Below are positions 1 to 64,000 of a stretch of DNA of 64,000 nt, one piece after another. The translations under genes were made by a program, and so were the position numbers. The number at the start of each line of letters is the position of its first letter. Positions within the stretch are counted from its first letter, which is position 1. This DNA comes from Escherichia phage vB_EcoM_KWBSE43-6: the sequence record NC_048186.1; one strand, written 5' to 3'. The notes beneath the pieces are model-generated. The model saw only the letters and a list, made by a program, of their open reading frames with translations. It had not been told where the DNA came from and searched no databases.

Positions 1-2328
1 ATGACAGATATCCTTGAAAAATTTGGCAACCTGTTAAAAGAAGCTGCGACGCCGGAAGATATCCCGGTTCCATTTGATGTGCGCGGTGATGTTACCCACA
101 AACTCACCTTCCGTAAGGGGCGGGCGAAGAACTTCCGTTCTATTGGTAATGAATTCATGGAAATTGATTACCAACGAAACCCAGCAACGCTCGTCACATC
201 TGATGATAATGGTGCCGGGAAATCCACCATGTTGGTCTGGCTGTTATTCTTTGTCCTGTACAACGATACTTACAGCAAGAAAGAGAAGAAGGCCGGGCTG
301 GTAAACTCTCAGAACAAAAAAGACTGTGTGGGAGAAGTGGAATTTGCCTGCCGGGGTAGTGAATGGAAGGTCCGCCGTGGGATCAAACCCGACTTCGTTG
401 AAGTTCATCAGCTGGTTGATGGGGAATGGAAACAGGTTGTAAACGAAGCGGCTAAAGCCGACATGAACAAGTATATCGTCAACCTGATCGGCATCGACCA
501 GAAAATGTTTGAAAACTCCCTGGTTCTGGGTAAAGAGAAATTCATCCCGTTCACGGAAATGTATACGGCTGACCGCCGTACCATGGTGGAAGCGATATGG
601 GATCTCGGCTTCTTCAGCCTGATGAACGAAGACGTCAAGGCAAAGATCAAGGTGCTCAACAAAACGTTGGAAGACATTTCCAATGATTTTGGTATGAAAA
701 TGATTGATCATACCAACAAAAAGACGCAGCTGGCACAGATCATTGAATCCAATAACCGCATCCAACAACAGTCTGCCGAAATCCTGGAGCAGGAACGGAT
801 CCGGCTTTCCAGTCTGGATGCGGATATTTCTTCGTACCAAGATGAAATGGCCCGGCTACAGGAAGTCGAAGTCAACACCAAAAAGGAAATTGGTGAAGTA
901 GAAAGTCGTCTCAATCAAGAATCTACTGAAGAGATAGAAAATCTAAAGGCACAATATGCCGAGAAGATGAAAGCAGTAGATGATATTGCATCAGATAAAG
1001 CTGAGGACTATGAGCGTATAGAATTGTCTTCGGCTGAGCAGGCGCTTAACAATATCCGAGACCAAGCCCGTAAGGTCACTGAACGCAAGAACGAAGTACT
1101 CAACCAGCGCAATGAGAATCTGAATGTTCTCAACGAAGCGATGGAAAGGATGCGTTATGGCGAAGGTTTCAGGATCAAATTCCAAACCGAAAAAGAAGGG
1201 TATCAGGAATCCATTCAGAAGTTCCATGATATGGGTACTTGCCCAACTTGCCAACAAGAAGTATCTGAAGAAGCTAAATCCCAGGTCCAATACGAAGGCA
1301 ACATCAAAATTAAAGATGTAGATTCCCGTATTGAACGACTGGAAACTATGCTGGAAGAAATCAATACCACCATAGCAGAGCACAAAGCGAAGGATGATGA
1401 ATTTGTTCGCCAGATCGCCGAAATCGATTCTGAGTTAAGTTCTCTGCGAGACCAAGCGGCAGAAGCGCATAATGGTATTGAAACGATTAAACGGGATATT
1501 CAGGAGTTCTACAAAACTGCTGAAATTGAGAAGGCTTCTCTTGACCGTGAACTCAAATCTCAAATCCTGTCTAACCGCCAGGCACTGAACACCAGGTTCG
1601 ATGACATTACGGCATCATTACAACAAACGTTAGAGACAGCCTCTCAGGGGCGCGCAACTGTCAAGGATAAGATCGGCGAGCTGAAAGCCCGTCGTGCCCC
1701 TCTCGTTGCTTCGATTGCCGATTTAGAGCGTAAACTATCCGTACAGCCGACTCCAACTGCCGACCTGGAAGCAGTCATTGCGGGTATTGAACAATCTCTG
1801 AAAGATCTGGAAGAACGACGCCAAACGACAGATGAAGAACTTCAGGATCATAATCATCTTCTCCACTTCTTGAAGGATGACCAGACCAAGGCCCGCATTA
1901 TCTCCTTGTACCTGCCATTCTTGAATAAGAAGATCAATGAATATCTGGAAGGGATGAATATGTTCTTGGACATTTCTGTGGACGATACGTTTGATATCAC
2001 CATGGGAACCGCCGGGCGTAAAGGGCAAAGTCTCTTCAGCTTATCTTCCGGCCAGCGCGTCCGTGTTAACATTGCCATCACCATGGCTCTGCGTGACGTC
2101 GCTAATCTGAAAGCATCTGTCCAATGTAACATACTGGTGTTTGACGAAGTGCTGGAGAATCTTTCTGAGCGCGGTGTACAAGAATGCATTGAGATGCTGA
2201 AATACAAATTCAGCAATAATAATCTCTTCGTCATCAGTCAACGTGAGCAGGAATTCCAAGAATACTTTTCTCATAACATTCGTTATGGTCTGCGGAACGG
2301 TATGACCCAGGTGATCAGCAAAGAGTGA
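1..2328 (+). CDS. Recombination endonuclease ATPase subunit, SbcC/Rad50 family (T4 gp46-like)
   Basis: 775 aa; Walker A NGAGKST near N-terminus; long coiled-coil middle with CPTC zinc-hook-like motif (T4 gp46 has CPTC at the equivalent place); ABC signature/Walker B region near C-terminus (LSSGQ, ILVFDEV). Confidence 0.8.
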   Translation: MTDILEKFGNLLKEAATPEDIPVPFDVRGDVTHKLTFRKGRAKNFRSIGNEFMEIDYQRNPATLVTSDDNGAGKSTMLVWLLFFVLYNDTYSKKEKKAGLVNSQNKKDCVGEVEFACRGSEWKVRRGIKPDFVEVHQLVDGEWKQVVNEAAKADMNKYIVNLIGIDQKMFENSLVLGKEKFIPFTEMYTADRRTMVEAIWDLGFFSLMNEDVKAKIKVLNKTLEDISNDFGMKMIDHTNKKTQLAQIIESNNRIQQQSAEILEQERIRLSSLDADISSYQDEMARLQEVEVNTKKEIGEVESRLNQESTEEIENLKAQYAEKMKAVDDIASDKAEDYERIELSSAEQALNNIRDQARKVTERKNEVLNQRNENLNVLNEAMERMRYGEGFRIKFQTEKEGYQESIQKFHDMGTCPTCQQEVSEEAKSQVQYEGNIKIKDVDSRIERLETMLEEINTTIAEHKAKDDEFVRQIAEIDSELSSLRDQAAEAHNGIETIKRDIQEFYKTAEIEKASLDRELKSQILSNRQALNTRFDDITASLQQTLETASQGRATVKDKIGELKARRAPLVASIADLERKLSVQPTPTADLEAVIAGIEQSLKDLEERRQTTDEELQDHNHLLHFLKDDQTKARIISLYLPFLNKKINEYLEGMNMFLDISVDDTFDITMGTAGRKGQSLFSLSSGQRVRVNIAITMALRDVANLKASVQCNILVFDEVLENLSERGVQECIEMLKYKFSNNNLFVISQREQEFQEYFSHNIRYGLRNGMTQVISKE

Positions 2329-2666
2329 TCATGAAAGTCGTCCATTTCAAGAAGGAACCATATGACATCTACATCGGGAGACCCGGAAAATGGGGGAACC
2401 CGTTTGAGGTCAAATATCATGGGCGCGGTAATTGCATCGAATTATTTGAAGATGATCTTTACCGACGTTTGATAAATGGAGATATCACGGAAGATGAACT
2501 CCTTGAATTGGACGGAAAGGTCTTAGGGTGTTGGTGTAAGCCGCGCCCTTGCCACGGCGATGTTTATGTCAAAGTGATCAACCGTATTAAACTATTCCGA
2601 TTGATGGGTAAATCCTTTGTAGAGCACTTGAGACAAACTTATGAAAAAGGTTCTTGTAAAACTTGA
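2325..2666 (+). CDS. Small conserved protein, DUF4326-like (GCWCKPxPCHGDV motif)
   Basis: 113 aa; CWC-x3-PCHGD motif typical of DUF4326 family; start overlaps gp46 stop (ATGA). Confidence 0.4.
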   Translation: MIMKVVHFKKEPYDIYIGRPGKWGNPFEVKYHGRGNCIELFEDDLYRRLINGDITEDELLELDGKVLGCWCKPRPCHGDVYVKVINRIKLFRLMGKSFVEHLRQTYEKGSCKT

Positions 2667-3006
2667 TTGCCAACCATATTTTCCTGATGTTTGGTTTACC
2701 AATAGCCGTGTTCTCTTTTCACAACAAGTATCCAAAATAAGAGAAGAGGGTATTCCCCAAGATTTTGGTGATACCATTGGGATGGTTAGCTCTAATGAGA
2801 GCAGGAGCAAAATGGTCATCGGTCTATTCATTTCCGATTCTGGGGTACTTGTACATGAATTAAGCCATGCTGTGATCAATATATTTGAAGCTATCAACAT
2901 GGTGGCAAATACTCATACGACGGAGGCATTTGCATATCTGTTGGAAAGTTTATACAACCAATGCAATAATCATTTGAACTCCTGGAGTATTTCAGATGGG
3001 AAATAA
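2641..3006 (+). CDS. Hypothetical protein with HExxH motif (possible minimal zinc metallopeptidase-like)
   Basis: 121 aa ORF; VHELSHAV motif; AT-rich; start uncertain. Confidence 0.3.
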   Translation: MKKVLVKLDCQPYFPDVWFTNSRVLFSQQVSKIREEGIPQDFGDTIGMVSSNESRSKMVIGLFISDSGVLVHELSHAVINIFEAINMVANTHTTEAFAYLLESLYNQCNNHLNSWSISDGK

Positions 3007-3277
3007 CATAGACGAAATATTCGAGGCATCAAAGATTGCATGTGACACCTGGAATAGCAATAACCCGAAGTTTCCTGTGGCCATCGGTGTTATTTCATAC
3101 CATCTTGAAGGATACGTGATATTTGTTGACGGGAAAATCAACTTTTACCGTGATGGGCATGAATTCAACGGATTATTCAAGATCGGGAATTACAAAACTT
3201 CATTTGAAGACCCTATGGAACTGGTCTATGCCTGGTTAGAATGCATCGAAGAATGCTATAACGCCAAATTTGAATAA
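2996..3277 (+). CDS. Hypothetical protein
   Basis: 93 aa ORF followed by hairpin terminator. Confidence 0.3.
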   Translation: MGNNIDEIFEASKIACDTWNSNNPKFPVAIGVISYHLEGYVIFVDGKINFYRDGHEFNGLFKIGNYKTSFEDPMELVYAWLECIEECYNAKFE

Positions 3278-3281
3278 TGAT

Positions 3282-3316
3282 AAAGGGCGCTAATTATCTG
3301 GTGCCCTTTATCTTTT
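3282..3316 (+). terminator. Intrinsic terminator hairpin (AAAGGGCGC...GTGCCCTTT + T-run)
   Basis: GC stem followed by TTTATCTTTT. Confidence 0.5.
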
Positions 3317-3374
3317 AACCCTGTCAGGAGGCTCAATCGAGCTGCAAGTCGACAAACAAATAAGGAACGCCATC

Positions 3375-3992
3375 ATGACGATGACAACGTTGAAGGCCAT
3401 GGCTGCTTTCGTGACCTTTACCATTGCCAGCGGGAGTGTGCACGCTTCCCAAAGTACATCACAATGTGACTATGATTTTTCTGAGCAACAACTATCCACC
3501 ATGGCGACTGCATACCACGTAGGCAAGTCCCAATCTCTTGGTTACACCCTGGCAGCTATATCCTGGAGAGAGTCCCGTGCGGGCGAAGACGTCGTGTCTA
3601 TGCGATCTGGTATCAAAGCCGCCAATATGGGAGCATTTCAAAACAAAGTTCAAAGTGTTGGGGATCGGGAAGGATGCAAGAACAGAAAGTGCTATGCCAA
3701 TGTAGCTGTGAAACTTTTGATTGATCAGGAGTATGCTGCCAACGCCGCGCTGGATGAGATGAATTTCTGGATGAACCAACATAATCAGAATGTACGCAAG
3801 TCTCTTTCATCGTATAATGCCGGGCACGCACGCAACAGCAAATCGAATTCGTATTCTGCCGATGTAGTGAAGAAGGCTAAATATCTGCAAAGATGTGTGT
3901 CTTTCAAAGGCATTCCCGCGAGTTCGAAAGTTGATCCTCAGGTGATAGCCATGAACAAGCGCACGATAGAGAAACTCAAGAGGACGCGATAA
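3375..3992 (+). CDS. Secreted lytic transglycosylase-like protein (SLT domain) with N-terminal signal peptide
   Basis: 205 aa; hydrophobic N-terminus ending ASGSVHA; SLT-like motifs ISWRESRAG (catalytic E-S), GAFQ, SYNAG. Confidence 0.5.
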   Translation: MTMTTLKAMAAFVTFTIASGSVHASQSTSQCDYDFSEQQLSTMATAYHVGKSQSLGYTLAAISWRESRAGEDVVSMRSGIKAANMGAFQNKVQSVGDREGCKNRKCYANVAVKLLIDQEYAANAALDEMNFWMNQHNQNVRKSLSSYNAGHARNSKSNSYSADVVKKAKYLQRCVSFKGIPASSKVDPQVIAMNKRTIEKLKRTR

Positions 3993-4630
3993 TGAATATC
4001 ACCCCATCTCAAACAGGTTATGAGCACTTGATGGTATTCCTGGCTATTCAGGGAGCGAAAGAGGGCATCATAACTTCAGAATACAGCGGGACCGTCCGCT
4101 TGATCGACTACACGGCCAGCGAAGCATTTATCAAGAAATGTATCACAGCATGGACCAAATATGCTGTTGGGACTTACCCGGCCCCTCCTGCGGGAGAACT
4201 GTTATTTGTCGTGCCTACCCTGGCGACAACCGATACTGACGAGATCTTTGCCGATATGCTGTCCAAAGGATATCTGGCTTATGACACACAGCATGATATC
4301 TATGACTTCTCGGCCTTGAATCGGGTGTTCGGTTATACGATCACTTCTGAAGCGAATATCCCAGATTGGGGGATCCTGGCTTGGGGTAAAGATGGCCTTG
4401 GGGCGACATATGCTTCATCTGATGTTGGACCAGTCCTTATTGATCCGGGCGTTACCATGGAGCAGTACCTTGCTCAATTCCCTCAGCATGGCGTAACAGG
4501 TAGCGACATCATTATCGTATACCCTGGTTCTAACGCCCTTGAGCGTCTTGTGTCCGGATGGGATCCACATCTGAAAGCGGTCGTAGAAGGTATCCGGTTC
4601 TACATTCCGGTGGTGAACCCCACGCCTTAA
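3992..4630 (+). CDS. Hypothetical protein
   Basis: 212 aa ORF, start overlaps upstream stop (ATAATG); followed by terminator. Confidence 0.45.
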   Translation: MNITPSQTGYEHLMVFLAIQGAKEGIITSEYSGTVRLIDYTASEAFIKKCITAWTKYAVGTYPAPPAGELLFVVPTLATTDTDEIFADMLSKGYLAYDTQHDIYDFSALNRVFGYTITSEANIPDWGILAWGKDGLGATYASSDVGPVLIDPGVTMEQYLAQFPQHGVTGSDIIIVYPGSNALERLVSGWDPHLKAVVEGIRFYIPVVNPTP

Positions 4631-4643
4631 AATAATTCAATAA

Positions 4644-4670
4644 AAAGGGGCTTCGGCCCCTTTACTTATT
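4644..4670 (+). terminator. Intrinsic terminator (AAAGGGGC TTCG GCCCCTTT)
   Basis: Perfect GC stem with TTCG tetraloop and T-tract. Confidence 0.6.
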
Positions 4671-4739
4671 CAATAACTACCCCTATAATTCAATACATAA
4701 GCAGTACGATGAAACAAATTGAAACGAAGGAACTATATT

Positions 4740-5015
4740 ATGAAAATTATCCTCGACGCATATATCCACTACGGCAAGAAATATCTGATGGCGAAAGTGT
4801 ACGACGGTGAAACCCTGGTACATACCCAGACCCATGAAGATTCTAAACTCCGCGAAATTTTGGCGCGTGACTTCCCAGGTGTTGAAGTTATTGAGCCGAC
4901 TAACCAGGCTGAAGTTGACAAAGAGTGGGAACGCGAGTGGAGTCCGGCTGCGTTAGCCACCGCCGAAAAGAACTGGAATAACCGTGAAAACGCCAACCGC
5001 CCGTTTCGTCGTTGA
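4740..5015 (+). CDS. Hypothetical protein
   Basis: ORF with AAGGA RBS upstream of ATG at 4740. Confidence 0.4.
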   Translation: MKIILDAYIHYGKKYLMAKVYDGETLVHTQTHEDSKLREILARDFPGVEVIEPTNQAEVDKEWEREWSPAALATAEKNWNNRENANRPFRR

Positions 5016-5025
5016 GGATAAAGAT

Positions 5026-5373
5026 ATGATCACATTAAAAGATTTTACCAAAGACGATTATTTTTGTTTCATGGGTGCCGAGAAATTTGAGAATGGGGAC
5101 TTACCACGAATTTACTATTTCTCTGACACGGAAGTGGAAGAATTTTTCGATCTGATGGGCATTAGCAACGATCAGGACGGCGGTAATTGGGCATATCTTC
5201 TGCACCACAATGAAGGATTTGTCCTTGGTTGGTTCTATGGAGATGAGTTTCCTGAAGTCTGCTGGAAAGCAGGTGACAGCTCCGAAAGGGTTGAATATCT
5301 CTTGGAAAAACTTGACAGCGAAACCCTCCCTCTTTGGGCAGCGTCGGTTGCCTCTGCTGAACAACGTTTTTGA
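5026..5373 (+). CDS. Hypothetical protein
   Basis: ORF, GAGGA RBS before ATG at 5026. Confidence 0.4.
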   Translation: MITLKDFTKDDYFCFMGAEKFENGDLPRIYYFSDTEVEEFFDLMGISNDQDGGNWAYLLHHNEGFVLGWFYGDEFPEVCWKAGDSSERVEYLLEKLDSETLPLWAASVASAEQRF

Positions 5374-5449
5374 AGTACAAGGGGCTATAATGCCCCTTTC
5401 CTTTCGCTAATTAAGGAAAACCGACTGCTTTCTTATCAGGAGAACCACC

Positions 5450-7417
5450 ATGTCTATACCAAAATTTTTAGATTTCATAAAAGAGCGAGACCAGTTGGAT
5501 GAAGCGTTCAACTCCGCTCCTTATGAACTCACGATGGGCAAGAAAAATGCCGGGGACGTTTTCTTCACCTTCATCGACGAAGATGATAAAGAATACCGTA
5601 TCCAGTTCTATACCCCACAAGGTCTGGGTAAAAACGTCCGCCAGGTCTTCATCGGCCAGAAACGTGGTTCAGTTTATCCTGATGCCATCGCACGTTTCAA
5701 GAACCCGATGCGCGTTATCGCCAGCATGATCGAAGCCACCAAGCAATTCATGGCGACACCTCTGGGCAAGACTATCGATGGCTATGCCGTCAACTTCTCT
5801 AAGAAAGCGCTGGATCGTGGTATGACCCTGATCCCGAAAATCATTCGTCAATCCGGCCTCAAACAGAAACTGAACGTCATGGATCTGACCTACGCGCCTG
5901 TCCCTGACCGTGGTTACGTTTGGCTTGTCAAGAAAGGTAAAGACCCGGCCCAGGTATTTGACGGTCCGAAGATGCAGGGTATCACCTGGGACGATCCAGA
6001 CAAAGTCGGTGACGTTCCTCCTGAGCAGCCTGAACAGAATGTGTCGTCCCCGGCATCAATAAAGAACGGTGTCGCTCAGCATATGACGTCTCAAGACATG
6101 GATAATCATCCATTCCGCCGGAAAGTTCTGTCTATGATCGACGCGGCTGTTCAGAAAGAAGGCATCGCGACGCCGGGGGGTTCCAAAGGTTTCTACAAAT
6201 TCACGAATGGCGGCACTTTCCGTGTATACTTCGACAGAGTCCAGAACGATACATTTTTTGGTTCATTGGCCACGGATGCGGGTTTAGTGGAAATCAAATC
6301 CCCGTTCAATGCTGATTATGTGGCTGGTGATTTCTTATCAGCTATCCGGAAAGCTGCTGCCGCACGTCGAGATAAAAGTTGGGACGTGATGGTTGACGAA
6401 TACAAAAATATTCTGAAAGCCCCTGTTACCAAAACCGATACCACCGCGGTCGGTAATGCAATATTTATCGATGGGTTCAAAATTATTTCGGCTCTGGCCC
6501 GCAAATCGGATTTCATCGTTTTAAATCTTGACGTATATGATCCCAACGGGAATCAGGTCAATCTTCCGATAACGGTTAGATCAATTGACGTTGATGAAAA
6601 TAAACCGAAGGATTTGAAATCTTTATTCAACACATCAGTGAAAAATGCGTTGGAAGTTGCTAAACGTAGCAGTGATTTCTCAAACCCAAATCCGAATTCA
6701 AATTCCAACGGGCCTGATCTCACTACAGACCGTTGGCGGGCTTTATCGAATGCTTTCTTTAAAGTCAAAGATATCCATGGGGTCGCCAGCCGCACATCGA
6801 CTTATGGGGGCATTGTATTCGGCGGGAAGGGTGCTGTGGTTGTCACGATGAACCGGGGCGTCCGTGTTCAAGATGATCCCGTGTTTGTTACGGTCAAAGC
6901 TGTATCTGAACTCGGCCCTAAAGGGCAAGATATTGGCAAGCCAATCGTTATCCGTAATATCGACATAACGAAGCCGTCCAAATTAACTCCCCAAATCCAA
7001 GCAGCAGTTGACCAATTAGCGCCACTGGTAAAACCCAACGGTAGAAAAACTGCGGAAGAGCTGGCGGCATATGGTGAAAGCATAAGGGAATCAGCACCTT
7101 CAACCCGTGATATCGATTGGGAAGTTTATGCAAGCCGTGATGGTGAAACCATGGCTGTCGGTTGGACTCTGACTTTCCGTCGTAATACTTCTGAGGGTGC
7201 ATATCTGGAATACAAAGGTCAGATCGACCGTGCGAACCAGTATCTCAAATCTGTTTATGATGATGCCAAATCGAAAGGCTATATCCCGTCAGAGCCTCGG
7301 TATGCCACTCTGGAAATGGCCAAACAAGCTGACGAAATTACCTTCCGAAACGAGGGGAGCGCTTACAGCGAATACGAGCAGTCCCTCGGTGGCCGAATGG
7401 AAATCAGTATCAGTTAA
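5450..7417 (+). CDS. Large hypothetical protein (655 aa)
   Basis: Long uninterrupted ORF with AGGAG RBS; no motif confidently recognised; ends at terminator. Confidence 0.55.
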   Translation: MSIPKFLDFIKERDQLDEAFNSAPYELTMGKKNAGDVFFTFIDEDDKEYRIQFYTPQGLGKNVRQVFIGQKRGSVYPDAIARFKNPMRVIASMIEATKQFMATPLGKTIDGYAVNFSKKALDRGMTLIPKIIRQSGLKQKLNVMDLTYAPVPDRGYVWLVKKGKDPAQVFDGPKMQGITWDDPDKVGDVPPEQPEQNVSSPASIKNGVAQHMTSQDMDNHPFRRKVLSMIDAAVQKEGIATPGGSKGFYKFTNGGTFRVYFDRVQNDTFFGSLATDAGLVEIKSPFNADYVAGDFLSAIRKAAAARRDKSWDVMVDEYKNILKAPVTKTDTTAVGNAIFIDGFKIISALARKSDFIVLNLDVYDPNGNQVNLPITVRSIDVDENKPKDLKSLFNTSVKNALEVAKRSSDFSNPNPNSNSNGPDLTTDRWRALSNAFFKVKDIHGVASRTSTYGGIVFGGKGAVVVTMNRGVRVQDDPVFVTVKAVSELGPKGQDIGKPIVIRNIDITKPSKLTPQIQAAVDQLAPLVKPNGRKTAEELAAYGESIRESAPSTRDIDWEVYASRDGETMAVGWTLTFRRNTSEGAYLEYKGQIDRANQYLKSVYDDAKSKGYIPSEPRYATLEMAKQADEITFRNEGSAYSEYEQSLGGRMEISIS

Positions 7418-7422
7418 CCAAT

Positions 7423-7440
7423 AAGCCCCTTCGGGGGCTT
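7423..7440 (+). terminator. Intrinsic terminator (AAGCCCC TTCG GGGGCTT)
   Basis: GC stem, TTCG loop; immediately abuts late-promoter motif. Confidence 0.55.
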
Positions 7441-7447
7441 ATAAATA
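7440..7447 (+). promoter_or_regulatory. T4-type late promoter motif TATAAATA
   Basis: Exact TATAAATA 25 nt upstream of ATG 7472, GAGGAG RBS between. Confidence 0.45.
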
Positions 7448-7471
7448 AATGAAATTCTTGAGGAGATCACC

Positions 7472-8038
7472 ATGAAATCTTTTATCCAATATTTTAACGA
7501 ACAAGCCCAGCAACCGATGACCCATGCCGGGGTACAGGGCAAAAGCGTTACCATCAAAAAGCAAGCTGACGGCACTCAGTGGTGCTCCGGTACTGTTACC
7601 CAGATCACTCCAGACAACGCCGCCGACACCTATAATCTGGAACTGACTGACGGCAACACTGTGAAAACGGTTTTGACCCCTGATCAGGTTCACGCTGTTT
7701 CTCAAGGTCGGGAAGTTGTTTCTGTACACGGTGGGTTTGAATTCTTCTTTGGTAAATCGCCGGACGTTGGCCAGGTTACTGAAGCATATGCTCAGGAACT
7801 CGCCAATATGGACAAAATGATCGGTAAGGCGCTGGGCGTCGGTACATCTCGCAAGAGCGGGCGTACCGAGTTTGAATATTCGGGCATCCCCGGTATCGGC
7901 AAATCTGTTTCTATCGACTTCGGTGGCGAAGACGACCCGTATGTGATCGTTACTATGGGCGGGAAGCAACAGGACATCAGCAAAGGTAAAACGTTGGCTG
8001 TTGATATTGCCAAGTACCTGGGTGTCAAGCCTGTCTAA
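7472..8038 (+). CDS. Hypothetical late protein (188 aa)
   Basis: ORF preceded by late promoter motif and strong RBS. Confidence 0.55.
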   Translation: MKSFIQYFNEQAQQPMTHAGVQGKSVTIKKQADGTQWCSGTVTQITPDNAADTYNLELTDGNTVKTVLTPDQVHAVSQGREVVSVHGGFEFFFGKSPDVGQVTEAYAQELANMDKMIGKALGVGTSRKSGRTEFEYSGIPGIGKSVSIDFGGEDDPYVIVTMGGKQQDISKGKTLAVDIAKYLGVKPV

Positions 8039-8049
8039 GGGGGGTTGTA

Positions 8050-8477
8050 TGAGAGGGTTCCAGGACTTCTTGACAGAAGCCAAGCAAGTTGGTTGGCGTT
8101 TGGCCAAGACGGAATACACGTGCTCCCTTGTGTACGATAGCAAAGGTCCGAGCTATTCAATCTATCAAGGTAAGACGCCCGGTGTGTTCTATGGCCACAA
8201 ATCCCCTAGTGGTTCGGCCATCAAAGGCGACCCACAGGAGTTGGCCAAGAAGTTGAATCTTCCCCCTATCCCAGAAGATCTGCTTAGATCATTCCTGGAA
8301 GGGGTTAAGAAGCTGAAAACTGAAGCAAGCATTGACTATCAAGAAATTGGCGACCGTAAATTCAGACGAAAAGATGGTTCTTGGATAGAACTGATTCCGG
8401 CTGATGAGCACGGTGAATTACCACCAGCCACGATAAAGATCAGCCCAGAAATGGCTAAAGACCTGGGCCTTGGTTAA
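8050..8477 (+). CDS. Hypothetical protein
   Basis: ORF starting MRGFQDF; start chosen at ATG 8050. Confidence 0.4.
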
Positions 8478-8480
8478 CCA

Positions 8481-8515
8481 AAATCCCCCTAAATACAGGG
8501 GGATTTCTTTTTCTG
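8481..8515 (+). terminator. Intrinsic terminator (AAATCCCCC...GGGGGATTT + T-run)
   Basis: 9-bp GC-rich stem followed by CTTTTTCT. Confidence 0.6.
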
Positions 8516-8526
8516 AGGACACTAAA

Positions 8527-8880
8527 ATGGTCAATGCAAGTGCATTTATCAACCGTGGTCTGCTGGCGATAGCACACACCCATGCTCTCCACTTCGTCAC
8601 ACATTCATATTCGAAACATAAGGCGCTCGGGGAGTTCTATGGGGACCTCGAGGACTTGCTCGATACCTTCACCGAAGCATACATCGGCGCGGGTGGTGTA
8701 TACGCGCCAGGATTTGAGAACACCAAGTTGTTTAATCCAGACCCGATCCAATATATCCAGAGCATCGTTATCGACGTCGACGCCATTTATCGGCAGTGCG
8801 ATTCTCATCTGCAAAATACATTGGATGAAATCAAAACCCTGTGTTTTCAGACTCTTTATAAACTGAAGCAACTGGCGTAG
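8527..8880 (+). CDS. Hypothetical protein (helical; weak resemblance to ferritin/Dps-like four-helix proteins)
   Basis: ORF with GAGGA RBS; His-rich helix HTHALHFVTHSYSKH; assignment weak. Confidence 0.35.
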   Translation: MVNASAFINRGLLAIAHTHALHFVTHSYSKHKALGEFYGDLEDLLDTFTEAYIGAGGVYAPGFENTKLFNPDPIQYIQSIVIDVDAIYRQCDSHLQNTLDEIKTLCFQTLYKLKQLA

Positions 8881-8936
8881 TCTATAAATCATAGCGTGAG
8901 TATCATACGGGAATATTTCCAACAAGGACTCACGCT

Positions 8937-9431
8937 ATGACATGCATATCTGTTCCTCATTATATCATTGCCTTCAATGAACAGGATATCGGAAAGACTC
9001 CATTGGTTTTTATGGAGTCACAACTCCATATTAATAAGTTCGTTAAGTTTTTACTCGGTGGTTGTCATATTTACAAGAAAACCAAGCATTTTGCCTCTAT
9101 GAATATCATTTCCGTATCTGATCCATATGTGATAAATGAGTTCAATAGCCTCCCGATAAGATGTCTGACTCTTCCTGACGTTAAAAAATGCGAAGATTTC
9201 GTGAATGCACACAAGAATGAGAATGTACGGGATGCGATTCCGGATTATGAAAAGCTAATCCAACAGGCTTATCCTGATTTGGATTCCCACATGGATGAAA
9301 GAAAGGGGTTATTGTGTATCCGTATTTGGGCTATTGATATTGAAAGTGTGGATTACAGTTCACAGAAATTATTGTTTACAAAAGAAGCGGACGCCTTGAG
9401 TGCCGTTGAATTATTCCGGAGCGCAATGTAA
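8937..9431 (+). CDS. Hypothetical protein (AT-rich island)
   Basis: 164 aa ORF, visibly lower GC than flanks. Confidence 0.4.
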   Translation: MTCISVPHYIIAFNEQDIGKTPLVFMESQLHINKFVKFLLGGCHIYKKTKHFASMNIISVSDPYVINEFNSLPIRCLTLPDVKKCEDFVNAHKNENVRDAIPDYEKLIQQAYPDLDSHMDERKGLLCIRIWAIDIESVDYSSQKLLFTKEADALSAVELFRSAM

Positions 9432-10039
9432 TGGGCAAGATCTTCGTTCCAACTCATTTAGAAGGCTGTCAGATTTCAGCCAAATATCTTCACAAGCAGA
9501 TGAATTGCGGTGCCGTATTTGTCGAACCGAATCCTCATACCAATTCTGAATCCCCTGATGCAATCGGTTTCCGCCCCGATGGGTGCAGTATTTTGATCGA
9601 GGTCAAAGTCAGCCGGGATGATTTCCGAGCAGATGCTAAGAAGCCTCATCGTATCAATCCTGAGCAGGGGATGGGCAGCTATCGTTTTTATGCATGCCCT
9701 GAGGGAGTCATCCGGATCGAAGATCTACCACCAAAGTGGGGGTTGTTCTATTTCACGCCTCGAAAATCATTGAAGGCTATCCATGTCCCGGACATGCAGA
9801 TATCTTCCCTGTATTCTCCCCAGCACTATCTGAATATGATAGCCCGCCGAAGCCCGAATGGCAAGATGCCTCCTTATCTCCTCCATTATCAAAAGATGGT
9901 GGAAGACTTCGGCCATGTCGTAAAGAACACCGTCGCTGAACACAATATCCTCTATGGGGCTTGGCGCCAGCTCTGTATTGCTCAAACCCGTGGTGTGGCG
10001 TATACTGTCAATGAGGTATTCCAGAGGCCCGCGATTTAA
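9431..10039 (+). CDS. Putative PD-(D/E)xK-fold nuclease
   Basis: 202 aa; motif ESPDAIGF ... ILIEVKVS (D ... E-x-K); overlaps upstream stop. Confidence 0.4.
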   Translation: MGKIFVPTHLEGCQISAKYLHKQMNCGAVFVEPNPHTNSESPDAIGFRPDGCSILIEVKVSRDDFRADAKKPHRINPEQGMGSYRFYACPEGVIRIEDLPPKWGLFYFTPRKSLKAIHVPDMQISSLYSPQHYLNMIARRSPNGKMPPYLLHYQKMVEDFGHVVKNTVAEHNILYGAWRQLCIAQTRGVAYTVNEVFQRPAI

Positions 10040-10049
10040 GAGGTGTACT

Positions 10050-10325
10050 ATGTCATTAGCAGCATACAACAAAGAATTTTCAGAAATAAATTATGACTTC
10101 TTGTTTGCGAGTGAGCGCCGATTTGTACAGGCGAAAGAATATTTGGAAACCCATGGTATGGAATCCAGATATGAAAACACATTGAACATGAAAGCGGCCA
10201 TGGCTGTGACTGAACTTGGGGCTGACAGTTATGAAGCCAAAGCATATTCTCGTCTTACGCATTATGATCAGAACATGGTAGAAGAATATAAATCTATCCT
10301 TTTCCGGACCGGGTGGGGTAAATGA
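10050..10325 (+). CDS. Hypothetical protein
   Basis: ORF starting MSLAAYNKEF. Confidence 0.4.
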   Translation: MSLAAYNKEFSEINYDFLFASERRFVQAKEYLETHGMESRYENTLNMKAAMAVTELGADSYEAKAYSRLTHYDQNMVEEYKSILFRTGWGK

Positions 10326-11386
10326 AATTTCTTGACGAGCAATTCATAAATTACCTGGCACCGCGCCTGGAACGTTTCAGCTGGGAACGTGTTGGCGCGG
10401 TTGCAAAGTTCCGTTGCCCTCTCTGTGGTGACTCCAAAAAGAGCACGTCTAAGCGCCGTGGGCATTTCTTCTATGACCATGATGACGATGTCTATCGGTT
10501 CAAGTGCCACAACTGTAATGAGATGAGCGGTTGGGCCTTTGAGTTCTGGTTGAAGAAATTTGATGACCGTCTGTACAGTGAGTACAGCATGGAGAAGTTT
10601 AAGGTCATGGGGGATACCCGCGCCCGCCCGGTACAGAAACTGGCACCCTTGAAGAAACTGACACAGACGGCGCGTATCGGTCAACAAGTGGCGAAGCGGG
10701 ATGAGGACCACCTCGGCAATATGATCCGACTAGATCTTCTTGACCCAACACATTTTGCTCGCCAATATGTGGAAGGCAGGGGAATGCCGGAGAGCGCTCT
10801 CTCTTTGTTATATTTCAGTGAGAACTTCCGGAAAGATCTTCTCAATTTCGAGACTGATCCAGAGAAGCAGAAGAAGATCCCTGATGACCCCAGATTGGTT
10901 ATCCCCTTCTGGACTCAGGATGGTCGAATGAAGATTGTCCAAGGGCGCGCATTTGGTGATGACCTCCCAGAAGGGGTGTTGCGGTATGCAACTGTCAAAC
11001 CGCGCAATGAAGACACGAAGGTCTATGGCGAAGAACGCATTTTGATGAACCGGGTGAAGTTAGTAGTTGAAGGGCCGCTGGATAGTCTCTTCTTACCAAA
11101 TTGCCTGGCGACGGCAGATGCTGATCTATTGAGCGCCAAAGGCGACATCTATGTTCCCGACAACCAATATCGAAACGCCCAGGTGTGTGACGGTATCCAG
11201 AAAATGATTGACAAGGGCGTCAAGGTCATTTTGTTCCCGCCAGAGATACGTTGGAAGGATATCAACGATATGGTGAATCCGAACAAAGGAAACATCCCGA
11301 TACGTGACCTTCTGAAGATTATGGCCGACAATGTCTACCAGGGGCTTGCGGCTTCCTTACGATTTGCCGATTTGAGGAAAGTGTGA
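10322..11386 (+). CDS. DNA primase (T4 gp61-like): zinc-ribbon + TOPRIM
   Basis: 354 aa; RCPLCGDSKKS...FKCHNCN zinc ribbon; PRLVIPFW and VEGPLDSLF match T4 gp61 blocks. Confidence 0.8.
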   Translation: MKFLDEQFINYLAPRLERFSWERVGAVAKFRCPLCGDSKKSTSKRRGHFFYDHDDDVYRFKCHNCNEMSGWAFEFWLKKFDDRLYSEYSMEKFKVMGDTRARPVQKLAPLKKLTQTARIGQQVAKRDEDHLGNMIRLDLLDPTHFARQYVEGRGMPESALSLLYFSENFRKDLLNFETDPEKQKKIPDDPRLVIPFWTQDGRMKIVQGRAFGDDLPEGVLRYATVKPRNEDTKVYGEERILMNRVKLVVEGPLDSLFLPNCLATADADLLSAKGDIYVPDNQYRNAQVCDGIQKMIDKGVKVILFPPEIRWKDINDMVNPNKGNIPIRDLLKIMADNVYQGLAASLRFADLRKV

Positions 11387-11598
11387 TGGATATGAAAGAA
11401 CTTGATAAACTGGATGACCAGGAGATCCTCCGGGGATACCAGCAAGGCCGAGCCGGGTATGTTCTCAGTGGTTATGAATCACCGAGTTTCGTACATGGAT
11501 GGCGCAATGGGGTAGTTGATTCTGGGGTGTGTCAGCCTGATGCTGATCAGATGGATACGGCAAGAAACTATCTGAAGCAACTACGAGAACAAAAATAA
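11383..11598 (+). CDS. Hypothetical protein
   Basis: 71 aa ORF overlapping primase stop. Confidence 0.4.
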   Translation: MMDMKELDKLDDQEILRGYQQGRAGYVLSGYESPSFVHGWRNGVVDSGVCQPDADQMDTARNYLKQLREQK

Positions 11599-11778
11599 TT
11601 CTTCCCTCCAGGCCTCTATCTACGAGGCCTCGTAAAATAATTCAAAAATATTTTAAATTTTTATTGAAAAAGACTTTACTCTTCAATAAAGCTGGCCTAT
11701 TATAGTTCACATAGGGCGGTAAACAACACCCCGCCGAATGAAAAGTGAAAAGCACCAACTACATAATGAGGATTTAAC

Positions 11779-12267
11779 ATGAAAACTATCAAAACCATTA
11801 TCACCAACGGCTCTGTATCTTTCGAACTGAACACCGAAGTTTCCAAAGCAGAAATGTTCCGCATTGCACAGGAAGCCGGTTTCCAGGGCGGTAAGACCTC
11901 CTTCATGAACCTGCTGAGCGGCAAAACTGAAACTGCTTGCGGCTTCACCATGAAAGACCAGATTGTGGTTGACCAGGCGGTAGTGTCTAAATCCTCTGAC
12001 AAAGTCAGCATGCTGAAAATGTTCGGCCTGAACATCCACATCGTGGAAGCGAAGACCGAAACCTACGGCACCCTGAACGTCGGCAAAGGCCGGGTGCAGC
12101 TGAACCCGCTGAACAACGGAACCTACTCGGTGATGGTATTCCCGAAAAAAGGTTATGACAACACAGATATCCTGAACGCGGTCGGCGGTGATTCTAAATC
12201 TCAGTATGTCAAAATGGGCAAACTGACTCTGATCGAAGTACAGAACATGATCGAGCGCCTGGCATAA
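11779..12267 (+). CDS. Hypothetical protein (162 aa, strong RBS)
   Basis: GAGGA RBS; preceded by 180-nt AT-rich leader; followed by hairpin. Confidence 0.55.
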   Translation: MKTIKTIITNGSVSFELNTEVSKAEMFRIAQEAGFQGGKTSFMNLLSGKTETACGFTMKDQIVVDQAVVSKSSDKVSMLKMFGLNIHIVEAKTETYGTLNVGKGRVQLNPLNNGTYSVMVFPKKGYDNTDILNAVGGDSKSQYVKMGKLTLIEVQNMIERLA

Positions 12268-12275
12268 GTCGCCAA

Positions 12276-12300
12276 GGGGGAGGAAACTCCCCCATTATAG
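12276..12300 (+). terminator. Hairpin terminator (GGGGGAG GAAA CTCCCCC)
   Basis: 7-bp G/C stem; weak U-tract. Confidence 0.45.
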
Positions 12301-12312
12301 AAGGATATCAAA

Positions 12313-12429
12313 ATGGAAGAATTATATTGCCCGCATTGTGGTAGTCAGATTGAATTCGAAGAAGGCGAATGCCCTTACTGCGGAGAACACATCGACTCTT
12401 GGAAAGATGAGGAAGAAACCGATGAGTAA
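12313..12429 (+). CDS. Small zinc-ribbon protein (38 aa; CPHCG...CPYCG)
   Basis: Short ORF below the track cutoff; two CxxCG pairs; AGAAGGA RBS. Confidence 0.4.
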   Translation: MEELYCPHCGSQIEFEEGECPYCGEHIDSWKDEEETDE

Positions 12430-12598
12430 TGAAGTCCAGCTGTCCGAAGGCGCCAAATGGCTCGTGAAGCGGATCCCGAATAAGAACTTTGAGGCGTTCC
12501 AGGCTGAATTGGTCGCCGTGTTTGAGAAGTATGGCTATGACGAGCAATTGCGTCTGGCGTACAACGAAGACAAGCCTCTGATCGTCCGGCGCTGATAA
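12422..12598 (+). CDS. Hypothetical small protein
   Basis: ORF starting MSNEVQL, overlapping previous stop. Confidence 0.35.
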
Positions 12599-12628
12599 AG
12601 CCCAACCCTCATTCACTTTCACTTTAAA

Positions 12629-12660
12629 TACCTCTGCAAACATTGCGGAGGTATTTTCTT
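12629..12660 (+). promoter_or_regulatory. Hairpin whose 3' arm contains the endolysin Shine-Dalgarno (TACCTCTGC...GCGGAGGTA + TTTTCTT)
   Basis: 9-bp stem; GGAGGT lies in the descending arm; ATG at 12661 follows the T-tract. Confidence 0.4.
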
Positions 12661-13455
12661 ATGGCCATTTTAAAGATTGGCAGCAAAGGTCTGGAAGTTA
12701 AGAATCTTCAGACCAGTCTCAACAAAATCGGGTTCAATCTGGTTGCCGATGGCATATTTGGTAAAGCGACTGACAACGCCGTCAGGGCAGTTCAGGCAGG
12801 TGCCGGACTGGTCGTTGATGGTATCGCAGGACCAAAGACTATGTATGCTATACGCAACGCAGGGGAATCTCATCAGGATCATCTGACTGAGGCTGACTTG
12901 ATTGACGCTGCTCGTGAATTGTCTGTTGACCTTGCTAGCATCAAGGCAGTCAACCAAGTAGAATCGCGCGGTACGGGCTTCACCAAGTCTGGTAAAATCA
13001 AGACATTGTTTGAACGCCACATCATGTACAAAAAGCTGAATGCCAAGTTCGGTCAGGCAAAAGCTAATGCTCTGTCCCAGCTTTACCCGACGTTGGTTAA
13101 CGCCAAAGCCGGGGGATATACAGGTGGAGACGCGGAGTTGGAACGACTCCATGGTGCAATAGCGATCGATAAAGATTGCGCCTACGAGAGCGCTTCCTAC
13201 GGGTTATTCCAGATCATGGGGTTCAACTGTGTTATCTGCGGGTACGCAAATGCTGAGCAGATGTTCAACGACTTTCTCACTGGTGAACGTGCTCAGCTCA
13301 TGGCATTTGTCAAGTTCATCAAGGCTGACGCCAATCTGTGGAAAGCATTGAAGGACAAGAATTGGGCTGAGTTTGCCCGGCGCTACAATGGCCCGGCGTA
13401 TGCACAGAACCAGTACGACACCAAGCTGGCTGCAGCATACAAATCATTCAGTTAG
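12661..13455 (+). CDS. Endolysin: N-terminal peptidoglycan-binding domain + C-terminal N-acetylmuramidase (DUF3380-like)
   Basis: PG_binding_1-like repeat (GIFGKATDNAVRAVQ...DGIAGPKTM); C-terminal GLFQIMGFN block typical of DUF3380 muramidases; ATG 12661 preferred over TTG 12643. Confidence 0.75.
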   Translation: MAILKIGSKGLEVKNLQTSLNKIGFNLVADGIFGKATDNAVRAVQAGAGLVVDGIAGPKTMYAIRNAGESHQDHLTEADLIDAARELSVDLASIKAVNQVESRGTGFTKSGKIKTLFERHIMYKKLNAKFGQAKANALSQLYPTLVNAKAGGYTGGDAELERLHGAIAIDKDCAYESASYGLFQIMGFNCVICGYANAEQMFNDFLTGERAQLMAFVKFIKADANLWKALKDKNWAEFARRYNGPAYAQNQYDTKLAAAYKSFS

Positions 13456-13458
13456 TCG

Positions 13459-13484
13459 AAGGCCGGAAACGGCCTTTTTCTTTA
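13459..13484 (+). terminator. Intrinsic terminator (AAGGCCG GAAA CGGCCTT + TTTTCTTT)
   Basis: GC stem + T-tract. Confidence 0.6.
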
Positions 13485-13561
13485 TCTATGGTAGAGTTAT
13501 GCTGGGCGCGTCGCTTAATTAAAGGTGATGAGATAACCCCTGTAGAAATAGGAAGGTTCAC

Positions 13562-14404
13562 ATGCAATCTGCGAGCAAAGTAGTATCCATGAAGCCAGCT
13601 GGTAAGACCAAATCAGCGCGCAAGAAAGAAGTAACCCAGCGCGAAGACGAATGGATGAAGTTCTCTAAAGGTGATTTCAAAATCGCTCCATTCCATGGCC
13701 TCTCTGACAACCAGAATCTCGCCTACCAATCTGCCCTTGAAAACAATCTGACCATCACAATCGGACCTGCTGGTACGGGCAAATCTTATTGCGGTGCTGC
13801 CGCTGCTATCAAACATCTTATTGATCGCCGTGTCAGTAAAATCATCATCTCTCGTTCGCCGTTGCCAACCGGACAGACTGCGGGGTTCCGCCCAGGCGAC
13901 ACTTATGAAAAACTCGTCCCGTATCTGCGCCCGCTGATCGAAACCTTCAAGAAGGTGCTGAAGACTGATACCGGCAGCGATGGCTTCTTCAACTATCTGT
14001 GGGAGAAGCACATCATCGAAATTCAGGATCTGGAGACTATCAAGGGTATGACCTTTGATGATGCCTTCCTGATTATCGAAGAGGCTCAAGAATGCGACAT
14101 GGAGCAGCTGAAGAACCTTCTCACCCGATCTTCAGACTCGACTTACGTTTTCGTCAATGGCGACATCAAGCAATCTAACAAACGTCTGCGTGACAGCGCC
14201 CTTGACACGTATGTCAAAGCATTCCGTGATTTCAACCAGAAACTGGAAGCTGGTACTCTGGCTGTTCACGGTGTAGAACCGGGTGATGCATATCCTGAAT
14301 GGGTTCAACCTTTCAGCATCATCGAGTTCAACAAAGATGATCGAAATGGTCGCGGCAATTTCACTCGTCTGATGCTCGAGGTCAATGACCTGTACGACAT
14401 TTAA
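13562..14404 (+). CDS. phoH: PhoH-like ATPase
   Basis: 280 aa; Walker A GPAGTGKS; overall PhoH-family architecture. Confidence 0.8.
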   Translation: MQSASKVVSMKPAGKTKSARKKEVTQREDEWMKFSKGDFKIAPFHGLSDNQNLAYQSALENNLTITIGPAGTGKSYCGAAAAIKHLIDRRVSKIIISRSPLPTGQTAGFRPGDTYEKLVPYLRPLIETFKKVLKTDTGSDGFFNYLWEKHIIEIQDLETIKGMTFDDAFLIIEEAQECDMEQLKNLLTRSSDSTYVFVNGDIKQSNKRLRDSALDTYVKAFRDFNQKLEAGTLAVHGVEPGDAYPEWVQPFSIIEFNKDDRNGRGNFTRLMLEVNDLYDI

Positions 14405-14490
14405 ATACCTCATCACCATTCCCCGCCGCCTTCAATCTGCGAGGGCGGCGTATAATAACAACCTGCATATAACACAAACCGAGGATCGCT

Positions 14491-16770
14491 ATGATTAACG
14501 TCATAAAGCGGGACGGATCTTCTGTCCCTTTTGATATTGAAAAACTTCACACCGTCGTTGACCGGGCTTGTGATGGGCTGGACGGGGTTTCAATGTCAGA
14601 GGTGATTGCAGCATCAAAGATCCAATTCACCGATAATATGAGAACCGACCGCATCCAGGATATTCTTATCCAGGCGGCTGCGTCTCTCATCTCTGTAGAA
14701 AAGCCGAACTATCAGTATGTCGCAGCGCGTCTGAAGTCATACGATCTCCGCAAAATCGCCTATGGCCAGTACAAGCCGCCCCACCTGCTGGATATCTTCG
14801 TCAAGAACATCAAACTCGGTAAATACGACCGGGAATTCCTGGATCTGTACACCACTGAAGAGTTTGATGAACTTCAGGCCACCATCAACCACAAACGCGA
14901 TAAGAACTTCACCTGGGCGGCCATGGGCCAGCTGACTGAGAAGTACCTGTTGCGTGACCGTTCTCAAAAAGACAAGAAAGTCTATTGTGAAACTCCTCAG
15001 GTCATGTATATGGCGATCGCTATGGCGCTGTTCTCTAATTGGGACAAGGCCAGCCGCCTGGATATGATCAAAAAGTTCTATAATTATGCCAGCACAGGCA
15101 AATTCAGTCTTCCGACTCCCATCATGGCGGGCGTCCGTACTCCTACCCGTCAGTTCAGTTCATGCGTTCTGATCAAAACTGGTGACACGCTGGATTCCAT
15201 CAACGCGACAGCCAAATCTATCGTAGACTATGTGAGCAAGCGTGCTGGCATCGGATTTGACGTTGGTGCAATTCGCGGTATCGGCAGTCCTATCCGGGGT
15301 GGAGAGATGGTCCACACTGGTCTGGTGCCATTCATCAAATATCTGACCGGGGCGCTGAAGTCTTGCTCTCAGGGCGGTATTCGCGGTGGTGCTGCTACAG
15401 CTTATATCCCGCTGTGGCACTACCAGTTTGATGACATCGTTGTTTTGAAGAACAACCGTGGTACGGAAGAAAACCGCGAACGCCGGATTGACTATGGTAT
15501 TCAGATCAACCGCGTCATGTTTGAACGTCTGGTCAACAAACAACCTCTGTATTTGTTCGATCCGAAAGACAACATGGATATGTACGAGGCATATTTCAGC
15601 GACGTGGATCAATTCCGTACTCTGTACGACAACATGATCAAAGCAGCAGACGCCGGGTTATGTCGTGCCAAGACTCTCCAGGCTGAAGAAGTATTCCAGA
15701 TGTTGCTGGATCAGCGTTCCGATACCGGGCGCATTTACATCGCATTCGTTGATCACATGAACATGTATAGCCCGTTCAACCTCGACACGATTTACAGCTC
15801 GAATTTATGTCTGGAAATCGCGTTACCAACTCGTGAATTCCAACAATACGATGATGAAAGTGGTCGTATCGCTCTGTGTACTCTGGCATCATTCAACCTG
15901 ACGGCGTTCGATGAGCCGAAGGAAATGGAAGATGTGGCATTCGTATTAGTGTCCGCGCTGGACATGCTCCTCGAATACCAAGATTACCCGGCCCGCCAAG
16001 CCCGCCTGGCTGTTCAGGAATATCGTCCCCTGGGTATCGGGGTTGTCAACGTCGCCCACTTCCTGGCGCGGAACTTCACCGGATATGGTTCGCCCGCCGG
16101 GTTACAGCTGGTCGATGAATGGATGGCACATCTTCACTATTATCTGGTCAAGGCATCCAACAAGCTGGCGGAAATGTTTGGCCCGTGTGGTAAAGAAACA
16201 ATCCATTCAAGCGGTATGGTAACAGCTGACCTGGCCCCTCTGCCACTGGACCTCCTTCCTAATGGCAAAAAGCCTGTTGGGGACGCATACGGTCTGGATT
16301 GGGATGGGTTAAAAAATAGGCTCGCCAAATTTGGTATCCGCAATGCCACCCTGTTGGCGATAGCCCCTACTGAAAGCTCTTCGCAGGTGCTGAATGCTAC
16401 CAATGGGATTGAGCCACCGAAAGGCTTGGTGAGCATTAAGGCAAGCAAGGACGGCATCTACAAGCAAATCGTACCGGATGTCGAAACCCTTGGGCCTATC
16501 TATGATCTCAAGTGGAACATGGAATGTATCGACTATCTGAAGACGGCGGCGGTGTTCCAGCGCTGGGTTGACCAATCTATCAGCACCAATACCTTCTATG
16601 ATCCCGAGAAGTTCCCAGGAGGCAAGATCCCCCGCGCCAAGATGATGCAGGATATCTTATCCTTCTATATGTGGGGTGGCAAGACTCTGTATTACAACAC
16701 GAATAAAGACTCCAAGGAAGATGAGGAGTTGAAAGCAGCTGAAGAAGTTTGTGATACCTGTGTAGTATGA
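14491..16770 (+). CDS. nrdA: Ribonucleoside-diphosphate reductase large subunit (class I, NrdA)
   Basis: 759 aa; N-terminal ATP-cone (VIKRDGSSVPFDIEKL); active-site NLCLEIALPT block; C-terminal CxxC tail. Confidence 0.9.
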   Translation: MINVIKRDGSSVPFDIEKLHTVVDRACDGLDGVSMSEVIAASKIQFTDNMRTDRIQDILIQAAASLISVEKPNYQYVAARLKSYDLRKIAYGQYKPPHLLDIFVKNIKLGKYDREFLDLYTTEEFDELQATINHKRDKNFTWAAMGQLTEKYLLRDRSQKDKKVYCETPQVMYMAIAMALFSNWDKASRLDMIKKFYNYASTGKFSLPTPIMAGVRTPTRQFSSCVLIKTGDTLDSINATAKSIVDYVSKRAGIGFDVGAIRGIGSPIRGGEMVHTGLVPFIKYLTGALKSCSQGGIRGGAATAYIPLWHYQFDDIVVLKNNRGTEENRERRIDYGIQINRVMFERLVNKQPLYLFDPKDNMDMYEAYFSDVDQFRTLYDNMIKAADAGLCRAKTLQAEEVFQMLLDQRSDTGRIYIAFVDHMNMYSPFNLDTIYSSNLCLEIALPTREFQQYDDESGRIALCTLASFNLTAFDEPKEMEDVAFVLVSALDMLLEYQDYPARQARLAVQEYRPLGIGVVNVAHFLARNFTGYGSPAGLQLVDEWMAHLHYYLVKASNKLAEMFGPCGKETIHSSGMVTADLAPLPLDLLPNGKKPVGDAYGLDWDGLKNRLAKFGIRNATLLAIAPTESSSQVLNATNGIEPPKGLVSIKASKDGIYKQIVPDVETLGPIYDLKWNMECIDYLKTAAVFQRWVDQSISTNTFYDPEKFPGGKIPRAKMMQDILSFYMWGGKTLYYNTNKDSKEDEELKAAEEVCDTCVV

Positions 16771-16802
16771 GTTAGGTCTATAGTCTACCATCGTATATCA
16801 TC

Positions 16803-16832
16803 AGGGGTGGATCAATTCACCCCTCTTTATTA
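16803..16832 (+). terminator. Intrinsic terminator (AGGGGTG...CACCCCT + CTTTATT)
   Basis: GC stem with 8-nt loop. Confidence 0.5.
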
Positions 16833-16842
16833 GGAGTTCATT

Positions 16843-17136
16843 ATGTATCAGACATTATTGTTAGTACCTGGACAACCAGGCATTTTGCTTGAACACGACA
16901 GCATAGTGGAAGCGGGAAATGTTCTGCGCAACGTAAAGTTGGCTGCTGCCTGGCACAACGGCGGCGAAGTCACGGCTATCCCTTTGAACTACACGGATCA
17001 CATGGATACCACGAACCGCACCCACATTCTTCTGGATCTCAACAAATTGCCTGAAGACAAGCGCCAGGATTTTGTTGCTAGCATCAAGAATTACATCACC
17101 ACCGAACAGATTAAACTTCATGAAGGCAAGGCATAA
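16843..17136 (+). CDS. Hypothetical protein between nrdA and nrdB
   Basis: 97 aa ORF with GGAG RBS. Confidence 0.4.
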   Translation: MYQTLLLVPGQPGILLEHDSIVEAGNVLRNVKLAAAWHNGGEVTAIPLNYTDHMDTTNRTHILLDLNKLPEDKRQDFVASIKNYITTEQIKLHEGKA

Positions 17137-17137
17137 C

Positions 17138-18244
17138 ATGAGTGAGATGCAAAAGCAATTTTCCGTATTCGACCCGACATCGAATAACCAGGGACTCCCG
17201 TTCTTTGGTGATCCGGTATCAATCCAGCGTTATGATGTAGTTGCTTGGCCGTTTGTACAGAAGTGGTATGAAAAAGGCCTCAGCCAATTTTGGCGCCCGG
17301 AAGAAGTAGACATCACCAAAGACAAGGCGGATTTTGCCACTCTAAGCGATGGTGAAAAGCATATCTATTTCTCCAACCTGAAACGGCAGACCATGCTGGA
17401 CTCTATCCAGGGCGCGGCCCCGTTTGAAGCATTCGGTGCCTGGGCTTCTACCCCGGAGGCGCAGTTCGCTATCCTGGAATGGACCCGCCAAGAGGCAATT
17501 CACTCTCTGTCCTACACCCATATCCTACGCAACACGGTCAATGATCCCGGCATCGTGTTTGACCATGTGCTGGACGTAGCTGAAATTGTTGATTGTGCAC
17601 ACCAAATCAGCACCTGCTACGATGAATCTGTGCGCTGGGCGGGTATGCGTATGGCGGGCCGGATCTTCACCCGTGAAGACATCATGAATGCCAAGCGGTC
17701 ATTCTGGCGATCCCTGTTTGCTGCCAACACACTGGAAGGCATTCGCTTCTACGTGTCCTTTGCATGCTCGTGGGCATTCGTCCAATTTCTTCAAAAGATG
17801 GAAGGTAATGCGAAGATCATTCGCCAGATCGCCCGTGACGAGCAGGACCACCTGATCCTCACTCAGACATTCCTGAATCGTCTTCCGTTGATGGACCCAG
17901 ACTTCGCCGTCATTCGTGAAGAACTTCGTCCCGAAATGACGCAGATGTTCATGGATGTCGTGAACCAGGAAAAACAGTGGGCTGACTATCTGTTCAAAGA
18001 AGGTTCTATCCTGGGCCTGAACGCCAAGATCCTTCACCAGATGGTCGACTGGCTGGCGACACATCGTATGGGTGCTATCGGTCACCCATACCCTGGTGAA
18101 CCACGTAAGGACAACCCGGTGCCGTGGATTAACGACTGGCTAGATAATACTACAATGCAATACGCATTGCAGGAAGCAGAAGCTCCTGATTATCTGATGG
18201 GCATACTGACTGGTTCAGTATCTGACGGTCTTAAATTTGCATAA
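17138..18244 (+). CDS. nrdB: Ribonucleoside-diphosphate reductase small subunit (NrdB)
   Basis: Di-iron ferritin-like protein adjacent to nrdA; start taken at ATG 17138 (MSEMQKQF) after upstream stop. Confidence 0.85.
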   Translation: MSEMQKQFSVFDPTSNNQGLPFFGDPVSIQRYDVVAWPFVQKWYEKGLSQFWRPEEVDITKDKADFATLSDGEKHIYFSNLKRQTMLDSIQGAAPFEAFGAWASTPEAQFAILEWTRQEAIHSLSYTHILRNTVNDPGIVFDHVLDVAEIVDCAHQISTCYDESVRWAGMRMAGRIFTREDIMNAKRSFWRSLFAANTLEGIRFYVSFACSWAFVQFLQKMEGNAKIIRQIARDEQDHLILTQTFLNRLPLMDPDFAVIREELRPEMTQMFMDVVNQEKQWADYLFKEGSILGLNAKILHQMVDWLATHRMGAIGHPYPGEPRKDNPVPWINDWLDNTTMQYALQEAEAPDYLMGILTGSVSDGLKFA

Positions 18245-18253
18245 AGGTGAGAA

Positions 18254-18478
18254 ATGATTACGATCTATTCCAAACAAGGTTGTGCACAGTGTGTTACAGC
18301 TGAGAACATCTGTCGCATTCGCGGTATTGAGCATCGTATCCTCAAACTTGAAAAGGACTACAAGTTGGAAGAACTACAAGCTCTGACGGGCAAACAACGC
18401 ATGTCAATGCCTGTTATCGTTCTCGCTGACCAGACTGTGACCGACGTTGCTGGTCTCGCCGCAAGCGTTAAACGCTGA
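18254..18478 (+). CDS. Glutaredoxin/thioredoxin-like protein (NrdC/NrdH-like), CxxC active site
   Basis: 74 aa; YSKQGCAQC motif; immediately downstream of nrdB. Confidence 0.7.
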   Translation: MITIYSKQGCAQCVTAENICRIRGIEHRILKLEKDYKLEELQALTGKQRMSMPVIVLADQTVTDVAGLAASVKR

Positions 18479-18485
18479 TCATATC

Positions 18486-18512
18486 AAGCCCCCGGAAGGG
18501 GGCTTTAATTTA
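18486..18512 (+). terminator. Intrinsic terminator (AAGCCCCC GGAA GGGGGCTT)
   Basis: GC stem + TTAATTT. Confidence 0.6.
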
Positions 18513-18525
18513 TGGTGAATATATC

Positions 18526-18729
18526 ATGTCAAAACAATTATTGCCTCATCAAGAACGGGTTGTCCAAGAAAAGGAAGAACTGGAAAAGAAATACAATGCG
18601 TTGGGCGCATTTCGTGAAGGTGATACATTCAAATCCCTTTCGATCAATGAACAATTTTGGTTGAATTCCCAACATTATGTGATGGGTTTGTATTTGCATG
18701 TTTTAAACGAACGCATCAACCGTTTCTAA
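18526..18729 (+). CDS. Hypothetical protein
   Basis: 67 aa ORF bounded by two terminators. Confidence 0.4.
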   Translation: MSKQLLPHQERVVQEKEELEKKYNALGAFREGDTFKSLSINEQFWLNSQHYVMGLYLHVLNERINRF

Positions 18730-18737
18730 TTTGAATG

Positions 18738-18766
18738 AAGCCCCCATTCTGGGGGCTTTACTTTTG
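18738..18766 (+). terminator. Intrinsic terminator (GAAGCCCCC ATTCT GGGGGCTTT)
   Basis: GC stem + ACTTTT. Confidence 0.6.
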
Positions 18767-18824
18767 AAAAAGCCAGACCTATACTTCCTGTACATACCAA
18801 ATATTGAATAGCAGGAACTACATC

Positions 18825-19280
18825 ATGTCGAACATCATCTTACGCAATCCCGGTCATCATTTTGGATACATCCAACTCCCGTTGGTCATCGACACTTTAT
18901 ACCCTGAAGACAAAGAACAGATTTGTTGGTCTCCAGCGGCCCTCATTGAACGAGAGATATTCAAATCAGAAGTGGATGTCATGTACCGGTTTGGGGAAAC
19001 GGGCAAATTGCAATATATGGGCAAGGCCACCGAGTTGCGAACCACCAGAGAACAAAGATTTCTTCGTATTGATACGACAAATTGCGAATTCTTTGTTCTT
19101 CTGAAGGAATATGTGACACGGAATCGCCCGGTTTCCCAGCACCGCCCGTTCTTGTCAAGTTTGCATATTGACAACTTTATCTCTGACGTTCACCTTGTGG
19201 CTTCTACTCTTCACGATGAAGAAACTGGTGTACCAAAGGACACAGTCTTAAATATGGTTGTGATCACATTAGTGGAGTAG
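18825..19280 (+). CDS. Hypothetical protein
   Basis: ORF starting MSNIILRNPGHHF. Confidence 0.4.
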   Translation: MSNIILRNPGHHFGYIQLPLVIDTLYPEDKEQICWSPAALIEREIFKSEVDVMYRFGETGKLQYMGKATELRTTREQRFLRIDTTNCEFFVLLKEYVTRNRPVSQHRPFLSSLHIDNFISDVHLVASTLHDEETGVPKDTVLNMVVITLVE

Positions 19281-19286
19281 GCCGCT

Positions 19287-19646
19287 ATGAGCGATTTAAT
19301 CCTGAATACCCAATTCCGGCTTCCAACGACTTCTCTTCCTTTATTTCAGATAATGAAACAAATGCTAGAAGAAGGATTAGAAATCCCGTTGAAACACAAC
19401 AAAGAAAAGATCGGGCGTTGCCTGAGTTGCTCATTCCAGGATGAAGCATATTGGGCGATGGATTATTCGTTGCAGGCACCAGTGGAAGCCAACACACTGA
19501 TGAAAATAGGTTTCATATTCAATAAGGAACCGCCTGTAAAATTATACGACATCAAGCCTGTGGTGATACAAATCCCTATGGGGAAAGCGACCCGCATGTA
19601 CCTGATATCGTATTTTTCATTCTATGATGTCGTCCCCGGGATTTAG
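19287..19646 (+). CDS. Hypothetical protein
   Basis: 119 aa ORF; converges on gp25 stop. Confidence 0.4.
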   Translation: MSDLILNTQFRLPTTSLPLFQIMKQMLEEGLEIPLKHNKEKIGRCLSCSFQDEAYWAMDYSLQAPVEANTLMKIGFIFNKEPPVKLYDIKPVVIQIPMGKATRMYLISYFSFYDVVPGI

Positions 19647-20023
19647 TTCGTCCTCTGGAGCCACACAGTATCTGTGATAGGCTCTGGATCATTCACGACG
19701 TTAAACGTAATGGTGACTGCCAGGGAATGGTAGTCATCAGACAAAGACACTTCAACGGACTGTAGTTCTGCCCTTGGCTCATAAAGAGCAATCGCATCTT
19801 CAACTTTGTTCTTCACATCTACCTGAATAGTCGGCGTCGTGTTTTCCCCGAGCATCCCATAAAGGCCAGCACCCATGTCTGGTAGAGTTCGCCATTCTCC
19901 TGCCGACGACATAACAATATTCCGGACAGACTGTAACACAGCCCATTTCCCAGATTTCATCGTGACGTCTTTGGTAACAGGATGCATCCCAAATTTTAGG
20001 TCCACATCTTTATAATCTTTCAT
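19643..20023 (-). CDS. Baseplate wedge protein, gp25/GPW family
   Basis: 126 aa; size and pattern match T4 gp25 / P2 gpW lysozyme-like fold; GAGGGAG RBS. Confidence 0.6.
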   Translation of the reverse strand: MKDYKDVDLKFGMHPVTKDVTMKSGKWAVLQSVRNIVMSSAGEWRTLPDMGAGLYGMLGENTTPTIQVDVKNKVEDAIALYEPRAELQSVEVSLSDDYHSLAVTITFNVVNDPEPITDTVWLQRTN

Positions 20024-20086
20024 GTTGAGGCTCCCTCAGCAGCATGGAGAGGCGGATACTGCCTCTCCTGGTGTAATCGTATGGGG

Positions 20087-21697
20087 TTATTGGCTGGAAC
20101 CAAAATTACCGCCATTGTCTTCCAGTTCTGGTTTGATATCGATAGTGCCCGGCCCTGTCGGCGACGCTGGGGTTGCACCACTAAGAGAACTGGCCCGGCC
20201 CGCGCCTTCGGCATATTTGATATTACCGTCGATGGTCTGGGCTACCGTCAATTTGTCAGCGATGATCTCGGACACGAGGATCTTAGGAACCTTCAACGTA
20301 CCTGACACTTCTAACATCTGACAAACGATACGGAAAATATTCTGCGCCTGGATTTCGGCAAGCTGAGAATATTTCATCAAAGATGTCCCGGCAACCACGT
20401 GTGAATGATTGCTGGAATGCAGATGATAAACTTCGCCTGTCTTGCGCTGAACTTCCGTCCCACCAACGGTCAGGTTATGGTCACGACCGACATAATATCT
20501 TTTGTCGAACATCGCAATATCATAGTGGTCTTTTACTGATTTATTGACCACGTCACCATTCGGTAACATTTGTTTATAGGAACCCGATTGGTGCATCCAG
20601 TGGAGACGCTCACCACCAGGCGTATCGTCTACTTCCATAATGTGACCAGAACGGGAAGCCATAACATTGTTGTATGGATACACCGAACCGCCAGCAGATG
20701 GAACTATGGTTTCGCCTGTGTTATCAATATCCTGTACTCGACCAGATGGTGGCGGGGTCTCTTGTACTTTTGGGGTGCGATCAGGAATAGGTTCAGACCA
20801 TTTGCTGTTTTGCTGTGCTGGAGCAGCTGCTGTCGTGTTCGCTGGGCCGGGCCAACGATAACCCAAAACCGAAGAACGACTGAAACGGCTGACTTTCACG
20901 CTGTCAGATTGGTTGCCCCCAAGGCACCATACATAATTCGCATCAAACTTCTGAACAAATGCGACATGACCAAAAGTCGGGTTGTTCCCCCGGCGGAATA
21001 CGACCACTGCTCCATATCTTGGTTCAGACAAAGGAGAACCCCATTGAAGATATGAACGGGCCAAAGCAGATCGTGTAGACGTGAACCCAGCCTGGAGGAG
21101 AACCCAACCAACGAATGCAGCACACCAACTCACTTCGTCTTCAGATGCTCCAAGAGAAGTGGTTTTGTGATATTCTACAATCCTTGGGTTGTTGTTGAAT
21201 TTACCAGCATATTCCTTCACCCCCAATTCGCCTCGGGCGACAGTCATCCATTTTTCAGGATCATACCCATCTTTGGGCGGCTCTGGGTCAGGTTGAGGTT
21301 CGTCTTCTATTTTTACAGGAACATCTGTAACAGCATTATATTTTTGACGTTCAATAGATTGCACAACCTGACCGAGTGCCAATGGGTTAGTGTCAGAACC
21401 ATTAACCTGGTTGGCTGCTGGCCACACCCACGCTATTCTCAAATTCTGGTATGCTTCGTCAAGGGCGAACCCCATGACTTCACTGTTGACGGTAATGCCA
21501 GTCGGAGACCAGCCTAAACCTGCCGAGGACGCATTTGTTGCAGGCATCATGAGCACAGCCCATGGTAACAGCTCAGTAGGCAGTAGAGTAGTGTCTTGGG
21601 TGTGTACGCCGTATACACGGACGGCAACGCGCCCGTTTTCTTCGGGATCATTCACGTCTTCAACGCGCCCATAAAACCAACGCATATTTTCTAACAT
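20087..21697 (-). CDS. Baseplate central spike (T4 gp5-like) with embedded CHAP/NlpC-P60-like peptidoglycan hydrolase domain
   Basis: N-terminal WFYGRVEDVNDPEENGRVAVRVYGVHT resembles gp5 OB-fold; central WCAAFVGW ... GHVAFV Cys/His hydrolase block; start taken at ATG 21697 (track ORF begins at TTG 21709). Confidence 0.7.
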   Translation of the reverse strand: MLENMRWFYGRVEDVNDPEENGRVAVRVYGVHTQDTTLLPTELLPWAVLMMPATNASSAGLGWSPTGITVNSEVMGFALDEAYQNLRIAWVWPAANQVNGSDTNPLALGQVVQSIERQKYNAVTDVPVKIEDEPQPDPEPPKDGYDPEKWMTVARGELGVKEYAGKFNNNPRIVEYHKTTSLGASEDEVSWCAAFVGWVLLQAGFTSTRSALARSYLQWGSPLSEPRYGAVVVFRRGNNPTFGHVAFVQKFDANYVWCLGGNQSDSVKVSRFSRSSVLGYRWPGPANTTAAAPAQQNSKWSEPIPDRTPKVQETPPPSGRVQDIDNTGETIVPSAGGSVYPYNNVMASRSGHIMEVDDTPGGERLHWMHQSGSYKQMLPNGDVVNKSVKDHYDIAMFDKRYYVGRDHNLTVGGTEVQRKTGEVYHLHSSNHSHVVAGTSLMKYSQLAEIQAQNIFRIVCQMLEVSGTLKVPKILVSEIIADKLTVAQTIDGNIKYAEGAGRASSLSGATPASPTGPGTIDIKPELEDNGGNFGSSQ

Positions 21698-21730
21698 AGT
21701 GATGTCCAAATGTGTAGAGGATGTTGAAGA

Positions 21731-21738
21731 TATTTATG
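21731..21738 (-). promoter_or_regulatory. Possible late promoter variant (CATAAATA) upstream of gp5-like gene
   Basis: One mismatch from TATAAATA, 34 nt upstream of ATG 21697. Confidence 0.3.
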
Positions 21739-22026
21739 CTCTGTCGAATATAATATTATAGGATGCGTCAGCATCCGTTGTATTTGATTTATTTCAACTC
21801 GCGTTGCTCGTGAAAGACCGTCTTACGCAGACAGCGCCCTTCCAATGCCAGGGAGGCATAAGGCGAGGAAACAACCATACAGCACAGAATGTCCGTAGAA
21901 AAACGATTTTTTATTCCATCCTGAACATTCAATAGCTTAGAAGCCAGGAGTTTGTTCAGGAACAACGACATTATAAGAAATTGCGTTCAAGAAACAACTA
22001 ATAGACCTGTAAAACAAATAAGCAAT

Positions 22027-22060
22027 AAAAACCCCGCTCATGCGGGGTTTTGGTTCTTTT
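22027..22060. terminator. Bidirectional terminator hairpin (AAAACCCCGC TCAT GCGGGGTTTT)
   Basis: GC stem flanked by A-run and T-run, so works on either strand. Confidence 0.5.
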
Positions 22061-22198
22061 TAGCAAGACGAGCTTTCAATGTCTCTGTAAGCATATCAAG
22101 ATGCCAGGGCATTGATTCGCTTATTTCAAATATGCTATAGCCTTGTGACTTCAATTCGTCACACATCACGAAGTAGGATAATAAATCAATTTCAAAAA

Positions 22199-23002
22199 TT
22201 AAATGAAAATCTCTTCAAGACTATTAAATTCGATCTTATGCTCTTTACCGCAACCAGGACACTTAATCTTGGTTTCAAAATGGATGCGCGGTATTTTGGC
22301 AAAGAAATCGTCTTTAATTTTCTGGATAATATCCGTTTCCAGGTTATCGCCAACCCATTGTACAAACTCATCACGAGTTTTCTTACGAGCAACTGCTACC
22401 TGAGGATCAATACCCGGTTCATTAGGATCATCAAACCGCCAAACCTGACCGTCATCGTCATACAAACAATCGATGAATGTAGCAATGCTCTCTTCGATAG
22501 AAACCACTTTCTGAAGCACTCCAGCATCAGAGAAGGATGGTTGACGCATCTTGATGTGATAGCCCCCAGGAAGGTCGAAACACTCTGTGAAACCTTCCAC
22601 GCCCCGCGCTGCCACCTTGTCCAGGGGGATAGGCACAACGAGTTCTTGACCGCATGCTTCTAAATTGTCCCCAGGATAATCAGGATCAACCGAAGGAACT
22701 TTGATCTGATTGTTGCATTTGTATCGGATTTTCATAACTTCGCCGATTGATATACAACGCATCCGAAGGAAAACTTCTTCTACAACACCGATTGGGAGTT
22801 TGGCAAATGGAACCCCAGCGTCTACACAAGACGAAAATAATGATTCCATCGTTGCGATACGTTCATCATCAGGAGTGTTTGGGTCAGCCACCTGAAGTAA
22901 AGAAGTTTGTTGCCCCGCAGTAAACGCGCGATACTTGATGACAGTAGGCCAAAATTGGCTTTTGAGCGTTCTTTCTGTACGAGGCAATGATGGTAAATTC
23001 AT
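22199..23002 (-). CDS. Late protein with C-terminal zinc ribbon (possible baseplate hub-associated protein)
   Basis: 267 aa; C-terminal CPGCGKEH; preceded on - strand by exact TATAAATA; functional assignment tentative. Confidence 0.5.
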   Translation of the reverse strand: MNLPSLPRTERTLKSQFWPTVIKYRAFTAGQQTSLLQVADPNTPDDERIATMESLFSSCVDAGVPFAKLPIGVVEEVFLRMRCISIGEVMKIRYKCNNQIKVPSVDPDYPGDNLEACGQELVVPIPLDKVAARGVEGFTECFDLPGGYHIKMRQPSFSDAGVLQKVVSIEESIATFIDCLYDDDGQVWRFDDPNEPGIDPQVAVARKKTRDEFVQWVGDNLETDIIQKIKDDFFAKIPRIHFETKIKCPGCGKEHKIEFNSLEEIFI

Positions 23003-23031
23003 AATGTATCTCCACGGTATATTGTACAGAT

Positions 23032-23039
23032 ATTTATAG
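23032..23039 (-). promoter_or_regulatory. T4-type late promoter motif TATAAATA
   Basis: Exact motif on - strand 30 nt upstream of ATG 23002. Confidence 0.45.
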
Positions 23040-23051
23040 TGAGGAACGAAA

Positions 23052-23582
23052 ATGCATGGTTTCTGTTTTAGCCAGATCGGGGAGCAATTGACAATACTTC
23101 ATCCTGATGCTGGTACTGATTTCTATTTATTCCTGTCGGATTATGCGAGACATTTGGGTGTAGATACTATAGCAATGTCTAAAGATGATATGAAATTTGG
23201 TAAACTGGGGACAAAAGATTTATTGAGATATGGATTCAATGTCATTGTCGTGGATCCTGTCTATAGTCCTATTCAGGATGAAGATGTTATACCCGTGGGT
23301 GTACACAGGAATATTGAAACATTACACAAATACTATCCCGATTGCATTGTGATCGGGGAGATCATTCCGTATTTTCATAAAAGAAGACGCCTTCAAACGA
23401 TTAAAAGTTATTTTCAAGAAGGCCAAGCGTCCGTTATTATGGATGTCCTCACAAGTGGTTGGGTTGTTAAAAGTACGACTGGTAATAGTCAACAAATCAA
23501 TTCCCGTGTATATGAATATGTGAAAGAACGAGACTACGAACTGGAGAATAGTAATGCAAAACGAAAAACGCGCCGATCTTGA
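23052..23582 (+). CDS. Hypothetical protein (AT-rich)
   Basis: 176 aa ORF. Confidence 0.4.
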   Translation: MHGFCFSQIGEQLTILHPDAGTDFYLFLSDYARHLGVDTIAMSKDDMKFGKLGTKDLLRYGFNVIVVDPVYSPIQDEDVIPVGVHRNIETLHKYYPDCIVIGEIIPYFHKRRRLQTIKSYFQEGQASVIMDVLTSGWVVKSTTGNSQQINSRVYEYVKERDYELENSNAKRKTRRS

Positions 23583-24042
23583 GCAGTTGAAAACAGTTAT
23601 CATCAATCGCCTAAAGGCCGTCGTAACCAACGAGAAAGGTGAAGTTGCGCCAGGGTTTGAAGGTATTTTCGATGAATTCCAAAACGACGACATGGGTAAT
23701 CCGGTCATCCAAACCGTCGCTGGGATGATCATGATCGATAAAGAAATCCTGGAAAGCGGTTCTGTTCGTTATTCACCGAACATGGGTGTTGAAGCCGAAT
23801 CCCTCTGTTCCGAAGTGATGGACATTAACGAAGCTATCAGTGAAATCGGGTACAAACTGCTTATCTGTACCGGCCATTATGTGGATCCTCAGGGGCAGAT
23901 CGCTTATGGTGACGAAGCACGTAAAGTGAAACGCCACGTTGAAACTAGCGTTTTGCTGAACACCATCCGTGAGATGCAGAAAGAGCAGGAAAGCATCAAG
24001 CCGCGTCTGATCCTGCCGGATAGCAAAATCGTCACCCGATAA
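23554..24042 (+). CDS. Hypothetical protein
   Basis: 162 aa ORF overlapping upstream end. Confidence 0.4.
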   Translation: MQNEKRADLEQLKTVIINRLKAVVTNEKGEVAPGFEGIFDEFQNDDMGNPVIQTVAGMIMIDKEILESGSVRYSPNMGVEAESLCSEVMDINEAISEIGYKLLICTGHYVDPQGQIAYGDEARKVKRHVETSVLLNTIREMQKEQESIKPRLILPDSKIVTR

Positions 24043-24093
24043 ATCGGTCTAAATACCCATAACACCAATGAAACTATGTTATGGGTATTTTTA

Positions 24094-24692
24094 TGAAATA
24101 TTGCGGAATTGACTACTCTTATGGTTGCCCAGCGATTTGTGTCTGGGACGACAAAGATCCTTTGGAATTTAATTCCCTTCGCTTCTATGCGTATTACACT
24201 GTAGACAAATATTGTCGCCCTATTCGACCGAACATCAGCATTATGAAGCAACCTGCATATTCCTCCCCTGAAGAAAGATTCTATAACATTTCCAAATGGG
24301 CAGAAGCTGTTCTTCTTACAGAGAAACCTGATTTCATTACCCTCGAGGGTTATGCGATGGGCAACTCTAAGAACTCCAACAACATATGCCAAACCGCTGA
24401 GAACACTTCTCTTTTGAAGCAAGCAATGCGCCGTAATAATATGGAATTCCAGATAATCACTCCTTCTTATACCAAAAAGAATTTCACGGGTGAGGGCACT
24501 GCTGACAAACTTACTATGATAGCCCACTTCGAGAAGCTGTTCAACGTTAACATGCGCGGTATAATGGATATGTTGGAAGTTAAAGATCCGAAGCCAATCG
24601 ATGATCTTGTCGATGGGTTTGCCAATATGGTAGGCGGTTCTGCTTTCAAAGAGAATCATCCCGAATTTAATTCTGAGGTGCACAATGGTTGA
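24094..24692 (+). CDS. RuvC-family Holliday junction resolvase-like protein
   Basis: GIDYSYG (catalytic Asp block), ITLEGYAMG (Glu block), TKKNFTGEGTADK resembling RuvC QVKQAVVGNGRADK, C-terminal DDLVDGFA acidic block. Confidence 0.55.
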
Positions 24693-24981
24693 TTATTGGT
24701 TATTGGCGAATATTATCACGTTCGCATTATTAATGGCGACGGCGTTCGTTTGGTTAAAGGCGATGCTGACATTCTTGTCTTCGTTGGCGATGCAAATATC
24801 GTATTATTCCGTGACACCGCATGAAGACCAGAATATTCGGGCTGCACAACAGAGCGAATATCTGTCCAAATATGTTCATTTACGCGAACGCTCGGTCACA
24901 ATCGTTCTGTTTTCCACAATGCTGTTTGCGGTTATCTTATTTGTACGATATGTAATGGAGGCCATCCATGCCGTTCTATGA
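24685..24981 (+). CDS. Small membrane protein (2-3 TM helices)
   Basis: Hydrophobic segments LLANIITFALLMATAFVWL and FSTMLFAVILFV. Confidence 0.4.
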   Translation: MVDYWLLANIITFALLMATAFVWLKAMLTFLSSLAMQISYYSVTPHEDQNIRAAQQSEYLSKYVHLRERSVTIVLFSTMLFAVILFVRYVMEAIHAVL

Positions 24982-25213
24982 TTATGCGTGCAAAGGCTGT
25001 GGTCATTCTTTCAGCCAGCGCAAGACCTGTGCTGAGCGCCATACTCCTGAACTTGATCCCTGCAGCGAATGTGGTGGTCAGATTTCTATGGTAATTGGCG
25101 CTCCCAAAATCGTTTCCGGTGTCCGTGGTCCTCAATCTGCTCCGGACGGGTTCAAAGATGTTCTTCGGCAGATCAAGAAGACATCGGGTAAGGGGAACAC
25201 AATCGATGTCTGA
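24968..25213 (+). CDS. FmdB-family zinc-ribbon protein
   Basis: MPFYDYACKGCGHSF ... CSECGG, the classic FmdB N-terminal signature. Confidence 0.5.
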   Translation: MPFYDYACKGCGHSFSQRKTCAERHTPELDPCSECGGQISMVIGAPKIVSGVRGPQSAPDGFKDVLRQIKKTSGKGNTIDV

Positions 25214-25448
25214 CGGACAAATCGCTCAGGTGTTGACGCCTGATTCATTTTCAGAGATGGTATTGATGCGCGCGCAGACCACCAGGGAAAGCCTCCTGGA
25301 AACAATGGCCAGCGTGTGCGAAGAGTATGATATCGAGGAATCTAAGATTCGCAAGATGATTACACCGCCTCTGTTATCCCGTTTAACAGCTGAGTGCGCT
25401 GATGCTCGTTTGTTGAAAGGTGAACTGAAATCCAAGAAAATTTTATAG
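25208..25448 (+). CDS. Hypothetical protein
   Basis: ORF starting MSDGQIAQ. Confidence 0.35.
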
Positions 25449-25457
25449 GTTGTTAAA

Positions 25458-25697
25458 ATGACTAAAGAACAAGTCTACAAATTGATTAAGGCCCAAGGCT
25501 TCTTGCCTGGTGTTACCCGCTGGCGTGTGGGTAGTCTTAACGAGCACGAAGACCAAACTGACCGGATCAAATTCACGACTCCGGAAGGCGGTGTGTATGT
25601 CGTGGAATACCACACTCACACCGATGCCAAACGCACTTTGTCTGACGTGTTCGATATTATTGAGATTAACCCGAAAGAACAATTACTTCGCGGTTAA
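25458..25697 (+). CDS. Hypothetical protein
   Basis: 79 aa ORF. Confidence 0.4.
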   Translation: MTKEQVYKLIKAQGFLPGVTRWRVGSLNEHEDQTDRIKFTTPEGGVYVVEYHTHTDAKRTLSDVFDIIEINPKEQLLRG

Positions 25698-25794
25698 ATC
25701 AATCAAATATGCGGGGGTATAATTACTCCCGCTGTGAAAGAAATTATTGTGTACAGAATAGCCCCCTGGGGCGATACTATCGAGGAAAGAAAGA

Positions 25795-26841
25795 ATGTCT
25801 AGCTTATTTGATCGTCTGAAGCAATCCCGTGGTCAGCAATCTGATGCTCTGCAAAAACGTCTGGAACAACAGGGCCAGCGTTCGGCTGCAGCAAAGGATC
25901 CGCGTATCTGGAAATGGACCTGGAACAAGGAAGGTATTTCCGAAAACATCATCCGTTTTCTCCCTATCCCGCTGGTAGATCTGAAAGCACAGGAAGAAGG
26001 CAAGATCGATGCTGAGCAGATTCTTACTCCGGTTGCGATGATCATGCGTCATTCCTTCCAAGGTAAGGGCGGCTGGTACATCGAAAACTCTCCTCAGACC
26101 TTCGGCCACGAAGATCCGGTGCGTGATCATGATCGCCCGCTGTGGGCACAACAAAAAGAGACCAAAGACGAAAAACTGAAAGAGGTTCTCAAAGATCGTC
26201 TCCCGAACACCAAGTATTATGCCAACGTTCTGGTGATCAAGGATGTTAATTCCCCAGAAAACAACGGCAAAGTATTCTTGCTGGAATTCGGCCCGGCGAT
26301 TAAGAAATTTTTAGACGCGGCCCAGAACCCGAAATTCGCTACTGATCCGAAGTTTGATCCGTTTGATATGTGGGGCGGCGCCAACCTGATTCTTAACCTG
26401 GTTGGTGAGAAACGTAAATTCGGCAATTGGGAAGGTCTGGTGCCGGTCATGGATAACGTGAAATGGGATGCGGTTTCTTCCCTGGGCGGCGAAGGTGAAG
26501 AAGGCGACAAGTACAAAGAAGACATCTGGGAAAAAGAACACAGCCTGTTTGAGTTCTTCAACCCGGCCAACTTCAAATCGTACGAAGAACTGGAAAAGCG
26601 TCTGCGTAAAGCCCTGGCTATCCCGGACAGCCAGCCACTGGTAGAAAGTGGCGCAGCAACTGTCGCTACGGCTCCGGTGCATCAGGAACCGCAACGCCCG
26701 ACGGCCCAGGATAGCCTGAACCAGCAGCAGTCTCAGCCGTCGCAAGCGCAGCAGAGCGTTCAGACTCCTTCTTCTACTGGCGCTGATGCTAAGCATACGT
26801 CGTCTCTGGACGAGTTCGAGCAATTCCTGAAACGTGAATAA
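25795..26841 (+). CDS. Single-stranded DNA-binding protein (T4 gp32-like)
   Basis: 348 aa; blocks IIRFLP, YYANVLVIKDVNSPENNGKVF and MWGGANLILNL parallel T4 gp32 (IRFLP, [31 protein letters not shown]); Q/S-rich C-terminal tail. Confidence 0.85.
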   Translation: MSSLFDRLKQSRGQQSDALQKRLEQQGQRSAAAKDPRIWKWTWNKEGISENIIRFLPIPLVDLKAQEEGKIDAEQILTPVAMIMRHSFQGKGGWYIENSPQTFGHEDPVRDHDRPLWAQQKETKDEKLKEVLKDRLPNTKYYANVLVIKDVNSPENNGKVFLLEFGPAIKKFLDAAQNPKFATDPKFDPFDMWGGANLILNLVGEKRKFGNWEGLVPVMDNVKWDAVSSLGGEGEEGDKYKEDIWEKEHSLFEFFNPANFKSYEELEKRLRKALAIPDSQPLVESGAATVATAPVHQEPQRPTAQDSLNQQQSQPSQAQQSVQTPSSTGADAKHTSSLDEFEQFLKRE

Positions 26842-26847
26842 CAACAC

Positions 26848-26872
26848 AAAGCCCCTTCGGGGGCTTTATTGA
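26848..26872 (+). terminator. Intrinsic terminator (AAGCCCC TTCG GGGGCTT)
   Basis: GC stem + TATTGAG. Confidence 0.6.
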
Positions 26873-26883
26873 GATCCTATATC

Positions 26884-27288
26884 ATGAAACCTTTATTTTC
26901 TAAAATTTTCCCAACGTTGTTGTTTATACTGACCTTTGTATCCCTGGTTTCCGGTTATGTCGATATCGGAATCCCACCATTTGATGGTCTTGGGGTTGCG
27001 ATAATTTACGTCAACATCGCGGTATTGGTTCTGGCATCTGCATTTTTGTTGTTTACATTGGCAGAAGGTGGCAAAAGCATTTTGGGACAAGAAAAAATAT
27101 TGGGTGGGAAGGCATCATATGCCTGGCGTAATGCAAAGTCAGCGATCATATTCATTACAGCAGCGCTGTCTGGGCATGTTCTCGCTGCTGTGTTGTTTGC
27201 CATCGCAATTGTTATCTATCGGGGATTTGAATATACCGCCCGCCTAGAATACAAAAAGTTGACTACCGTAAGTGGTAACGACAAATAA
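26884..27288 (+). CDS. Membrane protein (multiple TM helices)
   Basis: Several hydrophobic segments. Confidence 0.45.
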   Translation: MKPLFSKIFPTLLFILTFVSLVSGYVDIGIPPFDGLGVAIIYVNIAVLVLASAFLLFTLAEGGKSILGQEKILGGKASYAWRNAKSAIIFITAALSGHVLAAVLFAIAIVIYRGFEYTARLEYKKLTTVSGNDK

Positions 27289-27289
27289 G

Positions 27290-27318
27290 AAAAGCCCCTT
27301 TCGGGGGCTTTTTAATTA
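27290..27318. terminator. Bidirectional terminator (AAAAGCCCC TTTC GGGGGCTTTT) between convergent genes
   Basis: GC stem flanked by A/T runs on both sides. Confidence 0.6.
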
Positions 27319-28259
27319 CTGCCGACTCTCTCCAACATCCCCAACAGACTACTCTTTTCAGATGCCGTCAGGTTGTCATTGCCGAGAATATCCCTCCGGA
27401 TGCCGATAGAGATGCGCTCGAAGTCGGCCAGGCTTATTCCCGCCATATTGTTTACCAATTGATCGAGTTGCTTGTAGGCAAGAAGGGCTTCACCCGTGAA
27501 GTTACCTTGCTCGAGCTTCTTATAAAGCTGCCCGGCTTTTGACGCAGCGGTTTCCCAATCTCCGGAAGCAAGAGCATCAGCAATACCCAGAGGAAGAAAG
27601 TCGCTGGCGAGGCTGCGTGTTTCATATTCTGTCTCCGATAGGACTTTGTTGTATGAGAATGAAATATTGTATTGGTTAAATTGATCTGTGGCACCTTTGT
27701 CAAGTTCAATAGACGAGAAGTTTACAGGATGCGCTTCAACAATATAAACCCGATGGACAACCTGATCTTCTGTGTCCAATTGTTCAATGCAAATATCGGT
27801 TACAAAATCTTCGTAATATCCCATCTTTGTGGTAAGAGGATCGAAGATTAAATTCTTCCATTTGTCCATAACAGACTTTTCATAATAGTCATTGGCCAAA
27901 AGGAATGAGAGTTCCAAATCAACATTTGATTTGTTATTCGGCATTTTGATATGGTTGCCGTTATTATTCATAGGTGTCGTGTCGATACCGACGCCAGGTA
28001 ATGAAGCGACCATACACATCATTTGGAGAGAACGGGAGGTTTGGTTTGTCCCTCCAAAGAATGCGTTTACGATACGCGCTGTGGAACGGAACAAGTCACC
28101 AAATGATGTTGTATCTGAGGTGTACGCTTGACCATCATTGGCTAATGTAGCATTAGAGTCAAAGATGCCTGCAGGCAATGGGATAGTCACCTGGAATCTG
28201 TTCTTCCTCGACAGACCGCGCTGCAACATCTGTGTAATAAAATTGCGATAGTCTTCCAC
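27312..28259 (-). CDS. Baseplate/tail-tube junction protein, gp19 tube family (T4 gp54/gp48-like)
   Basis: NRFQVTIPLPAG resembles the gp19-family N-terminal block (NLFQV...LPAG); about 315 aa as for gp54; start taken at GTG 28259 (GGAG RBS, downstream of late promoter); track ORF extends to TTG 28319. Confidence 0.5.
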   Translation of the reverse strand: MEDYRNFITQMLQRGLSRKNRFQVTIPLPAGIFDSNATLANDGQAYTSDTTSFGDLFRSTARIVNAFFGGTNQTSRSLQMMCMVASLPGVGIDTTPMNNNGNHIKMPNNKSNVDLELSFLLANDYYEKSVMDKWKNLIFDPLTTKMGYYEDFVTDICIEQLDTEDQVVHRVYIVEAHPVNFSSIELDKGATDQFNQYNISFSYNKVLSETEYETRSLASDFLPLGIADALASGDWETAASKAGQLYKKLEQGNFTGEALLAYKQLDQLVNNMAGISLADFERISIGIRRDILGNDNLTASEKSSLLGMLERVGSN

Positions 28260-28294
28260 GATGAGGACTCCACTTAAATAATAGATCTGAAGGT

Positions 28295-28302
28295 ATTTAT
28301 AG
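28295..28302 (-). promoter_or_regulatory. T4-type late promoter motif TATAAATA
   Basis: Exact motif on - strand about 35 nt upstream of proposed GTG start. Confidence 0.45.
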
Positions 28303-28312
28303 GAGTTGACAA

Positions 28313-29020
28313 ATGGCAAAGAATGCGATGGGTGAAGAAGATCCGCTGCTGTTTCCAGCCGAAATGGATGCTCCCGAATTGGTGAAGCGCTACATCCGGA
28401 AGTACCGCCAACACTTCGGGGCCGAAGCCAAGCGTAATATTCGCCGCTCCCACGTGTGGTTCATGGAACGTGTGTCTAAGGATGCCAACCTGACCCCACA
28501 GCATATGATGAAAGCATTTGCTGAAAACAAGCGCCCGGTACAGGGTGTCCGCTATATGGTCGGGCGTATGTTCTATTTCAAATATGATGCCCTGACAAAA
28601 GAAGAGTTACCATACTGGGACATGTATCCCTTGGTATTTTTCTTCAATTTTGCCAAGGGGGATGGGATTAATTTTGGTGAGCGTGGCGTGACTTATCTGT
28701 GGGGGCTTAACCTTCATTATCTTCCGCCAAAACTCCGACTTTTGGTATTTGAAGACCTGATTAAACTGAGGAATGAAAGGGCATATCGTTCCAAAACCCG
28801 TTTGCGACTAACGTGGGACGCATTGAAACGGTTCGCTAACCATCCTCTGTATGAGCATTGTGTCAAACTTTACAGGGCTGATCGGTTCAGAACACAGCTT
28901 TATGAAATCGAACCACAATATTGGGAAGTTGTCCTCTTTATGCGTACTGCACGCTTCCAGAAACAAAGCCAGGCCAGCGTCTGGAAGGATGCCCGCATGC
29001 GCCATAAACCCAAAAAGTGA
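28313..29020 (+). CDS. Hypothetical protein, possibly T4 gp2-like DNA end-protector
   Basis: 235 aa basic protein; ELPYWDMYPLVFFF block recalled as gp2-like; memory-based and unverified. Confidence 0.35.
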   Translation: MAKNAMGEEDPLLFPAEMDAPELVKRYIRKYRQHFGAEAKRNIRRSHVWFMERVSKDANLTPQHMMKAFAENKRPVQGVRYMVGRMFYFKYDALTKEELPYWDMYPLVFFFNFAKGDGINFGERGVTYLWGLNLHYLPPKLRLLVFEDLIKLRNERAYRSKTRLRLTWDALKRFANHPLYEHCVKLYRADRFRTQLYEIEPQYWEVVLFMRTARFQKQSQASVWKDARMRHKPKK

Positions 29021-29086
29021 TTAGTTCTATAACCCGTTTGCAGCGATAATTCGCGAACGGGTTCCCTTCAACAATGAGGCTTTACA

Positions 29087-29821
29087 ATGTCTACTATTTA
29101 TCGTATTCTCGGTATTGAATTTACACCAGCTCGTCTTGACGCAACACATCCATTATCTAAAGGAAAGACCGGTTTTGAAATCGGCCGGGATTCTTTCTAC
29201 AAAAACGGTAAAGTGCCCCCAACGTTTGCTTCCATGATTCGTGCTATGGGGATCAGCGAAGATTCAGAAGCTGAATATGATATGAAAGACCTGCTGCGTA
29301 TAGGCGATAGTGAAACAATCGACTTCGTGCAGGATTTTATCACAGGATGGTCGCACTCCAGTGATTTGAAGAATAAGGCTAACAAAACGTTGGGTTGTTT
29401 TTCTTATGCGGTTGAATATCTCTGTTCAAGAAGCCAAACAATTGAATTCTTCAGGGACGATCTGTTATCAGCTCTTGGTGAATCCGATTTGAGGTTAGTG
29501 GATTCTGAAAACCGTGATTCTAACCTGCGTGACGCGATTGAATCCAATGAAGTTCATATCGTCAAGGAACGCAATATCTTTTTCGGTGGCACCCAGGGGT
29601 TCAAGATCCACCCTGACCTGGTTTACACTGACGAAGTTTGTCGTACTCTCACGAAGTTCTTTGGCAAAATTAATGATTCGTTATATGTCGCTATCGCTTT
29701 GATTATGCAAGAAGAGCATTTCGAATCCAAAGTTCGCCAAATTCGTGAACACGTGATCGCAGGAAGTGATTTCAGATTGACTGAACCAAGCGAAATGCCC
29801 AATTTCTTTGATAAAAAATAA
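29087..29821 (+). CDS. Hypothetical protein (AT-rich)
   Basis: 244 aa ORF. Confidence 0.45.
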   Translation: MSTIYRILGIEFTPARLDATHPLSKGKTGFEIGRDSFYKNGKVPPTFASMIRAMGISEDSEAEYDMKDLLRIGDSETIDFVQDFITGWSHSSDLKNKANKTLGCFSYAVEYLCSRSQTIEFFRDDLLSALGESDLRLVDSENRDSNLRDAIESNEVHIVKERNIFFGGTQGFKIHPDLVYTDEVCRTLTKFFGKINDSLYVAIALIMQEEHFESKVRQIREHVIAGSDFRLTEPSEMPNFFDKK

Positions 29822-29845
29822 TCTGCCGCGCACCTGGAGATGTCT

Positions 29846-30157
29846 ATGAGAAGGTATTTGAGGCTTAATACAGTTCTAGAATCATTGATAGAATTTTATA
29901 TCTTACAACATCTCCGTTCAGGAAACGAGCACATTGACGACTTCCTCTTGTATGATCACCAGATAACGATCCATTCAGTTGAAGTCGTTGATGACGATCT
30001 GCTCCTGGCCAACATAGAGCACAGTCTGTATGACAACCAGGCGGGTAAATATTGTGCTCCGGCATTTTCTCAGGTAGAGATAACACCATGCTGGCCTGCC
30101 GAAAAAGTTTTCAATATAGACGATGTGGTTTATGATGAAGCGAACTCTTTCAGATAG
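29846..30157 (+). CDS. Hypothetical protein
   Basis: ORF; second in-frame ATG chosen because of GGAG spacing. Confidence 0.35.
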   Translation: MRRYLRLNTVLESLIEFYILQHLRSGNEHIDDFLLYDHQITIHSVEVVDDDLLLANIEHSLYDNQAGKYCAPAFSQVEITPCWPAEKVFNIDDVVYDEANSFR

Positions 30158-30207
30158 AGGGTTGTGAAGAAAGTTTGTTATCTGAACATTCTTTTTATAG
30201 AAAGTGG

Positions 30208-30235
30208 TTTACAATCTTCAAAACTACAGTATAGT
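30208..30235 (+). promoter_or_regulatory. Possible sigma70-type early promoter (TTTACA -16 nt- TATAGT)
   Basis: -35/-10-like hexamers with 16-nt spacer, 60 nt upstream of ATG 30295. Confidence 0.25.
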
Positions 30236-30294
30236 TGAAAACAAGCGAAACGGCTGTGTCAGCCGACCGATTTACAACATATAGGATCTACACT

Positions 30295-31206
30295 ATGTCT
30301 TACATTCTCCATATTGAGTCCGGCCTGAAATTTGATATTGAAGGTAAAACTGCGTCTGACGTCCAGTCCGAAATCAAAGACGCTGGTCTGCTGATCGGTA
30401 ACGTAACCATCCGCCGTATGCTCGACGGCGTCCTGCAAAGTGCCAACGGGTTTGAGCTGATCGATTCCCTGTCTCAAGAAGAGCAGGAAGAAACCCTGGA
30501 GGCTCTCGACCGTGCGAAGGCCGAAGAAGTCCAGCCGACTGACGGCGCTGGCGTGAAAGAAGGCGCTGGCGATACCACTCCGGTCATTGACGCCGAAGAA
30601 ACTGTTAACCAGCCGGAAGCGGAACAAACTGCGAACTCCGAAGAATCTACGGAAACTGCTGAACAGGCTGACCCGCAGGAAGTAGAAGCTGTGGCAAACG
30701 CAGATGAAGTCCGCCGCCGTATCCTGGGTACTAACGTGGCAGAAGCGCTGGCCGAAGGTGGCAATGCCGCCGAAGACGCTTCCCTGGCCGCGAAATCTAA
30801 GCTGACCAACCTGACCCCGGCAGTTGCGCCGGAAGATCGCAAACGTCGCCATAACAAACGCGAAGAAATGGTTGAAGCCGCGCGTTCTTCCAATTTCGGC
30901 GCGATCCTGGCAGCAGTAGAAGCAGGCGTCATTCCGGGTGTTTACCTGAGCTATGTCAATCCGGATATGCGCTGGTTCCAGTTCCCGGTCACCGAGCTGG
31001 CTGATAAAGAAAACCCGCATGCGCGGACTAACACCTACGTCGATCTGGCGCCGATCACTTCCGGCGGCTGGGGTTTCAGTCTGTACGTGAAAGGTAAATC
31101 TTTCACCAAACGCCAGAAAATCAAAGAGACCGATGCGGAATCTCTGGTTAAAGCGATCAATGAATGGTTGCCGGGTGTTCTGGAAGAAGCCAAAAACGCA
31201 GGCTGA
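30295..31206 (+). CDS. Acidic Ala/Glu-rich protein (low-complexity central region)
   Basis: About 303 aa; central EEQEETLEA...AEQTANSEESTETAEQADPQE; start at ATG 30295 (MSYILHIESG). Confidence 0.45.
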   Translation: MSYILHIESGLKFDIEGKTASDVQSEIKDAGLLIGNVTIRRMLDGVLQSANGFELIDSLSQEEQEETLEALDRAKAEEVQPTDGAGVKEGAGDTTPVIDAEETVNQPEAEQTANSEESTETAEQADPQEVEAVANADEVRRRILGTNVAEALAEGGNAAEDASLAAKSKLTNLTPAVAPEDRKRRHNKREEMVEAARSSNFGAILAAVEAGVIPGVYLSYVNPDMRWFQFPVTELADKENPHARTNTYVDLAPITSGGWGFSLYVKGKSFTKRQKIKETDAESLVKAINEWLPGVLEEAKNAG

Positions 31207-31280
31207 TTTTAAATCAGATTCCGTTCAATAGACGAAGGGGCTGCTATAATAGCAGCCTCTTTTGTTTATTGGGGCTTTGT

Positions 31281-31943
31281 ATGTCTTATACGATCAAAGG
31301 TCTGTTGAAAAGACCTGTCCATTTGTTCCATAAACCACCTGCCGTTGTCGGGAATTATCCGGCAAGAGGAGAGCTTTATTATGTCAAAGGCTCCAACGGT
31401 AGTGGCAAGTCTACCGTTCCGTCCTGGATGGCGGAGAATGATCCTCAGGCGTATGTCGTGACCCATAATGGCAAAGTGATGCTGACAGTTTGCCCATCAT
31501 TTAATATCATCTGTGTTGGTAAGTACGACAAATCGAAATCCAAAGGGGTTGACTCTTTGAAAGACACAGAGCAGATGCTATTCGCCGTCTCAATCACGGA
31601 GCAGCCAGAATACATCGGGTATGATGTGATCTTTGAAGGTATTATCCCTGCTACCTTGCTCAATACGTGGATTGAACGTCTAAACCGCCCGACCCGCCGC
31701 CTTGTGGTTCTGTTCTTGGATACCCCCAAGGAAATATGCCTGGCGCGTGTGAGTTCTCGCAATGGGGGTGAAGACTTCAAACACGAACTCGTCCTGGAGA
31801 AATGGAAGCGTGTCAACTCTCACCGAGAGCGGCATAAAGAGTTGTTCCCTAACATTACTGCGGGTATGATGAAGTCTAATGGTCTGACCGTTGATCAGGC
31901 CGTATCTGCGTTTCTCAATCGTGATTTTGGGAGTATTGATTGA
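31281..31943 (+). CDS. P-loop kinase (nucleotide or DNA kinase family)
   Basis: Walker A GSNGSGKST; about 220 aa; immediately upstream of TS-family gene. Confidence 0.5.
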   Translation: MSYTIKGLLKRPVHLFHKPPAVVGNYPARGELYYVKGSNGSGKSTVPSWMAENDPQAYVVTHNGKVMLTVCPSFNIICVGKYDKSKSKGVDSLKDTEQMLFAVSITEQPEYIGYDVIFEGIIPATLLNTWIERLNRPTRRLVVLFLDTPKEICLARVSSRNGGEDFKHELVLEKWKRVNSHRERHKELFPNITAGMMKSNGLTVDQAVSAFLNRDFGSID

Positions 31944-32998
31944 TGGAAATTTTTGCTTTAAACAACAACGACATGCTGAAGAAAGCTGTCCTGGCTATCC
32001 GTGAACATGGGATTGAATCTGATCCCGGTAATGCGGAGATTAATACTGATGGCACCCGGTTTCTTGATGGCGTGACTATAACCGTCTCTGATATCCGTGA
32101 CCGCTGGCTTTCCGTTGAAGGTCGCAATTCTTCTGCGCTGGCTGCTATTGGCGAGACCTTCTGGGTTCTGTCAGGCCGCAATGACATCCGTTTCCTTTCC
32201 CGAGTACTCCCCCGCGCGGCCAACTTCTCTGACGATGGTGTAACCTGGCGCGGCGCGTATGGTACACGCCTGTACAATCACGGGCAGCTGGATAGCGTTA
32301 TCAGCCGTCTGCGCAAGAATCCAAATACCCGCCAGGCTTATCTGACAATCTACGACCCGGCGCTGGACTCTGATGAAGGTTTGGCCGCTCATAATGAAAC
32401 AGGCGAAGCCAAGACCAAGGACATGATTTGTAATTTGGCCCTTTTGTTCTCTATTACAAACGGCTGTCTGAACATGACTGTCATCAACCGTAGCCAGGAT
32501 GTTCTTTGGGGAATGTCTTCGATTAACTTCATTGAATTCTCTATTCTTCAAGAAGTGATCGCTAATGTTTTGGGCGTGAACGTCGGCCAGTACAAGTTGT
32601 TCTCCAACAATCTTCATTATTACAACAATGAAGTAAGCCAAAAACAGCTGAGTAAGATCACGGCGGATACCGTCGTGGTGGAAGAAGGAATGTTCAAAGA
32701 CAAGATTATTTTCAATAATGAAATTGTTGAAGAGCAGAACGGAATCCTGTATATGTTCCGTGACGTGTTGGAAGCGTGTGAAAGTGGATTATCCTGGTCT
32801 TCTGTAGTGGGGATGTTGGAACGCTATGGCGCGGACAGAGGGTTGTTGATGCAAATGGCGTATTGTTTGTGGTGCCGTTTGAACGGTGTTCTTATCAATC
32901 ATATGTATATTGCTGATGATGGGTTACTGAATGCTCTCCGCCATTCTCCTGTTGATCGCAAATATATGAATCCTCGTTCTTTGGGTGGTGACAAATGA
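31940..32998 (+). CDS. Thymidylate synthase-superfamily enzyme (pyrimidine dNMP hydroxymethylase/methylase-like) with about 100-aa C-terminal extension
   Basis: NPNTRQAYLTIYDP resembles the TS phosphate-binding Arg block; CNLALLF...NRSQDVLWG parallels TS PCH...QRSCDVFLG active-site region; too divergent for canonical ThyA. Confidence 0.65.
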   Translation: MMEIFALNNNDMLKKAVLAIREHGIESDPGNAEINTDGTRFLDGVTITVSDIRDRWLSVEGRNSSALAAIGETFWVLSGRNDIRFLSRVLPRAANFSDDGVTWRGAYGTRLYNHGQLDSVISRLRKNPNTRQAYLTIYDPALDSDEGLAAHNETGEAKTKDMICNLALLFSITNGCLNMTVINRSQDVLWGMSSINFIEFSILQEVIANVLGVNVGQYKLFSNNLHYYNNEVSQKQLSKITADTVVVEEGMFKDKIIFNNEIVEEQNGILYMFRDVLEACESGLSWSSVVGMLERYGADRGLLMQMAYCLWCRLNGVLINHMYIADDGLLNALRHSPVDRKYMNPRSLGGDK

Positions 32999-33564
32999 TG
33001 TATCCTAATCTGGAATTCTTCACGGGGCGCAAGCGCTCCGGTAAAGACTTCTGCCTTGAATCTCTGATCAGTTTCTATGAAATTCAGGGTTACAAAGAAA
33101 TCCGTCGTCTTTCATTCTCAGACGAACTGCGCCGGGTGGCCAATTATATCTACCCATGGTTGCCAGTGGACGTAGACGACGCTATCAAGGACGTTCCGTT
33201 CGTTCACCCAGATAACCATCAGGGGTTAACCCCAAGGCAGATCTGGCTCCATCTCGGGAGCGCCTCTGGGCTGCGTTATGTTCAGCCAGACCTATTCCTG
33301 GCGTTTTTTAAACGTTATCAACTTCCTCTCGTTGAGGCTAATCCTCATATCCATTATATCGTCAGTGATTTGCGTACTCCCCAGGAATATGAATGGGCGC
33401 TGAGCACTAAATGTCCTATCACGCGCATTTCAAAGGCAGACCGTGCCGGTATCATAGAAGACGATATAGAGGCGTTCATTGATGAGATGAAGGTCAATTA
33501 TGAATTTGTCAATCCGTTCCAGGGGTGGGCACCATTCGTCAAATTCTATGAGGAAAGGAAATGA
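32995..33564 (+). CDS. Deoxynucleoside monophosphate kinase (T4 gp1-like)
   Basis: FTGRKRSGKDF matches T4 gp1 LSGVKRSGKDT P-loop; 189 aa. Confidence 0.6.
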   Translation: MMYPNLEFFTGRKRSGKDFCLESLISFYEIQGYKEIRRLSFSDELRRVANYIYPWLPVDVDDAIKDVPFVHPDNHQGLTPRQIWLHLGSASGLRYVQPDLFLAFFKRYQLPLVEANPHIHYIVSDLRTPQEYEWALSTKCPITRISKADRAGIIEDDIEAFIDEMKVNYEFVNPFQGWAPFVKFYEERK

Positions 33565-34112
33565 TAACAGCAGATCATATTAAAAGACTGCTCCAACTCC
33601 AAGAGGCCACTAATGTGGCCTACTTTGGGGAAGAGTGGGAAAAGTATTGGACTCACGTTGCCGTAACGAACTCAATTTATCGTGAATGGGCAGAATTCCT
33701 TGATGAAACCACCAAGGATTGGAAGATTTATGGGAATGGTATCCATTTCAATAGAACGGATGCCGTCTATGAATTGGTTGATGTGGTCCATTTTATGCTG
33801 TCTTCCATATTGTCCGGGTATGGTTCTGCGTTCCCGATCGAAATGCAATTTGATCTTTTCTTCAAAGAAGGTCAGGTAATAGATAAATCTGCTAATCTGG
33901 TACATGTCACCGAACGGTTTACAACGTTTATGGGACAACCCGATATCATCCGGTTTGTACGGTTCTTGGTATGCGCCTGTGGTTATCTGGGACTGGACGC
34001 CGAGACATACATGCTGGCACACAAACGCAAAAATGATCGTAATCGGCTGCGCGCTGCAGGCGGCTCTGACTACGACAAATCCAAAGAAATCCCTCTGACC
34101 CTGGAGTTCTAA
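33561..34112 (+). CDS. All-alpha NTP pyrophosphatase (dimeric dUTPase / T4 gp56 dCTPase-like)
   Basis: 183 aa; acidic helical motifs EEWEKYW, EFLDETTKDW, YELVDVVHF characteristic of MazG/dimeric-dUTPase superfamily. Confidence 0.5.
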   Translation: MITADHIKRLLQLQEATNVAYFGEEWEKYWTHVAVTNSIYREWAEFLDETTKDWKIYGNGIHFNRTDAVYELVDVVHFMLSSILSGYGSAFPIEMQFDLFFKEGQVIDKSANLVHVTERFTTFMGQPDIIRFVRFLVCACGYLGLDAETYMLAHKRKNDRNRLRAAGGSDYDKSKEIPLTLEF

Positions 34113-34630
34113 TGTTTACGATTAACATCTCCATTTCGGCCGATAACCTTGAGTCATCGGTTGGCAATTTCATTGAGCACATGAAGCCCTTGGGACATGT
34201 GATACTCAATTGCACGTTAGACGTTGAAGGCGGGGTTGCGGAGATGTTATTCACGACACCCTCTCCAACAGACGCATTCGTCTTGATTGAGCGCTGGGCA
34301 TCGGAGGACATTCCTGTTCCAGCGCCGTTACAGGATATCTATTTCAGCGAGACGATCTACTCACTCCATAGTATGCCCAAGGACGTAAGCCAGGCAGATA
34401 TTGTTCGTCTGATTAATCATAACATGAACTTTGGGTGTATCGTTCGGCGTGATAACTACCGTTTACGCAATCATTTCCTGTATGATAACCAGAACAAAGT
34501 GGATGAAGATCCATTATTATCCATCAAAACCATGCAGGAAGCGATTAATATTTTGTCTAAGAAGGTTCTGGGTGCAGAATTATTAACCACAATTAACAAA
34601 CAAGAGGAAGTAAAATGGCCAGTTCATTAA
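34112..34630 (+). CDS. Hypothetical protein (172 aa) between nucleotide-metabolism cluster and uvsX
   Basis: ORF; occupies the position of beta-glucosyltransferase in T4 but is half the size and shows no recognised GT motif. Confidence 0.4.
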   Translation: MFTINISISADNLESSVGNFIEHMKPLGHVILNCTLDVEGGVAEMLFTTPSPTDAFVLIERWASEDIPVPAPLQDIYFSETIYSLHSMPKDVSQADIVRLINHNMNFGCIVRRDNYRLRNHFLYDNQNKVDEDPLLSIKTMQEAINILSKKVLGAELLTTINKQEEVKWPVH

Positions 34631-35700
34631 TGGATCGCATGTTGAAAGTTGCTAAGAAACATGACGATCAGGCTTCGGTATTGTCTCAGTCAGACGCGCT
34701 CGACCCGAAAATTATCTGCTCGACTGGTATTCCCCTTATTGATATCGCCTGGTCTGGGCGTGTTGATGGCGGTCTGATCTCTGGCATCAAAATGATGGTC
34801 GGTGATTCTCGTACATTCAAAACGATGTTCGGCCTGGTGGACGTCAAAGCGTACATGGATAAATTCCCCGACGCGATCTGTGTATTCGCCGATTCCGAAA
34901 AAGGTGCCAACGCCGATTATTGGACATCCATGGGTATTGACATGGATCGTGTTCTGTATGTCCCGATCGATAACGTTGAACAAACCAAGATCCGTCTGCT
35001 ACAGATTCTTCAGGAAGTGAAGAAAGGCGATAAAGTAATCGTGTTCATCGACTCTATCAGCCAGTTACCTTCCACCAAAGAGGTCGAAGACGCCATCGCT
35101 GGCAAAGATACCCAGGACATGACCCGCGCCCGCGCCCTGAACAGCTTCTGGCGCGTCATTACACCCGAGATTAACAGCAAAGAGCTGGTGTTGGTCTGGA
35201 TCAACTCGTATTATGATGAAATCGGGAACCAATATGCTGAGCCTAACATCAAAGGCGGTAAGCAGGGATTCCTATCATCTAACCTGATTTGGTTCATCAC
35301 CCGTTCACAGGTAAAAGAAGACAAAGACCTGCTGGGGTGGAACTTCAACATCGGCATCATGAAAGGTCGCCATGTTAAAGAGAAAGCCAAACTCCCTGTC
35401 ACGGTTCTGTATGATGGTGGTATTGACCGTTGGAGCGGCATGCTGGAAATTTCTCGGGCGCTTGGCTATGTCGATATGCCGACTTCTGGCTGGTATGTCC
35501 GGACAGCCAAAGGTGGATTTGATCCAGAAAAAGAGAAGAAATACCAGAAGCGTCAAATGGATGATGACTTTTGGTATCCGCTTCTGGAAAACCCGGACTT
35601 CGCCGATGACGTTAAAAAGATGTTCGGCGTTTCCAACGGTACGGTAATGCCTGCGAACATGCTGGAGCAGATGGACCATGTTATCAACACCAGTGAATAA
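34615..35700 (+). CDS. uvsX: UvsX recombinase (RecA-like)
   Basis: 361 aa; blocks IPLIDIAWSGRVDGGL, FKTMFGL, DAICVFADSE, KVIVFIDSI, DMTRARALNS, VKEKAKLPV...YDGGID parallel T4 UvsX. Confidence 0.85.
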   Translation: MASSLMDRMLKVAKKHDDQASVLSQSDALDPKIICSTGIPLIDIAWSGRVDGGLISGIKMMVGDSRTFKTMFGLVDVKAYMDKFPDAICVFADSEKGANADYWTSMGIDMDRVLYVPIDNVEQTKIRLLQILQEVKKGDKVIVFIDSISQLPSTKEVEDAIAGKDTQDMTRARALNSFWRVITPEINSKELVLVWINSYYDEIGNQYAEPNIKGGKQGFLSSNLIWFITRSQVKEDKDLLGWNFNIGIMKGRHVKEKAKLPVTVLYDGGIDRWSGMLEISRALGYVDMPTSGWYVRTAKGGFDPEKEKKYQKRQMDDDFWYPLLENPDFADDVKKMFGVSNGTVMPANMLEQMDHVINTSE

Positions 35701-36007
35701 CAATGGAGGGGGAGTCACCTCCCCCGTTAATTACGAACTCATCGACCCCGGTGAAGGCCAAATATCCATCGTCCATATTTTGGAGGGCCAATTCCGTGGT
35801 GTCAAATTCCGTATTGGGAAAGTATCCTGGGAATGGTCTGATGACGCACCCCGGCTTATTTTTACCACGGATATTTTGAAGAAACCTTGGCGTATTTTCT
35901 TTAAAGATTTGAAAAATAACGACTTGTTCACTGAAGTGTCAGGCCGTATCTTATTAGACTTAATGCAGAAGAACGCTCAGGAATACAACAAAATTTTGGT
36001 GGGGTAG
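35678..36007 (+). CDS. Hypothetical protein (position of T4 gene 40)
   Basis: 109 aa ORF overlapping uvsX 3' end by 23 nt; start uncertain. Confidence 0.35.
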   Translation: MLSTPVNNNGGGVTSPVNYELIDPGEGQISIVHILEGQFRGVKFRIGKVSWEWSDDAPRLIFTTDILKKPWRIFFKDLKNNDLFTEVSGRILLDLMQKNAQEYNKILVG

Positions 36008-37441
36008 TTGCCAATGTTACTCGAATCTGTCGTGCTTTCCCAATTGATTTACAATGAAGAATACCAAAGAAAAATATTGCCTTACCTGAAAGCCGATTAT
36101 TTCGAAAATGAAGGTGAGAAGATTATATTCGGATTAATTGACGATTATTCGTCAGAATATAATGCTCGCCCTTCGGTTGATGCTCTGTCTATTATGCTGG
36201 AGAAGACTCCGCTCAACGAGCATGTGTTTGAACAATCAATCGCCGCTCTTTCTAATATCAATGACAATACATTCAATCAGGAATGGTTGGTAAAAGAAAC
36301 TGAGCAATGGGCGCGCAATAAGGCTGTGCACAACGCGATAAAAACAGCTGTTAACATCTATGGTGACAACAAGCGGCAGGAGGAGATGAATAATATCCCC
36401 ACCATCCTGCAAGAAGCGTTGTCTATCAGTTTTGATTCATATCTTGGTCATATCTATTGGGAAATGGCTGCAGAGCAATATGACCATATGAATTCAGCTG
36501 AGGCCAAAATCCCATTCGCTGTTGAAATATTCAACAAGGCTACGCGCGGCGGTGTAGGCAAAAAGACCCTGAACATTGTTACGGGTGCCATCAACGCAGG
36601 TAAGACCACAACCCTGATAGACCTGGCGGCGGGTTATTCAGAGCAGGGGCTGAATGTTTTCGTCTTTACCCTGGAAGTTGCTGAGAACATTTGGCGTCAC
36701 CGTCTTGACGCCCGTATTATGCGACGTGATTTTGAAGTCGTTGAGAAGATGACCCGTGAAGAGTACATCGGGACAATCCAAAAATTAAGGACAAGGGACA
36801 ACGGCTCTCTGAAAGGCGATATCGTCATCAAGGAATACCCATCTGGGGCAGGGCATACTGGATTGTATCGTCGAGATATTCTGGAATATATCTCGTCAAC
36901 AGGCATCTCTCCTGACGTTATCATTATCGACTATCTGGGTGAATCGGCGTCTTCGCGTCTTCCGGCTCATCTTATGAACAACACCAACGTGTACTATACA
37001 TCTGTTGCTCGTGAATTCCGTGCTCTTGGGTTCGAATTTGATTGCCCGGTGTGGACTGGTATGCAGTTCAATCGTGAGAAGCAATCAGCCACAGACGGGG
37101 ATATCAGTGACCTGGCAGATGCTATCGGTATCCCGAAGGTCGCCGACTTCATCATGGCATTCTATGCGCCGGACGAATTGGCTGCAGTCAAGAAGGCCCG
37201 CGCCAGTATCCTCAAAAACCGTTATGCCAACAAACAGAAATTGAAATCGTTCTTGTTTGGTATGGATCAGGATAAGCAGATTTTGTTTGATCTTGACTGG
37301 AATGAGGTTAAGCGAGATCTCACAGAAGAAGAAGCCAAATATGTTGAGAATGTTCATATTAAACATGATATGAACAAAACAGGGAACGTTGTGACCGACG
37401 CGAAGAAAGCGGAAACGGTCAATAACTGGAACTTTGGCTGA
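36008..37441 (+). CDS. Replicative DNA helicase (T4 gp41-like, DnaB family)
   Basis: 477 aa; N-terminus LLESVVLSQLIYNEEY, QEWLVKETEQWARNKA, ALSISFDSYLGH, Walker A GAINAGKTT, IIIDYLG; closely parallel to T4 gp41. Confidence 0.85.
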   Translation: MPMLLESVVLSQLIYNEEYQRKILPYLKADYFENEGEKIIFGLIDDYSSEYNARPSVDALSIMLEKTPLNEHVFEQSIAALSNINDNTFNQEWLVKETEQWARNKAVHNAIKTAVNIYGDNKRQEEMNNIPTILQEALSISFDSYLGHIYWEMAAEQYDHMNSAEAKIPFAVEIFNKATRGGVGKKTLNIVTGAINAGKTTTLIDLAAGYSEQGLNVFVFTLEVAENIWRHRLDARIMRRDFEVVEKMTREEYIGTIQKLRTRDNGSLKGDIVIKEYPSGAGHTGLYRRDILEYISSTGISPDVIIIDYLGESASSRLPAHLMNNTNVYYTSVAREFRALGFEFDCPVWTGMQFNREKQSATDGDISDLADAIGIPKVADFIMAFYAPDELAAVKKARASILKNRYANKQKLKSFLFGMDQDKQILFDLDWNEVKRDLTEEEAKYVENVHIKHDMNKTGNVVTDAKKAETVNNWNFG

Positions 37442-37503
37442 TTTCAATAAACGGATCATGAGGTATAATCTTCATGATCTGAATATAAACCCAGGAGCAC
37501 ATC

Positions 37504-37839
37504 ATGTTGCACAATAATTTCATGGCGGATCTGCTACGCGCCGTTGAGCAGGTGTGCCACACCAAGAAGGATACGATCAATCTAGACTTCGCTCAGACTA
37601 TCGAATTCTTTAAAGCACGCCATGCTTGGAAAGACCACAATGTGAAAGTAATGGCGCAAGAAGGGGAATTGGTTGAACTCGATTTGCCATCATTCCCTTT
37701 ACCGGTACGGACCGAAACTCAGGAACAATACGAAATTGAAGGCGTTCGCATTATTCCTAAGTTTGGTTATCATAGTATCGTTTACTTCTTCCTGAGCCGG
37801 ATTGGGAGAAATATCATCCCGACCGGAATGCGTATCTAA
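37504..37839 (+). CDS. Hypothetical protein
   Basis: 111 aa ORF. Confidence 0.4.
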   Translation: MLHNNFMADLLRAVEQVCHTKKDTINLDFAQTIEFFKARHAWKDHNVKVMAQEGELVELDLPSFPLPVRTETQEQYEIEGVRIIPKFGYHSIVYFFLSRIGRNIIPTGMRI

Positions 37840-37852
37840 TAGAGGGCTTAAC

Positions 37853-38167
37853 ATGTCTGTAGAACAAATTGGTTTTTATGAAATCCCGAACGACCCGGCG
37901 CTGCGCAAGAAACTGTTTGACACCATCGAAAACTGCCGCGCCGCCCAAGTCCGTATCAAATCAGAACAGACGTACATCACTGACGCACTGTCTGAAATCG
38001 GTAAAGCAACGGGCATCAAAGCAGCTGATCTGCGTAAAGTCGTGTCAGACCGCGCCGCTGGTACTTACACCAAGACAATCGAAACCAGCGCCAAATACCA
38101 GGATCTCTACGAATCCCTGTTCCCGAACGCCGCGCCGGATCGTGATCCGAATACTTCCGGCGAATGA
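37853..38167 (+). CDS. Hypothetical protein
   Basis: ORF starting MSVEQIGFYE with GAGGG RBS. Confidence 0.4.
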   Translation: MSVEQIGFYEIPNDPALRKKLFDTIENCRAAQVRIKSEQTYITDALSEIGKATGIKAADLRKVVSDRAAGTYTKTIETSAKYQDLYESLFPNAAPDRDPNTSGE

Positions 38168-38285
38168 CAGACCCCAAAGGCCCAACATTCGTTGGGCTTT
38201 CTTACTTTCAAAACCTTTACTTCAATAAACAACCGCGCTATATTTCATTTTATTGAATTGTTGTTTCTAAATCATGAGGTGAAAG

Positions 38286-39479
38286 ATGGACGCCAAAATC
38301 TACCAGATCCCGCTGGACAATGTCGTCATTGCGCAGGAACGCCTGCAAAAATTAGAGCGCACGGCAAATCGACTGGGGCTGGTATTCCCGACGGTGACCA
38401 TCAGTGAACCATACAGAACCCAACACAAAGATTCTACGTCTGGTGAAATTTTCTATCGTTGGTGGCGGGACATTTCTCTTGAAGGTGAAGGCATTGACCG
38501 CCCGGTTTCATACGGCGGCTGGTCTATCATCGGACAGTTCAATCATCAATATCCAAAGGTCATTCTCAACAAACTGACTGACGACATCGTCCCGCATTTC
38601 ATTCAACGATTCGAGGCAGAGAACGTATCGTGGTGTGAGCATTGCAATAAATCAGTTCGCCGCAATAACACATATGTGGTTCGTAATGAAACCAGCGGAG
38701 CGCAAATGCTCGTCGGTAGCAGCTGCATGCACCATTACGTGCCTCACCAGAAGTCCCTGGATGCCGTAATGGGTTATTACCTGTCCATTCACGAGCTGTT
38801 TAATAACCAGGACGAGGACGGCATCTATGGCGGCGGTACTCCGACGACTGTCGACACCCGGAATTATTTGCGTTTGGTATTCCAGATTTTGTTGACAGGG
38901 GTAGACATCAAATCAGATGTGTATTCAATCGTCATGTCATGCTTCAATGAAGGACAGCCGCCGAAAGACAGATCATCTTTGGCTTGGGATATCTACCACA
39001 AAGCGAAAGAATTTTATTTCGATGCCCTGAGCGAAATGGATCATATGATGGGATTTATTGCATCACTTCCACAGAATAACGATTTCAATGTCAGATTGAC
39101 TCGTATGTGTGAGGCCGGGTATCACCTTATCAAGGATTCCACGACCGTCCGCTGGGGTGCCGTCAAATATTATGAATTTTTACACAAGGGCAACGCACGG
39201 CTGAACAAAATTCAAACCAATTGGGTCGGGGAAATCGGGGAGATGATTGAGAAGACCGTCACCTGCGTTGACCGCAAGTTCCTCTACAGCGGGGATTGGG
39301 GTGATTCCTATCTGTATATCTTCAAAACCGAAGATGGTAGTACGATTACATGGAAGACATCCTATATTGATGCGGATCTGGAAGGACAGATGGTTATCCG
39401 GGGCCGGGTGAAAGAACTGACTGAGTATGAAGATGTCAAACAGACTCAGATTACCAGAGCAAAGTTGAGGACGTTATGA
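38286..39479 (+). CDS. Hypothetical protein (397 aa) with Cys/His cluster
   Basis: GAGGTGAAAG RBS; WCEHCNKS ... SSCMHHY cluster; no family recognised. Confidence 0.5.
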   Translation: MDAKIYQIPLDNVVIAQERLQKLERTANRLGLVFPTVTISEPYRTQHKDSTSGEIFYRWWRDISLEGEGIDRPVSYGGWSIIGQFNHQYPKVILNKLTDDIVPHFIQRFEAENVSWCEHCNKSVRRNNTYVVRNETSGAQMLVGSSCMHHYVPHQKSLDAVMGYYLSIHELFNNQDEDGIYGGGTPTTVDTRNYLRLVFQILLTGVDIKSDVYSIVMSCFNEGQPPKDRSSLAWDIYHKAKEFYFDALSEMDHMMGFIASLPQNNDFNVRLTRMCEAGYHLIKDSTTVRWGAVKYYEFLHKGNARLNKIQTNWVGEIGEMIEKTVTCVDRKFLYSGDWGDSYLYIFKTEDGSTITWKTSYIDADLEGQMVIRGRVKELTEYEDVKQTQITRAKLRTL

Positions 39480-39617
39480 CATTATTAGAAATGAATGCTG
39501 CGGTGTTAACCAAATTCATCGCAGGTGAACTCAAGATCGGACTCGCCATATTTGGTATCACTACCGTTGCCTTGGCCATATGGGTTCTGATCTATCTGAT
39601 AAAGAGGAAAGGTTGAT
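39477..39617 (+). CDS. Small single-TM membrane protein (46 aa)
   Basis: Short ORF below track cutoff; hydrophobic core GLAIFGITTVALAIWVLIYLI followed by KRKG. Confidence 0.3.
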
Positions 39618-39828
39618 GGAATGTTCATGTGGAGGGCAGGGGACGAGTTCTTACACCCGTTACCCCACTGTGAAGGAAGCCGAAGCTGCTGGATTCCGCG
39701 TAGAAAAGGCTCCCTGTGTAATCGCCTTGAAAGACTGTCCGGTCTGTAAGAGGCACTCTCAGGACGTCTGGTATGAGCCAGGCGCTCAACCAAAGACAGT
39801 CAATTTGCTGTCCATGATGGGGAAATAA
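39616..39828 (+). CDS. Small Cys-rich protein (CSCGG ... CPVC)
   Basis: About 70 aa; start at ATG 39616 (MECSCGG). Confidence 0.35.
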   Translation: MECSCGGQGTSSYTRYPTVKEAEAAGFRVEKAPCVIALKDCPVCKRHSQDVWYEPGAQPKTVNLLSMMGK

Positions 39829-39829
39829 A

Positions 39830-40018
39830 ATGAAAGACGTTACTGATGACCAATTGAAGGAGATGTGGCGGCAAACTCAAATTATCGCTCACAAGAAAAT
39901 GAAAACTATCCGAGCGCTCGAAAATGAACTCGGGGAACTTACCAAGGACTCTACTAATTTAGAGGTCGAATTAATCAAGCGCGGTTATGTTGTCAAGCGC
40001 CGTTTTTGGGAATACTGA
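39830..40018 (+). CDS. Hypothetical small protein
   Basis: 62 aa ORF. Confidence 0.3.
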   Translation: MKDVTDDQLKEMWRQTQIIAHKKMKTIRALENELGELTKDSTNLEVELIKRGYVVKRRFWEY

Positions 40019-40020
40019 TA

Positions 40021-40361
40021 TGGCAACTCTCGTAGAAACATTATTTCCTGGCTGCATCATTGGCCGTGGGTGTTCTGAGGCCAGCGGCTTGGAAGCAGAC
40101 GTAGAACCGAAGAACTGTATCATCATTGATAAGTTCCATGACAATCATTATCCTCTGAATCATCGCCGTGATCATTACCTGGTTTCGGTCAATGGTTGCC
40201 TTGTATCCTTGCGTATTTGCCAGGCAATGGATAGTTCCGGGTATGGTGCATTTGCCTATATCCATGATGTGTCTAACGGCGTGTTTGGTCAGGAAACCCT
40301 GATCGAAAAATTCAAAGGATGGAAAGAATCGTTCACTTCTTGTGAACCACCGAAAGAATAA
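40021..40361 (+). CDS. Hypothetical protein
   Basis: ORF starting MATLVETLFPGC. Confidence 0.35.
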
Positions 40362-40416
40362 TCTATTTCAGTCTTTGGGGTTATAATTGGATTACAAATA
40401 ACCCCGGAGACTCAAG

Positions 40417-41838
40417 ATGATTCCTCTGTTAGAAGCAATTCACACTCTTCGTGAGACCAAAGGCACCAATGCCAAGAAAGAAGTCCTGACACAAATTTTG
40501 AAAGAAAATCCGGACATGGTCGATTTTCTTCAGTATGTGTATGACCCACTTCTTTCTTATTATCGTACAAAGTTTTTACCGAATGCGTTCCCTCGTATGC
40601 TGTCGCGCGGCGTCGTCGGTAGCTGGGATCAGGTGTACGATGTTCTCGACCAGATGAGCGAACGTACCCTCAGCGGGCAGAAAGCCGATCATGAATTATC
40701 GAAAGCGGCGACCAATATTCACCCGGATTACCACGAACTCATCCAGATGATCCTGGACAGGGACATTAAAGCCGGTATTGCTGAAAAGGGAATCAATGCG
40801 GCATTCAACGCAGCGGGCGGGACCGGGCGGCTGATCAACGTACTTCCCTATCATCGTTATGACAACATGACGATTGACCTGCTGAAGAAGATGGACTTCC
40901 GGCGCGGGGTTTACAGTCAGCTGAAATCAGACGGCATGTTTGCCAACATCATCTGCCGACACGGAAAAGAACCCGAAATTCGTTCCCGCTCCGGTTCTCT
41001 TATTGCTGGCGGCTCAGTGGACAACCTATCCCTGGTGTTTAAGGATATCATCTATGATGCTGGAGTTGGCGAGAGCGTGTTCCACGGGGAACTCTTGGTA
41101 GTAGACCTCAAACAAAATACCATCCTGCCTCGTGCTGTCGGCAACGGTAAACTCAACAGCGTGATCCAGACGGGGGAACCTTTACCGGAACAATTCCAGG
41201 TTATCTACCGGGTATGGGATATCGTTCCGTATGAAAAATGGTTCAATGCCGAGCGTGTTGATATCCCATATGAAGCCCGTTACAACATCATCTCCCAAAT
41301 GTTTGACGATGATGGCCTGGTGCAAGTCCAGGAAACCCGTGTTGTTCATTCGTTTGCAGAAGCGGTCGAGCATTTCAAAGACGCGCTATCCCGTAAAGAA
41401 GAAGGCACGATCTGTAAGGCAGCAGATATGCCTTGGGAAGATGGCACAAGTAGCCAAGGTCTCAAACTCAAAATGGAAATTGAGTGTGATCTGGAGATTA
41501 TCGGATTTAATCCCGCTGACGCCAAAGGTAAGCATTCCAAGACGTTTGGGTCGCTACTTTGTAAGACCTCCGATAGTTTACTCATCGTTGGCGTCTCGGG
41601 GATCTCAGATGACCTCAGGAAGTATATGTGGGAACACCAAGACGAGTTCCTGGGTAAGATCGCCGCCGTCCTCTCCAATGGCGTACAGGACAAAACGGAT
41701 GATTCTTTGAAATCATTGTTCCTACCCCGGCTGGTTGAAGTTCGTATTGACAAGAAAGTTGCTAATACGCTCGATGAAGTCTATGAGATTCAAAAAGCGT
41801 ATGTTGAAAACATTCTGGTTCTATTAGAGGCCGCATAA
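40417..41838 (+). CDS. ATP-dependent DNA ligase (T4 gp30-like)
   Basis: 473 aa; N-terminus parallels T4 ligase (MILKILNEIASIGSTKQKQAIL); adenylation motif I QLKSDGMF (KxDG). Confidence 0.8.
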   Translation: MIPLLEAIHTLRETKGTNAKKEVLTQILKENPDMVDFLQYVYDPLLSYYRTKFLPNAFPRMLSRGVVGSWDQVYDVLDQMSERTLSGQKADHELSKAATNIHPDYHELIQMILDRDIKAGIAEKGINAAFNAAGGTGRLINVLPYHRYDNMTIDLLKKMDFRRGVYSQLKSDGMFANIICRHGKEPEIRSRSGSLIAGGSVDNLSLVFKDIIYDAGVGESVFHGELLVVDLKQNTILPRAVGNGKLNSVIQTGEPLPEQFQVIYRVWDIVPYEKWFNAERVDIPYEARYNIISQMFDDDGLVQVQETRVVHSFAEAVEHFKDALSRKEEGTICKAADMPWEDGTSSQGLKLKMEIECDLEIIGFNPADAKGKHSKTFGSLLCKTSDSLLIVGVSGISDDLRKYMWEHQDEFLGKIAAVLSNGVQDKTDDSLKSLFLPRLVEVRIDKKVANTLDEVYEIQKAYVENILVLLEAA

Positions 41839-41839
41839 A

Positions 41840-42097
41840 ATGGATACGCTATTCACCCTGATGTGTACAATGACTTTCGCGCTGTCCCTGGTTATCAGCT
41901 CGTTGTGTGCCCTGCTGGTGTGGATAGCGTTCCCTGACATCGCACGTTACAAATTTCTCATGTTCGTAGCGATCGTTATCATGAGTTTTATTTTAACAAT
42001 TCACTATGCCAAACAGGATTATAATCCTGACAAACGTTATGCGTCATTGGCGGAGAGATATCATGGCTTCGAATTTAAAGACATTATCAGAAAATGA
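41840..42097 (+). CDS. Small membrane protein
   Basis: Two hydrophobic helices. Confidence 0.4.
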   Translation: MDTLFTLMCTMTFALSLVISSLCALLVWIAFPDIARYKFLMFVAIVIMSFILTIHYAKQDYNPDKRYASLAERYHGFEFKDIIRK

Positions 42098-42323
42098 TTC
42101 TGAATATTTGCGTCGAGTTGTCTTGGAACTGGGCGTGAACTATAGCGGAATGGCCAGATTATTAGATTGTTCGAACGCAGTCGGATTCTGGAAGAAAGGT
42201 TATCGTCGGATACCCAAAGCATTCCGCCGGGCGATCTTGATGCTGAAATTTATCAATCAAAAAGGACTCATGTCTGAGTTCTTGAGATATGTGGGTGAAC
42301 AGGAGAAACAAAATGGTAACTGA
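42063..42323 (+). CDS. Hypothetical protein
   Basis: ORF starting MASNLKTLSE. Confidence 0.3.
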   Translation: MASNLKTLSENDSEYLRRVVLELGVNYSGMARLLDCSNAVGFWKKGYRRIPKAFRRAILMLKFINQKGLMSEFLRYVGEQEKQNGN

Positions 42324-42975
42324 ATGGGAAAAGATGGAATATGAACGGGCGTTTAACGTTTATTGTATCTTTATGGCCATCAAACTCCATTTCACGACCA
42401 AGGATTATGATTACGGCCTCTATGGCCCGATGAGCAATTACAAATTCGAAACATTCTTTGCCAAAGAAGGTATGCGGAAACAGTTTGCTCGATTGGCCCG
42501 GCGGTTTGAGACTTCTCAAGGCGAAGTTGTTGAGAATTATATCATTGCAAATTTCATAAAGTCCCCCAAGACCTGGGTGACCACATTGTTGACTCGGCAG
42601 GCACAAGAGAATTATAACGAATACCGGAAGCTGTATGACAACTTCACATACCACTTCCTTGACTTTTTTGAAAAGAATATGATTCCGGAAATTACCGGAC
42701 GCGGTCTCACGTTCTTGGATTATCTTAAAGGCGCCGGACAGAATCATCCGGCGCTATTGACCGATATCATTATGAAAAAATATCCGATTTGGTTTCTGGT
42801 CGGACTAAACAAAATAACCGGGTTCATCGCATTTTACGATAAATTGTTGGAAGAAGACATTTATTGGAATTCAGAAGCGTTCTTGCTGAAGAAGACTGAT
42901 GCGGTTGTCCCTAACGAGAATACCGATTACGCCAAAAATAAATTCCGTGAGATGATCCTTTCCCACGGAATTTGA
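42314..42975 (+). CDS. Hypothetical protein
   Basis: About 220 aa, aromatic-rich; no confident family. Confidence 0.4.
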
Positions 42976-42977
42976 TA

Positions 42978-44921
42978 TTACCAATCCCAAAGAATACGGG
43001 ATTTATCAGTTTGGTTCGACGGTTCCAAATTCGTGCTGTTGAAATTGTTCGTCGTGTTGACCTTTTTGGAGTTATCGACATTCTGCTGAATAGGGGCTAT
43101 TACAGAAGTCGGCGGCTGGCTATACACCGATTGTATTTTACCGATGTTATCAGCCGCCCGGCCTTGCGTCGGTAATGCCCCTCCCAAAGTCCCACCACCG
43201 ATTGAGCCATAAGCATCTTTCAGCTGAGCATTACGGTCAGTTACATTAGCCGCATCAGACGTTACACCCTGAGGGATAGGCGTAAGTGTCTGAGCGTCTT
43301 GGTTCAGACCTTCAGTCGCAGGCTGCTGGTCGGATTGTGGAGCAGGAGAATTAGTTGGTTCTTCCGTTCCAATCATCATAGACTGACGGGCTTCTGCCAT
43401 TTTCTGTCTTGCTGTTTCGCCGCCCAATGCGTCAGGGATAATGCTGACAAATTTATCAACGATATCAAACATGGCATTGACGATGGCATTAATCATGTTG
43501 AAAAACGGCTTTTTGACATTCTCAGAGAATCCTTTCTTGATGCTGTCCAGCGTTTTACTCGCGGCTGCAATCCCGTCATCAATAAACGAACTGATACCAC
43601 CAGTGACCCAATCCACCAGTTTCATAAGTTCGCTCTGAAGATTGTCCGCCAGCTTACCGGGGATCTCAGTCAATGATGTGTTCCTGGTTATCCCACCAAA
43701 CAGATCATTAGATATCCAATCCATGATAGAGTTCAGCCATTGGGCAGGTTTCTCAGATATCCAGAGAGTAAACTGTCGGAACTTTTTACCCATGTCTGTG
43801 TCAAATCCGAATATTTTGGACACCCAATCGAATAGATCGCCAAAACTACCGACTAATTCTGTTATCCCAGCCCGCACCCGGTCTACAATGGTCACGGATG
43901 CTTTCCCTAAAATCTCTTTGGCGTTGATGAATCCTTTACCGAATTCAAATACAGAAGAGATTAATGCCAGCGGGCCGACCTTTAAGAATTTCAAAACTTT
44001 ACCGAACGGACCCAGGAGCTTAACGATCCCCTCTCCCATCTTAGAGAACATACCGATGAATGCACCCACAGCCCAACCGATTGCCTTGAAAGGTTTAAGG
44101 AGAAACCCTTTGAGGGCATTGAGGCCTAACATCGCTGCTATGGCAGCACCTATTCCGGATGAGTTCTCGTCTTTCTGGTCATCATCTTTAGGAATGATGG
44201 AAGTCGCCTGAGGAGTATGTTTCCCTTCTTTCCCTTCCTCGCCCCGGCGCATCTCTTCCTTTTCACGCCATTTCTCGTTGCTGTCGAAAATACGGACAAG
44301 AGCATTAACGATATGGCCACCAGTCTTGCCTATTTTCTTCTCAATGGAAGATAACCGGACCAGTTGTTCTGAAGAGTTCTTGTCGATACCTTCTGTATTC
44401 CATCTGACTTCGTCCAGAGTGTCACCAATACGATTTAAATCCGAACTGATGCCGACAAGAGTTCCTTCCTGATTGTCCAACCGCTTGAGGCTGTCATCAT
44501 TGGCTGCTTTCAACTGATCTGATATCAGGTTCAAATATTCAGTATTGGTATCATCAGCGGGCTGGCGGATAAGGTCCCCAAGACGGTCAACCTTCTCGCC
44601 GATTTTCATCAACTCTTCGTTACCATCAACAGCAACATCAACGGTATCTTTCATCCAAATACCATAATCTCGAGTGAATATTGGACTCACTCGAGCGAAG
44701 CCATTGACGAAGTCGTTGACCGAAGGAATTTTGAACTGAAATTCTGGAACATCTTTCTGCTTTTCGGCAGTCTGTAGTTTTTCCAGATTTTTGTTCATCT
44801 TCACCAGCTGCTTGTTGGTCTCATTTTGAGCGCGGAGTTGTTTCCTCTCCATGATCTCTTTCTTGATCTTGTCAAGAACTTGAGCAACTTCAGTCTGTGA
44901 TGTTTGTGCTGGCTCAGCCAT
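42978..44921 (-). CDS. Tail tape-measure-like / baseplate hub protein (T4 gp29-like)
   Basis: 647 aa; N-terminal coiled coil; central Gly/Ala-rich hydrophobic segment GIGAAIAAMLGLNALKGF typical of tape-measure proteins. Confidence 0.45.
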   Translation of the reverse strand: MAEPAQTSQTEVAQVLDKIKKEIMERKQLRAQNETNKQLVKMNKNLEKLQTAEKQKDVPEFQFKIPSVNDFVNGFARVSPIFTRDYGIWMKDTVDVAVDGNEELMKIGEKVDRLGDLIRQPADDTNTEYLNLISDQLKAANDDSLKRLDNQEGTLVGISSDLNRIGDTLDEVRWNTEGIDKNSSEQLVRLSSIEKKIGKTGGHIVNALVRIFDSNEKWREKEEMRRGEEGKEGKHTPQATSIIPKDDDQKDENSSGIGAAIAAMLGLNALKGFLLKPFKAIGWAVGAFIGMFSKMGEGIVKLLGPFGKVLKFLKVGPLALISSVFEFGKGFINAKEILGKASVTIVDRVRAGITELVGSFGDLFDWVSKIFGFDTDMGKKFRQFTLWISEKPAQWLNSIMDWISNDLFGGITRNTSLTEIPGKLADNLQSELMKLVDWVTGGISSFIDDGIAAASKTLDSIKKGFSENVKKPFFNMINAIVNAMFDIVDKFVSIIPDALGGETARQKMAEARQSMMIGTEEPTNSPAPQSDQQPATEGLNQDAQTLTPIPQGVTSDAANVTDRNAQLKDAYGSIGGGTLGGALPTQGRAADNIGKIQSVYSQPPTSVIAPIQQNVDNSKKVNTTNNFNSTNLEPSNQTDKSRILWDW

Positions 44922-44931
44922 GGCTCACCTC

Positions 44932-46320
44932 TTACACCTTCTGTGATTGTCCTTTGTCAACAGGGACTGGCGTCGGTTGAGATGCAACAGCCTGATTTGT
45001 CTGAGGAGGCAGAACCTTCTCAATCATGCTGTCTTTAGCGATCTCAGCAACACATTGATAATCGTTAGTCAGGCGTGAAATTTTATGACGAATTTTCGTT
45101 ATGATATAATGGCCTGATGATAACTTACTTAACTCGGCCAGGTTTTCATTTTGTTTCGGTCTGTTTGACAGATCTTCGATATAATACACCTGACCAACAT
45201 TCAGACGATTGTCACCAACCAAAAGCAAACGCATGACCGTAGATGCCAGACTGAATTTGATGACACGTTTTGCATAATCCACCTGCTCAGCACCATCTGG
45301 TTGCGCTTCAAGATAACGAACGTTCTCACGATTAAATTCGTCAGAGAATAACGGGTATGGATCCAGATGCGCTGTGTCAGCAAACCATTCGGTGTACACA
45401 CGAGAAGTAGGCGTAACCGTTTTGGTTCTGAAATCATACACCCTTTCGTCTACAGCCAGGACATCATGATAATTCGCCATGAATTGGTCACGGGCCAATT
45501 TCTTTTCCGCTTTGATTATCGTCCTCATGAAACGCTCAGAGTTGAAGTTGTTGTTTTGCAGCAACGGGGCGTCCTGTGGATCACGGAAGAATTTCTTTTC
45601 AAGAGCGGCTTCTTGTTTTTCTTCAGCCGTCATAGTCTGATCACCTTGGTTGAACAAAGTAGTCAGACTTTTGAAATGATATCCTGTGAAATCTTCGTAG
45701 AAAACAAAGGGCATGAATATTTCATCATAAGACCGCCGGGCCATGTAATCAATGCTCTTGAGTACAGGCCAAAGCGGTGTCGCGAATCGTTCTTGGATAC
45801 CATAAGTTGGATCTATGTCTTCAAATTTAGTGCGCGATTCGAGCATTTCAAATATCTTTGCCGCCATATCGGAATATGACCCTTGGAGACCAACCGATTT
45901 ACGCAGCATGCTATCTTTATATGCATCAGTAGTGACCAGGTGCAGCCAGAACGCTTTCTTGGCTGAAGAATTTGACTCATCAGCAACACGCCCAACCCGG
46001 CTGACCCGGAACGATAATGCGGTGTAATCTGTAGCCGCCGGGGATTTAAATGAAATCACGACTTCTTCTCCACCAAGGATAGGCATCGTGTCCAGAATAT
46101 CCCAGCCTTCTTTGATCAACACATTGGCTGTCAATGATGGTGAAACATTCTCTTCCAAACCCAAATCTTGATATATATTGAATTCTTGGAATAATGAAGT
46201 CAGATCATATGGCGTTGGGGTTCCTCCTTCCGGTGTATGAGGAAGGATGGCCATATATTTCAAATCAAACGTCGTGGACGGGGTTAAAATACCGTCTTGT
46301 GACTCTTTGTTCTCAATCAT
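44932..46320 (-). CDS. Putative baseplate hub structural protein
   Basis: 462 aa ORF in structural operon between gp19-family gene and tape-measure-like gene; no motif-level assignment. Confidence 0.4.
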   Translation of the reverse strand: MIENKESQDGILTPSTTFDLKYMAILPHTPEGGTPTPYDLTSLFQEFNIYQDLGLEENVSPSLTANVLIKEGWDILDTMPILGGEEVVISFKSPAATDYTALSFRVSRVGRVADESNSSAKKAFWLHLVTTDAYKDSMLRKSVGLQGSYSDMAAKIFEMLESRTKFEDIDPTYGIQERFATPLWPVLKSIDYMARRSYDEIFMPFVFYEDFTGYHFKSLTTLFNQGDQTMTAEEKQEAALEKKFFRDPQDAPLLQNNNFNSERFMRTIIKAEKKLARDQFMANYHDVLAVDERVYDFRTKTVTPTSRVYTEWFADTAHLDPYPLFSDEFNRENVRYLEAQPDGAEQVDYAKRVIKFSLASTVMRLLLVGDNRLNVGQVYYIEDLSNRPKQNENLAELSKLSSGHYIITKIRHKISRLTNDYQCVAEIAKDSMIEKVLPPQTNQAVASQPTPVPVDKGQSQKV

Positions 46321-46874
46321 TTACTCAGCTCCTGTTCCAGCTGGCTGACAAACATGGAAACATAATCAGGATCAAGGACTTGAATTGCACGTTTCGCCTG
46401 GTTTTTGTTGATGGCATCATCGTGGTATGATATCCCGGTCAAACCATAATTTGCAATGATTTGGGAATCATCCATACCGTCCAGACCGTAAGCCATACGG
46501 ATAGCTCTGGCATCTGTTTCATGCCCAAACTGATCTACATAGTATTTGATATCCCACATACCATCCAAACCGTATTGAGCGATCAATTCTTCAACGATCC
46601 GTTGTTCTGGTTTTGGCCAGTCGTTATTGATATCCATTATGCTGTTGATCATACATGGTATCCAAAACAGCTCGAAGGAGCCATAGACACGCTCTGCAAA
46701 GGACCTTGGGGTTTCCCCATCATAAATGTTATACGGCAGGAGAAGCCCTTCGATGTCCTTAATCTTCTGTATAATCATCACACGGTGCGATAGGTTCTGC
46801 AATAGAACCTGATCATCCTGCTGACAATCAATTAGCTGATGCCAGACGAGGGGGAATTTCTCAAAGAATTTCAT
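46317..46874 (-). CDS. Hypothetical structural-operon protein
   Basis: 185 aa ORF coupled to flanking genes by overlapping stop/start. Confidence 0.4.
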   Translation of the reverse strand: MKFFEKFPLVWHQLIDCQQDDQVLLQNLSHRVMIIQKIKDIEGLLLPYNIYDGETPRSFAERVYGSFELFWIPCMINSIMDINNDWPKPEQRIVEELIAQYGLDGMWDIKYYVDQFGHETDARAIRMAYGLDGMDDSQIIANYGLTGISYHDDAINKNQAKRAIQVLDPDYVSMFVSQLEQELSK

Positions 46875-46888
46875 AATCGTCTCCTGGA

Positions 46889-47857
46889 TTAGAAGCTGTC
46901 GCCTTCGGTATCAAAGCGGCCTTTGTGCAGAGGTTCCAGTTCGATAAATGTCATGTCAATTTGGGTAGACACAATGCTATCATCTTTGTGGACTGCATAC
47001 GACGAATCCGGGGTTTCGTTGACGAACATGTTTGACAGAACGCATGTCGAAATCCGGTGCAACCATTTGTTGCGTTCACCTTGCACCATGAATGTAATAT
47101 CAAATGTCGACGGGTGCAGGTAAAACGCGCTGGAGTTCTTGTTGTATTTGTATTCAGGATACATATGCATCTTGAACAGACGAATGATCTCCCTGACCAT
47201 TTTGGCTTCTTTCTGGGAGCGCGGCGTGAATTTGAAAGTGAATGGGATTTCACGGTTTCGCACTCCCTGGAAGATCATTTCCACGTATGGATTCGTCATA
47301 GTGCCGGTGAACAACTCCAGAGTGTCATGAGCGTTAATCGTCGGCAGGAACGGGATAGACTCTGAAGCCGATTGGATAGCCTTCGTCGCCGCAAACCGAC
47401 CCATTTCCTTACCAACATTGAGAGCATCACCAAGTTTGAACTGGCTCATATCCTGGGCAGCGCGGGAAAGGAATTGGGCACCCATACCAGCGAGACCCAA
47501 CTCAGAGCCGTTCCAGCCAACACCATAGTTGGTAGTGATGGATTCGGGCATACACAGGACAATGGACTCGTTAGAACGCACGTGACGCGCCCAGGCATAT
47601 TTGCTGATGGACCCTGATTTGGTACCATACACAACAGGGGTATTACCCAGCGGGTTCTGGATAGGGTTCTGAACCGTCTGTGTTGCGGTGCTTCCATAAG
47701 AAGAACCAGAGATCCTGTTGATGTTGAACAGAACATAATGGCCAAGGGTTTTACCCCCGGTGATATCCAGCGGATAGACCAATTGTTTCTGGGCCTGTGT
47801 CAAGCCTTTGGTGTTCAGAACTTTGATCTTATCCAGGGTAGACTTGAAATTCGCCAT
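46889..47857 (-). CDS. Baseplate/tail-tube junction protein, gp19 tube family (gp48/gp54-like paralogue)
   Basis: 322 aa; HYVLFNINRI and IPFTFKFTP ... IDMTFIELEP blocks resemble the tail-tube fold; second paralogue of 27312..28259. Confidence 0.45.
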   Translation of the reverse strand: MANFKSTLDKIKVLNTKGLTQAQKQLVYPLDITGGKTLGHYVLFNINRISGSSYGSTATQTVQNPIQNPLGNTPVVYGTKSGSISKYAWARHVRSNESIVLCMPESITTNYGVGWNGSELGLAGMGAQFLSRAAQDMSQFKLGDALNVGKEMGRFAATKAIQSASESIPFLPTINAHDTLELFTGTMTNPYVEMIFQGVRNREIPFTFKFTPRSQKEAKMVREIIRLFKMHMYPEYKYNKNSSAFYLHPSTFDITFMVQGERNKWLHRISTCVLSNMFVNETPDSSYAVHKDDSIVSTQIDMTFIELEPLHKGRFDTEGDSF

Positions 47858-47910
47858 GGTCTTCAGCCCTTAATTAGAAATAGAATGTTGACACTATTTA
47901 GGACTCAATT

Positions 47911-48528
47911 ATGGCTATGTATCTTCAGGGGAAATATGCCCCCGTAAATCCCAAGAAATACAAAGGTGACATTCATAAAATTGTTTTCCGGTCTTCTCTA
48001 GAACTGGTGGCATTCAAATTTTGTGATACAAACCCGGCTATTGTCTATTGGTCATCCGAAGAAACTGTCATCCCTTATATTTCACCAGTTGATGGTCGAC
48101 CGCATCGCTATTTCATGGATTTGAAAGTATGGACCAGATCAGCCAATAGTGAAGAACTCAAGATCACGTTGATCGAAATTAAACCTAAAGATCAGATTAA
48201 AGAACCGAAGAAAACGAAGACAATGAAGGAATCAACCTTCAATAATTCTATGCGGACTTATCTGGTCAATCAGGCTAAATGGACAGCAACCCGAGAGCAT
48301 TGTGCAAAGATGGGATGGTCATTTATTATCTGGACAGAAGAGCACCTCGTTCCTGGGGAAGATCCTGATGTCAAGAAGCAATTTGCTCTCAGATCTAAAA
48401 TGAAAAGAGAAAAGGACATGCAAGACAAACGCAGGGAAGAAAATATCAGAGCATTGAAAGAACAAATGAAAAAGACCATCAAAGCGAATGAACCAAAAGA
48501 ACGCGATGATGGCCTTTTGCTACCTTAA
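47911..48528 (+). CDS. PD-(D/E)xK-fold protein (possible head-completion-type nuclease)
   Basis: 205 aa; YFMDLKVW ... LIEIKPK (D ... E-x-K); basic Lys-rich C-terminus. Confidence 0.4.
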   Translation: MAMYLQGKYAPVNPKKYKGDIHKIVFRSSLELVAFKFCDTNPAIVYWSSEETVIPYISPVDGRPHRYFMDLKVWTRSANSEELKITLIEIKPKDQIKEPKKTKTMKESTFNNSMRTYLVNQAKWTATREHCAKMGWSFIIWTEEHLVPGEDPDVKKQFALRSKMKREKDMQDKRREENIRALKEQMKKTIKANEPKERDDGLLLP

Positions 48529-48731
48529 CGTTTCCAAATCTCTACGATATCGCCGGGAGCAAGCACAGCAGACTTACGGATCTCTTCCACTTGGTACGAT
48601 GCGTGCTCTCGGCTGATAGCATAGATGTAAAAAGACATAGTGCGACCATCTGCATCAATATAGTTCACGTCAAACAATCGCCACTCACGACCTTCAACCT
48701 GAACTGTTAATGGCATATTAATCCCACTCAT
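48525..48731 (-). CDS. Hypothetical small protein
   Basis: 68 aa ORF. Confidence 0.35.
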   Translation of the reverse strand: MSGINMPLTVQVEGREWRLFDVNYIDADGRTMSFYIYAISREHASYQVEEIRKSAVLAPGDIVEIWKR

Positions 48732-48734
48732 ACG

Positions 48735-48935
48735 TTAGCTCCTGTCATGGCCGGGGGCAATGCATTTTTGTTTGTCTCGACTGATATACCAACCATCCTT
48801 CCGGGCTTCTTTAGCACATTCAGCATATGTCTCGCCAGCGTATGTCCAAGGCTTGTTGGTCCCAAATACTGGAGTTGCGTTCTCACACGCATAACAGTCG
48901 CAATACAATTCTAAGGAATATCCGGAAACAACCAT
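48735..48935 (-). CDS. Small Cys-rich protein (CDCYACE ... C ... C)
   Basis: 66 aa ORF. Confidence 0.35.
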   Translation of the reverse strand: MVVSGYSLELYCDCYACENATPVFGTNKPWTYAGETYAECAKEARKDGWYISRDKQKCIAPGHDRS

Positions 48936-48937
48936 AA

Positions 48938-49345
48938 TCAGTTGTCCAGATGGTCGTAGATCACGCGACGGAAATCATTACCCTTGGCACACCCCTTGGC
49001 AACAAGACGAGTGCCGCCAGTACCAATGACGCTAATCGTTGAAAACCGCAGGACGCGCCCGGTGATGGACTGGTCGACCTTTACGGTTTCAACTTTACCC
49101 AAACGGAGTTCATCTGCATCACGACGGATAAACCCTGTTTTGAAGATAACGCGCTTGTTGGTGACGGCAAATTCAGTCGTCAGGTTCCGAATTACCGTAG
49201 GGATCAGGAAAAACAGGCTGATACCACAAGTCGGGACGAGGAATACAGCCACCCAGAAATAGACCCAAAATCCACTCCACCAGGTCGGGCGGGTAAAGCC
49301 AATCACGTGTTCGTTCTGGCCGAGCATACGATCTACATAACGCAT
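48938..49345 (-). CDS. Membrane protein with bacterial PH-like (bPH_2/YdbT-like) domain
   Basis: Two TM helices followed by FAVTNKRVIFKTG beta-rich domain. Confidence 0.45.
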   Translation of the reverse strand: MRYVDRMLGQNEHVIGFTRPTWWSGFWVYFWVAVFLVPTCGISLFFLIPTVIRNLTTEFAVTNKRVIFKTGFIRRDADELRLGKVETVKVDQSITGRVLRFSTISVIGTGGTRLVAKGCAKGNDFRRVIYDHLDN

Positions 49346-49355
49346 TTTGTTTTCC

Positions 49356-49868
49356 TTATTTGTCTGGGTTTACGCAAAGGGGAGTTGTAGTCAGCTCGCC
49401 TTTATCATCAAAACTGTATTTCAGAACCGCATATTGGTCAACCATGCGATAGACTTCAATACCGGCATTCATCATTTCCACGATGCCCGTCGTGATCCTG
49501 TACGGTTCACAGTAGATCACTTTATCGATCTTGCCGCTGGCAATAATACGTTTGGTGCACTCAGGGCAAGGACTGTGAGTGACGAACATAACCAGACCAC
49601 ACCAATCTGCCGCATGTTGAGGTAAACGGTTCAGAGCATTTTCTTCGGCGTGAATAACACCGTCAGATACCAGCTGGCCGTCTACTTCTATTTCGCACAC
49701 ATTAGGAGCGCCGGGCGCAGTGCCATTCCAGCCAATAGCCAACGGCTGATCAACCCGAGGATCTACGATAACACAACCAACCTGGAGACGGCGGGCATAA
49801 CTGGTTTTGCCATATGCCTGGGCTGCTCTCATATGGGCAAACATCATGCGTGGCTTAATCATGGACAT
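49356..49868 (-). CDS. cd: dCMP deaminase (cytidine/deoxycytidylate deaminase family)
   Basis: Zinc-binding motifs HAEENAL and PCPEC at correct spacing; 170 aa. Confidence 0.8.
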   Translation of the reverse strand: MSMIKPRMMFAHMRAAQAYGKTSYARRLQVGCVIVDPRVDQPLAIGWNGTAPGAPNVCEIEVDGQLVSDGVIHAEENALNRLPQHAADWCGLVMFVTHSPCPECTKRIIASGKIDKVIYCEPYRITTGIVEMMNAGIEVYRMVDQYAVLKYSFDDKGELTTTPLCVNPDK

Positions 49869-50199
49869 TGACCTCTTTTGAGAACATGAAGATCAGGTCT
49901 TCACCGTCAAACTTGCATGAAACTGCCAGGGATGCGACCCAGCTATGGATGATATTGCTGATGACGGTTCGCATTTCGTCTTTCAGTGTATCATTGACTT
50001 CGCGGCCTGCGAATTTCTCAAGCGCGGTGGTTATGACATTATCGGCATGAGGATAATGATTGACATAACGCATCAGATATTTCTCACGCAGAACGATTTT
50101 GTCCGTAAGGTCAGACAACTCCGCAGCTTCTTCTGAATAAAGGCGTTCTTTGGCCTTCAATTCTAACACACGTTCATACAACTCTTTTAGCGGCATCAT
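49855..50199 (-). CDS. Hypothetical protein
   Basis: 114 aa ORF with AGGAG RBS. Confidence 0.4.
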   Translation of the reverse strand: MMPLKELYERVLELKAKERLYSEEAAELSDLTDKIVLREKYLMRYVNHYPHADNVITTALEKFAGREVNDTLKDEMRTVISNIIHSWVASLAVSCKFDGEDLIFMFSKEVNVHD

Positions 50200-50220
50200 A
50201 ATGGCATCTCCTAATAAATT

Positions 50221-50242
50221 AAGGAGAGTATATACTCTCCTT
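50221..50242. repeat. Perfect 22-nt palindrome AAGGAGAGTATATACTCTCCTT (hairpin or operator)
   Basis: Exact inverted repeat in intergenic gap between two - strand genes. Confidence 0.45.
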
Positions 50243-50261
50243 TTTCAATACGCTTTCAAAT

Positions 50262-50648
50262 TTAGTTCAGGCAGATTTCTCGCCCCAGCGCAGTCAGGCG
50301 ATAGAACTGGATCACTTCCCCACGAGCATAGCGATAATTGCCGTCAGGGGCGTCATGACCGCCATCATGGGTTACAGTAAACCAAGGCTCAATCAACCCT
50401 TTCTTGAGTAGAGACTCCCCGGTTTGGGTATCCCAAGGATCACCCAGGACGTTGGTCAGATGCCGGCTCGGGGTAAAATTCCAAACGCGGACACCTTTAG
50501 AATTTTTCCAGGATTTGGCATAACGTTTGGAATTGATAATAAGCCGGTTGCTGTCTTCAGATTTCAACATACCGAACATATAATTCAATTGATGGCCCGT
50601 ATAGCGAGGCCACTTTTGAGTTTTCACAACAGTATCTTTCGTTTTCAT
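50262..50648 (-). CDS. Hypothetical protein
   Basis: 128 aa ORF. Confidence 0.4.
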   Translation of the reverse strand: MKTKDTVVKTQKWPRYTGHQLNYMFGMLKSEDSNRLIINSKRYAKSWKNSKGVRVWNFTPSRHLTNVLGDPWDTQTGESLLKKGLIEPWFTVTHDGGHDAPDGNYRYARGEVIQFYRLTALGREICLN

Positions 50649-51016
50649 AATATTCCCGCTCTTTCAAGGATAATTTCAACTTCACCCCAATCCACAAAGG
50701 GGCGCTTAGACATTGGGTCATAACTCAGAGGACAACCAAGAGCAGCGTCGTCAATATACAATTGCGCATATGCTTTTGGTGAATCTGTCCATTCATGCTG
50801 TGTGGGATTCTTGTTGATACCATACAGCGGGATATCAAATGACTGGAACCAATCAACCGCTTCTTCAAGTTGTTTCCCGCTGCGCATGGTGAACAGAATC
50901 AGAAGATGATTTTTATCCACCAACTTCTTTAGAATCTCTACAGCACCGATATGGCGTCCGATGAGAGGGTATTCATGGGTAACGCACGTCCCATCAAAAT
51001 CGATACCGATTATCAT
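50645..51016 (-). CDS. HAD-superfamily phosphatase (small)
   Basis: N-terminal GIDFDGT (DxDGT motif I); 123 aa. Confidence 0.55.
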
Positions 51017-51585
51017 AATGATTCCCCATTGTGAAGCTGTAACAGTTCTTTAAACGTAGCCGGGCGGCGTAAATGATCCCAGCTTGAGTTCAGGTAATCC
51101 GGGTTCCCTACTTTGCGGGAATGCCAATGCCCGTGAACATTATATTCCCAACGATCCAGGAGTACGGGCACATGAGTGACAATCACTTTGGAAACGCTGC
51201 CGTCACTCCGAGCCATCTTGTATTCAAACAAAGAACCGAATTTGCTGATCCATTCACTTAGGAATAACTGCATCAGCATTGAAAAACTGTCGTGGTTCCC
51301 CTGAGTTACTTTGATGTTGAAGTTGGGCCGCCAATCATCAGGAACCTTACCATGCATCTTTGGTAGGTTACGCGCCGCGCCTTCTCGCATCAGTTCGATG
51401 AACGCATCTGGGCCACCGAAGCATGTGTCGCCCGTAATGATCAAGGAATCATCCCGGCCACACGTTTGGAATATGCTGTCGATAACTGCGATGTCGTGTT
51501 CATCAACTGTTTCAAACCCACGTGATTTGGGGATCTTTTTATGTTTCAGGTGGGGATCACCCAAAAAGAAAACTTTACCCGCCAT
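51013..51585 (-). CDS. Calcineurin-like metallophosphoesterase (lambda-PPase/ApaH-like)
   Basis: Motifs GDPH, GDT, GNHD, GHWH in canonical order; start at ATG 51585 with GAGGA RBS. Confidence 0.6.
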
Positions 51586-52036
51586 ATTCTTTTCCTCTGA
51601 GATCATTATAGAAATTGATTAACATATTGTCAGTCCATCCTGACCAGTCGAATACATCAAAATCAGCCACACCTTGGTACATATTGACGATAGCAGGCGA
51701 AAATATGACATCAACCTGATTTTTATCGTTGTCATTCACCTGAACTTTGATCCAGAACAAAGATCGGTCTTCCAGAATATGTGCCAATTTAGGATAACGA
51801 GAGGATATTTCCAATGCCCACACATCTAATATAGAACGAAAATCATCTTCCATTTTATAAATGAATGCCGTGGAAATCGGATGGCCAAGATATGGACTCC
51901 AGGATTTATATTGTGTTACTTCCTGGATGCTGGACACCAATGGTATCACCAATCCCCGCTGATATTGTGCTGACAAAGAAGGGATAGAATTAAGATATGA
52001 CAATATCTCTTCACGCTGAATCTGTGTTAATTTCAT
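51575..52036 (-). CDS. Hypothetical protein
   Basis: 153 aa ORF, overlapping stop/start with the QueC-like gene. Confidence 0.4.
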
Positions 52037-52698
52037 TTTAGTCCCACCTCATAACGATGACGAGTACAGGCCATACAATCGCAGTTCTTTTTCAGAACCG
52101 GATATTCACACCAGGTCATCATCCCGTAAAGAGGACGAAGGGCTTCATAAAACCAGGCTTTCTTCAACCCGATCATGGGGAACAACAATTCAGCCGGGCG
52201 ATTTTGTGGATCAGCCAACATAGCATACCCTTCCATGATCTTATTGAAGGAACGGATATACTGCAGGGCATCATCACCGTTCACATATGCCATGACATAC
52301 GTCTCAGGATAGATAGATGCAAGCTGAGTGCCAAGCAACCATATTGGGGCTTGGGCCAATGCTGAACGGAAAGGGCCAGCTGCTTCTACCTTTAATATAG
52401 GGATTTCATCATTGTCCCAATGTTGTGTTAATTCTGGACGATATTTTTCTGCCCATTGTCTGATCTTTTTCCTAGACCACATTTCACGCCGGGACTTGAA
52501 CGAGTTGTTCTCCAGGTCGCAGTAGATCGTCCGGACATAATATCCGTGAGAAAGCAACCAGAACAGCATGTATGTACTGTCAACACCGCCAGACCAGAAC
52601 AAAGTCACACTCTTATCATTGAAATGCATGGGTAACTTTTGTCCTTCCAACACGTCGCGTACAAATTCTCTGTCATTGAATTCTACATTGATTTCCAT
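52033..52698 (-). CDS. PP-loop ATP pyrophosphatase, QueC-like (7-cyano-7-deazaguanine synthase family)
   Basis: SGGVDST PP-loop at residues 36-42; C-terminal TWCEY-x8-CDCMAC-x2-R resembling the QueC zinc-binding Cys cluster; 221 aa. Confidence 0.55.
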   Translation of the reverse strand: MEINVEFNDREFVRDVLEGQKLPMHFNDKSVTLFWSGGVDSTYMLFWLLSHGYYVRTIYCDLENNSFKSRREMWSRKKIRQWAEKYRPELTQHWDNDEIPILKVEAAGPFRSALAQAPIWLLGTQLASIYPETYVMAYVNGDDALQYIRSFNKIMEGYAMLADPQNRPAELLFPMIGLKKAWFYEALRPLYGMMTWCEYPVLKKNCDCMACTRHRYEVGLK

Positions 52699-52700
52699 GA

Positions 52701-52943
52701 TTACGCCTTAATCATTCCGAGAGCCTGGGCAATATACCGTTCCGCCCCCTTTAAAGAATCCTTAATGATCTTATAGAATTCTTCCCTGGTCACAATATGA
52801 CTATCAGCCATATACGTGTTGGTCGTAATGCCGTGAGAATCACGGGCATAATGATGGTATAATTCTACACCACCAACATTGAATGTGACAGTTCTGGTAC
52901 GGGATATGCTCATGATTTGTCTCGGGTTAGATAGATATATCAC
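52701..52943 (-). CDS. Hypothetical small protein
   Basis: 80 aa ORF; stop overlaps QueC-like start (TAATCATG). Confidence 0.3.
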   Translation of the reverse strand: MIYLSNPRQIMSISRTRTVTFNVGGVELYHHYARDSHGITTNTYMADSHIVTREEFYKIIKDSLKGAERYIAQALGMIKA

Positions 52944-52954
52944 AATAATACGTT

Positions 52955-52988
52955 ATTTCTTATATAGAAAAGCCCCTTACGGGGCTTC
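52955..52988 (-). terminator. Hairpin terminator (AAAGCCCC TTAC GGGGCTT) on - strand
   Basis: GC stem; T-rich on - strand 3' side. Confidence 0.45.
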
Positions 52989-53327
52989 ATCTTTATCAGA
53001 TTTATAAACTTCCCATCGGCCTATTCCACGCCATTCACCAAGATCGTTCCAGGTGCGAGTCCCTACCCAGCCACCAACTTCATAATAATGACATATACAT
53101 GCCCAGAAGTCTTTGAAAGTTACTTTCCGAGTTGGTTTCACACATGCGATTTGCCAGCGGGTTAAGCTGATTGCCTGGAACAATGGATGGATATAATTGC
53201 TATAGATCAAATATATCGCGATGAGCACAATGCATCCCACAAATATCATACCGATAGCAGTGAAAATAAACATTATTCCACCTTTAATCCCATCAGATCT
53301 TCCATGGTTTTCTGGATGCGGAGCCAA
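52977..53327 (-). CDS. Small membrane protein
   Basis: One long hydrophobic helix GIMFIFTAIGMIFVGCIVLIAIYLIY. Confidence 0.4.
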   Translation of the reverse strand: MAPHPENHGRSDGIKGGIMFIFTAIGMIFVGCIVLIAIYLIYSNYIHPLFQAISLTRWQIACVKPTRKVTFKDFWACICHYYEVGGWVGTRTWNDLGEWRGIGRWEVYKSDKDEAP

Positions 53328-53902
53328 TCCAGCGCAGCATCATAACGAGGATCATGGTATACCATGCCTTCCAGTTCCCATGCCTTGATGCCGGCATAGC
53401 GATCCATCTGGCCAACGCCTTTCAGCCAGCTGACGATATCAAATGTGTGGTGATAATCCCACGGCTCATTGGAGTATTGCCCGCATGTCACTTCAATGAT
53501 ATGCTGGGCTTTACGCAGATCGAATAGATTTCGATCACACCAGTCAACCGACCTGGGATCAACCCCCAGGCGATGACACCCTTTGCGAATTTCGTCGGCC
53601 AGCTGATAGATGGAGATATCATCTTCCTTTGGATACAGGCTGACTTCACGGGCGGCATCACATGGATTATATTTCCCGTTCCCCAGCCACCAGTCTACAG
53701 TCACTTTCTCTTTGACACGACCGAGGTCGATTTGCTCTTTGACATTCAATTTAATGAATGTAGTACGTTCTTCGACTAGTTGCTGGAGAGTATAACGTTT
53801 GGTCAAATCAGCTACTGTCTGCGCCCAGGATAACATAACAGCGTCATCCCAGCGGCCCAGGGTTTCACTATCGGCGACCGCCAAAATATTTGATTTATAC
53901 AT
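53273..53902 (-). CDS. DnaQ-like 3'-5' exonuclease (T4 DexA-like)
   Basis: Exo I-like ILAVADSETLG and Exo III-like YHDPRYDA motifs; about 209 aa; start ATG 53902 with GGAGGG RBS. Confidence 0.55.
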   Translation of the reverse strand: MYKSNILAVADSETLGRWDDAVMLSWAQTVADLTKRYTLQQLVEERTTFIKLNVKEQIDLGRVKEKVTVDWWLGNGKYNPCDAAREVSLYPKEDDISIYQLADEIRKGCHRLGVDPRSVDWCDRNLFDLRKAQHIIEVTCGQYSNEPWDYHHTFDIVSWLKGVGQMDRYAGIKAWELEGMVYHDPRYDAALDWLRIQKTMEDLMGLKVE

Positions 53903-54500
53903 TGTTACCCTCCACCCGGATAATTTCTTCTTCAGAATCGACGACGTTGATGTCATCATCCAGCGCGTTCAGATTTTCCATGTCTTCCGCAAACTTGTCT
54001 ACTTCCATGATGTAGAACACGGGGACAACCCGGCGGCGAGTGTCTTCGTACAGGGTTTCAGCCAGCGCTTCTACCTGGCGGACAACGTCATAAAGATTAA
54101 GACCGCCGATACCGCAGCCGATAGCTGGCAGGCCGATATAGACCGTTTCAGAATCCTTCGCTTCCATAATCTCGTGAAGTTGTTCAAACATCACTTGTAC
54201 AGAACTGATAACGGAAGGCATACGAGCATTTGGGCCTGTATAGAATTGAGTATACAGATTGAAGCCCCAAACACCCGTGTCACGGTCAAAGGCATAAGAC
54301 ATGCCACCGAGACGCTGCTCCGGCCCGCGCTCATCGTTCTGGTCTGCGCGCCAGACGTCAGGAAACCCCAGCCGAACGAAATTGGCGATACCCGCGCCCA
54401 TCACCGACCAGCAATTGGCGCCATGGGCGAATCCGTTAATAAGATTGAAACTTTTCGCGGCTTCCAACAAATTCCCACCACGAATGATATACGTTGTCAT
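53895..54500 (-). CDS. Macro domain protein (ADP-ribose binding/hydrolase family)
   Basis: NGFAHGANCWSVMGAGIA and GLPAIGCGIGGL blocks match macro-domain signature loops; 201 aa. Confidence 0.6.
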   Translation of the reverse strand: MTTYIIRGGNLLEAAKSFNLINGFAHGANCWSVMGAGIANFVRLGFPDVWRADQNDERGPEQRLGGMSYAFDRDTGVWGFNLYTQFYTGPNARMPSVISSVQVMFEQLHEIMEAKDSETVYIGLPAIGCGIGGLNLYDVVRQVEALAETLYEDTRRRVVPVFYIMEVDKFAEDMENLNALDDDINVVDSEEEIIRVEGNNV

Positions 54501-54730
54501 ACAATTCTTCTCCAGGTAATGTTGATGTCATCAATAAATTCAAGGCAAAAAACGCCGCCATCTCCTTCACTATTGTTGATGGACATGATAGATGTTCTCT
54601 CGTCGGCGGCGATAATATTAACCCCAAACCCTTTGGACATCAAACGGAAAGCGATTTCTTTTACAATCCGATTGAGATACGCAGGGGTGGTTGCCGGGTC
54701 AAAATATATTTCGAACTCAGGCATCACCAA
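54497..54730 (-). CDS. Hypothetical small protein
   Basis: 77 aa ORF coupled to macro gene. Confidence 0.35.
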   Translation of the reverse strand: MVMPEFEIYFDPATTPAYLNRIVKEIAFRLMSKGFGVNIIAADERTSIMSINNSEGDGGVFCLEFIDDINITWRRIV

Positions 54731-54966
54731 TTCCCCTTCATCACGCTTTCCATTGCGTTTTCAGAAATATATTCGATGAAATCATTGTCGGACGCCATCT
54801 TCAACAACTCGAATAATTCGCTACCGACGGCGCAACCAAACATCCCTTCTAACATTCCCTTCACGTTTTCATCGATTTCTTCTGGGTTTAATTCATATAA
54901 TTTCAAGCGACGTGAAATAGCCCGAAATTGCGCAATATCACCGGGTTCAAATTTGGCCATGGTCAT
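54724..54966 (-). CDS. Hypothetical small protein
   Basis: 80 aa ORF. Confidence 0.35.
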   Translation of the reverse strand: MTMAKFEPGDIAQFRAISRRLKLYELNPEEIDENVKGMLEGMFGCAVGSELFELLKMASDNDFIEYISENAMESVMKGNW

Positions 54967-55009
54967 TTACCAGTTATGGGATTAGGCGGTAATAATACCG
55001 CCTTTTTAT

Positions 55010-55414
55010 TCAATAAAGGTCTTCGGAGAAAAGCTGATTGAAAGGAGTATTCTTCAGACGAACTTGGTTGATTTGCCCGGCTTCTTTAGCGACGATCGCT
55101 GCCTCTTCACGAGTTAAGAAATTGCCTTGGTTGTCGATGAAACCCTGTTCACGGCTATGGGTTGTAGTAATGACCCCAGCTTCTTTTAGAATTCTTAACT
55201 GGGAATTCATGAATCGGCTGTGGTGACGATCAGCAACCACGATCACATCACCATATTTGTTGGCTGCGGCCACGACACGGCGCTGCCATTCCCCTTCCTT
55301 GGGTAGGTCACGAGCGTACAGGGCAACCATTGTACCATCCGGGGTTCCTTTGACCTCAGAGAACAATCGTCCAGTGCCACCAGGGAGTTCACGGAAATAA
55401 CCAAGTAGTTTCAT
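55010..55414 (-). CDS. Hypothetical protein
   Basis: 134 aa ORF. Confidence 0.4.
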   Translation of the reverse strand: MKLLGYFRELPGGTGRLFSEVKGTPDGTMVALYARDLPKEGEWQRRVVAAANKYGDVIVVADRHHSRFMNSQLRILKEAGVITTTHSREQGFIDNQGNFLTREEAAIVAKEAGQINQVRLKNTPFNQLFSEDLY

Positions 55415-55417
55415 AAT

Positions 55418-55732
55418 CTATTCAATCCATATTTCAGGTTCAGGAATATCGACCATATCCACAGTCTGATTTTTCAGATCGTGAAAACAGTCGCCAAGAA
55501 ATTGTATTTTGCCATTTGTCAAGAACAAATGACAGCGTGAGCCGGGGCGATCTTTAAATACCAATAGACTTGGAGTAAAAGTGGGTGCAACAACATCATT
55601 GTTCCACGCCCAGATCGGGCCTTGTTCTGGAGAACCCTTCACGCGATATGGGTGAAGCATATTACAACCAGGACATTGAAAATATAAAGAATCACCCATA
55701 GACAATAATTTTGAACTCAGGAATCTGCTCAT
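55418..55732 (-). CDS. Small Cys/His protein (CPGC ... C-H)
   Basis: 104 aa; FQCPGCNMLH ... SRCHLF ... GDCFH. Confidence 0.4.
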   Translation of the reverse strand: MSRFLSSKLLSMGDSLYFQCPGCNMLHPYRVKGSPEQGPIWAWNNDVVAPTFTPSLLVFKDRPGSRCHLFLTNGKIQFLGDCFHDLKNQTVDMVDIPEPEIWIE

Positions 55733-56022
55733 CAGCTGTCCATCTCCTCATATGGGTTGTAAGGACGCAATTCCCCGATCAGTTTAGGCCACAAGGCGAA
55801 GCCGAACAGATTGAAGGAACGCATAGTGCCTACCATGACAACATCATCGTCTTCGTCAGTGATATCTTTTAAAGAACATATGGGGACATAGGCATCGAAG
55901 TCTTCTCCTTCCCCTTCTTCTACAAGGGCGAATGCGACTTCTTCTGATATGAAGCGAGGGATGCATATGTCAAGCACCCAGGCAAGGAATACAAGAACGG
56001 AAATGCTGCGGAAATAGAACAT
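55732..56022 (-). CDS. Small membrane protein
   Basis: N-terminal TM helix ISVLVFLAWVLDI. Confidence 0.4.
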   Translation of the reverse strand: MFYFRSISVLVFLAWVLDICIPRFISEEVAFALVEEGEGEDFDAYVPICSLKDITDEDDDVVMVGTMRSFNLFGFALWPKLIGELRPYNPYEEMDS

Positions 56023-56064
56023 ATTAAAGCCCTCGCAGGTGGCGGGGGCTTTTGGCCCCCTGTA

Positions 56065-57396
56065 TTATAGATCGAGCAGAGTTTCCAACTCGTCTAGATC
56101 TTCGTTGTAAAGATCTATGTCCTGTTTCTTATTTAACTCGTCCCGTTGAATTTCCAGATTCTTGATCTGATTCAACAGGCGCTCGCGGGCGTCCAATGTA
56201 ATCGAGGATAGAGACATCTTGAACAAATCGTCAAGATCACCATCAAAGTCCGGGTAATCTTGAATAAAGAGAGATTTAAGAACATCAATTTTCTGCCGTA
56301 GATCTATTTTTGTCGCCCATTCAATGAACAAGGCACGATTGTTCATTTTGTGGATACGGGAGTTGAGGTCAGCCAACAGATATTGGCGACGATCTTCATA
56401 CCGTTCCAGCCGATAGTTGAAGAATGCATACAGCATATCTTTCCAACCATTAAAACGTTGGATAATACCGCACTCGTTCCAAGATGTCCAGGTCGGCATT
56501 TCAGCTGAGTACAGCCGGAACATCTGTTCCACCTTGGCATCATCCAGTTTAGACAATTCACCACGTTTGAACACAACAGTGATATCCCAACCATCTTCTG
56601 TGGAATCGTTGGAATACTCTGTGAGAATCCCTGATTTATACAGCGGAAGAATAATCTTGGTTTCATAATCCTTGGCAAACCAGCCCACCGGGACTTCAGT
56701 TATGCGTAGGGTAGTGGCATTGAGACGTTCATACACACCACGACAGTACACTCGACCTTCCTCAGTGTATCCTGTCTCCCCCTTGTAACCATTCCAATAC
56801 GGTTTCAAGTCATTTGGGTCTTCGCCACGGAGAAGCGCTCTCAGGGCATCCAGGACAGACTTTATGCTATGGCATGGGGTTTTGGTAGCATAGCCACTAC
56901 CGATACCGTTCAGACCATTCACGAGGAACATTGGGATAACCGGCAGGAAAAACTTTGGTTCCAGCCTTTCCTCACCAAGATAATTGTATTCCAGAATGCC
57001 TTCATCTTCTTTCCGATAGATTTTACGAATCACGCCGGATACTGCCACAGAAATATATCGCGGTGATGACGCTTCTTTACCCATGATTGAGCCGAACTGA
57101 CCATCACGATCAAAATACGGAATATTGTTCGTCCCTGGGAAAGCCTGTGCCATATTGACGATAGTGTTGCTCATATTCTCACCACCAGATTTGTAATTGG
57201 TACGGGCGGCGGAAAACATACCCAGGCGGTCAACAATCTCTTCCTTACCGTATTCCAGAGCAGAAAACAAAATTTTTCGCTGGCTGGGCTTGAGGCTGTC
57301 AATTAACAGAGGAATTTGACGGACGCTGTTAACAACCGAAAATTCCTTATGATCGGTATTAACAAATGATGTCACAGTAATGCTTTTGGCAACCAT
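56065..57396 (-). CDS. DNA topoisomerase II medium subunit (T4 gp52-like, GyrA-type)
   Basis: LKPSQRKILF block (GyrA-like KPVQRRIL); start at ATG 57396 just after upstream stop with GAGG RBS. Confidence 0.8.
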   Translation of the reverse strand: MVAKSITVTSFVNTDHKEFSVVNSVRQIPLLIDSLKPSQRKILFSALEYGKEEIVDRLGMFSAARTNYKSGGENMSNTIVNMAQAFPGTNNIPYFDRDGQFGSIMGKEASSPRYISVAVSGVIRKIYRKEDEGILEYNYLGEERLEPKFFLPVIPMFLVNGLNGIGSGYATKTPCHSIKSVLDALRALLRGEDPNDLKPYWNGYKGETGYTEEGRVYCRGVYERLNATTLRITEVPVGWFAKDYETKIILPLYKSGILTEYSNDSTEDGWDITVVFKRGELSKLDDAKVEQMFRLYSAEMPTWTSWNECGIIQRFNGWKDMLYAFFNYRLERYEDRRQYLLADLNSRIHKMNNRALFIEWATKIDLRQKIDVLKSLFIQDYPDFDGDLDDLFKMSLSSITLDARERLLNQIKNLEIQRDELNKKQDIDLYNEDLDELETLLDL

Positions 57397-57397
57397 C

Positions 57398-59308
57398 TTA
57401 TTCATCCTCTGTTTCGAACAAGCAAACGTCACTAAACCAGGTCTTGCGGTAATCCGCCGCCTTATCACCAAACCCATCATTCAATGAATTCTTGTAGGCA
57501 TCATCCAGAACGACCGTCGTAGTATACGCATCCAGATTGTTTAGAATACGTTTGAAATCTTCGGTGCTGTTACCCCCAAGACCTTTCAGATATTTCTTCT
57601 TTGTGATCTTTTTAGATTCTGGGGTCTTCATGAACTCTTCATATTCGGCGTTGTTCATGAACTCATGCATTTCTTTACCGCACCACACACGCATGTACGG
57701 GGAGCGCAGAAGTTTAAGACGCCCCTGGCGGACATATTCTGGCCAGAACGTACAGTACATGGTAATCAACAGGCCACGGATATGAATGCCGTCATCGTCC
57801 GCGTCCGTAGCGACAACCGTGCAAGGATAACGGCTGGTGTCAATCGGTTGCCCCGGTACTGCGCCGCCGTGGATAGTACACAGGTTCTTGAATTCTTCGT
57901 TGGCCATGACCTTGGCGCGCGAAGCGTTCAAGCAGTTGATGAATTTACCACGCAGAGGAAACAGACCGATTTTCTTGGTGTCACGGGCATTGAGGATAGG
58001 GTTAGACGCGCTATCACCCTCGGTCAACACCAGTACGCAGCCTGAACGATCACCACGGGCCGTCGCGGGATAATACTTTTCAATTTCACGATAATCGCGT
58101 TTGGTGATTTCCTTTTTGGCCTTTTCAAACTCAGCGTCATCCTGGTCATTACGCAAAGCCGCCAGTTCCTTACCCAAGCCGATGGTAACATATTCCAGCG
58201 CCTTACGAATCAAGCGATCAGACGGTTTGTATGTTGTTCCAAACTGACTGACAGGTGTGGTCATGCGCTCTTTAGTCTGACTATCAAACCGGGGGTTATC
58301 GATGTCAGCAGATATGAAAAGCATCATATGGTTCTTGATCATCGCTGGCTTCAATTCTGTCTTGAATTTTTTAGACAGCGGAGTACGAATCGCAGCAACG
58401 ATCTGGTCGGCAACATAGTCGACATGCGGCCCGCCGACGTGAGTAGCGATACTGTTGACATACGACGCATGCATGAACGTGCCGTTCGAAGGCGCGATAG
58501 CAACAGACCAATCCCCTGATTCGTCTACAGATGAACCCTGGCAGAAGTAATCCACGAAATGACCAAAGCGATCAATCCGGATAGGCTTGCCATTGAGGAC
58601 GATCTTCAAACGAGGGTTACACGCCGCTACTTCAAATGCCCGGCGGTAGATCATCAGCAGATTATTGTTATCCAGACCTTTGATCCCCAGACGTTCATAA
58701 TCCGGGATCCAGGCGATGGTCGTACCCGGCGCGTTCAGGTTACTGATCGTCGGCTCTGAACGTTTGCTCATATTGTTCTCAAACGTCTGGAGATAAGACT
58801 TCTTGCCGTCGTTGGTAGATACCCGGAACCATTTTGAGAACACGTTTACGAGAGAAGCGCCTTCGCCGTTCTGGCCACCAGATTTCTTGTTGTTGTACTC
58901 TTCGTCATCATCGTTGAAGTTACTACCAGCATACAAGGAGCCGAAGAGCATCTCCGGGAGCCATTCTTTGGTCTCACCGTGTTTTACCACAGGGATGCCG
59001 CCGTTGTCAGAAACGATGATCTGGCCATTCATCGCCATTACCGTAACAGTGATCTCGTTGAGGCGTTTCCCCTCAGGAGTTTTGCTATGGTCAACGCAGT
59101 TCGTGATAATCTCATCGAACTGTTTGATCAGCGCCGGGGAATAGGTAAAGTTGTCCTTGAACACAACCTGATCTTTTACCGGGTCATAAACCCAAACCGT
59201 CCCGGATGTTGAACGGATACTGCCCAGATGACGTTCTGGGCGGAGAAGGATATGCTCTACATGGGAGAGCTTCTTGTACTTTCTTTCAATGTTAACGTTA
59301 CTGGTCAT
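57398..59308 (-). CDS. DNA topoisomerase II large subunit (GyrB-type ATPase + TOPRIM; T4 gp39+gp60 equivalent in one ORF)
   Basis: 636 aa; GHKL ATPase N-terminus (HILLRPERHLGS, NCVDHS), TOPRIM block VLVLTEGDSAS, C-terminal PLRGKFINC region contiguous. Confidence 0.85.
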   Translation of the reverse strand: MTSNVNIERKYKKLSHVEHILLRPERHLGSIRSTSGTVWVYDPVKDQVVFKDNFTYSPALIKQFDEIITNCVDHSKTPEGKRLNEITVTVMAMNGQIIVSDNGGIPVVKHGETKEWLPEMLFGSLYAGSNFNDDDEEYNNKKSGGQNGEGASLVNVFSKWFRVSTNDGKKSYLQTFENNMSKRSEPTISNLNAPGTTIAWIPDYERLGIKGLDNNNLLMIYRRAFEVAACNPRLKIVLNGKPIRIDRFGHFVDYFCQGSSVDESGDWSVAIAPSNGTFMHASYVNSIATHVGGPHVDYVADQIVAAIRTPLSKKFKTELKPAMIKNHMMLFISADIDNPRFDSQTKERMTTPVSQFGTTYKPSDRLIRKALEYVTIGLGKELAALRNDQDDAEFEKAKKEITKRDYREIEKYYPATARGDRSGCVLVLTEGDSASNPILNARDTKKIGLFPLRGKFINCLNASRAKVMANEEFKNLCTIHGGAVPGQPIDTSRYPCTVVATDADDDGIHIRGLLITMYCTFWPEYVRQGRLKLLRSPYMRVWCGKEMHEFMNNAEYEEFMKTPESKKITKKKYLKGLGGNSTEDFKRILNNLDAYTTTVVLDDAYKNSLNDGFGDKAADYRKTWFSDVCLFETEDE

Positions 59309-59356
59309 CTTCCTATCCCGTCAATGTAAACACACAAGATTATGTATGGGATTGGC

Positions 59357-59983
59357 TTATAGACCAAATTTGCCCCGCCACTTTTCGACTTTGTGCTCAA
59401 ATGCGTGCTCAACTTTTATTCTAATCGATGACGGTTCTGCACAATGATAATACGTTCTTCCTTCATCAGTCCCATATTGAGGGGCGCAACCGTATGACAA
59501 TGCCAATTGAGCTGTGTATCTGATTAAAGTGCTCACCAGGAAGTTTAAATTATCGGTAGATCTTTGTGGCTGGTTTAGCAATCTGGTGATACGCCCTTTC
59601 ATATGATGGATCATAGCTAAATTCTTTTCTGGCCCTGTGGTGGTATCACAGAAAAGGTGGTCTTCAAGGGAATATTGGCGGAAATCAGAATATCCTTGCG
59701 ACAACGCCATTTGGGTTATAATTGAATCAATAATTTCATCTTTCGTCATATTACCATGGATTTGTGCATCTTTGTAATCGCAGACATACAAAAGATCAAC
59801 TGCTGAGATAATCACGTCAGCTATTTCTCCATTGAGTGGCTCTGAAGCTGCGATGCCGTGGTAAACATCGGAAAGTTCACATACTTCTTCCACCAGTTTA
59901 CAGAAGACGAAAAATGGAGAACGATCTGGATTGACCACAGTACATTCATATGACGTATTGACAATATTACGCAGAAATTTCAT
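59357..59983 (-). CDS. MazG-like nucleotide pyrophosphohydrolase domain protein
   Basis: EEVCEL ... GEIADVIISAVDLLY resembling the MazG EExxE...E..D motif; 208 aa. Confidence 0.45.
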   Translation of the reverse strand: MKFLRNIVNTSYECTVVNPDRSPFFVFCKLVEEVCELSDVYHGIAASEPLNGEIADVIISAVDLLYVCDYKDAQIHGNMTKDEIIDSIITQMALSQGYSDFRQYSLEDHLFCDTTTGPEKNLAMIHHMKGRITRLLNQPQRSTDNLNFLVSTLIRYTAQLALSYGCAPQYGTDEGRTYYHCAEPSSIRIKVEHAFEHKVEKWRGKFGL

Positions 59984-60465
59984 TTCAAATATCCTTCTAG
60001 GCGAAAGCGGTTGATATGTTGTATGATAAAGTCCATAGAGTTTTGAAAACTATATTTTCCCTGATGTTCATATGCATGTATCAGGGGAAGGTGGCTATGG
60101 GCTAATTGGAAACGCAGCTTGGGCGGCATCGTCAGCAATTTTTGGCTTGTTGCTGCAATGATGTCGTGTTTAAATTTGGGGTCATCAGGAGACAGAACGA
60201 CAATCTGCGACTTGGCCAGAGTCTGACCGAATTGTTTGGCATCATTTCCATAAAGGCTACGCAGGTCATCGTGCCGATATTTGAGCCAATACCAGTAGCC
60301 TTCCATCGAGTTGAAAACGCCATCGACAGTATCCATGGGATGGTATGCAAAATGGGACAGGAATCTCCCCAGCTCGGTGCGGCTCCGACTGTAAATGTTG
60401 TAATGTGTCTTGCCTTCGCTATCCGGCGTCATACGATCTTTTGGAACATTGAGTAATAGGAACAT
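59980..60465 (-). CDS. Hypothetical protein
   Basis: 161 aa ORF. Confidence 0.4.
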   Translation of the reverse strand: MFLLLNVPKDRMTPDSEGKTHYNIYSRSRTELGRFLSHFAYHPMDTVDGVFNSMEGYWYWLKYRHDDLRSLYGNDAKQFGQTLAKSQIVVLSPDDPKFKHDIIAATSQKLLTMPPKLRFQLAHSHLPLIHAYEHQGKYSFQNSMDFIIQHINRFRLEGYLK

Positions 60466-60508
60466 GATATAGGATTCTCAAATCAATATATTGCTGTGTG
60501 TAGCAGAT

Positions 60509-60700
60509 TTATAATTTCCTGGATGCGATCAGGAAACTGACGACAGATACAGCACCAAACAGCCCAGATAATATAAATCTGACCAAAGGGAAGTCAGGGG
60601 CCGCAACAAGACTGACTGCGTTTTCCAGGCATATCATGAATGATATACCGCAAAGCATTCCCAGGGCGAACTGATTCGGTTTATGACGTAAACGTACCAT
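60509..60700 (-). CDS. Small membrane protein (2 TM)
   Basis: AGGAGG RBS; hydrophobic helices. Confidence 0.45.
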   Translation of the reverse strand: MVRLRHKPNQFALGMLCGISFMICLENAVSLVAAPDFPLVRFILSGLFGAVSVVSFLIASRKL

Positions 60701-60704
60701 TTCA

Positions 60705-60732
60705 CACCTCCTGGTTGATTAAAAGGGGCCAA
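60705..60732 (-). terminator. Intrinsic terminator on - strand (AGGGGC TTTG GCCCCT + TTTT)
   Basis: GC stem then T-run on - strand. Confidence 0.5.
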
Positions 60733-60744
60733 AGCCCCTATTAT

Positions 60745-61236
60745 CTAGCCGAGAAAGACAACTAGTTTCAAATTAGTAAGAGCAGAGCGACTCTCTTTTA
60801 ACATTTTATGTGCAGCATCAAGGCGTTTCGGATCGTGTAAAGTATCAGAGAATACGATAATATCAGCCTTGTCAATCTTGGTGCCCATATAATGACTAAT
60901 TGTGGTGGTACTGTCTTTCTTATCAACATGCGGGGCCGGTACGTTATAGGGAGAAGAAAAGAAAGAACCACGCTCGCTTTCACTGTGAAAGACAGCCATA
61001 ATACGGACGTTATTTTCTGTTTGGAAATTGTAAGACAGGAGTTTCTTCAGCGCTGCTGTATGACCTGTCTGCCTGATCATACGGTAATATAGAATGTTGC
61101 CCGGTTCAATAATATCTACCAAGCTCCGCGATTCGCGGTCTTTTTGGATTTCGTACGCATCCAATATAAGTTGTTGTATCATCTCAACGTGAGCATTCAA
61201 TGAGATTTCTACTCTGCGTTTTACCATAGATTGCAT
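60745..61236 (-). CDS. Hypothetical protein
   Basis: Start at ATG 61236 (GAGGA RBS) downstream of terminator at 61285-61320; track ORF extends further 5' but would span the terminator. Confidence 0.4.
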   Translation of the reverse strand: MQSMVKRRVEISLNAHVEMIQQLILDAYEIQKDRESRSLVDIIEPGNILYYRMIRQTGHTAALKKLLSYNFQTENNVRIMAVFHSESERGSFFSSPYNVPAPHVDKKDSTTTISHYMGTKIDKADIIVFSDTLHDPKRLDAAHKMLKESRSALTNLKLVVFLG

Positions 61237-61284
61237 TTGTGTATCCTCGGTTAAGTTCCGCTCATGGGGAACTGGTGGATTATA

Positions 61285-61320
61285 CCCCGAGTAACACATA
61301 AAGAAAAAGAGGCCGAAGCC
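61285..61320 (-). terminator. Intrinsic terminator on - strand (AAGAGGC TTCG GCCTCTT + T-run)
   Basis: GC stem; T-rich 3' flank on - strand. Confidence 0.5.
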
Positions 61321-61324
61321 TCTT

Positions 61325-61546
61325 TTATTCATCATACTTGCCTGTCCTGAAATTCCATTTCTTGGCTTTGCTGAAGTCAATATCCTTGAAGATATTCCCA
61401 AAGATTTTCTTGAACTCTGATTCCTCTTCAAGATCCTTCGGTTTCTTCACGGGTTCCTTGACCATACCGCCTTCGGGTTTCCCCACATCGGCGGTCGTGG
61501 TGGCAGGAGGAGAAGAATCTTCAAGGAAATCCTTGAAGGTCTTCAT
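61325..61546 (-). CDS. Hypothetical small basic/acidic protein
   Basis: 73 aa ORF. Confidence 0.4.
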   Translation of the reverse strand: MKTFKDFLEDSSPPATTTADVGKPEGGMVKEPVKKPKDLEEESEFKKIFGNIFKDIDFSKAKKWNFRTGKYDE

Positions 61547-61547
61547 A

Positions 61548-62357
61548 TTAGACTACAGCCATTTCACAACGGGTAGAAGTCACTGAATGGCCATCGGCGT
61601 CAGAAACAACACACCAATATTCGCCTTCGTCGGCAGCATCCACAGCAGTCACAACCAGGTTAGCGGTTGATGCAGTCGCGTTGGTGCCAGCGTCAATAAC
61701 CGAACCTGCGCCACCCGGCACATCAGAGAAATGCCACACATAAGTGTACGGGGTAGTGCCGCCCGCAGCGACAACGCTAAACGTCGCGTCTTGGCCGCTG
61801 GTAACGTCTTTAGTTGCCGTCAGATCGGTTGAAAGAGACAAAGCGCCCGCAACGGTGATGACGGTTGAATCGGTATGGTTGCCTTCTACGGTGACGCCAT
61901 AGACGGTCACGGAACCGGGCTGAAGCAGTTTGAATTTACCGCCGCCGATATGGACTGCTTTAGTCACGTCACCGGAATACCAGTTGACGCCTTTGTAGGT
62001 TGCATTCGCCGGAGCCACCGTCGCCAGAAGTTCAACCACTTGCCCAATTTCACCATTGGCGGTTGCCGGGGTGATAGTGAGACCAGTAGTCAGGACTGCG
62101 CTGGGATCGTGAATTTCGTAAGATACCAGGAAGCCAACGGGCTTCGAAGGATCGATTTTGGTCACGCCGTCTGCTTCCAGATTAGATTTGGTCAGCAGTG
62201 CATCAAGACCTTTACATTCGGTCAGAATTTCGTTCGGGTCTTGGTTCAGACTGGTTTTCTGCCAGCCCTTGGCAACCCCGGTAACAACATGACCACGTTC
62301 GGTCTCCGGTTTGTTGCGTACAACATACGGCGCGACTAATACATTGATTGTTGGCAT
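61548..62357 (-). CDS. Ig-like domain virion protein (Hoc-like decoration protein or adhesin)
   Basis: Tandem Ig-like/Big_2-like beta-rich repeats; C-terminal YTYVWHF ... DEGEYWCVVSD classic Ig-fold signature; GGAGG RBS before ATG 62357. Confidence 0.5.
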   Translation of the reverse strand: MPTINVLVAPYVVRNKPETERGHVVTGVAKGWQKTSLNQDPNEILTECKGLDALLTKSNLEADGVTKIDPSKPVGFLVSYEIHDPSAVLTTGLTITPATANGEIGQVVELLATVAPANATYKGVNWYSGDVTKAVHIGGGKFKLLQPGSVTVYGVTVEGNHTDSTVITVAGALSLSTDLTATKDVTSGQDATFSVVAAGGTTPYTYVWHFSDVPGGAGSVIDAGTNATASTANLVVTAVDAADEGEYWCVVSDADGHSVTSTRCEMAVV

Positions 62358-62728
62358 GGTTTCCTCCACTCATCCAAATCGTTGTTCAGAGCCATCATCA
62401 GCTCGTTATCTGGTTCATAAGAACCGGAACATAAATCATCTCTCCATACACCTAACGTCAACAACGCTGCTTTCAGACGAGGATGTTGGGACTTGTCAGT
62501 TTTCAACACTAACATTCGGCATACAGCCTCAGTCTCAAAAGTGTTGAAAAGTGTAATCAATTGATTGATAAGGACTCGGGGACTTTTCCCGGGAACAAAT
62601 CGTTTCAATGATTGATTAATTAGCGAAATTCGCTGAATGTCCACCATCAAATCATCTCTTGAGACACAAGGAGTAATATAATGCCTCAGAGCGTATTCCA
62701 TTAAATTGCTTTCATCAACAATAGGCAT
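62336..62728 (-). CDS. Hypothetical protein
   Basis: 130 aa ORF. Confidence 0.4.
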   Translation of the reverse strand: MPIVDESNLMEYALRHYITPCVSRDDLMVDIQRISLINQSLKRFVPGKSPRVLINQLITLFNTFETEAVCRMLVLKTDKSQHPRLKAALLTLGVWRDDLCSGSYEPDNELMMALNNDLDEWRKPCQQSMY

Positions 62729-62759
62729 ATAGAATAAGTTCAGCTGTTGTACACTGGAC

Positions 62760-63170
62760 TTATTTAATCTGAAGTTTTTCGATCAATTTGGCGATCAGTT
62801 TGTCCCGGTCTGTTTCTACAATACCCAGAGGCTCACCCAATACCGACAGATCATTGATATCCAGAAGATTGAGGGTTTCTACTGTAATATCAGTGCTGAT
62901 GACCGTTCCCGGTTCTATCGGTCGGCCGAATTTGTCGCGACCATAACGTTTGAGGGTGCTGGCAAGCCCGGTTAGCTCCTCCAGAAGCTCCTTATCGCCG
63001 TTTTTATGCTCGCATACCCAACCATAGTCACCAGCATATACCGTGGCGCCGTCGCCAACGTTCGGGATGTTATCCAGGACGCGCTGCAGGTATGATGGAA
63101 TTTTCTGTTCTTCTACTGCGGTGATTGGGTCAACAACAGCAGTATCTTTAACTTTCGGTGTCTTGGCCAT
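62760..63170 (-). CDS. Hypothetical protein
   Basis: Start at ATG 63170 (MAKTPKV) with AGGAG RBS. Confidence 0.4.
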   Translation of the reverse strand: MAKTPKVKDTAVVDPITAVEEQKIPSYLQRVLDNIPNVGDGATVYAGDYGWVCEHKNGDKELLEELTGLASTLKRYGRDKFGRPIEPGTVISTDITVETLNLLDINDLSVLGEPLGIVETDRDKLIAKLIEKLQIK

Positions 63171-63444
63171 GTTCAGTTCTCCTATAGACTTTGATATATT
63201 TACCACAGCAATTGCATTGGTATTCATGCATACAACGCCCGTCGTCATTAAAGTCACATGCCCCACAATGACAGAATAATTTTACAAATTGGCTCCCTTC
63301 AATATTCCTGACCGGGAAATGTTTGTATGAATATTCTCGCATTTCACCGTCAAATTGAAAAGAATCTATTAAGAACTTTTCAGTCGTTCTATAAGGCCCA
63401 AATGTCTGGCGAGCATATTTGAAATAAACATCTCTGGTTTCCAT
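63148..63444 (-). CDS. Small Cys-rich protein (CHCGAC ... CNCCG)
   Basis: 98 aa with two Cys clusters. Confidence 0.4.
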   Translation of the reverse strand: METRDVYFKYARQTFGPYRTTEKFLIDSFQFDGEMREYSYKHFPVRNIEGSQFVKLFCHCGACDFNDDGRCMHEYQCNCCGKYIKVYRRTEHGQDTES

Positions 63445-63449
63445 GAATT

Positions 63450-63480
63450 AACTCCAACAAAAAGGGGCCGAAGCCCCTTA
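63450..63480 (-). terminator. Intrinsic terminator on - strand (AAGGGGC TTCG GCCCCTT + TTTTGTT)
   Basis: GC stem and T-run on - strand. Confidence 0.5.
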
Positions 63481-63496
63481 TTTTACGCTGTCGTGA

Positions 63497-63994
63497 TTAA
63501 CGATAAAGCCCTTCAACGTCAATGGATTTGTGTTGACGGTTATATTCAGTGGTGTAGTCGTCTAACACCAGATATTCACAGCAGCGAATTTTACTGGACT
63601 TGTAGTCATCAGTGATCGACACGATGTCCTTCGGGTTCAGCTTACAACGAACAACGCGCTGACCCAAGTGGCCGAAGCATTGCTTCAGATATGCCAGCGA
63701 GCAGACGTGCAGCCCATAGGAGCACAGGTCTTTGTTGTCATCGTTGACGAAGGAACGCGCCATGCGTACGATCGTTCCCGGAGTGTTGTCGATCGTACCA
63801 GAGTGCTTGTCCATGTAATTGCCACGGACCGACTTGTACAGAATGATGTCACCGTCTTCAGCAATCTCAATATCCGAGTATGCCATGAATTCATAGATGC
63901 GGCCAGACTGTACCAGGGACGAACTCGGGTTCTGGAACATCTTATCCAGGAAGTTCGTCAGGCGCTGCATGTTGCTGTAATCACCACGCAGCAT
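63497..63994 (-). CDS. Hypothetical protein (N-terminus near window edge)
   Basis: 165 aa ORF; upstream context not visible. Confidence 0.4.
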   Translation of the reverse strand: MLRGDYSNMQRLTNFLDKMFQNPSSSLVQSGRIYEFMAYSDIEIAEDGDIILYKSVRGNYMDKHSGTIDNTPGTIVRMARSFVNDDNKDLCSYGLHVCSLAYLKQCFGHLGQRVVRCKLNPKDIVSITDDYKSSKIRCCEYLVLDDYTTEYNRQHKSIDVEGLYR

Positions 63995-64000
63995 CAGTGT

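Follow-up and report, generated by a model that had tools for sequence, protein, structure and literature searches.

The overlapping open reading frames ORF1 and ORF2 are two genes with different histories: ORF1 is AT-rich and optional, whereas ORF2 has the normal composition of its surroundings and belongs to the core. Taken together, the evidence makes it reasonably probable that ORF2 encodes an endonuclease of the phage replication module and that ORF1 is an optional accessory gene gated by an RNA hairpin. None of the results on either gene overturns current knowledge. The placement of ORF2 near MmcB, combined with its fixed primase partner, nevertheless yields a concrete hypothesis for a core gene of therapy phages of Klebsiella and Salmonella, and the ORF1 slot with its hairpin lends itself, as a small natural system, to the study of how accessory genes turn over and how translation is gated.

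Locus and composition

The window analysed here, a 64,000-nucleotide stretch taken as a whole, is assigned by sequence to the lineage of Klebsiella phages in the genus Taipeivirus of the family Ackermannviridae. Over positions 8400-10400 the window shares 98.4% identity with Klebsiella phage phi1_175010 and 91-97% with cp18, May, KP6 and others. The genes of the locus and the ribosome-binding site of ORF2 are as follows.

8527-8880, plus strand: DUF5856 gene (PF19174, E = 9.6e-28)
8937-9431, plus strand: ORF1, 164 aa, an AT-rich optional orphan gene
9418-9421, plus strand: GGAG, Shine-Dalgarno sequence of ORF2, within the 3' end of ORF1
9431-10039, plus strand: ORF2, 202 aa, predicted MmcB-like PD-(D/E)xK nuclease-fold protein and core Ackermannviridae gene
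10050-10325, plus strand: 91-aa ORF (phrog_22447; GC 0.40), between ORF2 and the primase
10322-11386, plus strand: gp61-type DNA primase (phrog_47, E = 4.6e-74), conserved 3' neighbour of ORF2

The initial annotation had described the two overlapping ORFs as an AT-rich two-gene island. Both exist at the coordinates given, with one base in common between the stop codon of ORF1 and the start codon of ORF2 (sequence TAATG), but only the first is unusual in composition. ORF1 has a GC content of 38.0% (GC3 0.40) against a window mean of 46.2%, which corresponds to z = -2.3 and places it in the lowest 0.7% of 495-nt windows; it is also polymorphic. ORF2, by contrast, has a GC content of 48.9% (GC3 0.53), which exceeds the window mean (81st percentile) and matches the primase (49.8%). 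Taken together, the 1103 nt are unremarkable (GC 44.1%, z = -0.85). When the composition is examined in GC windows, ORF1 is deviant and ORF2 is not, and the proposed island shrinks to a single gene.

The DUF5856 gene, which carries the PHROGs label 'starvation-inducible transcriptional regulator', forms the conserved 5' boundary of the ORF1 slot in the loci for which upstream sequence is available. The exception is CRW-SP2, in which a reverse-strand gene lies between DUF5856 and ORF1. On the other side, the pair had been placed directly 5' of the primase; the placement is correct, except that the 91-aa ORF intervenes in this phage. A second variable slot separates ORF2 from the primase. It holds the 91-aa ORF here and in phi1_175010, May and T751; in KP6, vB_KpnM-20 and PhiSH19 it is vacant and ORF2 directly adjoins the primase. 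In Trex_ER12 it is occupied instead by a 223-aa HNH/NUMOD3 homing endonuclease (GC 0.36), and an annotated homing endonuclease is also found there in several Salmonella phages. With two variable slots around ORF2, the core nuclease gene thus has an indel hotspot on each side.

A strong terminator-like hairpin (8481-8506, AAATCCCCCTAAATACAGGGGGATTT followed by CTTTTT) lies between a 142-aa gene and the DUF5856 gene, and suggests that a transcription unit may end just before the block formed by DUF5856, ORF1, ORF2 and the primase. At the starts of ORF1 and ORF2, a scan for sigma-70 promoters and for intrinsic terminators yielded no more than expected from shuffled sequence, and an Rfam scan of 8400-10400 detected no known RNA family.

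ORF2 and its predicted nuclease fold

In tblastn searches, ORF2 matched 646 phage records, 353 of them over its full length. Identity is 99-100% in Klebsiella Taipeivirus, including phages without ORF1, ∼70% in Salmonella Kuttervirus, 63-64% in Shigella phage Ag3 and in Dickeya phages, 55% in Serratia phage phiMAM1 and 38% in Vibrio myophages. The gene occupies the same locus in every relative, and a gp61-type primase is its neighbour in every locus inspected from Klebsiella, Salmonella, Enterobacter and Vibrio phages (KP6, vB_KpnM-20, PhiSH19, EspM4VN, CRW-SP2, Vibrio D533 and metagenomic contigs). In the simplest arrangement, the ORF2 stop codon overlaps the start of the primase. Comparison with phage May gives a dN/dS of 0.032. 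As judged by these comparisons, ORF2 is a core gene of the Ackermannviridae replication module. The synteny with the primase could reflect common expression timing rather than common function.

The residues and the motif on which the nuclease assignment of ORF2 is based are listed below.

9524-9526, plus strand: E32, conserved catalytic candidate
9557-9559, plus strand: D43, conserved catalytic candidate
9599-9601, plus strand: E57, conserved catalytic candidate
9605-9607, plus strand: K59, conserved catalytic candidate
9611-9652, plus strand: conserved motif SRxDFxxDxxKxxR, 3' of the catalytic candidates

A D...E-x-K motif had been read in ORF2, and P42-D43 (9554-9559) and E57-x-K59 (9599-9607) are present just as described. 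None of these four residues varies among 18 homologues, the most distant at 37% identity, and D43, E57 and K59 do not change in a further 56, more distant members of the family either. E32 and E40 show little or no variation among close and distant homologues alike. An AF2 model built on the 18 homologues (pLDDT 86.3, pTM 0.84) shows the canonical element order of the PD-(D/E)xK core fold, alpha-beta-beta-beta-alpha-beta; D43 opens strand 2, and E57-x-K59 lies within strand 3. The model, the conservation of the motif and a profile match to the structure 3DNX all support the nuclease fold that had been proposed for ORF2.

Against the Pfam MmcB-like family (PF06319), ORF2 scores 12.3 bits (E = 0.14), which is below the gathering threshold of 22 bits, and it has no match in NCBIfam or PADLOC. 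In PHROGs it matches phrog_631 (unknown function) and, more weakly, phrog_5429 ('DNA repair protein'), and a Foldseek comparison of the ORF2 model with viral models (BFVD) returned matches named 'MmcB family DNA repair protein'. When 1.84 billion representatives of clusters at 50% identity were searched with a profile, 5122 relatives came up at E <= 1e-3; the part common to them, residues ∼8-120, is the nuclease core. When 56 diverse family members were compared with Pfam, they were covered by no family, with weak matches to MmcB-like in 3 of the 56 and to Hjc in 4 (best E = 1.3e-3). The profile of these 56 members matched the sequence of 3DNX with E = 2.6e-5 over the extended motif D..iE.K.sRaDF.aD.K, and a profile of the close homologues found nothing among PDB sequences even at E <= 10. 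The closest solved structure to ORF2 is 3DNX, and the ExK-SRxDFxxDxK motif is common to both. The ORF2 family is thus a large phage and prophage group without a curated model, sister to MmcB-like.

In the model, ORF2 consists of a PD-(D/E)xK core of the MmcB-like type followed by a family-specific helical C-terminal extension. This extension of ∼80 residues sets ORF2 apart from MmcB-like proteins (PF06319; 3DNX, SPO1766; Caulobacter MmcB), which do not carry it. Caulobacter MmcB is an SOS-induced PD-(D/E)xK endonuclease implicated in resistance to mitomycin C and cisplatin (PMC9578287), and its gene is an SOS-regulated bacterial one, whereas ORF2 is a phage gene beside a primase. The catalytic domains of the Type II/IIS enzymes PaqCI, SdaI, NgoMIV and FokI and the nuclease domains of Can2/Card1 are 7-12% identical to ORF2; unlike these restriction enzymes and Can2/Card1, ORF2 has no recognition domain, methyltransferase partner or CARF sensor. 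Archaeal Hjc-type Holliday junction resolvases (PF01870) fall in the same superfamily as ORF2 and are small single-domain nucleases too.

Members of the ORF2 family also occur in other settings. In Vibrio phage MAR10 a member follows the DNA polymerase, primase/helicase and SNF2 helicase, in Acinetobacter phage HFM1 one is flanked by a DEAD-box helicase and a VRR-NUC gene, and in Stx phages one is found within the cIII-kil-gam-bet-exo-Ea22 operon. All outside contexts examined are DNA replication or recombination modules. By DNA search, the Stx-phage homologue is present in 931 of 5426 complete E. coli genomes, and 249 of its 1299 matching places in E. coli are on plasmids. PGAP labels the Stx-prophage homologue 'hypothetical protein', while pharokka, loosely, calls it a 'DNA repair protein'. 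In a Stx1a phage (locus L011, 3992-4360) the homologue is only 122 aa long and its C-terminal part is no longer family-like; a truncation or frameshift in the Stx-prophage homologue may be the reason.

The fold, the motif, the conservation and the replication contexts together favour a replication, recombination or repair endonuclease. In its most likely role, ORF2 would be a metal-dependent DNA endonuclease that acts on replication, recombination or repair intermediates in the course of T4-like, recombination-dependent phage replication. It would be expressed together with the gp61-type primase, and in the ancestral arrangement it directly adjoins the start of that gene. We infer the catalytic activity and the substrate solely from the modelled fold and the genomic context. 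The replication set of Taipeivirus is T4-like, with UvsX, UvsY, gp46/47, gp32, gp41, gp59, helicases, ligase and RNase H. No Holliday junction or EndoVII-type resolvase is annotated in the near-identical phi1_175010 genome. A local tblastn search with T4 gp49 (EndoVII) gave no significant match, which is only indicative since the query sequence was an approximate one.

ORF1 and the hairpin in its leader

The distribution of ORF1 is much narrower than that of ORF2. By tblastn it was found in 24 phage records, namely 21 Klebsiella Taipeivirus records, Enterobacter phage EspM4VN (two records, 48% identity in this search) and Salmonella phage CRW-SP2 (25%). Among 5.8 billion proteins, single-sequence and profile searches recovered only ∼9 clusters, all on Ackermannviridae-type contigs or short fragments. 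A 201-nt empty-site probe gave a contiguous match in 27 records and a split match in 21. The slot is therefore filled in 21 of 48 close relatives (∼44%), and the other 27 carry a 53-nt spacer, which a 541-nt ORF1 cassette exactly replaces from the DUF5856 stop region to the ORF2 ATG. No flanking repeats were found at the cassette. The presence/absence variation suspected for the whole region is thus real for ORF1 but does not extend to ORF2, which is found in every relative.

In 12 of 12 loci examined, from three genera, the gene order is DUF5856, ORF1, ORF2, primase, and in each of the twelve the stop codon of ORF1 overlaps or abuts the start of ORF2. Because its stop overlaps the ORF2 start, ORF1 would pass ribosomes on to ORF2. 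Compared with the May allele, ORF1 has a dN/dS of 0.235 at a dS of 0.62 (42 synonymous and 52 non-synonymous differences), and by this measure it is a real protein-coding gene under purifying selection. It evolves much faster than its neighbours, the identities of ORF1 and ORF2 being 73% and 99% with May and 51% and 64% with EspM4VN. Nucleotide identity across ORF1 is 74-87% between flanks that are 100% identical, a drop which indicates that ORF1 alleles are exchanged by recombination in the flanks. In the two other lineages in which composition was measured, the ORF1 homologues are AT-richer than their own loci (GC 0.459 versus 0.509 in EspM4VN and 0.386 versus 0.455 in CRW-SP2).

ORF1 matches phrog_30076 (unknown function), and neither single sequences nor a nine-member profile found a match in Pfam, NCBIfam, PADLOC or PDB sequences. 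The AF2 model, built from a shallow alignment, is unusable (pLDDT 38). Invariant residues include C3, H51, S54, N56, D62, Y104, Y112, D134 and D139, and the pI is 5.8. From its evolutionary behaviour, our guess is that ORF1 most likely encodes a dispensable host-interaction or counter-defence accessory protein; a modulator of ORF2 is less likely. We also considered a decayed homing endonuclease and rejected it, as BLASTP against the local HNH gene and other slot occupants showed no similarity.

Upstream of ORF1, the leader contains the following elements.

8883-8890, plus strand: TATAAATC, 7/8 match to the T4-type late promoter TATAAATA
8889-8940, plus strand: predicted RNA hairpin, arms 8889-8901 and 8928-8940, 13 perfect bp, 26-nt loop
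8924-8928, plus strand: AAGGA, Shine-Dalgarno sequence of ORF1, at the loop/stem junction
8937-8939, plus strand: start codon of ORF1, inside the 3' arm of the hairpin

The 91-nt stretch 8870-8960 has an MFE of -25.6 kcal/mol (z = -3.1 versus shuffles), and besides the hairpin the 64 kb contain only one other perfect close inverted repeat of at least 13 nt. In six distinct leaders, of the Taipeivirus and Agtrevirus types, 96% of stem cells pair, as compared to 31-44% in slid controls. Covariation over this sample of only six distinct sequences comprises two compensatory pairs (A-U to G-C and C-G to U-A), and in two further pairs the sole changes are to G-U wobbles, an indication of an RNA structure on the plus strand. 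The hairpin is absent from the leaders of the CRW-SP2/L014 clade. Because the conserved hairpin pairs the start codon, translation of ORF1 is probably gated, and might, for instance, take place only on transcripts that start inside the hairpin or under conditions that melt it.

The T4 genes e, soc, 49 and I-TevI have start codons that are sequestered by hairpins in early transcripts. The ORF1 leader resembles them in having a stable, covarying hairpin that pairs the AUG, with the late-promoter-like TATAAATC at its 5' edge, where it overlaps the first two bases of the hairpin. A late transcript from TATAAATC would be without most of the 5' arm, so that ORF1 would be gated in T4 style; this use of the promoter candidate is speculative and drawn by analogy. 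Unlike in the T4 hairpin genes, the promoter match is only 7/8, and Agtrevirus-type leaders do not conserve it. For ViI-like phages no late promoter has been established by experiment (PMC3184105), and the TATAAATA consensus is of T4 type. Exact TATAAATA occurs at three sites in the window versus 1.65 expected, which is not a statistical enrichment, and each of the three lies ∼24-37 nt 5' of a gene start. One such match, at 7440-7447, is 5' of the gene at 7472-8038. Exact CTATAAATA is found on the minus strand at 23031-23038 and 28294-28301, ∼30 and 37 nt 5' of minus-strand gene starts; the genes behind it have good Shine-Dalgarno sequences and lie in the baseplate/tail region. By sequence, these CTATAAATA sites are likely T4-type late promoters.

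Alternative readings and neighbouring variable genes

Several other accounts of ORF2 and ORF1 have to be set against a replication-module endonuclease accompanied by an optional, hairpin-gated gene. ORF2 might break down host DNA, which is unmodified and contains thymine, and leave the genome of the phage intact, as a functional analogue of T4 EndoII/EndoIV, which we regard as unlikely but worth taking seriously. ViI-like phages are reported to carry hmdU (hydroxymethyl-dU-derived bases) in place of thymine (PMC3184105), so a nuclease could tell host from phage DNA. ORF2 is core in this phage family, has a predicted restriction-endonuclease fold, and is a basic protein (∼23 kDa, pI 9.07), so that it plausibly binds DNA. 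The destruction of host DNA nevertheless fits poorly because close homologues sit in temperate Stx prophages, as well as in siphophages, within replication/recombination operons. The closest structural relative of ORF2 is moreover a repair-type protein and not a modification-sensing enzyme, and no domain that reads DNA modifications was detected in ORF2. In a more elaborate proposal, ORF1 founds an Ackermannviridae-specific family that is physically and functionally tied to the nuclease (for instance re-targeting or restraining ORF2, or shielding it from an inhibitor made by the host). The hairpin would time its synthesis by masking the start codon until it is opened by late transcripts or by a trans-acting factor, and ORF2 would be the branch-processing nuclease that ViI-like phages otherwise lack, in place of T4 EndoVII; we hold this to be rather improbable.

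A functional pair, with ORF1 as the inhibitor, antitoxin or specificity partner of ORF2, or the two as a toxin-like module, is in our view decidedly improbable. ORF1 is always directly 5' of ORF2, with the overlapping or abutting codons seen in all twelve loci of three genera, and the layout is like that of toxin-antitoxin operons. However, an ORF2 that is 99-100% identical or orthologous persists without ORF1 in 27 of the 48 close relatives and in nearly all other members of the Ackermannviridae, so ORF2 needs neither an inhibitor nor a partner, and the obligate co-occurrence expected of a toxin-antitoxin or immunity pair is not what is found. PADLOC matches neither protein, the two genes evolve at very different rates, and the toxin-like module suggested in the initial annotation is not upheld. 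Its other suggestion, a mobile nuclease cassette, fares worse still, and we give hardly any weight to the region being a selfish element of the homing-endonuclease kind. The locus is an insertion hotspot, with the HNH/NUMOD3 enzyme of Trex_ER12 and the homing endonucleases of several Salmonella phages in the ORF2-primase slot, and ORF1 has the high AT content and the polymorphism typical of homing endonuclease genes. Yet ORF2 is a core gene at a fixed position with a dN/dS of 0.03, and neither ORF contains HNH, GIY-YIG, LAGLIDADG or NUMOD motifs. ORF1 is unlike the local homing endonuclease and replaces a spacer, with no target gene interrupted.

Three consecutive genes 5' of the locus, at 5450-7417, 7472-8038 and 8049-8477, have an N-terminal motif in common (MSIPKFLDFIKE, MKSFIQYFNEQA and MRGFQDFLTEAK), and the slot genes that T751 and CRW-SP2 carry on the reverse strand have it as well (MKTFHDFLTEAK and MKKFMDFLNEA). 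The motif resembles MKTYQEFIAE, the T4 capsid-targeting sequence of internal head proteins. By analogy, the motif-bearing genes may encode hypervariable, capsid-packaged proteins that are injected with the DNA. A family of ∼200-aa genes on the opposite strand (locus L005, 1611-2207, and locus L007, 1819-2427, both minus strand) has no Pfam match, and its members in T751 and CRW-SP2 are 54% identical. The slot taken by this family varies, lying between a 188-aa gene and DUF5856 in T751 and between DUF5856 and ORF1 in CRW-SP2.

Follow-up and report, generated by a model that had tools for sequence, protein, structure and literature searches.

[quoted passage not shown] The ORF listing with translations revealed five co-oriented genes on the + strand (31281-34630), located directly 5' of uvsX and with overlaps of 1-4 nt between cluster neighbours, in agreement with what an earlier sequence-only reading had described. 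The cluster region shows 98% nucleotide identity to PQ066595.1. Because all five products gave highly significant family matches, the ORFs are judged from their sequences to be genuine genes rather than ORFs arising by chance. The features are as follows:

31234..31262, + strand, terminator-like hairpin (13 bp stem, 3-nt loop, T-rich tail; consensus scan only)
31281..31943 (longer ORF from 31164), + strand, putative 5-hydroxymethyl-dU DNA kinase (5-HMUDK), 220 aa; PF18748, ortholog of ViI gp67 (Vi01_061c)
31940..32998, + strand, predicted dUMP hydroxymethylase-type TS-family enzyme; PF00303, phrog_3676, ortholog of ViI Vi01_060c
32995..33564, + strand, deoxynucleoside monophosphate kinase, 189 aa; phrog_139, ortholog of ViI Vi01_059c
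33561..34112, + strand, all-alpha dimeric-dUTPase/gp56-type NTP pyrophosphohydrolase, 183 aa; PF08761, phrog_173
34112..34630, + strand, phage ACT-like protein, 172 aa, no assigned role; PF24021 (E 3e-81), phrog_3839 "unknown function"
34615..35700, + strand, UvsX recombinase; PF00154 and PF21134, phrog_97 (E 9e-95)
49356..49868, - strand, dCMP deaminase; PF00383 (E 1.2e-16), 69% identity to ViI Vi01_030

The hairpin at 31234-31262 is the strongest terminator-like site that the consensus scan detected between 29800 and 37600. It sits between the upstream gene, whose stop is at 31206, and the kinase gene, and this putative terminator would mark the upstream edge of the cluster. On the other side, uvsX overlaps the 172-aa ACT-like gene by 16 nt; UvsX is the downstream neighbour and has no part in the modification chemistry. 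The position had been likened to that of gene 42 and beta-gt in T4, and the analogy holds, the T4 order being 42, beta-gt, segA, uvsX, 40 and 41.

The 220-aa product of the first gene matched PF18748 (HMUDK_HMUD1) over the full length of the profile (1-196/196; E 1.8e-104; 347.9 bits against a cut-off of 27) and contains a Walker A motif (G37-SNGSG-K43-S44). It shares 79% identity over 220/220 residues with gp67 of Salmonella phage ViI, which occupies the equivalent genomic slot and has been shown in vitro to phosphorylate 5-hmdU within DNA (PMC8989533). These matches support the identification of the upstream P-loop protein as a putative 5-hmdU DNA kinase, as the sequence-only reading had suspected. 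The start at 31281 is preferable to the longer ORF from 31164, since it coincides with the start of ViI gp67 and since the hairpin would otherwise fall inside the gene.

The TS-family protein encoded by the second gene has 352 aa from the TTG at 31940 or 351 aa from the ATG at 31943, and its translation contains both strings quoted earlier for the active-site region (CNLALLF and NRSQDVLWGMSSINF). The PF00303 match (E 2.3e-15) covers only residues 65-237, the rest being a C-terminal region of about 110 aa that is not ThyA-like; the domain plan comprises a TS core to about residue 240 and a C-terminal helical domain spanning about 266-348. The key residues are E72, W75, Y107, R131, C164, N165, R184, S185, D187, N196, H226 and Y228, and alignment with E. 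coli ThyA revealed conservation of C164 (catalytic), R131, R184, S185, D187, H226, Y228, E72 and Y107. Across 46 homologs, conservation of N196 and N165 is 90% or higher. The protein shares 78% identity with ViI Vi01_060c and belongs to phrog_3676 (E 2e-176), the same PHROG as PhiW-14 gp230, a "deoxyuridylate hydroxymethyltransferase". The AF2 model (pLDDT 93.9) recovered the TS and MilA folds, and its best PDB match was MilA over 357 columns (TM 0.76/0.84), including the C-terminal helical domain. The extra domain of about 100 aa noticed in the sequence-only reading is present but not unusual within the clade; the enzymes of PhiW-14, PaMx11 and SPO1-type phages have it too, as does MilA.

The third and fourth genes had been read as a gp1-type kinase and a gp56-type pyrophosphatase, and both products fall in the PHROG families of these T4 proteins. 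The 189-aa kinase matched phrog_139 (E 1.1e-43), which also holds T4 gp1 (E 1.8e-65) and PhiW-14 gp231, and its P-loop variant (G-RKRSGKD) follows the G-x-KRSGKD form common to T4 gp1. Identity is 87% to ViI Vi01_059c and 30% to PhiW-14 gp231 (E 4e-18), while pairwise BLASTP with T4 gp1 aligned just 29 residues (E 4e-4). The Pfam DNMK model (PF21448), which was built on gp1 and gives 358 bits with gp1 itself, showed no match in the 189-aa kinase at E <= 0.1. The kinase is predicted to convert 5-hmdUMP to 5-hmdUDP. The 183-aa protein matched dUTPase_2 (PF08761) with 32.9 bits against a cut-off of 22.9, over profile positions 2-159/162, as well as phrog_173 (E 8e-38), and T4 gp56 is also a member of both families. 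It shares 66% identity with ViI Vi01_058c and shows a weak match to the Campylobacter dUTPase 1w2y. Its predicted role is to remove dUTP, and possibly dTTP, from the nucleotide pool.

The 172-aa ACT-like protein is the only cluster element that has no assigned role. The proposal that it acts as a downstream transferase is not supported: an aGPT-Pplase or amino-acid:DNA transferase identity was rejected on its sole family match, PF24021, and on a predicted fold that is ACT/ferredoxin-like and not helix-hairpin-helix glycosylase-like, and gp247 and gp160 have their own orthologs of about 400 aa, encoded outside the window, that of gp247 being found in the close relative. Its AF2 model consists of a beta-alpha-beta-beta-alpha-beta N-terminal domain (pLDDT ~88) followed by a low-confidence C-terminus plus helices, and the fold search with this model returned no significant match, the best ones being weak and ACT/ferredoxin-like. 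Among 1.84 billion proteins, the family accounts for 17 representative clusters, and it is confined to this lineage, always in the slot between the dUTPase_2 gene and uvsX, a slot in which the gene was also found in three distant contigs. Identity to the ViI counterpart is 41%, so that it is far more diverged than the cluster enzymes. The last codons of the gene (QEEVKWPVH*) hold the Shine-Dalgarno sequence of uvsX (GAGGA, 34603-34607) and its start ATG (34615). A lineage-specific accessory, translationally coupled to uvsX, is the best explanation. That the protein serves thymidine hypermodification as a dedicated accessory that senses small molecules, and is not a passenger gene, seems unlikely; if true, it might tune the supply of 5-hmdUTP or the modified-T fraction according to serine or nucleotide levels, or else have a role in the as yet unexplained step that turns the remaining 5-hmdU into thymidine.

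The suggestion of a pyrimidine-modification module is borne out by the family matches and by gene-for-gene synteny with ViI, and the cluster very probably covers the half of the ViI-type thymidine hypermodification pathway of Ackermannviridae that precedes replication, together with the first enzyme to act after it. In this scheme, the TS-family enzyme would transfer a hydroxymethyl group from methylene-tetrahydrofolate onto dUMP to give 5-hmdUMP, with the dCMP deaminase, in the same window but 15 kb off, as the probable supplier of dUMP, a role stated for hmU phages (PMC8989533). By analogy with SPO1, PhiW-14 and T4, the gp1-family kinase would produce 5-hmdUDP and host NDP kinase 5-hmdUTP. 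The gp56/dimeric-dUTPase-family pyrophosphatase would remove competing dUTP and perhaps dTTP. The phage polymerase would then put 5-hmdU into DNA, where 5-HMUDK would convert it to 5-PmdU, for which the 79%-identical ViI gp67 provides the in vitro precedent. Enzymes encoded outside the window would act next, a gp247 ortholog adding serine and a gp226 ortholog decarboxylating, and the expected end product is 5-(2-aminoethoxy)methyl-dU on part of the thymidines.

Within the 64-kb window, tblastn gave no match for the transferase (gp247 in ViI), the decarboxylase (gp226), the second kinase (gp243) or the second aGPT-Pplase (gp160; aGPT-Pplase1). PQ066595.1 encodes orthologs of ViI gp160, gp226, gp243 and gp247 (69, 88, 71 and 85% identity, respectively), and we infer from this close relative that the complete phage genome would carry all four. 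Five ViI proteins reconstitute 5-NeOmdU (PMC5889632, PMC8989533), and the modification genes are conserved across Ackermannviridae (PMC11721090). In addition, 5-NeOmdU was reported by HPLC-MS/MS in Taipeivirus phiHS2 at about 16% of dT, with a nucleoside ion at m/z 302.135 (bioRxiv 10.64898/2026.05.19.726188). According to the sequence-only reading, sequence alone does not tell which base is modified; the comparative and published evidence identifies it as thymidine, most likely in the form of 5-NeOmdU. Modification of T is partial, at about 16-40%.

The same front end might lead to another end product, or halt at 5-hmdU or 5-PmdU, which would require that the downstream transferase or tailoring genes differ or be missing in the phage genome. 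Their absence from the window is consistent with this, as is the way in which hypermodifying phages combine one and the same kinase and hydroxymethylase with different sets of tailoring enzymes (PMC8989533). However, the relative with 98% identity over the cluster has the orthologs of the ViI serine transferase and decarboxylase, and a member of the same genus, phiHS2, carries the 5-NeOmdU detected by MS, which makes such an outcome improbable.

An ordinary, dTMP-making thymidylate synthase within a cluster of generic nucleotide metabolism would also account for the PF00303 match and for the "thymidylate synthase" labels in PHROGs and most GenBank records, and both the catalytic Cys and a dUMP-type Asn are equally expected in ThyA. 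However, in line with the earlier view that the protein is not a canonical ThyA, all seven NCBIfam ThyA equivalog models scored far below their cut-offs (108-427 bits), the best giving 59.7 bits against 327. From about residue 237 onwards, the MilA-like helical domain takes the place of the ThyA C-terminal region, and the IWDEW segment of E. coli ThyA aligns to PRA-ANFSDDG, which lacks Trp. In tblastn, the nearest relatives outside its own family were those of PhiW-14 (43%), SPO1-like phages (36%) and PaMx11 (35%), all enzymes of known hmU or hypermodifying phages, as compared to about 24% for the T-even td, and the only known substrate of the adjoining kinase is 5-hmdU in DNA. With this evidence, an ordinary ThyA is very improbable, and the 352-aa protein is assigned by sequence to the dUMP-hydroxymethylase-type members of the TS family, with 5-hmdUMP, formed by hydration of the exocyclic methylene without hydride transfer, as the predicted product; in the papers cited here the Ackermannviridae homolog is named a "predicted" dUMP hydroxymethyltransferase. 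The choice of nucleotide is indicated by N196, which aligns with Asn177 of ThyA and points to dUMP, hence to 5-hmdUMP, a possibility the sequence-only reading had raised from an Asn near this discriminator. A T4 gp42-like dCMP hydroxymethylase modifying cytosine, which the place upstream of uvsX (as for T4 gene 42) and the cytosine specificity of the best solved-structure relative, MilA, would suggest, can practically be dismissed, since gp42 has Asp in the column of N196 and phrog_160 as its best PHROG instead of phrog_3676, the Asp of MilA lies one position away across a one-residue gap, the phage encodes a deaminase that probably feeds dUMP, and in ViI and Taipeivirus it is thymidine that is modified.

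The ViI-type pathway and its genes are already known (2018-2021; Lee et al., 2018, PMC5889632; Lee et al., 2021, PMC8989533) and one Taipeivirus has been shown by LC-MS to contain 5-NeOmdU, so that the cluster adds little new knowledge. Its practical value lies in annotation. In public records, including RefSeq ViI and the closest relative, the 5-hmdU DNA kinase is labelled "terminase small subunit" and the hydroxymethylase "thymidylate synthase", and these labels hide the fact that the Klebsiella phages of this group, which are therapy candidates, probably have restriction-resistant, hypermodified DNA.

Comparison with known systems places the cluster closest to phage ViI, which has the same gene order (5-HMUDK (gp67), TS homolog, dnk, dUTPase_2, ACT-like, uvsX, x, gp41 helicase). 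The amino acid identities of Vi01_061c-056c to the cluster products and UvsX are, respectively, 79, 78, 87, 66, 41 and 69%, and the remaining ViI pathway genes are present in the close relative PQ066595.1. ViI is a Kuttervirus, whereas the phage analysed here is a Taipeivirus with a Klebsiella host, and modified T amounts to about 40% in ViI as compared to about 16% in phiHS2, so the fraction here may differ. Delftia phage PhiW-14 (gp230-gp234: dUMP hydroxymethyltransferase, dNMP kinase, dUTP diphosphatase, small ORF, UvsX) shares the order hydroxymethylase, dNMP kinase, dUTPase_2, X, UvsX and PHROGs 3676, 139 and 173, and its hydroxymethylase is also C-terminally extended (357 aa). It differs in that its 5-HMUDK (gp37) is not adjacent to the module, an unrelated 76-aa ORF takes the place of the ACT-like gene ahead of UvsX, and the final modification is alpha-putrescinylthymine. 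Genes 42, 1 and 56 of T4 follow the same logic, with a canonical pyrimidine exchanged ahead of replication through a hydroxymethylase of the TS family, a dNMP kinase and an all-alpha NTP pyrophosphatase; T4 also shares the PHROG families of gp1 and gp56 and a TS-family gene upstream of uvsX-40-41. However, the T4 genes are dispersed, the target base differs (Asn196 here, Asp in gp42), the 189-aa kinase fails to reach the Pfam DNMK model of gp1, and T4 DNA is glucosylated whereas phosphorylation and amino acid transfer would apply here. Finally, the best sequence match of the 352-aa protein is MilA (E 4e-17; PDB 5jnh, 5b6d), the CMP 5-hydroxymethylase of mildiomycin biosynthesis, a bacterial secondary-metabolism enzyme that differs in acting on CMP, in having Asp near the discriminator position and in an identity of just about 20%.

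The genes preceding uvsX form a real operon-like block, since all five products matched their protein families strongly. The plus-strand open reading frames described in the sequence-only reading were all located, neighbouring cluster genes sharing 1-4 nt and the last gene overlapping uvsX by 16 nt:

31234-31262, strong terminator-like hairpin with a 13-bp stem, a loop inside CTATAATAG and a T-rich tail
31281-31943, plus strand, kinase gene (5-hmdU DNA kinase, 5-HMUDK), 220 aa; a longer open reading frame opens at 31164
31940/31943-32998, plus strand, thymidylate synthase (TS)-family gene, 352 aa
32995-33564, plus strand, dNMP kinase gene, 189 aa
33561-34112, plus strand, pyrophosphatase gene, 183 aa
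34112-34630, plus strand, ACT-like gene, 172 aa
34615-35700, uvsX, directly after the ACT-like gene
49356-49868, minus strand, dCMP deaminase gene

The hairpin falls between the stop codon of the upstream gene (31206) and the kinase ATG at 31281, and the kinase ortholog of Salmonella phage ViI begins at the equivalent ATG. The start at 31281, as originally read, was therefore favoured, and the start at 31164, annotated in the closest GenBank relative, was dropped. No promoter is claimed, because a sigma-70 scan found sites no more numerous than in shuffled sequence.

Megablast of the cluster region matched 255 phage records, the best being Klebsiella phage phi1_175010 (PQ066595.1; Ackermannviridae, genus Taipeivirus), with 98.0% identity at 100% query coverage. 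The same gene order was found in ViI (NC_015296), namely Vi01_061c (orf00067, "gp67"), thyA-like 060c, dnk 059c, dUTPase 058c and 057c, continuing with uvsX 056c, 055c and the gp41 helicase 054c. In tblastn with the ViI proteins as queries, identity to the window was 79% for gp67, 78% for the TS homolog (060c), 87% for dnk (059c), 66% for the dUTPase (058c), 41% for 057c and 69% for UvsX (056c). Between about 37000 and 60000 of the window, the coordinates of genes shared with PQ066595.1 were shifted by ~1.3-1.6 kb (the dCMP deaminase, for example, is at 49359 where 50933 would be expected from PQ066595.1), implying that some small open reading frames of that genome are missing from the window or shorter there.

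Analyses of the 352-aa protein, in which both CNLALLF and NRSQDVLWGMSSINF were found as quoted, pointed to a divergent TS-family enzyme of the dUMP hydroxymethylase type. It is not a canonical ThyA, as first proposed: NCBIfam ThyA equivalog models scored at most 60 bits, far below their cut-offs of 108-427. In an alignment with E. coli ThyA, T4 gp42, PhiW-14 gp230, PaMx11 gp51 and one SPO1-like enzyme, the nucleophile C164 was conserved together with E72, W75, Y107, R131, R184, S185, D187, H226 and Y228. At the dUMP/dCMP discriminator, N196 occupies the ThyA N177 column, where T4 gp42 has Asp; this placement agrees with HMMER alignments to solved TS and to the CMP hydroxymethylase MilA. Across 46 homologs C164 was invariant, while N165 and N196 were at least 90% conserved. 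Opposite the ThyA IWDEW segment, which we take to be the region shielding the exocyclic-methylene intermediate, the clade of this protein aligned with PRA-ANFSDDG, without Trp. The closest relatives outside Ackermannviridae came from phages known for hmU or hypermodification, namely Ralstonia RP13 (45% identity), PhiW-14 (gp230, "deoxyuridylate hydroxymethyltransferase", 43%), the SPO1-like phage (36%) and PaMx11 (35%), with T-even td at ~24%; the protein also shares phrog_3676 with PhiW-14 gp230, T4 gp42 being in phrog_160.

The extra C-terminal domain noticed earlier is real, as the PF00303 match was confined to residues 65-237 and the AlphaFold2 model built with the 46 homologs (pLDDT 93.9) showed a TS core followed by a helical domain at ~266-348. 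Foldseek against PDB placed MilA at the top (TM 0.76/0.84), with 357 aligned columns including the C-terminal domain, and canonical TS structures aligned over ~240-290 columns only (TMq ~0.5-0.56); a sequence search of PDB chains likewise gave meaningful matches to MilA and TS. Because the PhiW-14, PaMx11 and SPO1-like enzymes are similarly long (348-383 aa), this domain is common to the hydroxymethylase branch and is no novelty.

The P-loop protein had been guessed to act as a 5-hmdU kinase at the DNA level, and this was borne out by its match to PF18748 (HMUDK_HMUD1; E 1.8e-104, whole model covered), along with its identity to ViI gp67. Its Walker A motif is G37-SNGSG-K43-S44, and models of standard thymidylate, adenylate and guanylate kinases, like PDB chains searched by sequence, matched only at noise level. 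The phrog_800 label for this kinase, "terminase small subunit", has spread into many GenBank/RefSeq records, including that of ViI (YP_004327432.1). It is a mis-annotation; the genuine small terminase of PQ066595.1 is another gene, at record positions 1-687. In PQ066595.1, where the entries concerned are CDS0118 and CDS0037, the same label also sits on the gp160 (aGPT-Pplase1) ortholog. This widespread mis-annotation is one of the two remaining points of interest in the cluster.

Direct BLASTP of the 189-aa and 183-aa proteins to T4 gp1 and gp56 gave marginal, motif-level matches only, so PHROG and Pfam had to be used for tests at the family level; these upheld the proposed gp1-type kinase and gp56-type pyrophosphatase. 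The 189-aa protein shares phrog_139 with T4 gp1 and PhiW-14 gp231 (30% identity to the latter, E 4e-18); it fell short of the Pfam DNMK model, which derives from T4 gp1, and gave only noise against PDB chains. The 183-aa protein scored above the Pfam dUTPase_2 cut-off, shares both this family and phrog_173 with T4 gp56, and matched the PDB chain 1w2y weakly. Following the scheme for hmU phages (PMC8989533), the former was assigned a probable role in 5-hmdUMP phosphorylation and the latter in dUTP/dTTP clearance.

In ViI, gp67, gp160, gp226, gp243 and gp247 jointly rebuild 5-(2-aminoethoxy)methyl-dU (5-NeOmdU) on 5-hmdU DNA (PMC5889632), gp67 and gp243 being 5-hmdU DNA kinases, gp247 a serine:DNA transferase and gp226 a PLP-dependent decarboxylase (PMC8989533). 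By analogy, dUMP would be supplied by the dCMP deaminase and converted to 5-hmdUMP by the hydroxymethylase; the dNMP kinase and the host NDP kinase would raise this to 5-hmdUTP, with the pyrophosphatase cutting back dNTPs that compete with it, and replication would incorporate 5-hmdU. The 5-HMUDK would then phosphorylate 5-hmdU in DNA, as shown for its ViI ortholog gp67, whose reported product is the 5-PmdU nucleotide, after which orthologs of gp247 and gp226, both outside the window, would add serine and decarboxylate it to yield 5-NeOmdU, as shown for ViI. Homologs of gp160, gp226, gp243 and gp247 were not found by tblastn in the 64-kb window; PQ066595.1 carries their orthologs elsewhere in its genome (69, 88, 71 and 85% identity, respectively). 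According to the review literature, conservation of the modification genes extends across Ackermannviridae (PMC11721090), and Taipeivirus phiHS2 has 5-NeOmdU, detected at m/z 302.135, on ~16% of dT by HPLC-MS/MS (bioRxiv 10.64898/2026.05.19.726188). How such phages turn the rest of their 5-hmdU into thymidine has been described as unknown (PMC5889632).

The 172-aa protein is the other point of interest. Its suggested role as a downstream transferase found no support: it matched PF24021 ("Phage ACT-like domain", E 3e-81) and a PHROG without a function label. The AlphaFold2 model showed a beta-alpha-beta-beta-alpha-beta N-terminal domain (pLDDT ~88) and a low-confidence helical C-terminus; the fold search gave no hit with E <= 0.001 and, among compact matches, ranked generic ACT or ferredoxin-like domains best, so no function was drawn. 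Sequence comparison with PDB chains gave only noise, and a literature search on PF24021/ACT_phage found nothing. The family is tiny: a word-indexed search yielded 16 proteins, and a profile run exhaustively against 1.84 billion representatives yielded 17 clusters. On metagenomic phage contigs, three of its remotest members hold this position too, in the order HMUDK-TS-(dNMP kinase)-dUTPase_2-ACT-UvsX-x-DnaB. W169 and H172 were invariant even in members 19-25% identical, and EEVKW was conserved. The C-terminus QEEVKWPVH with its stop codon (34603-34630) shares bases with the uvsX Shine-Dalgarno GAGGA (34603-34607) and ATG (34615), so this conservation is at least partly dual coding, and a reading of EEVKWPVH as a protein-docking motif was considered and set aside.

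Outside the cluster, in this phage predicted to modify T rather than G, a 221-aa protein (52033-52698, minus strand) gave a borderline Pfam match to QueC, a PP-loop ATPase (22 bits, equal to the cut-off), and the counterpart region of ViI has an annotated "QueC-like" gene, Vi01_023. The product of 59357-59983 (minus strand) was 55% identical to the ViI "MazG-like pyrophosphatase" Vi01_011 and matched nothing in Pfam at E <= 0.01. As PQ066595.1 has a third MazG-like gene adjoining its gp160 ortholog, the phage has up to three NTP pyrophosphatase-like genes.

The sequence-only reading was thus essentially correct on the modification cluster, including the DNA-level kinase, and failed only on the transferase. 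The cluster is real, and it belongs to an already described system in a window close to deposited genomes. In T4 (42-uvsX-41), PhiW-14 (gp230-gp234) and Ackermannviridae alike, a TS-family hydroxymethylase gene precedes those for UvsX and the replicative helicase; PhiW-14 differs in that the slot of the ACT-like gene holds an unrelated 76-aa open reading frame, whose product showed no similarity to the ACT-like protein. The recurrence of this arrangement suggests that the placement of base-replacement enzymes in T4-like replication modules is old and conserved.

Follow-up and report, generated by a model that had tools for sequence, protein, structure and literature searches.

Gene organization of the region

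Positions 50645-54500 of the window, a stretch of 64,000 nucleotides from Escherichia phage vB_EcoM_KWBSE43-6 (NC_048186.1), are filled by eight tightly packed ORFs, all on the minus strand. The initial annotation had described eight to ten coupled minus-strand genes here, and both this layout and the domains it named are borne out, except for the subtype of the metallophosphoesterase. The database matches behind the macro, HAD, exonuclease, metallophosphoesterase and PP-loop ATPase assignments stand well above chance. Judged by its sequence, the window comes from the genome of a phage in the genus Taipeivirus (Ackermannviridae); phages of this genus, among them Klebsiella phages 0507-KN2-1 and UPM2146, share 96-98% nucleotide identity with it, and its gene order is the same as that of annotated relatives. 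The region is an ordinary, already annotated stretch within a leftward rIIA-topoisomerase-dCMP deaminase gene run. A dCMP deaminase gene follows 0.8 kb downstream; upstream, genes for topoisomerase II and MazG run in the same direction.

At six of the seven junctions, adjacent ORFs overlap by 1-11 nucleotides or are spaced by 2 nucleotides, in many cases in an ATGA or TAATG arrangement, and such tight or overlapping junctions fit translational coupling. The remaining junction is a 63-nucleotide gap carrying a GC hairpin that, with the U-tract after it, resembles a terminator (52964-52987, minus strand; AAGCCCCGUAAGGGGCUUUUCU); the 77-nucleotide gap region at the hairpin has a folding energy of -15.8 kcal/mol. 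This hairpin divides the gene run into two units, and stands between the macrodomain and exonuclease genes and the genes for the phosphoesterases.

The exonuclease gene (53273-53902, minus strand) overlaps the stop of the macrodomain gene by 8 nucleotides at its start. Its ORF could extend to 53959, but a 630-nucleotide form is annotated in relatives. The 209-amino-acid product, previously called a DnaQ-like exonuclease, is a DexA-like DEDDh 3'-5' exonuclease: it matches PHROG 255 (1.7e-53), aligns over its full length with the similarly sized T4 DexA (PDB 8KEL, E 5e-4; pairwise E 2e-9 with the T4 dexA product), and retains the D-E, D and H-x4-D residues. It shares only 23% identity with DexA; by analogy with the T4 enzyme, its predicted activity is 3'-end trimming of single-stranded DNA and oligonucleotides. 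The next gene (52977-53273, minus strand), which overlaps the end of the exonuclease gene by 1 nucleotide, encodes a small membrane protein of 98 amino acids (PHROG 2531, 1e-32) with a hydrophobic N-terminal helix.

Phosphoesterases, PP-loop ATPase and small ORFs

Beyond the hairpin lies a 70-amino-acid ORF (52701-52913, minus strand) that belongs to PHROG 16682 (1.8e-45). The mechanically predicted ORF begins at a GTG at position 52943, whereas the 213-nucleotide form is annotated in relatives; the PHROG match begins at residue 11.

The gene at 52033-52698 (minus strand) encodes a PP-loop ATPase of the QueC family, as had been proposed. This 221-amino-acid protein matches PHROG 1550 (3e-68) and carries the SGGxDS motif as SGGVDST, as well as a Cys4 zinc motif, C197(x)8C206xC208xxC211, that is a variant of C(x)8CxxCxxC. 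Its Pfam QueC match covers only the PP-loop, and is at the cut-off. Canonical QueC, the preQ0 synthase, has the catalytic motifs YxQxHxxE, VPxRN and YPDC (PMC13329287). All three are missing from the phage protein, and neither queD nor queE is found among the annotated neighbours of its gene; the protein is a non-canonical member of the QueC family. The family instead has its own invariant residues (N65, K68, E72, R76, Q116-P118-W120 and Y138-V-x-G-D-D). The top Foldseek matches are Cap9 (9NTO), TtuA and QueC (3BL5), with TM scores of about 0.5. Although the SGGxDS and Cys4 motifs are shared with the Cap9, QatC and QueC enzymes, neither Cap10/CD-NTase nor QatABD partners are encoded close to the phage gene. 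The ORF at 51575-52036 (minus strand; 153 amino acids) matches PHROG 17979 (6e-40) and has no Pfam match.

The metallophosphoesterase gene (51013-51585, minus strand) encodes 190 amino acids, or 197 if the alternative start at 51606 is used. The product belongs to PHROG 547 (5e-43) and has no Pfam match, but its membership in the metallophosphoesterase superfamily is secure, with all five metal-ligand motifs (DxH, GD, GNH[DE], H and GHxH) present and invariant (D10, H12, D53, N97, H98, H138, H151, H153 and H155 among nine diverse homologues). Its earlier description as "lambda-PPase-like" is incorrect. The signature of lambda PPase and other PPP Ser/Thr phosphatases is GDxHG, GDxVDRG and GNHE, and the corresponding motifs here are GDPHLKH, GDTCFGG and GNHD. 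A broader profile retrieves PDB 1XM7 (8.8e-16), then Mre11, GpdQ and Rv0805, with no PPP-family chain at E<=1. Homologues with 25-30% identity occur in T5-like phages, one of which, PR1, has distinct genes for the homologous protein and for a NinI-like phosphatase. On these grounds a PPP-family identity is ruled out, and the protein is placed in the aq_1665/T5-like "phosphoesterase" group, with which it has in common, as seen in aq_1665 (1XM7), a complete set of metal ligands and the D-x-H-x-x-H motif at the start.

The last ORF (50645-51016, minus strand; 123 amino acids) corresponds to the minimal HAD phosphatase that had been predicted. It resembles BT0820 (PDB 2OBB, 1e-16) in its capless architecture and its catalytic motifs (DFDGT, T/S and DD), and matches NCBIfam NF046079 (8e-25) with 87.8 bits, which is under the 165-bit equivalog cut-off. 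In PHROG and RefSeq it bears the label "phosphoheptose isomerase". None of BT0820, aq_1665 or the Cap9/QatC/QueC enzymes offers a defined physiological substrate that could be transferred to the phage proteins.

The macrodomain protein and its relatives

The gene at 53895-54500 (minus strand) encodes a 201-amino-acid macrodomain protein in which both previously quoted peptides are found (NGFAHGANCWSVMGAGIA, residues 22-39; GCGIGGL, residues 128-134). The macro domain is real and of the ADP-ribose type, as supported by PHROG 335 (3e-65), DarG profiles and structural matches. The DarG profiles are its sole significant NCBIfam and PADLOC matches. PADLOC DarG is matched at 2e-10 and the PDB DarG chains 5M3I/5M31 at 9e-5; NCBIfam DarG is matched at 1.5e-10, but with 41 bits against a 250-bit cut-off and with only positions 5-137 of the 338-position model aligned. 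In a PADLOC scan that covered the genes of the region, neither the exonuclease nor any other gene besides the macro gene had a match.

Structure prediction, which the initial annotation had suggested for classifying the subfamily, places the protein in the DarG/TARG1 clade. Foldseek with the AF2 model (pLDDT 94) ranks human TARG1/OARD1 first (4J5S, 2e-9), together with DarG (5M3E/5M31/5M3I, 2e-8 to 2e-7), directly followed by yeast Poa1p structures (6LFR, 4e-8). TARG1 and Poa1p have just 17-20% sequence identity to the phage protein. TARG1 shares with it an "AH" motif ahead of the first ADP-ribose loop, but TARG1 residues K84 and D125 are not conserved. The fold and clade are common to the DarG2 macrodomains of Thermus aquaticus (5M31/5M3E) and M. 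tuberculosis (5M3I) and to PhiKZ gp104 AdfM. Loss of ADP-ribose-binding residues, a possibility raised at the outset, is not observed: the ADP-ribose loops and the equivalent of DarG N22 (N29) are retained, as they are in Tk.4.

By its sequence, the protein also ranks as a relative of T4 Tk.4/AdfM at the orthologue level; both are stand-alone macrodomains of large lytic myoviruses. The two share membership in PHROG 335, 35% identity over 123 amino acids (BLASTP, E 9e-18) and the motifs HGxNC..MGxG(I/V)A, NLYTQ and P.IGxGIG. They differ in that the window protein exceeds Tk.4 by 46 amino acids and carries an acidic C-terminal extension (residues 165-201) that is predicted to fold, and in gene context: the neighbours are vs and tk.3 in T4, and the DexA-like exonuclease and DUF7234 genes here. 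Unlike DarG2, the protein has no C-terminal DarT-binding domain, and its gene adjoins those for DUF7234 and the exonuclease rather than a darT. Phage records number 275 for the K-type lineage versus 2652 for the Tk.4 type.

The catalytic residue is a further point of difference. In the family alignment, H26, N29, Y83, Q85, G128, G130 and G133 are invariant, and the column of the catalytic Lys (K80 in T. aquaticus DarG, K84 in TARG1) is Gln (Q85, within NLYTQ) in 35 of 35 members and in T4 Tk.4. Because this Lys is an invariant Gln across the Tk.4 family, the sequence implies that the chemistry cannot be the Lys-based DarG/TARG1 mechanism. Hydrolysis of ADP-ribosyl-thymidine is consequently not guaranteed, and "DarG-like hydrolase" cannot be assumed mechanistically. 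Seven invariant polar residues in the family suggest a putative enzyme and not simply a binding protein.

T4 needs Tk.4/AdfM to grow on hosts that carry DarTG2, a genetic result from a preprint (bioRxiv 10.1101/2025.11.20.689424), and PhiKZ AdfM (gp104) takes off DarT2-added ADP-ribose in vitro (PMC13309987). Because of the homology to Tk.4/AdfM and this requirement on DarTG2 hosts, a counter-defence role is, by analogy, the best reading for the macro gene, alone of the set. In single-stranded phage DNA, host DarT2 would attach ADP-ribose to thymidines, and ADP-ribosyl-thymidine in single-stranded DNA is the expected target class shared with DarG2 and PhiKZ AdfM. The phage protein would most likely bind this ADP-ribose and then remove or otherwise neutralize it, a substrate and a hydrolytic step that we infer, and phage replication could thus continue.

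An unlikely alternative is that the protein does not counter DarT, but processes ADP-ribose-1''-phosphate in the manner of Poa1p, or O-acetyl-ADP-ribose, or binds ADP-ribose without catalysis. Poa1p is an ADP-ribose-1''-phosphate phosphatase and is nearly as close in fold as TARG1 and DarG, although its substrate (Appr-1''-p) arises from tRNA splicing. The exchange of the DarG/TARG1 Lys for Gln is compatible with this proposal, as is an "A1pp phosphatase motif" remark for Tk.4 in the T4 record. However, the T4 homologue that is specifically needed on DarTG2 hosts (bioRxiv 10.1101/2025.11.20.689424) has the identical Gln, and the restriction of significant NCBIfam and PADLOC matches to DarG profiles also speaks against it.

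Gene co-occurrence and joint function

The initial annotation had extended counter-defence from the macro gene, for which homology and DarTG2 genetics favour it, to the whole group as a single toolkit, and this extension is not supported. Around 60 phage macro loci outside Ackermannviridae, single-sequence tblastn (1e-4, within 6 kb of the macro homologue, a search that misses very distant or more remote partners) detected the exonuclease, HAD and QueC-like genes in 0/60 cases each and the metallophosphoesterase in 1/60. The neighbours of the macro gene differ in T4, Vequintavirinae and Ounavirinae, and no co-occurring partner genes were found around six distant QueC-like loci. Among 20 Ackermannviridae loci, the exonuclease is present in all, the metallophosphoesterase in 18, the QueC-like gene in 15, the HAD gene in 6 and the 153-amino-acid ORF in 4. 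The last four of these genes have each been gained or lost separately among near-identical Taipeiviruses (>90% identity), with cassette breakpoints that coincide with gene boundaries. The metallophosphoesterase gene is missing from the near-identical Taipeivirus L007, the QueC-like gene, a dispensable cassette, from phi1_175010, May and L007, and the 153-amino-acid ORF, carried by only some Taipeiviruses, from 0507-KN2-1 and Menlow. These four genes are accessory cassettes, and their pattern is the one typically seen in a variable, perhaps anti-defence, accessory region. We therefore favour, with a probability of about 0.68, a region of independently acting genes rather than one system, comprising an AdfM-type macrodomain, a DexA-like exonuclease and accessory cassettes.

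It is improbable, though conceivable, that the exonuclease, metallophosphoesterase and HAD proteins serve DNA-precursor metabolism together with dCMP deaminase and the MazG-like pyrophosphatase, for example in nucleotidase or dNTP-exclusion steps for hmdU-based modified DNA, with the macro gene as an unrelated neighbour. Such DNA is reported for Ackermannviridae, and hmdU phages induce nucleotide phosphatases. The co-oriented dCMP deaminase, topoisomerase II and MazG genes are in keeping with this proposal, and annotation links T4 DexA to host DNA breakdown. However, HAD occurs in just 6 of the 20 family loci and L007 lacks the metallophosphoesterase, so neither can be essential to a family-wide DNA modification, and the closest solved relatives of the metallophosphoesterase are uncharacterized (1XM7) or are diesterases or nucleases.

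Very unlikely is a joint counter-defence or repair toolkit of the macro, metallophosphoesterase, HAD, exonuclease and PP-loop ATPase proteins, acting on metabolites derived from ADP-ribose or on damaged ends of RNA: the genes adjoin, are co-oriented and mostly overlap, and surveys (PMC9503650) describe some viral NAD/ADPr RNA-repair neighbourhoods that include HAD and calcineurin-like enzymes, but the association is all but absent within 6 kb at the 60 macro loci outside Ackermannviridae, presence and absence are independent within the family, the hairpin sets the macro and exonuclease genes apart from the phosphoesterases, and the region has nearby none of the genes that would support RNA-end repair, namely those for RNA ligase, polynucleotide kinase or Tpt1. 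Synteny of the macro, exonuclease and metallophosphoesterase genes is kept across Ackermannviridae genera, and there may be a lineage-specific functional link among these three within the family.

A Tk.4-type macrodomain protein

The 201-amino-acid protein encoded on the minus strand at 53895-54500 is labelled "macro domain-containing protein" in one public record, and its match to the Pfam Macro model (E 0.023) lies under the Pfam cut-off. It also matches PHROG 335 (3e-65) and the DarG models of NCBIfam (antitoxin model, 1.5e-10) and PADLOC (2e-10), and among PDB sequences the DarG macrodomain chains 5M3I, 5M31 and 7OMU match at about 1e-4. An AlphaFold2 model of the protein, built from 35 homologues (mean pLDDT 94), has TARG1 as its best Foldseek match in the PDB (2e-9), along with DarG from Thermus and Mycobacterium (2e-8 to 2e-7) and yeast Poa1p (4e-8); MacroD-type and viral nsP3 macrodomains come further down the ranking. 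The initial annotation had proposed that the macro subfamily be determined, and the sequence models and Foldseek agree on a DarG/TARG1-like protein, not a MacroD- or Af1521-like one.

Two phage macrodomains have been named AdfM, for anti-DarT factor macrodomain: Tk.4 of phage T4 (bioRxiv 10.1101/2025.11.20.689424) and gp104 of PhiKZ (PMC13309987). Transposon sequencing identified Tk.4 as the single T4 gene needed on hosts carrying the DarTG2 defence system (bioRxiv 10.1101/2025.11.20.689424), and PhiKZ gp104 removes from DNA, in vitro, the ADP-ribose that DarT2 attaches (PMC13309987). In a pairwise alignment with the translation of T4 tk.4, the macrodomain protein is 35% identical (E 9e-18), and the motifs HGxNC..MGxG(I/V)A, NLYTQ and IGxGIG are common to both. 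By tblastn it has relatives in 2652 of 50,697 phage records, some of them from T-even phages whose gene is annotated tk.4, whereas a Thermus DarG macrodomain query retrieves a distinct and smaller group of 275 records, chiefly from chimalliviruses. These comparisons place the protein in the common Tk.4 lineage.

Residues 165 to 201 (53895-54005) make up a C-terminal extension of acidic character: 13 of its 37 residues are D/E and 2 are K/R. It is modelled with high confidence as helix-strand-helix. The extension is kept in Ackermannviridae homologues, and T4 Tk.4 lacks it. That it mimics DNA, or contacts the replisome or DarT, are guesses.

Active site and a probable anti-DarT2 role

Published active-site residues of DarG are N22 and K80 (PMC13309987). 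In an alignment with two DarG chains, N22 corresponds to a conserved N29, and the K80 column is occupied by Q85. This glutamine is invariant in 35 of 35 family members and is also present in T4 Tk.4; H26, C30, D53, N81 and Y83 are further invariant polar residues. K84 of TARG1 presumably also falls on Q85, which we treat as a lead only; the TARG1 fold match comes from Foldseek and is independent of that alignment. With N29 and the further polar residues conserved, the ADP-ribose-binding residues have not been lost, and the protein is expected to bind ADP-ribose.

Because the K80 position holds glutamine, the Lys-based chemistry of DarG and TARG1 cannot, by this alignment, apply to the phage protein. 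[quoted passage not shown] An anti-DarT2 role stays the best reading of the sequence, because T4 Tk.4 carries the same glutamine and still protects against DarTG2. We infer that such action would proceed via a different hydrolytic mechanism or via binding. Tk.4-type macrodomains, in which invariant Gln, His and Tyr take the place of the DarG/TARG1 lysine, may use a chemistry, or act on an ADP-ribose-linked substrate, other than DarG's.

The commonest phage macrodomain family thus lacks the catalytic lysine of DarG and TARG1 (2652 records versus 275 for the Lys-type), and its mode of DarT2 neutralisation is therefore a biochemical question. The Lys-to-Gln replacement and the Ackermannviridae-specific acidic extension add to the interest of the protein. 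The AdfM-type anti-DarT macrodomains, only recently defined, are extended here to Ackermannviridae that infect Klebsiella, Salmonella and Escherichia. Ackermannviridae are used in phage therapy, and those with a Tk.4-type macrodomain are predicted to resist DarTG2-carrying hosts.

Gene order and cassette exchange

The region 50645-54500 matches 54 GenBank phage records by megablast, all from Ackermannviridae-type phages of Klebsiella, Serratia, Salmonella and Shigella. At 96-98% identity, Klebsiella phages 0507-KN2-1, UPM 2146 and phi1_146021, which are classified as Taipeivirus, match most closely. Public records already carry annotation of the region, and annotated relatives have in common a leftward run of rIIA/rIIB, a MazG-like pyrophosphatase, topoisomerase II, small ORFs and the macro/"phosphatase" gene, continuing with an exonuclease, a QueC-like gene, a phosphoesterase, "phosphoheptose isomerase" and dCMP deaminase.

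The ORF list and junction table confirm a minus-strand cluster, and the peptide motifs quoted for it in the initial annotation are found in the sequence. Early expression of the cluster is a proposal made by analogy with T4. Eight genes lie inside the region: the macrodomain gene (53895-54500), the exonuclease (53273-53902), a 98-aa membrane protein (52977-53273), a 70-aa ORF (52701-52913), the QueC-family ATPase (52033-52698), a 153-aa ORF (51575-52036), a metallophosphoesterase (51013-51585, alternative start 51606) and a HAD phosphatase (50645-51016). At six of the seven junctions, neighbouring genes share 1-11 nucleotides or are separated by 2, an arrangement compatible with translational coupling. 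The remaining junction is a 63-nucleotide gap containing a GC hairpin followed by a U-tract (52964-52987). GC-rich hairpins with folding energies of -14.5 to -17 kcal/mol occur on the minus strand in all four intergenic gaps of the leftward run (56023-56064, 54967-55009, 52914-52990 and 50200-50261), and only the hairpin at 52964-52987 has a clear U-tract. Rfam and tRNA scans gave no match in the whole window, and a promoter scan gave weak consensus matches only (36 versus 25 expected), from which we claim no promoter.

Directly upstream of the macrodomain gene, a small ORF at 54497-54730, called mechanically with a TTG start, encodes a DUF7234 protein (Pfam, 1.5e-33). As called mechanically, the medium-subunit ORF of topoisomerase II shares 83 nucleotides with the large-subunit gene (57398-57480); a shorter form is annotated in relatives, and the true start is uncertain. 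Kuttervirus has an additional ORF at this medium/large-subunit junction.

The cluster had been read as a single counter-defence or repair toolkit. We used all proteins of the window to search 80 IMG/VR loci that encode a macro homologue, each taken with 6 kb of flanking sequence to either side. The 20 Ackermannviridae loci retain the order topoisomerase, macro, exonuclease, metallophosphoesterase, dCMP deaminase; the exonuclease is present in all 20, the metallophosphoesterase in 18, the QueC-like gene in 15, the HAD gene in 6 and the 153-aa ORF in 4. Of the 60 loci belonging to other phage groups, none has the exonuclease, HAD or QueC-like gene within that distance; one has the metallophosphoesterase and three have dCMP deaminase. 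In annotated examples, tk.4 of T4 is flanked by vs and tk.3, one homologue from Vequintavirinae has an RNA ligase nearby, and one from Ounavirinae is among small ORFs. Pattern-based retrieval of QueC-like genes outside Ackermannviridae yielded six distant loci, none with the region's other genes.

Taipeiviruses whose flanking sequences exceed 90% identity (loci L001, L007-L010 and L087) differ by whole-gene cassettes in blastn comparisons, with breaks at gene boundaries (51013-51019, 51626/52041, 52700 and 52910, within 51013-52913), giving at least five arrangements among near-identical genomes. Phages 0507-KN2-1, Menlow and phi1_175010 have an additional 396-nucleotide ORF between the HAD and metallophosphoesterase genes, and only part of the compared genomes have the 153-aa ORF. 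Three genomes, phi1_175010, May and L007, have no QueC-like gene; L007 lacks the entire 1.9-kb block from 51019 to 52910, and IME250 lacks the HAD gene and carries an insert between the macrodomain and exonuclease genes.

Because the genes assort freely, their mutual dependence is unlikely, and the region behaves as a variable accessory island. The toolkit claim is not supported, given this gain and loss and the near-absence of co-occurrence outside Ackermannviridae; adjacency of the genes is, on the loci compared, gene order inherited in one phage family, and the negative result guards against reading such lineage-specific order as a system. The related suggestion that the phosphoesterases act on damaged RNA ends fails in a neighbourhood with no ligase, kinase or Tpt1.

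Products of the neighbouring genes

The metallophosphoesterase has every metal ligand invariant in an alignment of homologues. Neither it nor six of its homologues matches a Pfam metallophosphatase model, even with the threshold relaxed to E<=10, and neither phmmer nor a shallow family profile matched the PDB significantly. Only a broader profile, which includes homologues from T5-like, Aeromonas, Rhizobium and Staphylococcus phages, has significant PDB matches: the uncharacterised Aquifex protein aq_1665 (1XM7, 8.8e-16), then Mre11/SbcD, GpdQ, Lmo2642 and Rv0805. PPP-family phosphatases are not among them. The previous description as lambda-PPase-like is wrong, because its motifs (GDPHLKH, GDTCFGG and GNHD) are unlike the PPP signature, PPP matches are absent, and the T5-like Providencia phage PR1 has both genes, with the homologue immediately upstream of a distinct gene for a NinI-like Ser/Thr phosphatase (L108, 2495-3878). 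Two different metallophosphoesterases are thus side by side in PR1.

The PP-loop ATPase is one of a large family that carries no annotation and comprises 1516 representative clusters at E<=1e-3. Its model (pLDDT 82) loosely matches Cap9, TtuA and QueC (TM about 0.5), and the top match, at a low TM-score, is to Cap9, the deazaguanylation enzyme of type IV CBASS. The protein retains SGGxDS and the Cys4 motif C(x)8CxCxxC; the canonical QueC motifs YxQxHxxE, VPxRN and YPDC (PMC13329287) are not found in its sequence, from which preQ0 production should not be expected.

The functions of the swappable cassettes are part of the remaining interest of the region. The aq_1665-type, phosphodiesterase-like metallophosphoesterase, the capless HAD phosphatase and the non-canonical QueC-family ATPase may each be an anti-defence enzyme, and could, for example, degrade nucleotide immune signals or disturb deazaguanylation-dependent Qat or type IV CBASS. 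That these cassettes are anti-defence enzymes and that the Tk.4-type macrodomain also differs from DarG in chemistry or substrate is, taken jointly, a long shot, to which we give roughly one chance in eight.

Alignment of the exonuclease with T4 DexA (PDB 8KEL, E 5e-4; pairwise with the dexA product, E 2e-9) spans the whole protein, and the DEDDh residues are present. HAD motifs are present in the protein encoded at 50645-51016, which matches the capless HAD phosphatase BT0820 (PDB 2OBB, 1e-16), on which a literature search gave no match, and NCBIfam NF046079 (8e-25, with a score under the equivalog cut-off). Its PHROG 1238/RefSeq name, "phosphoheptose isomerase", looks like a mislabel.
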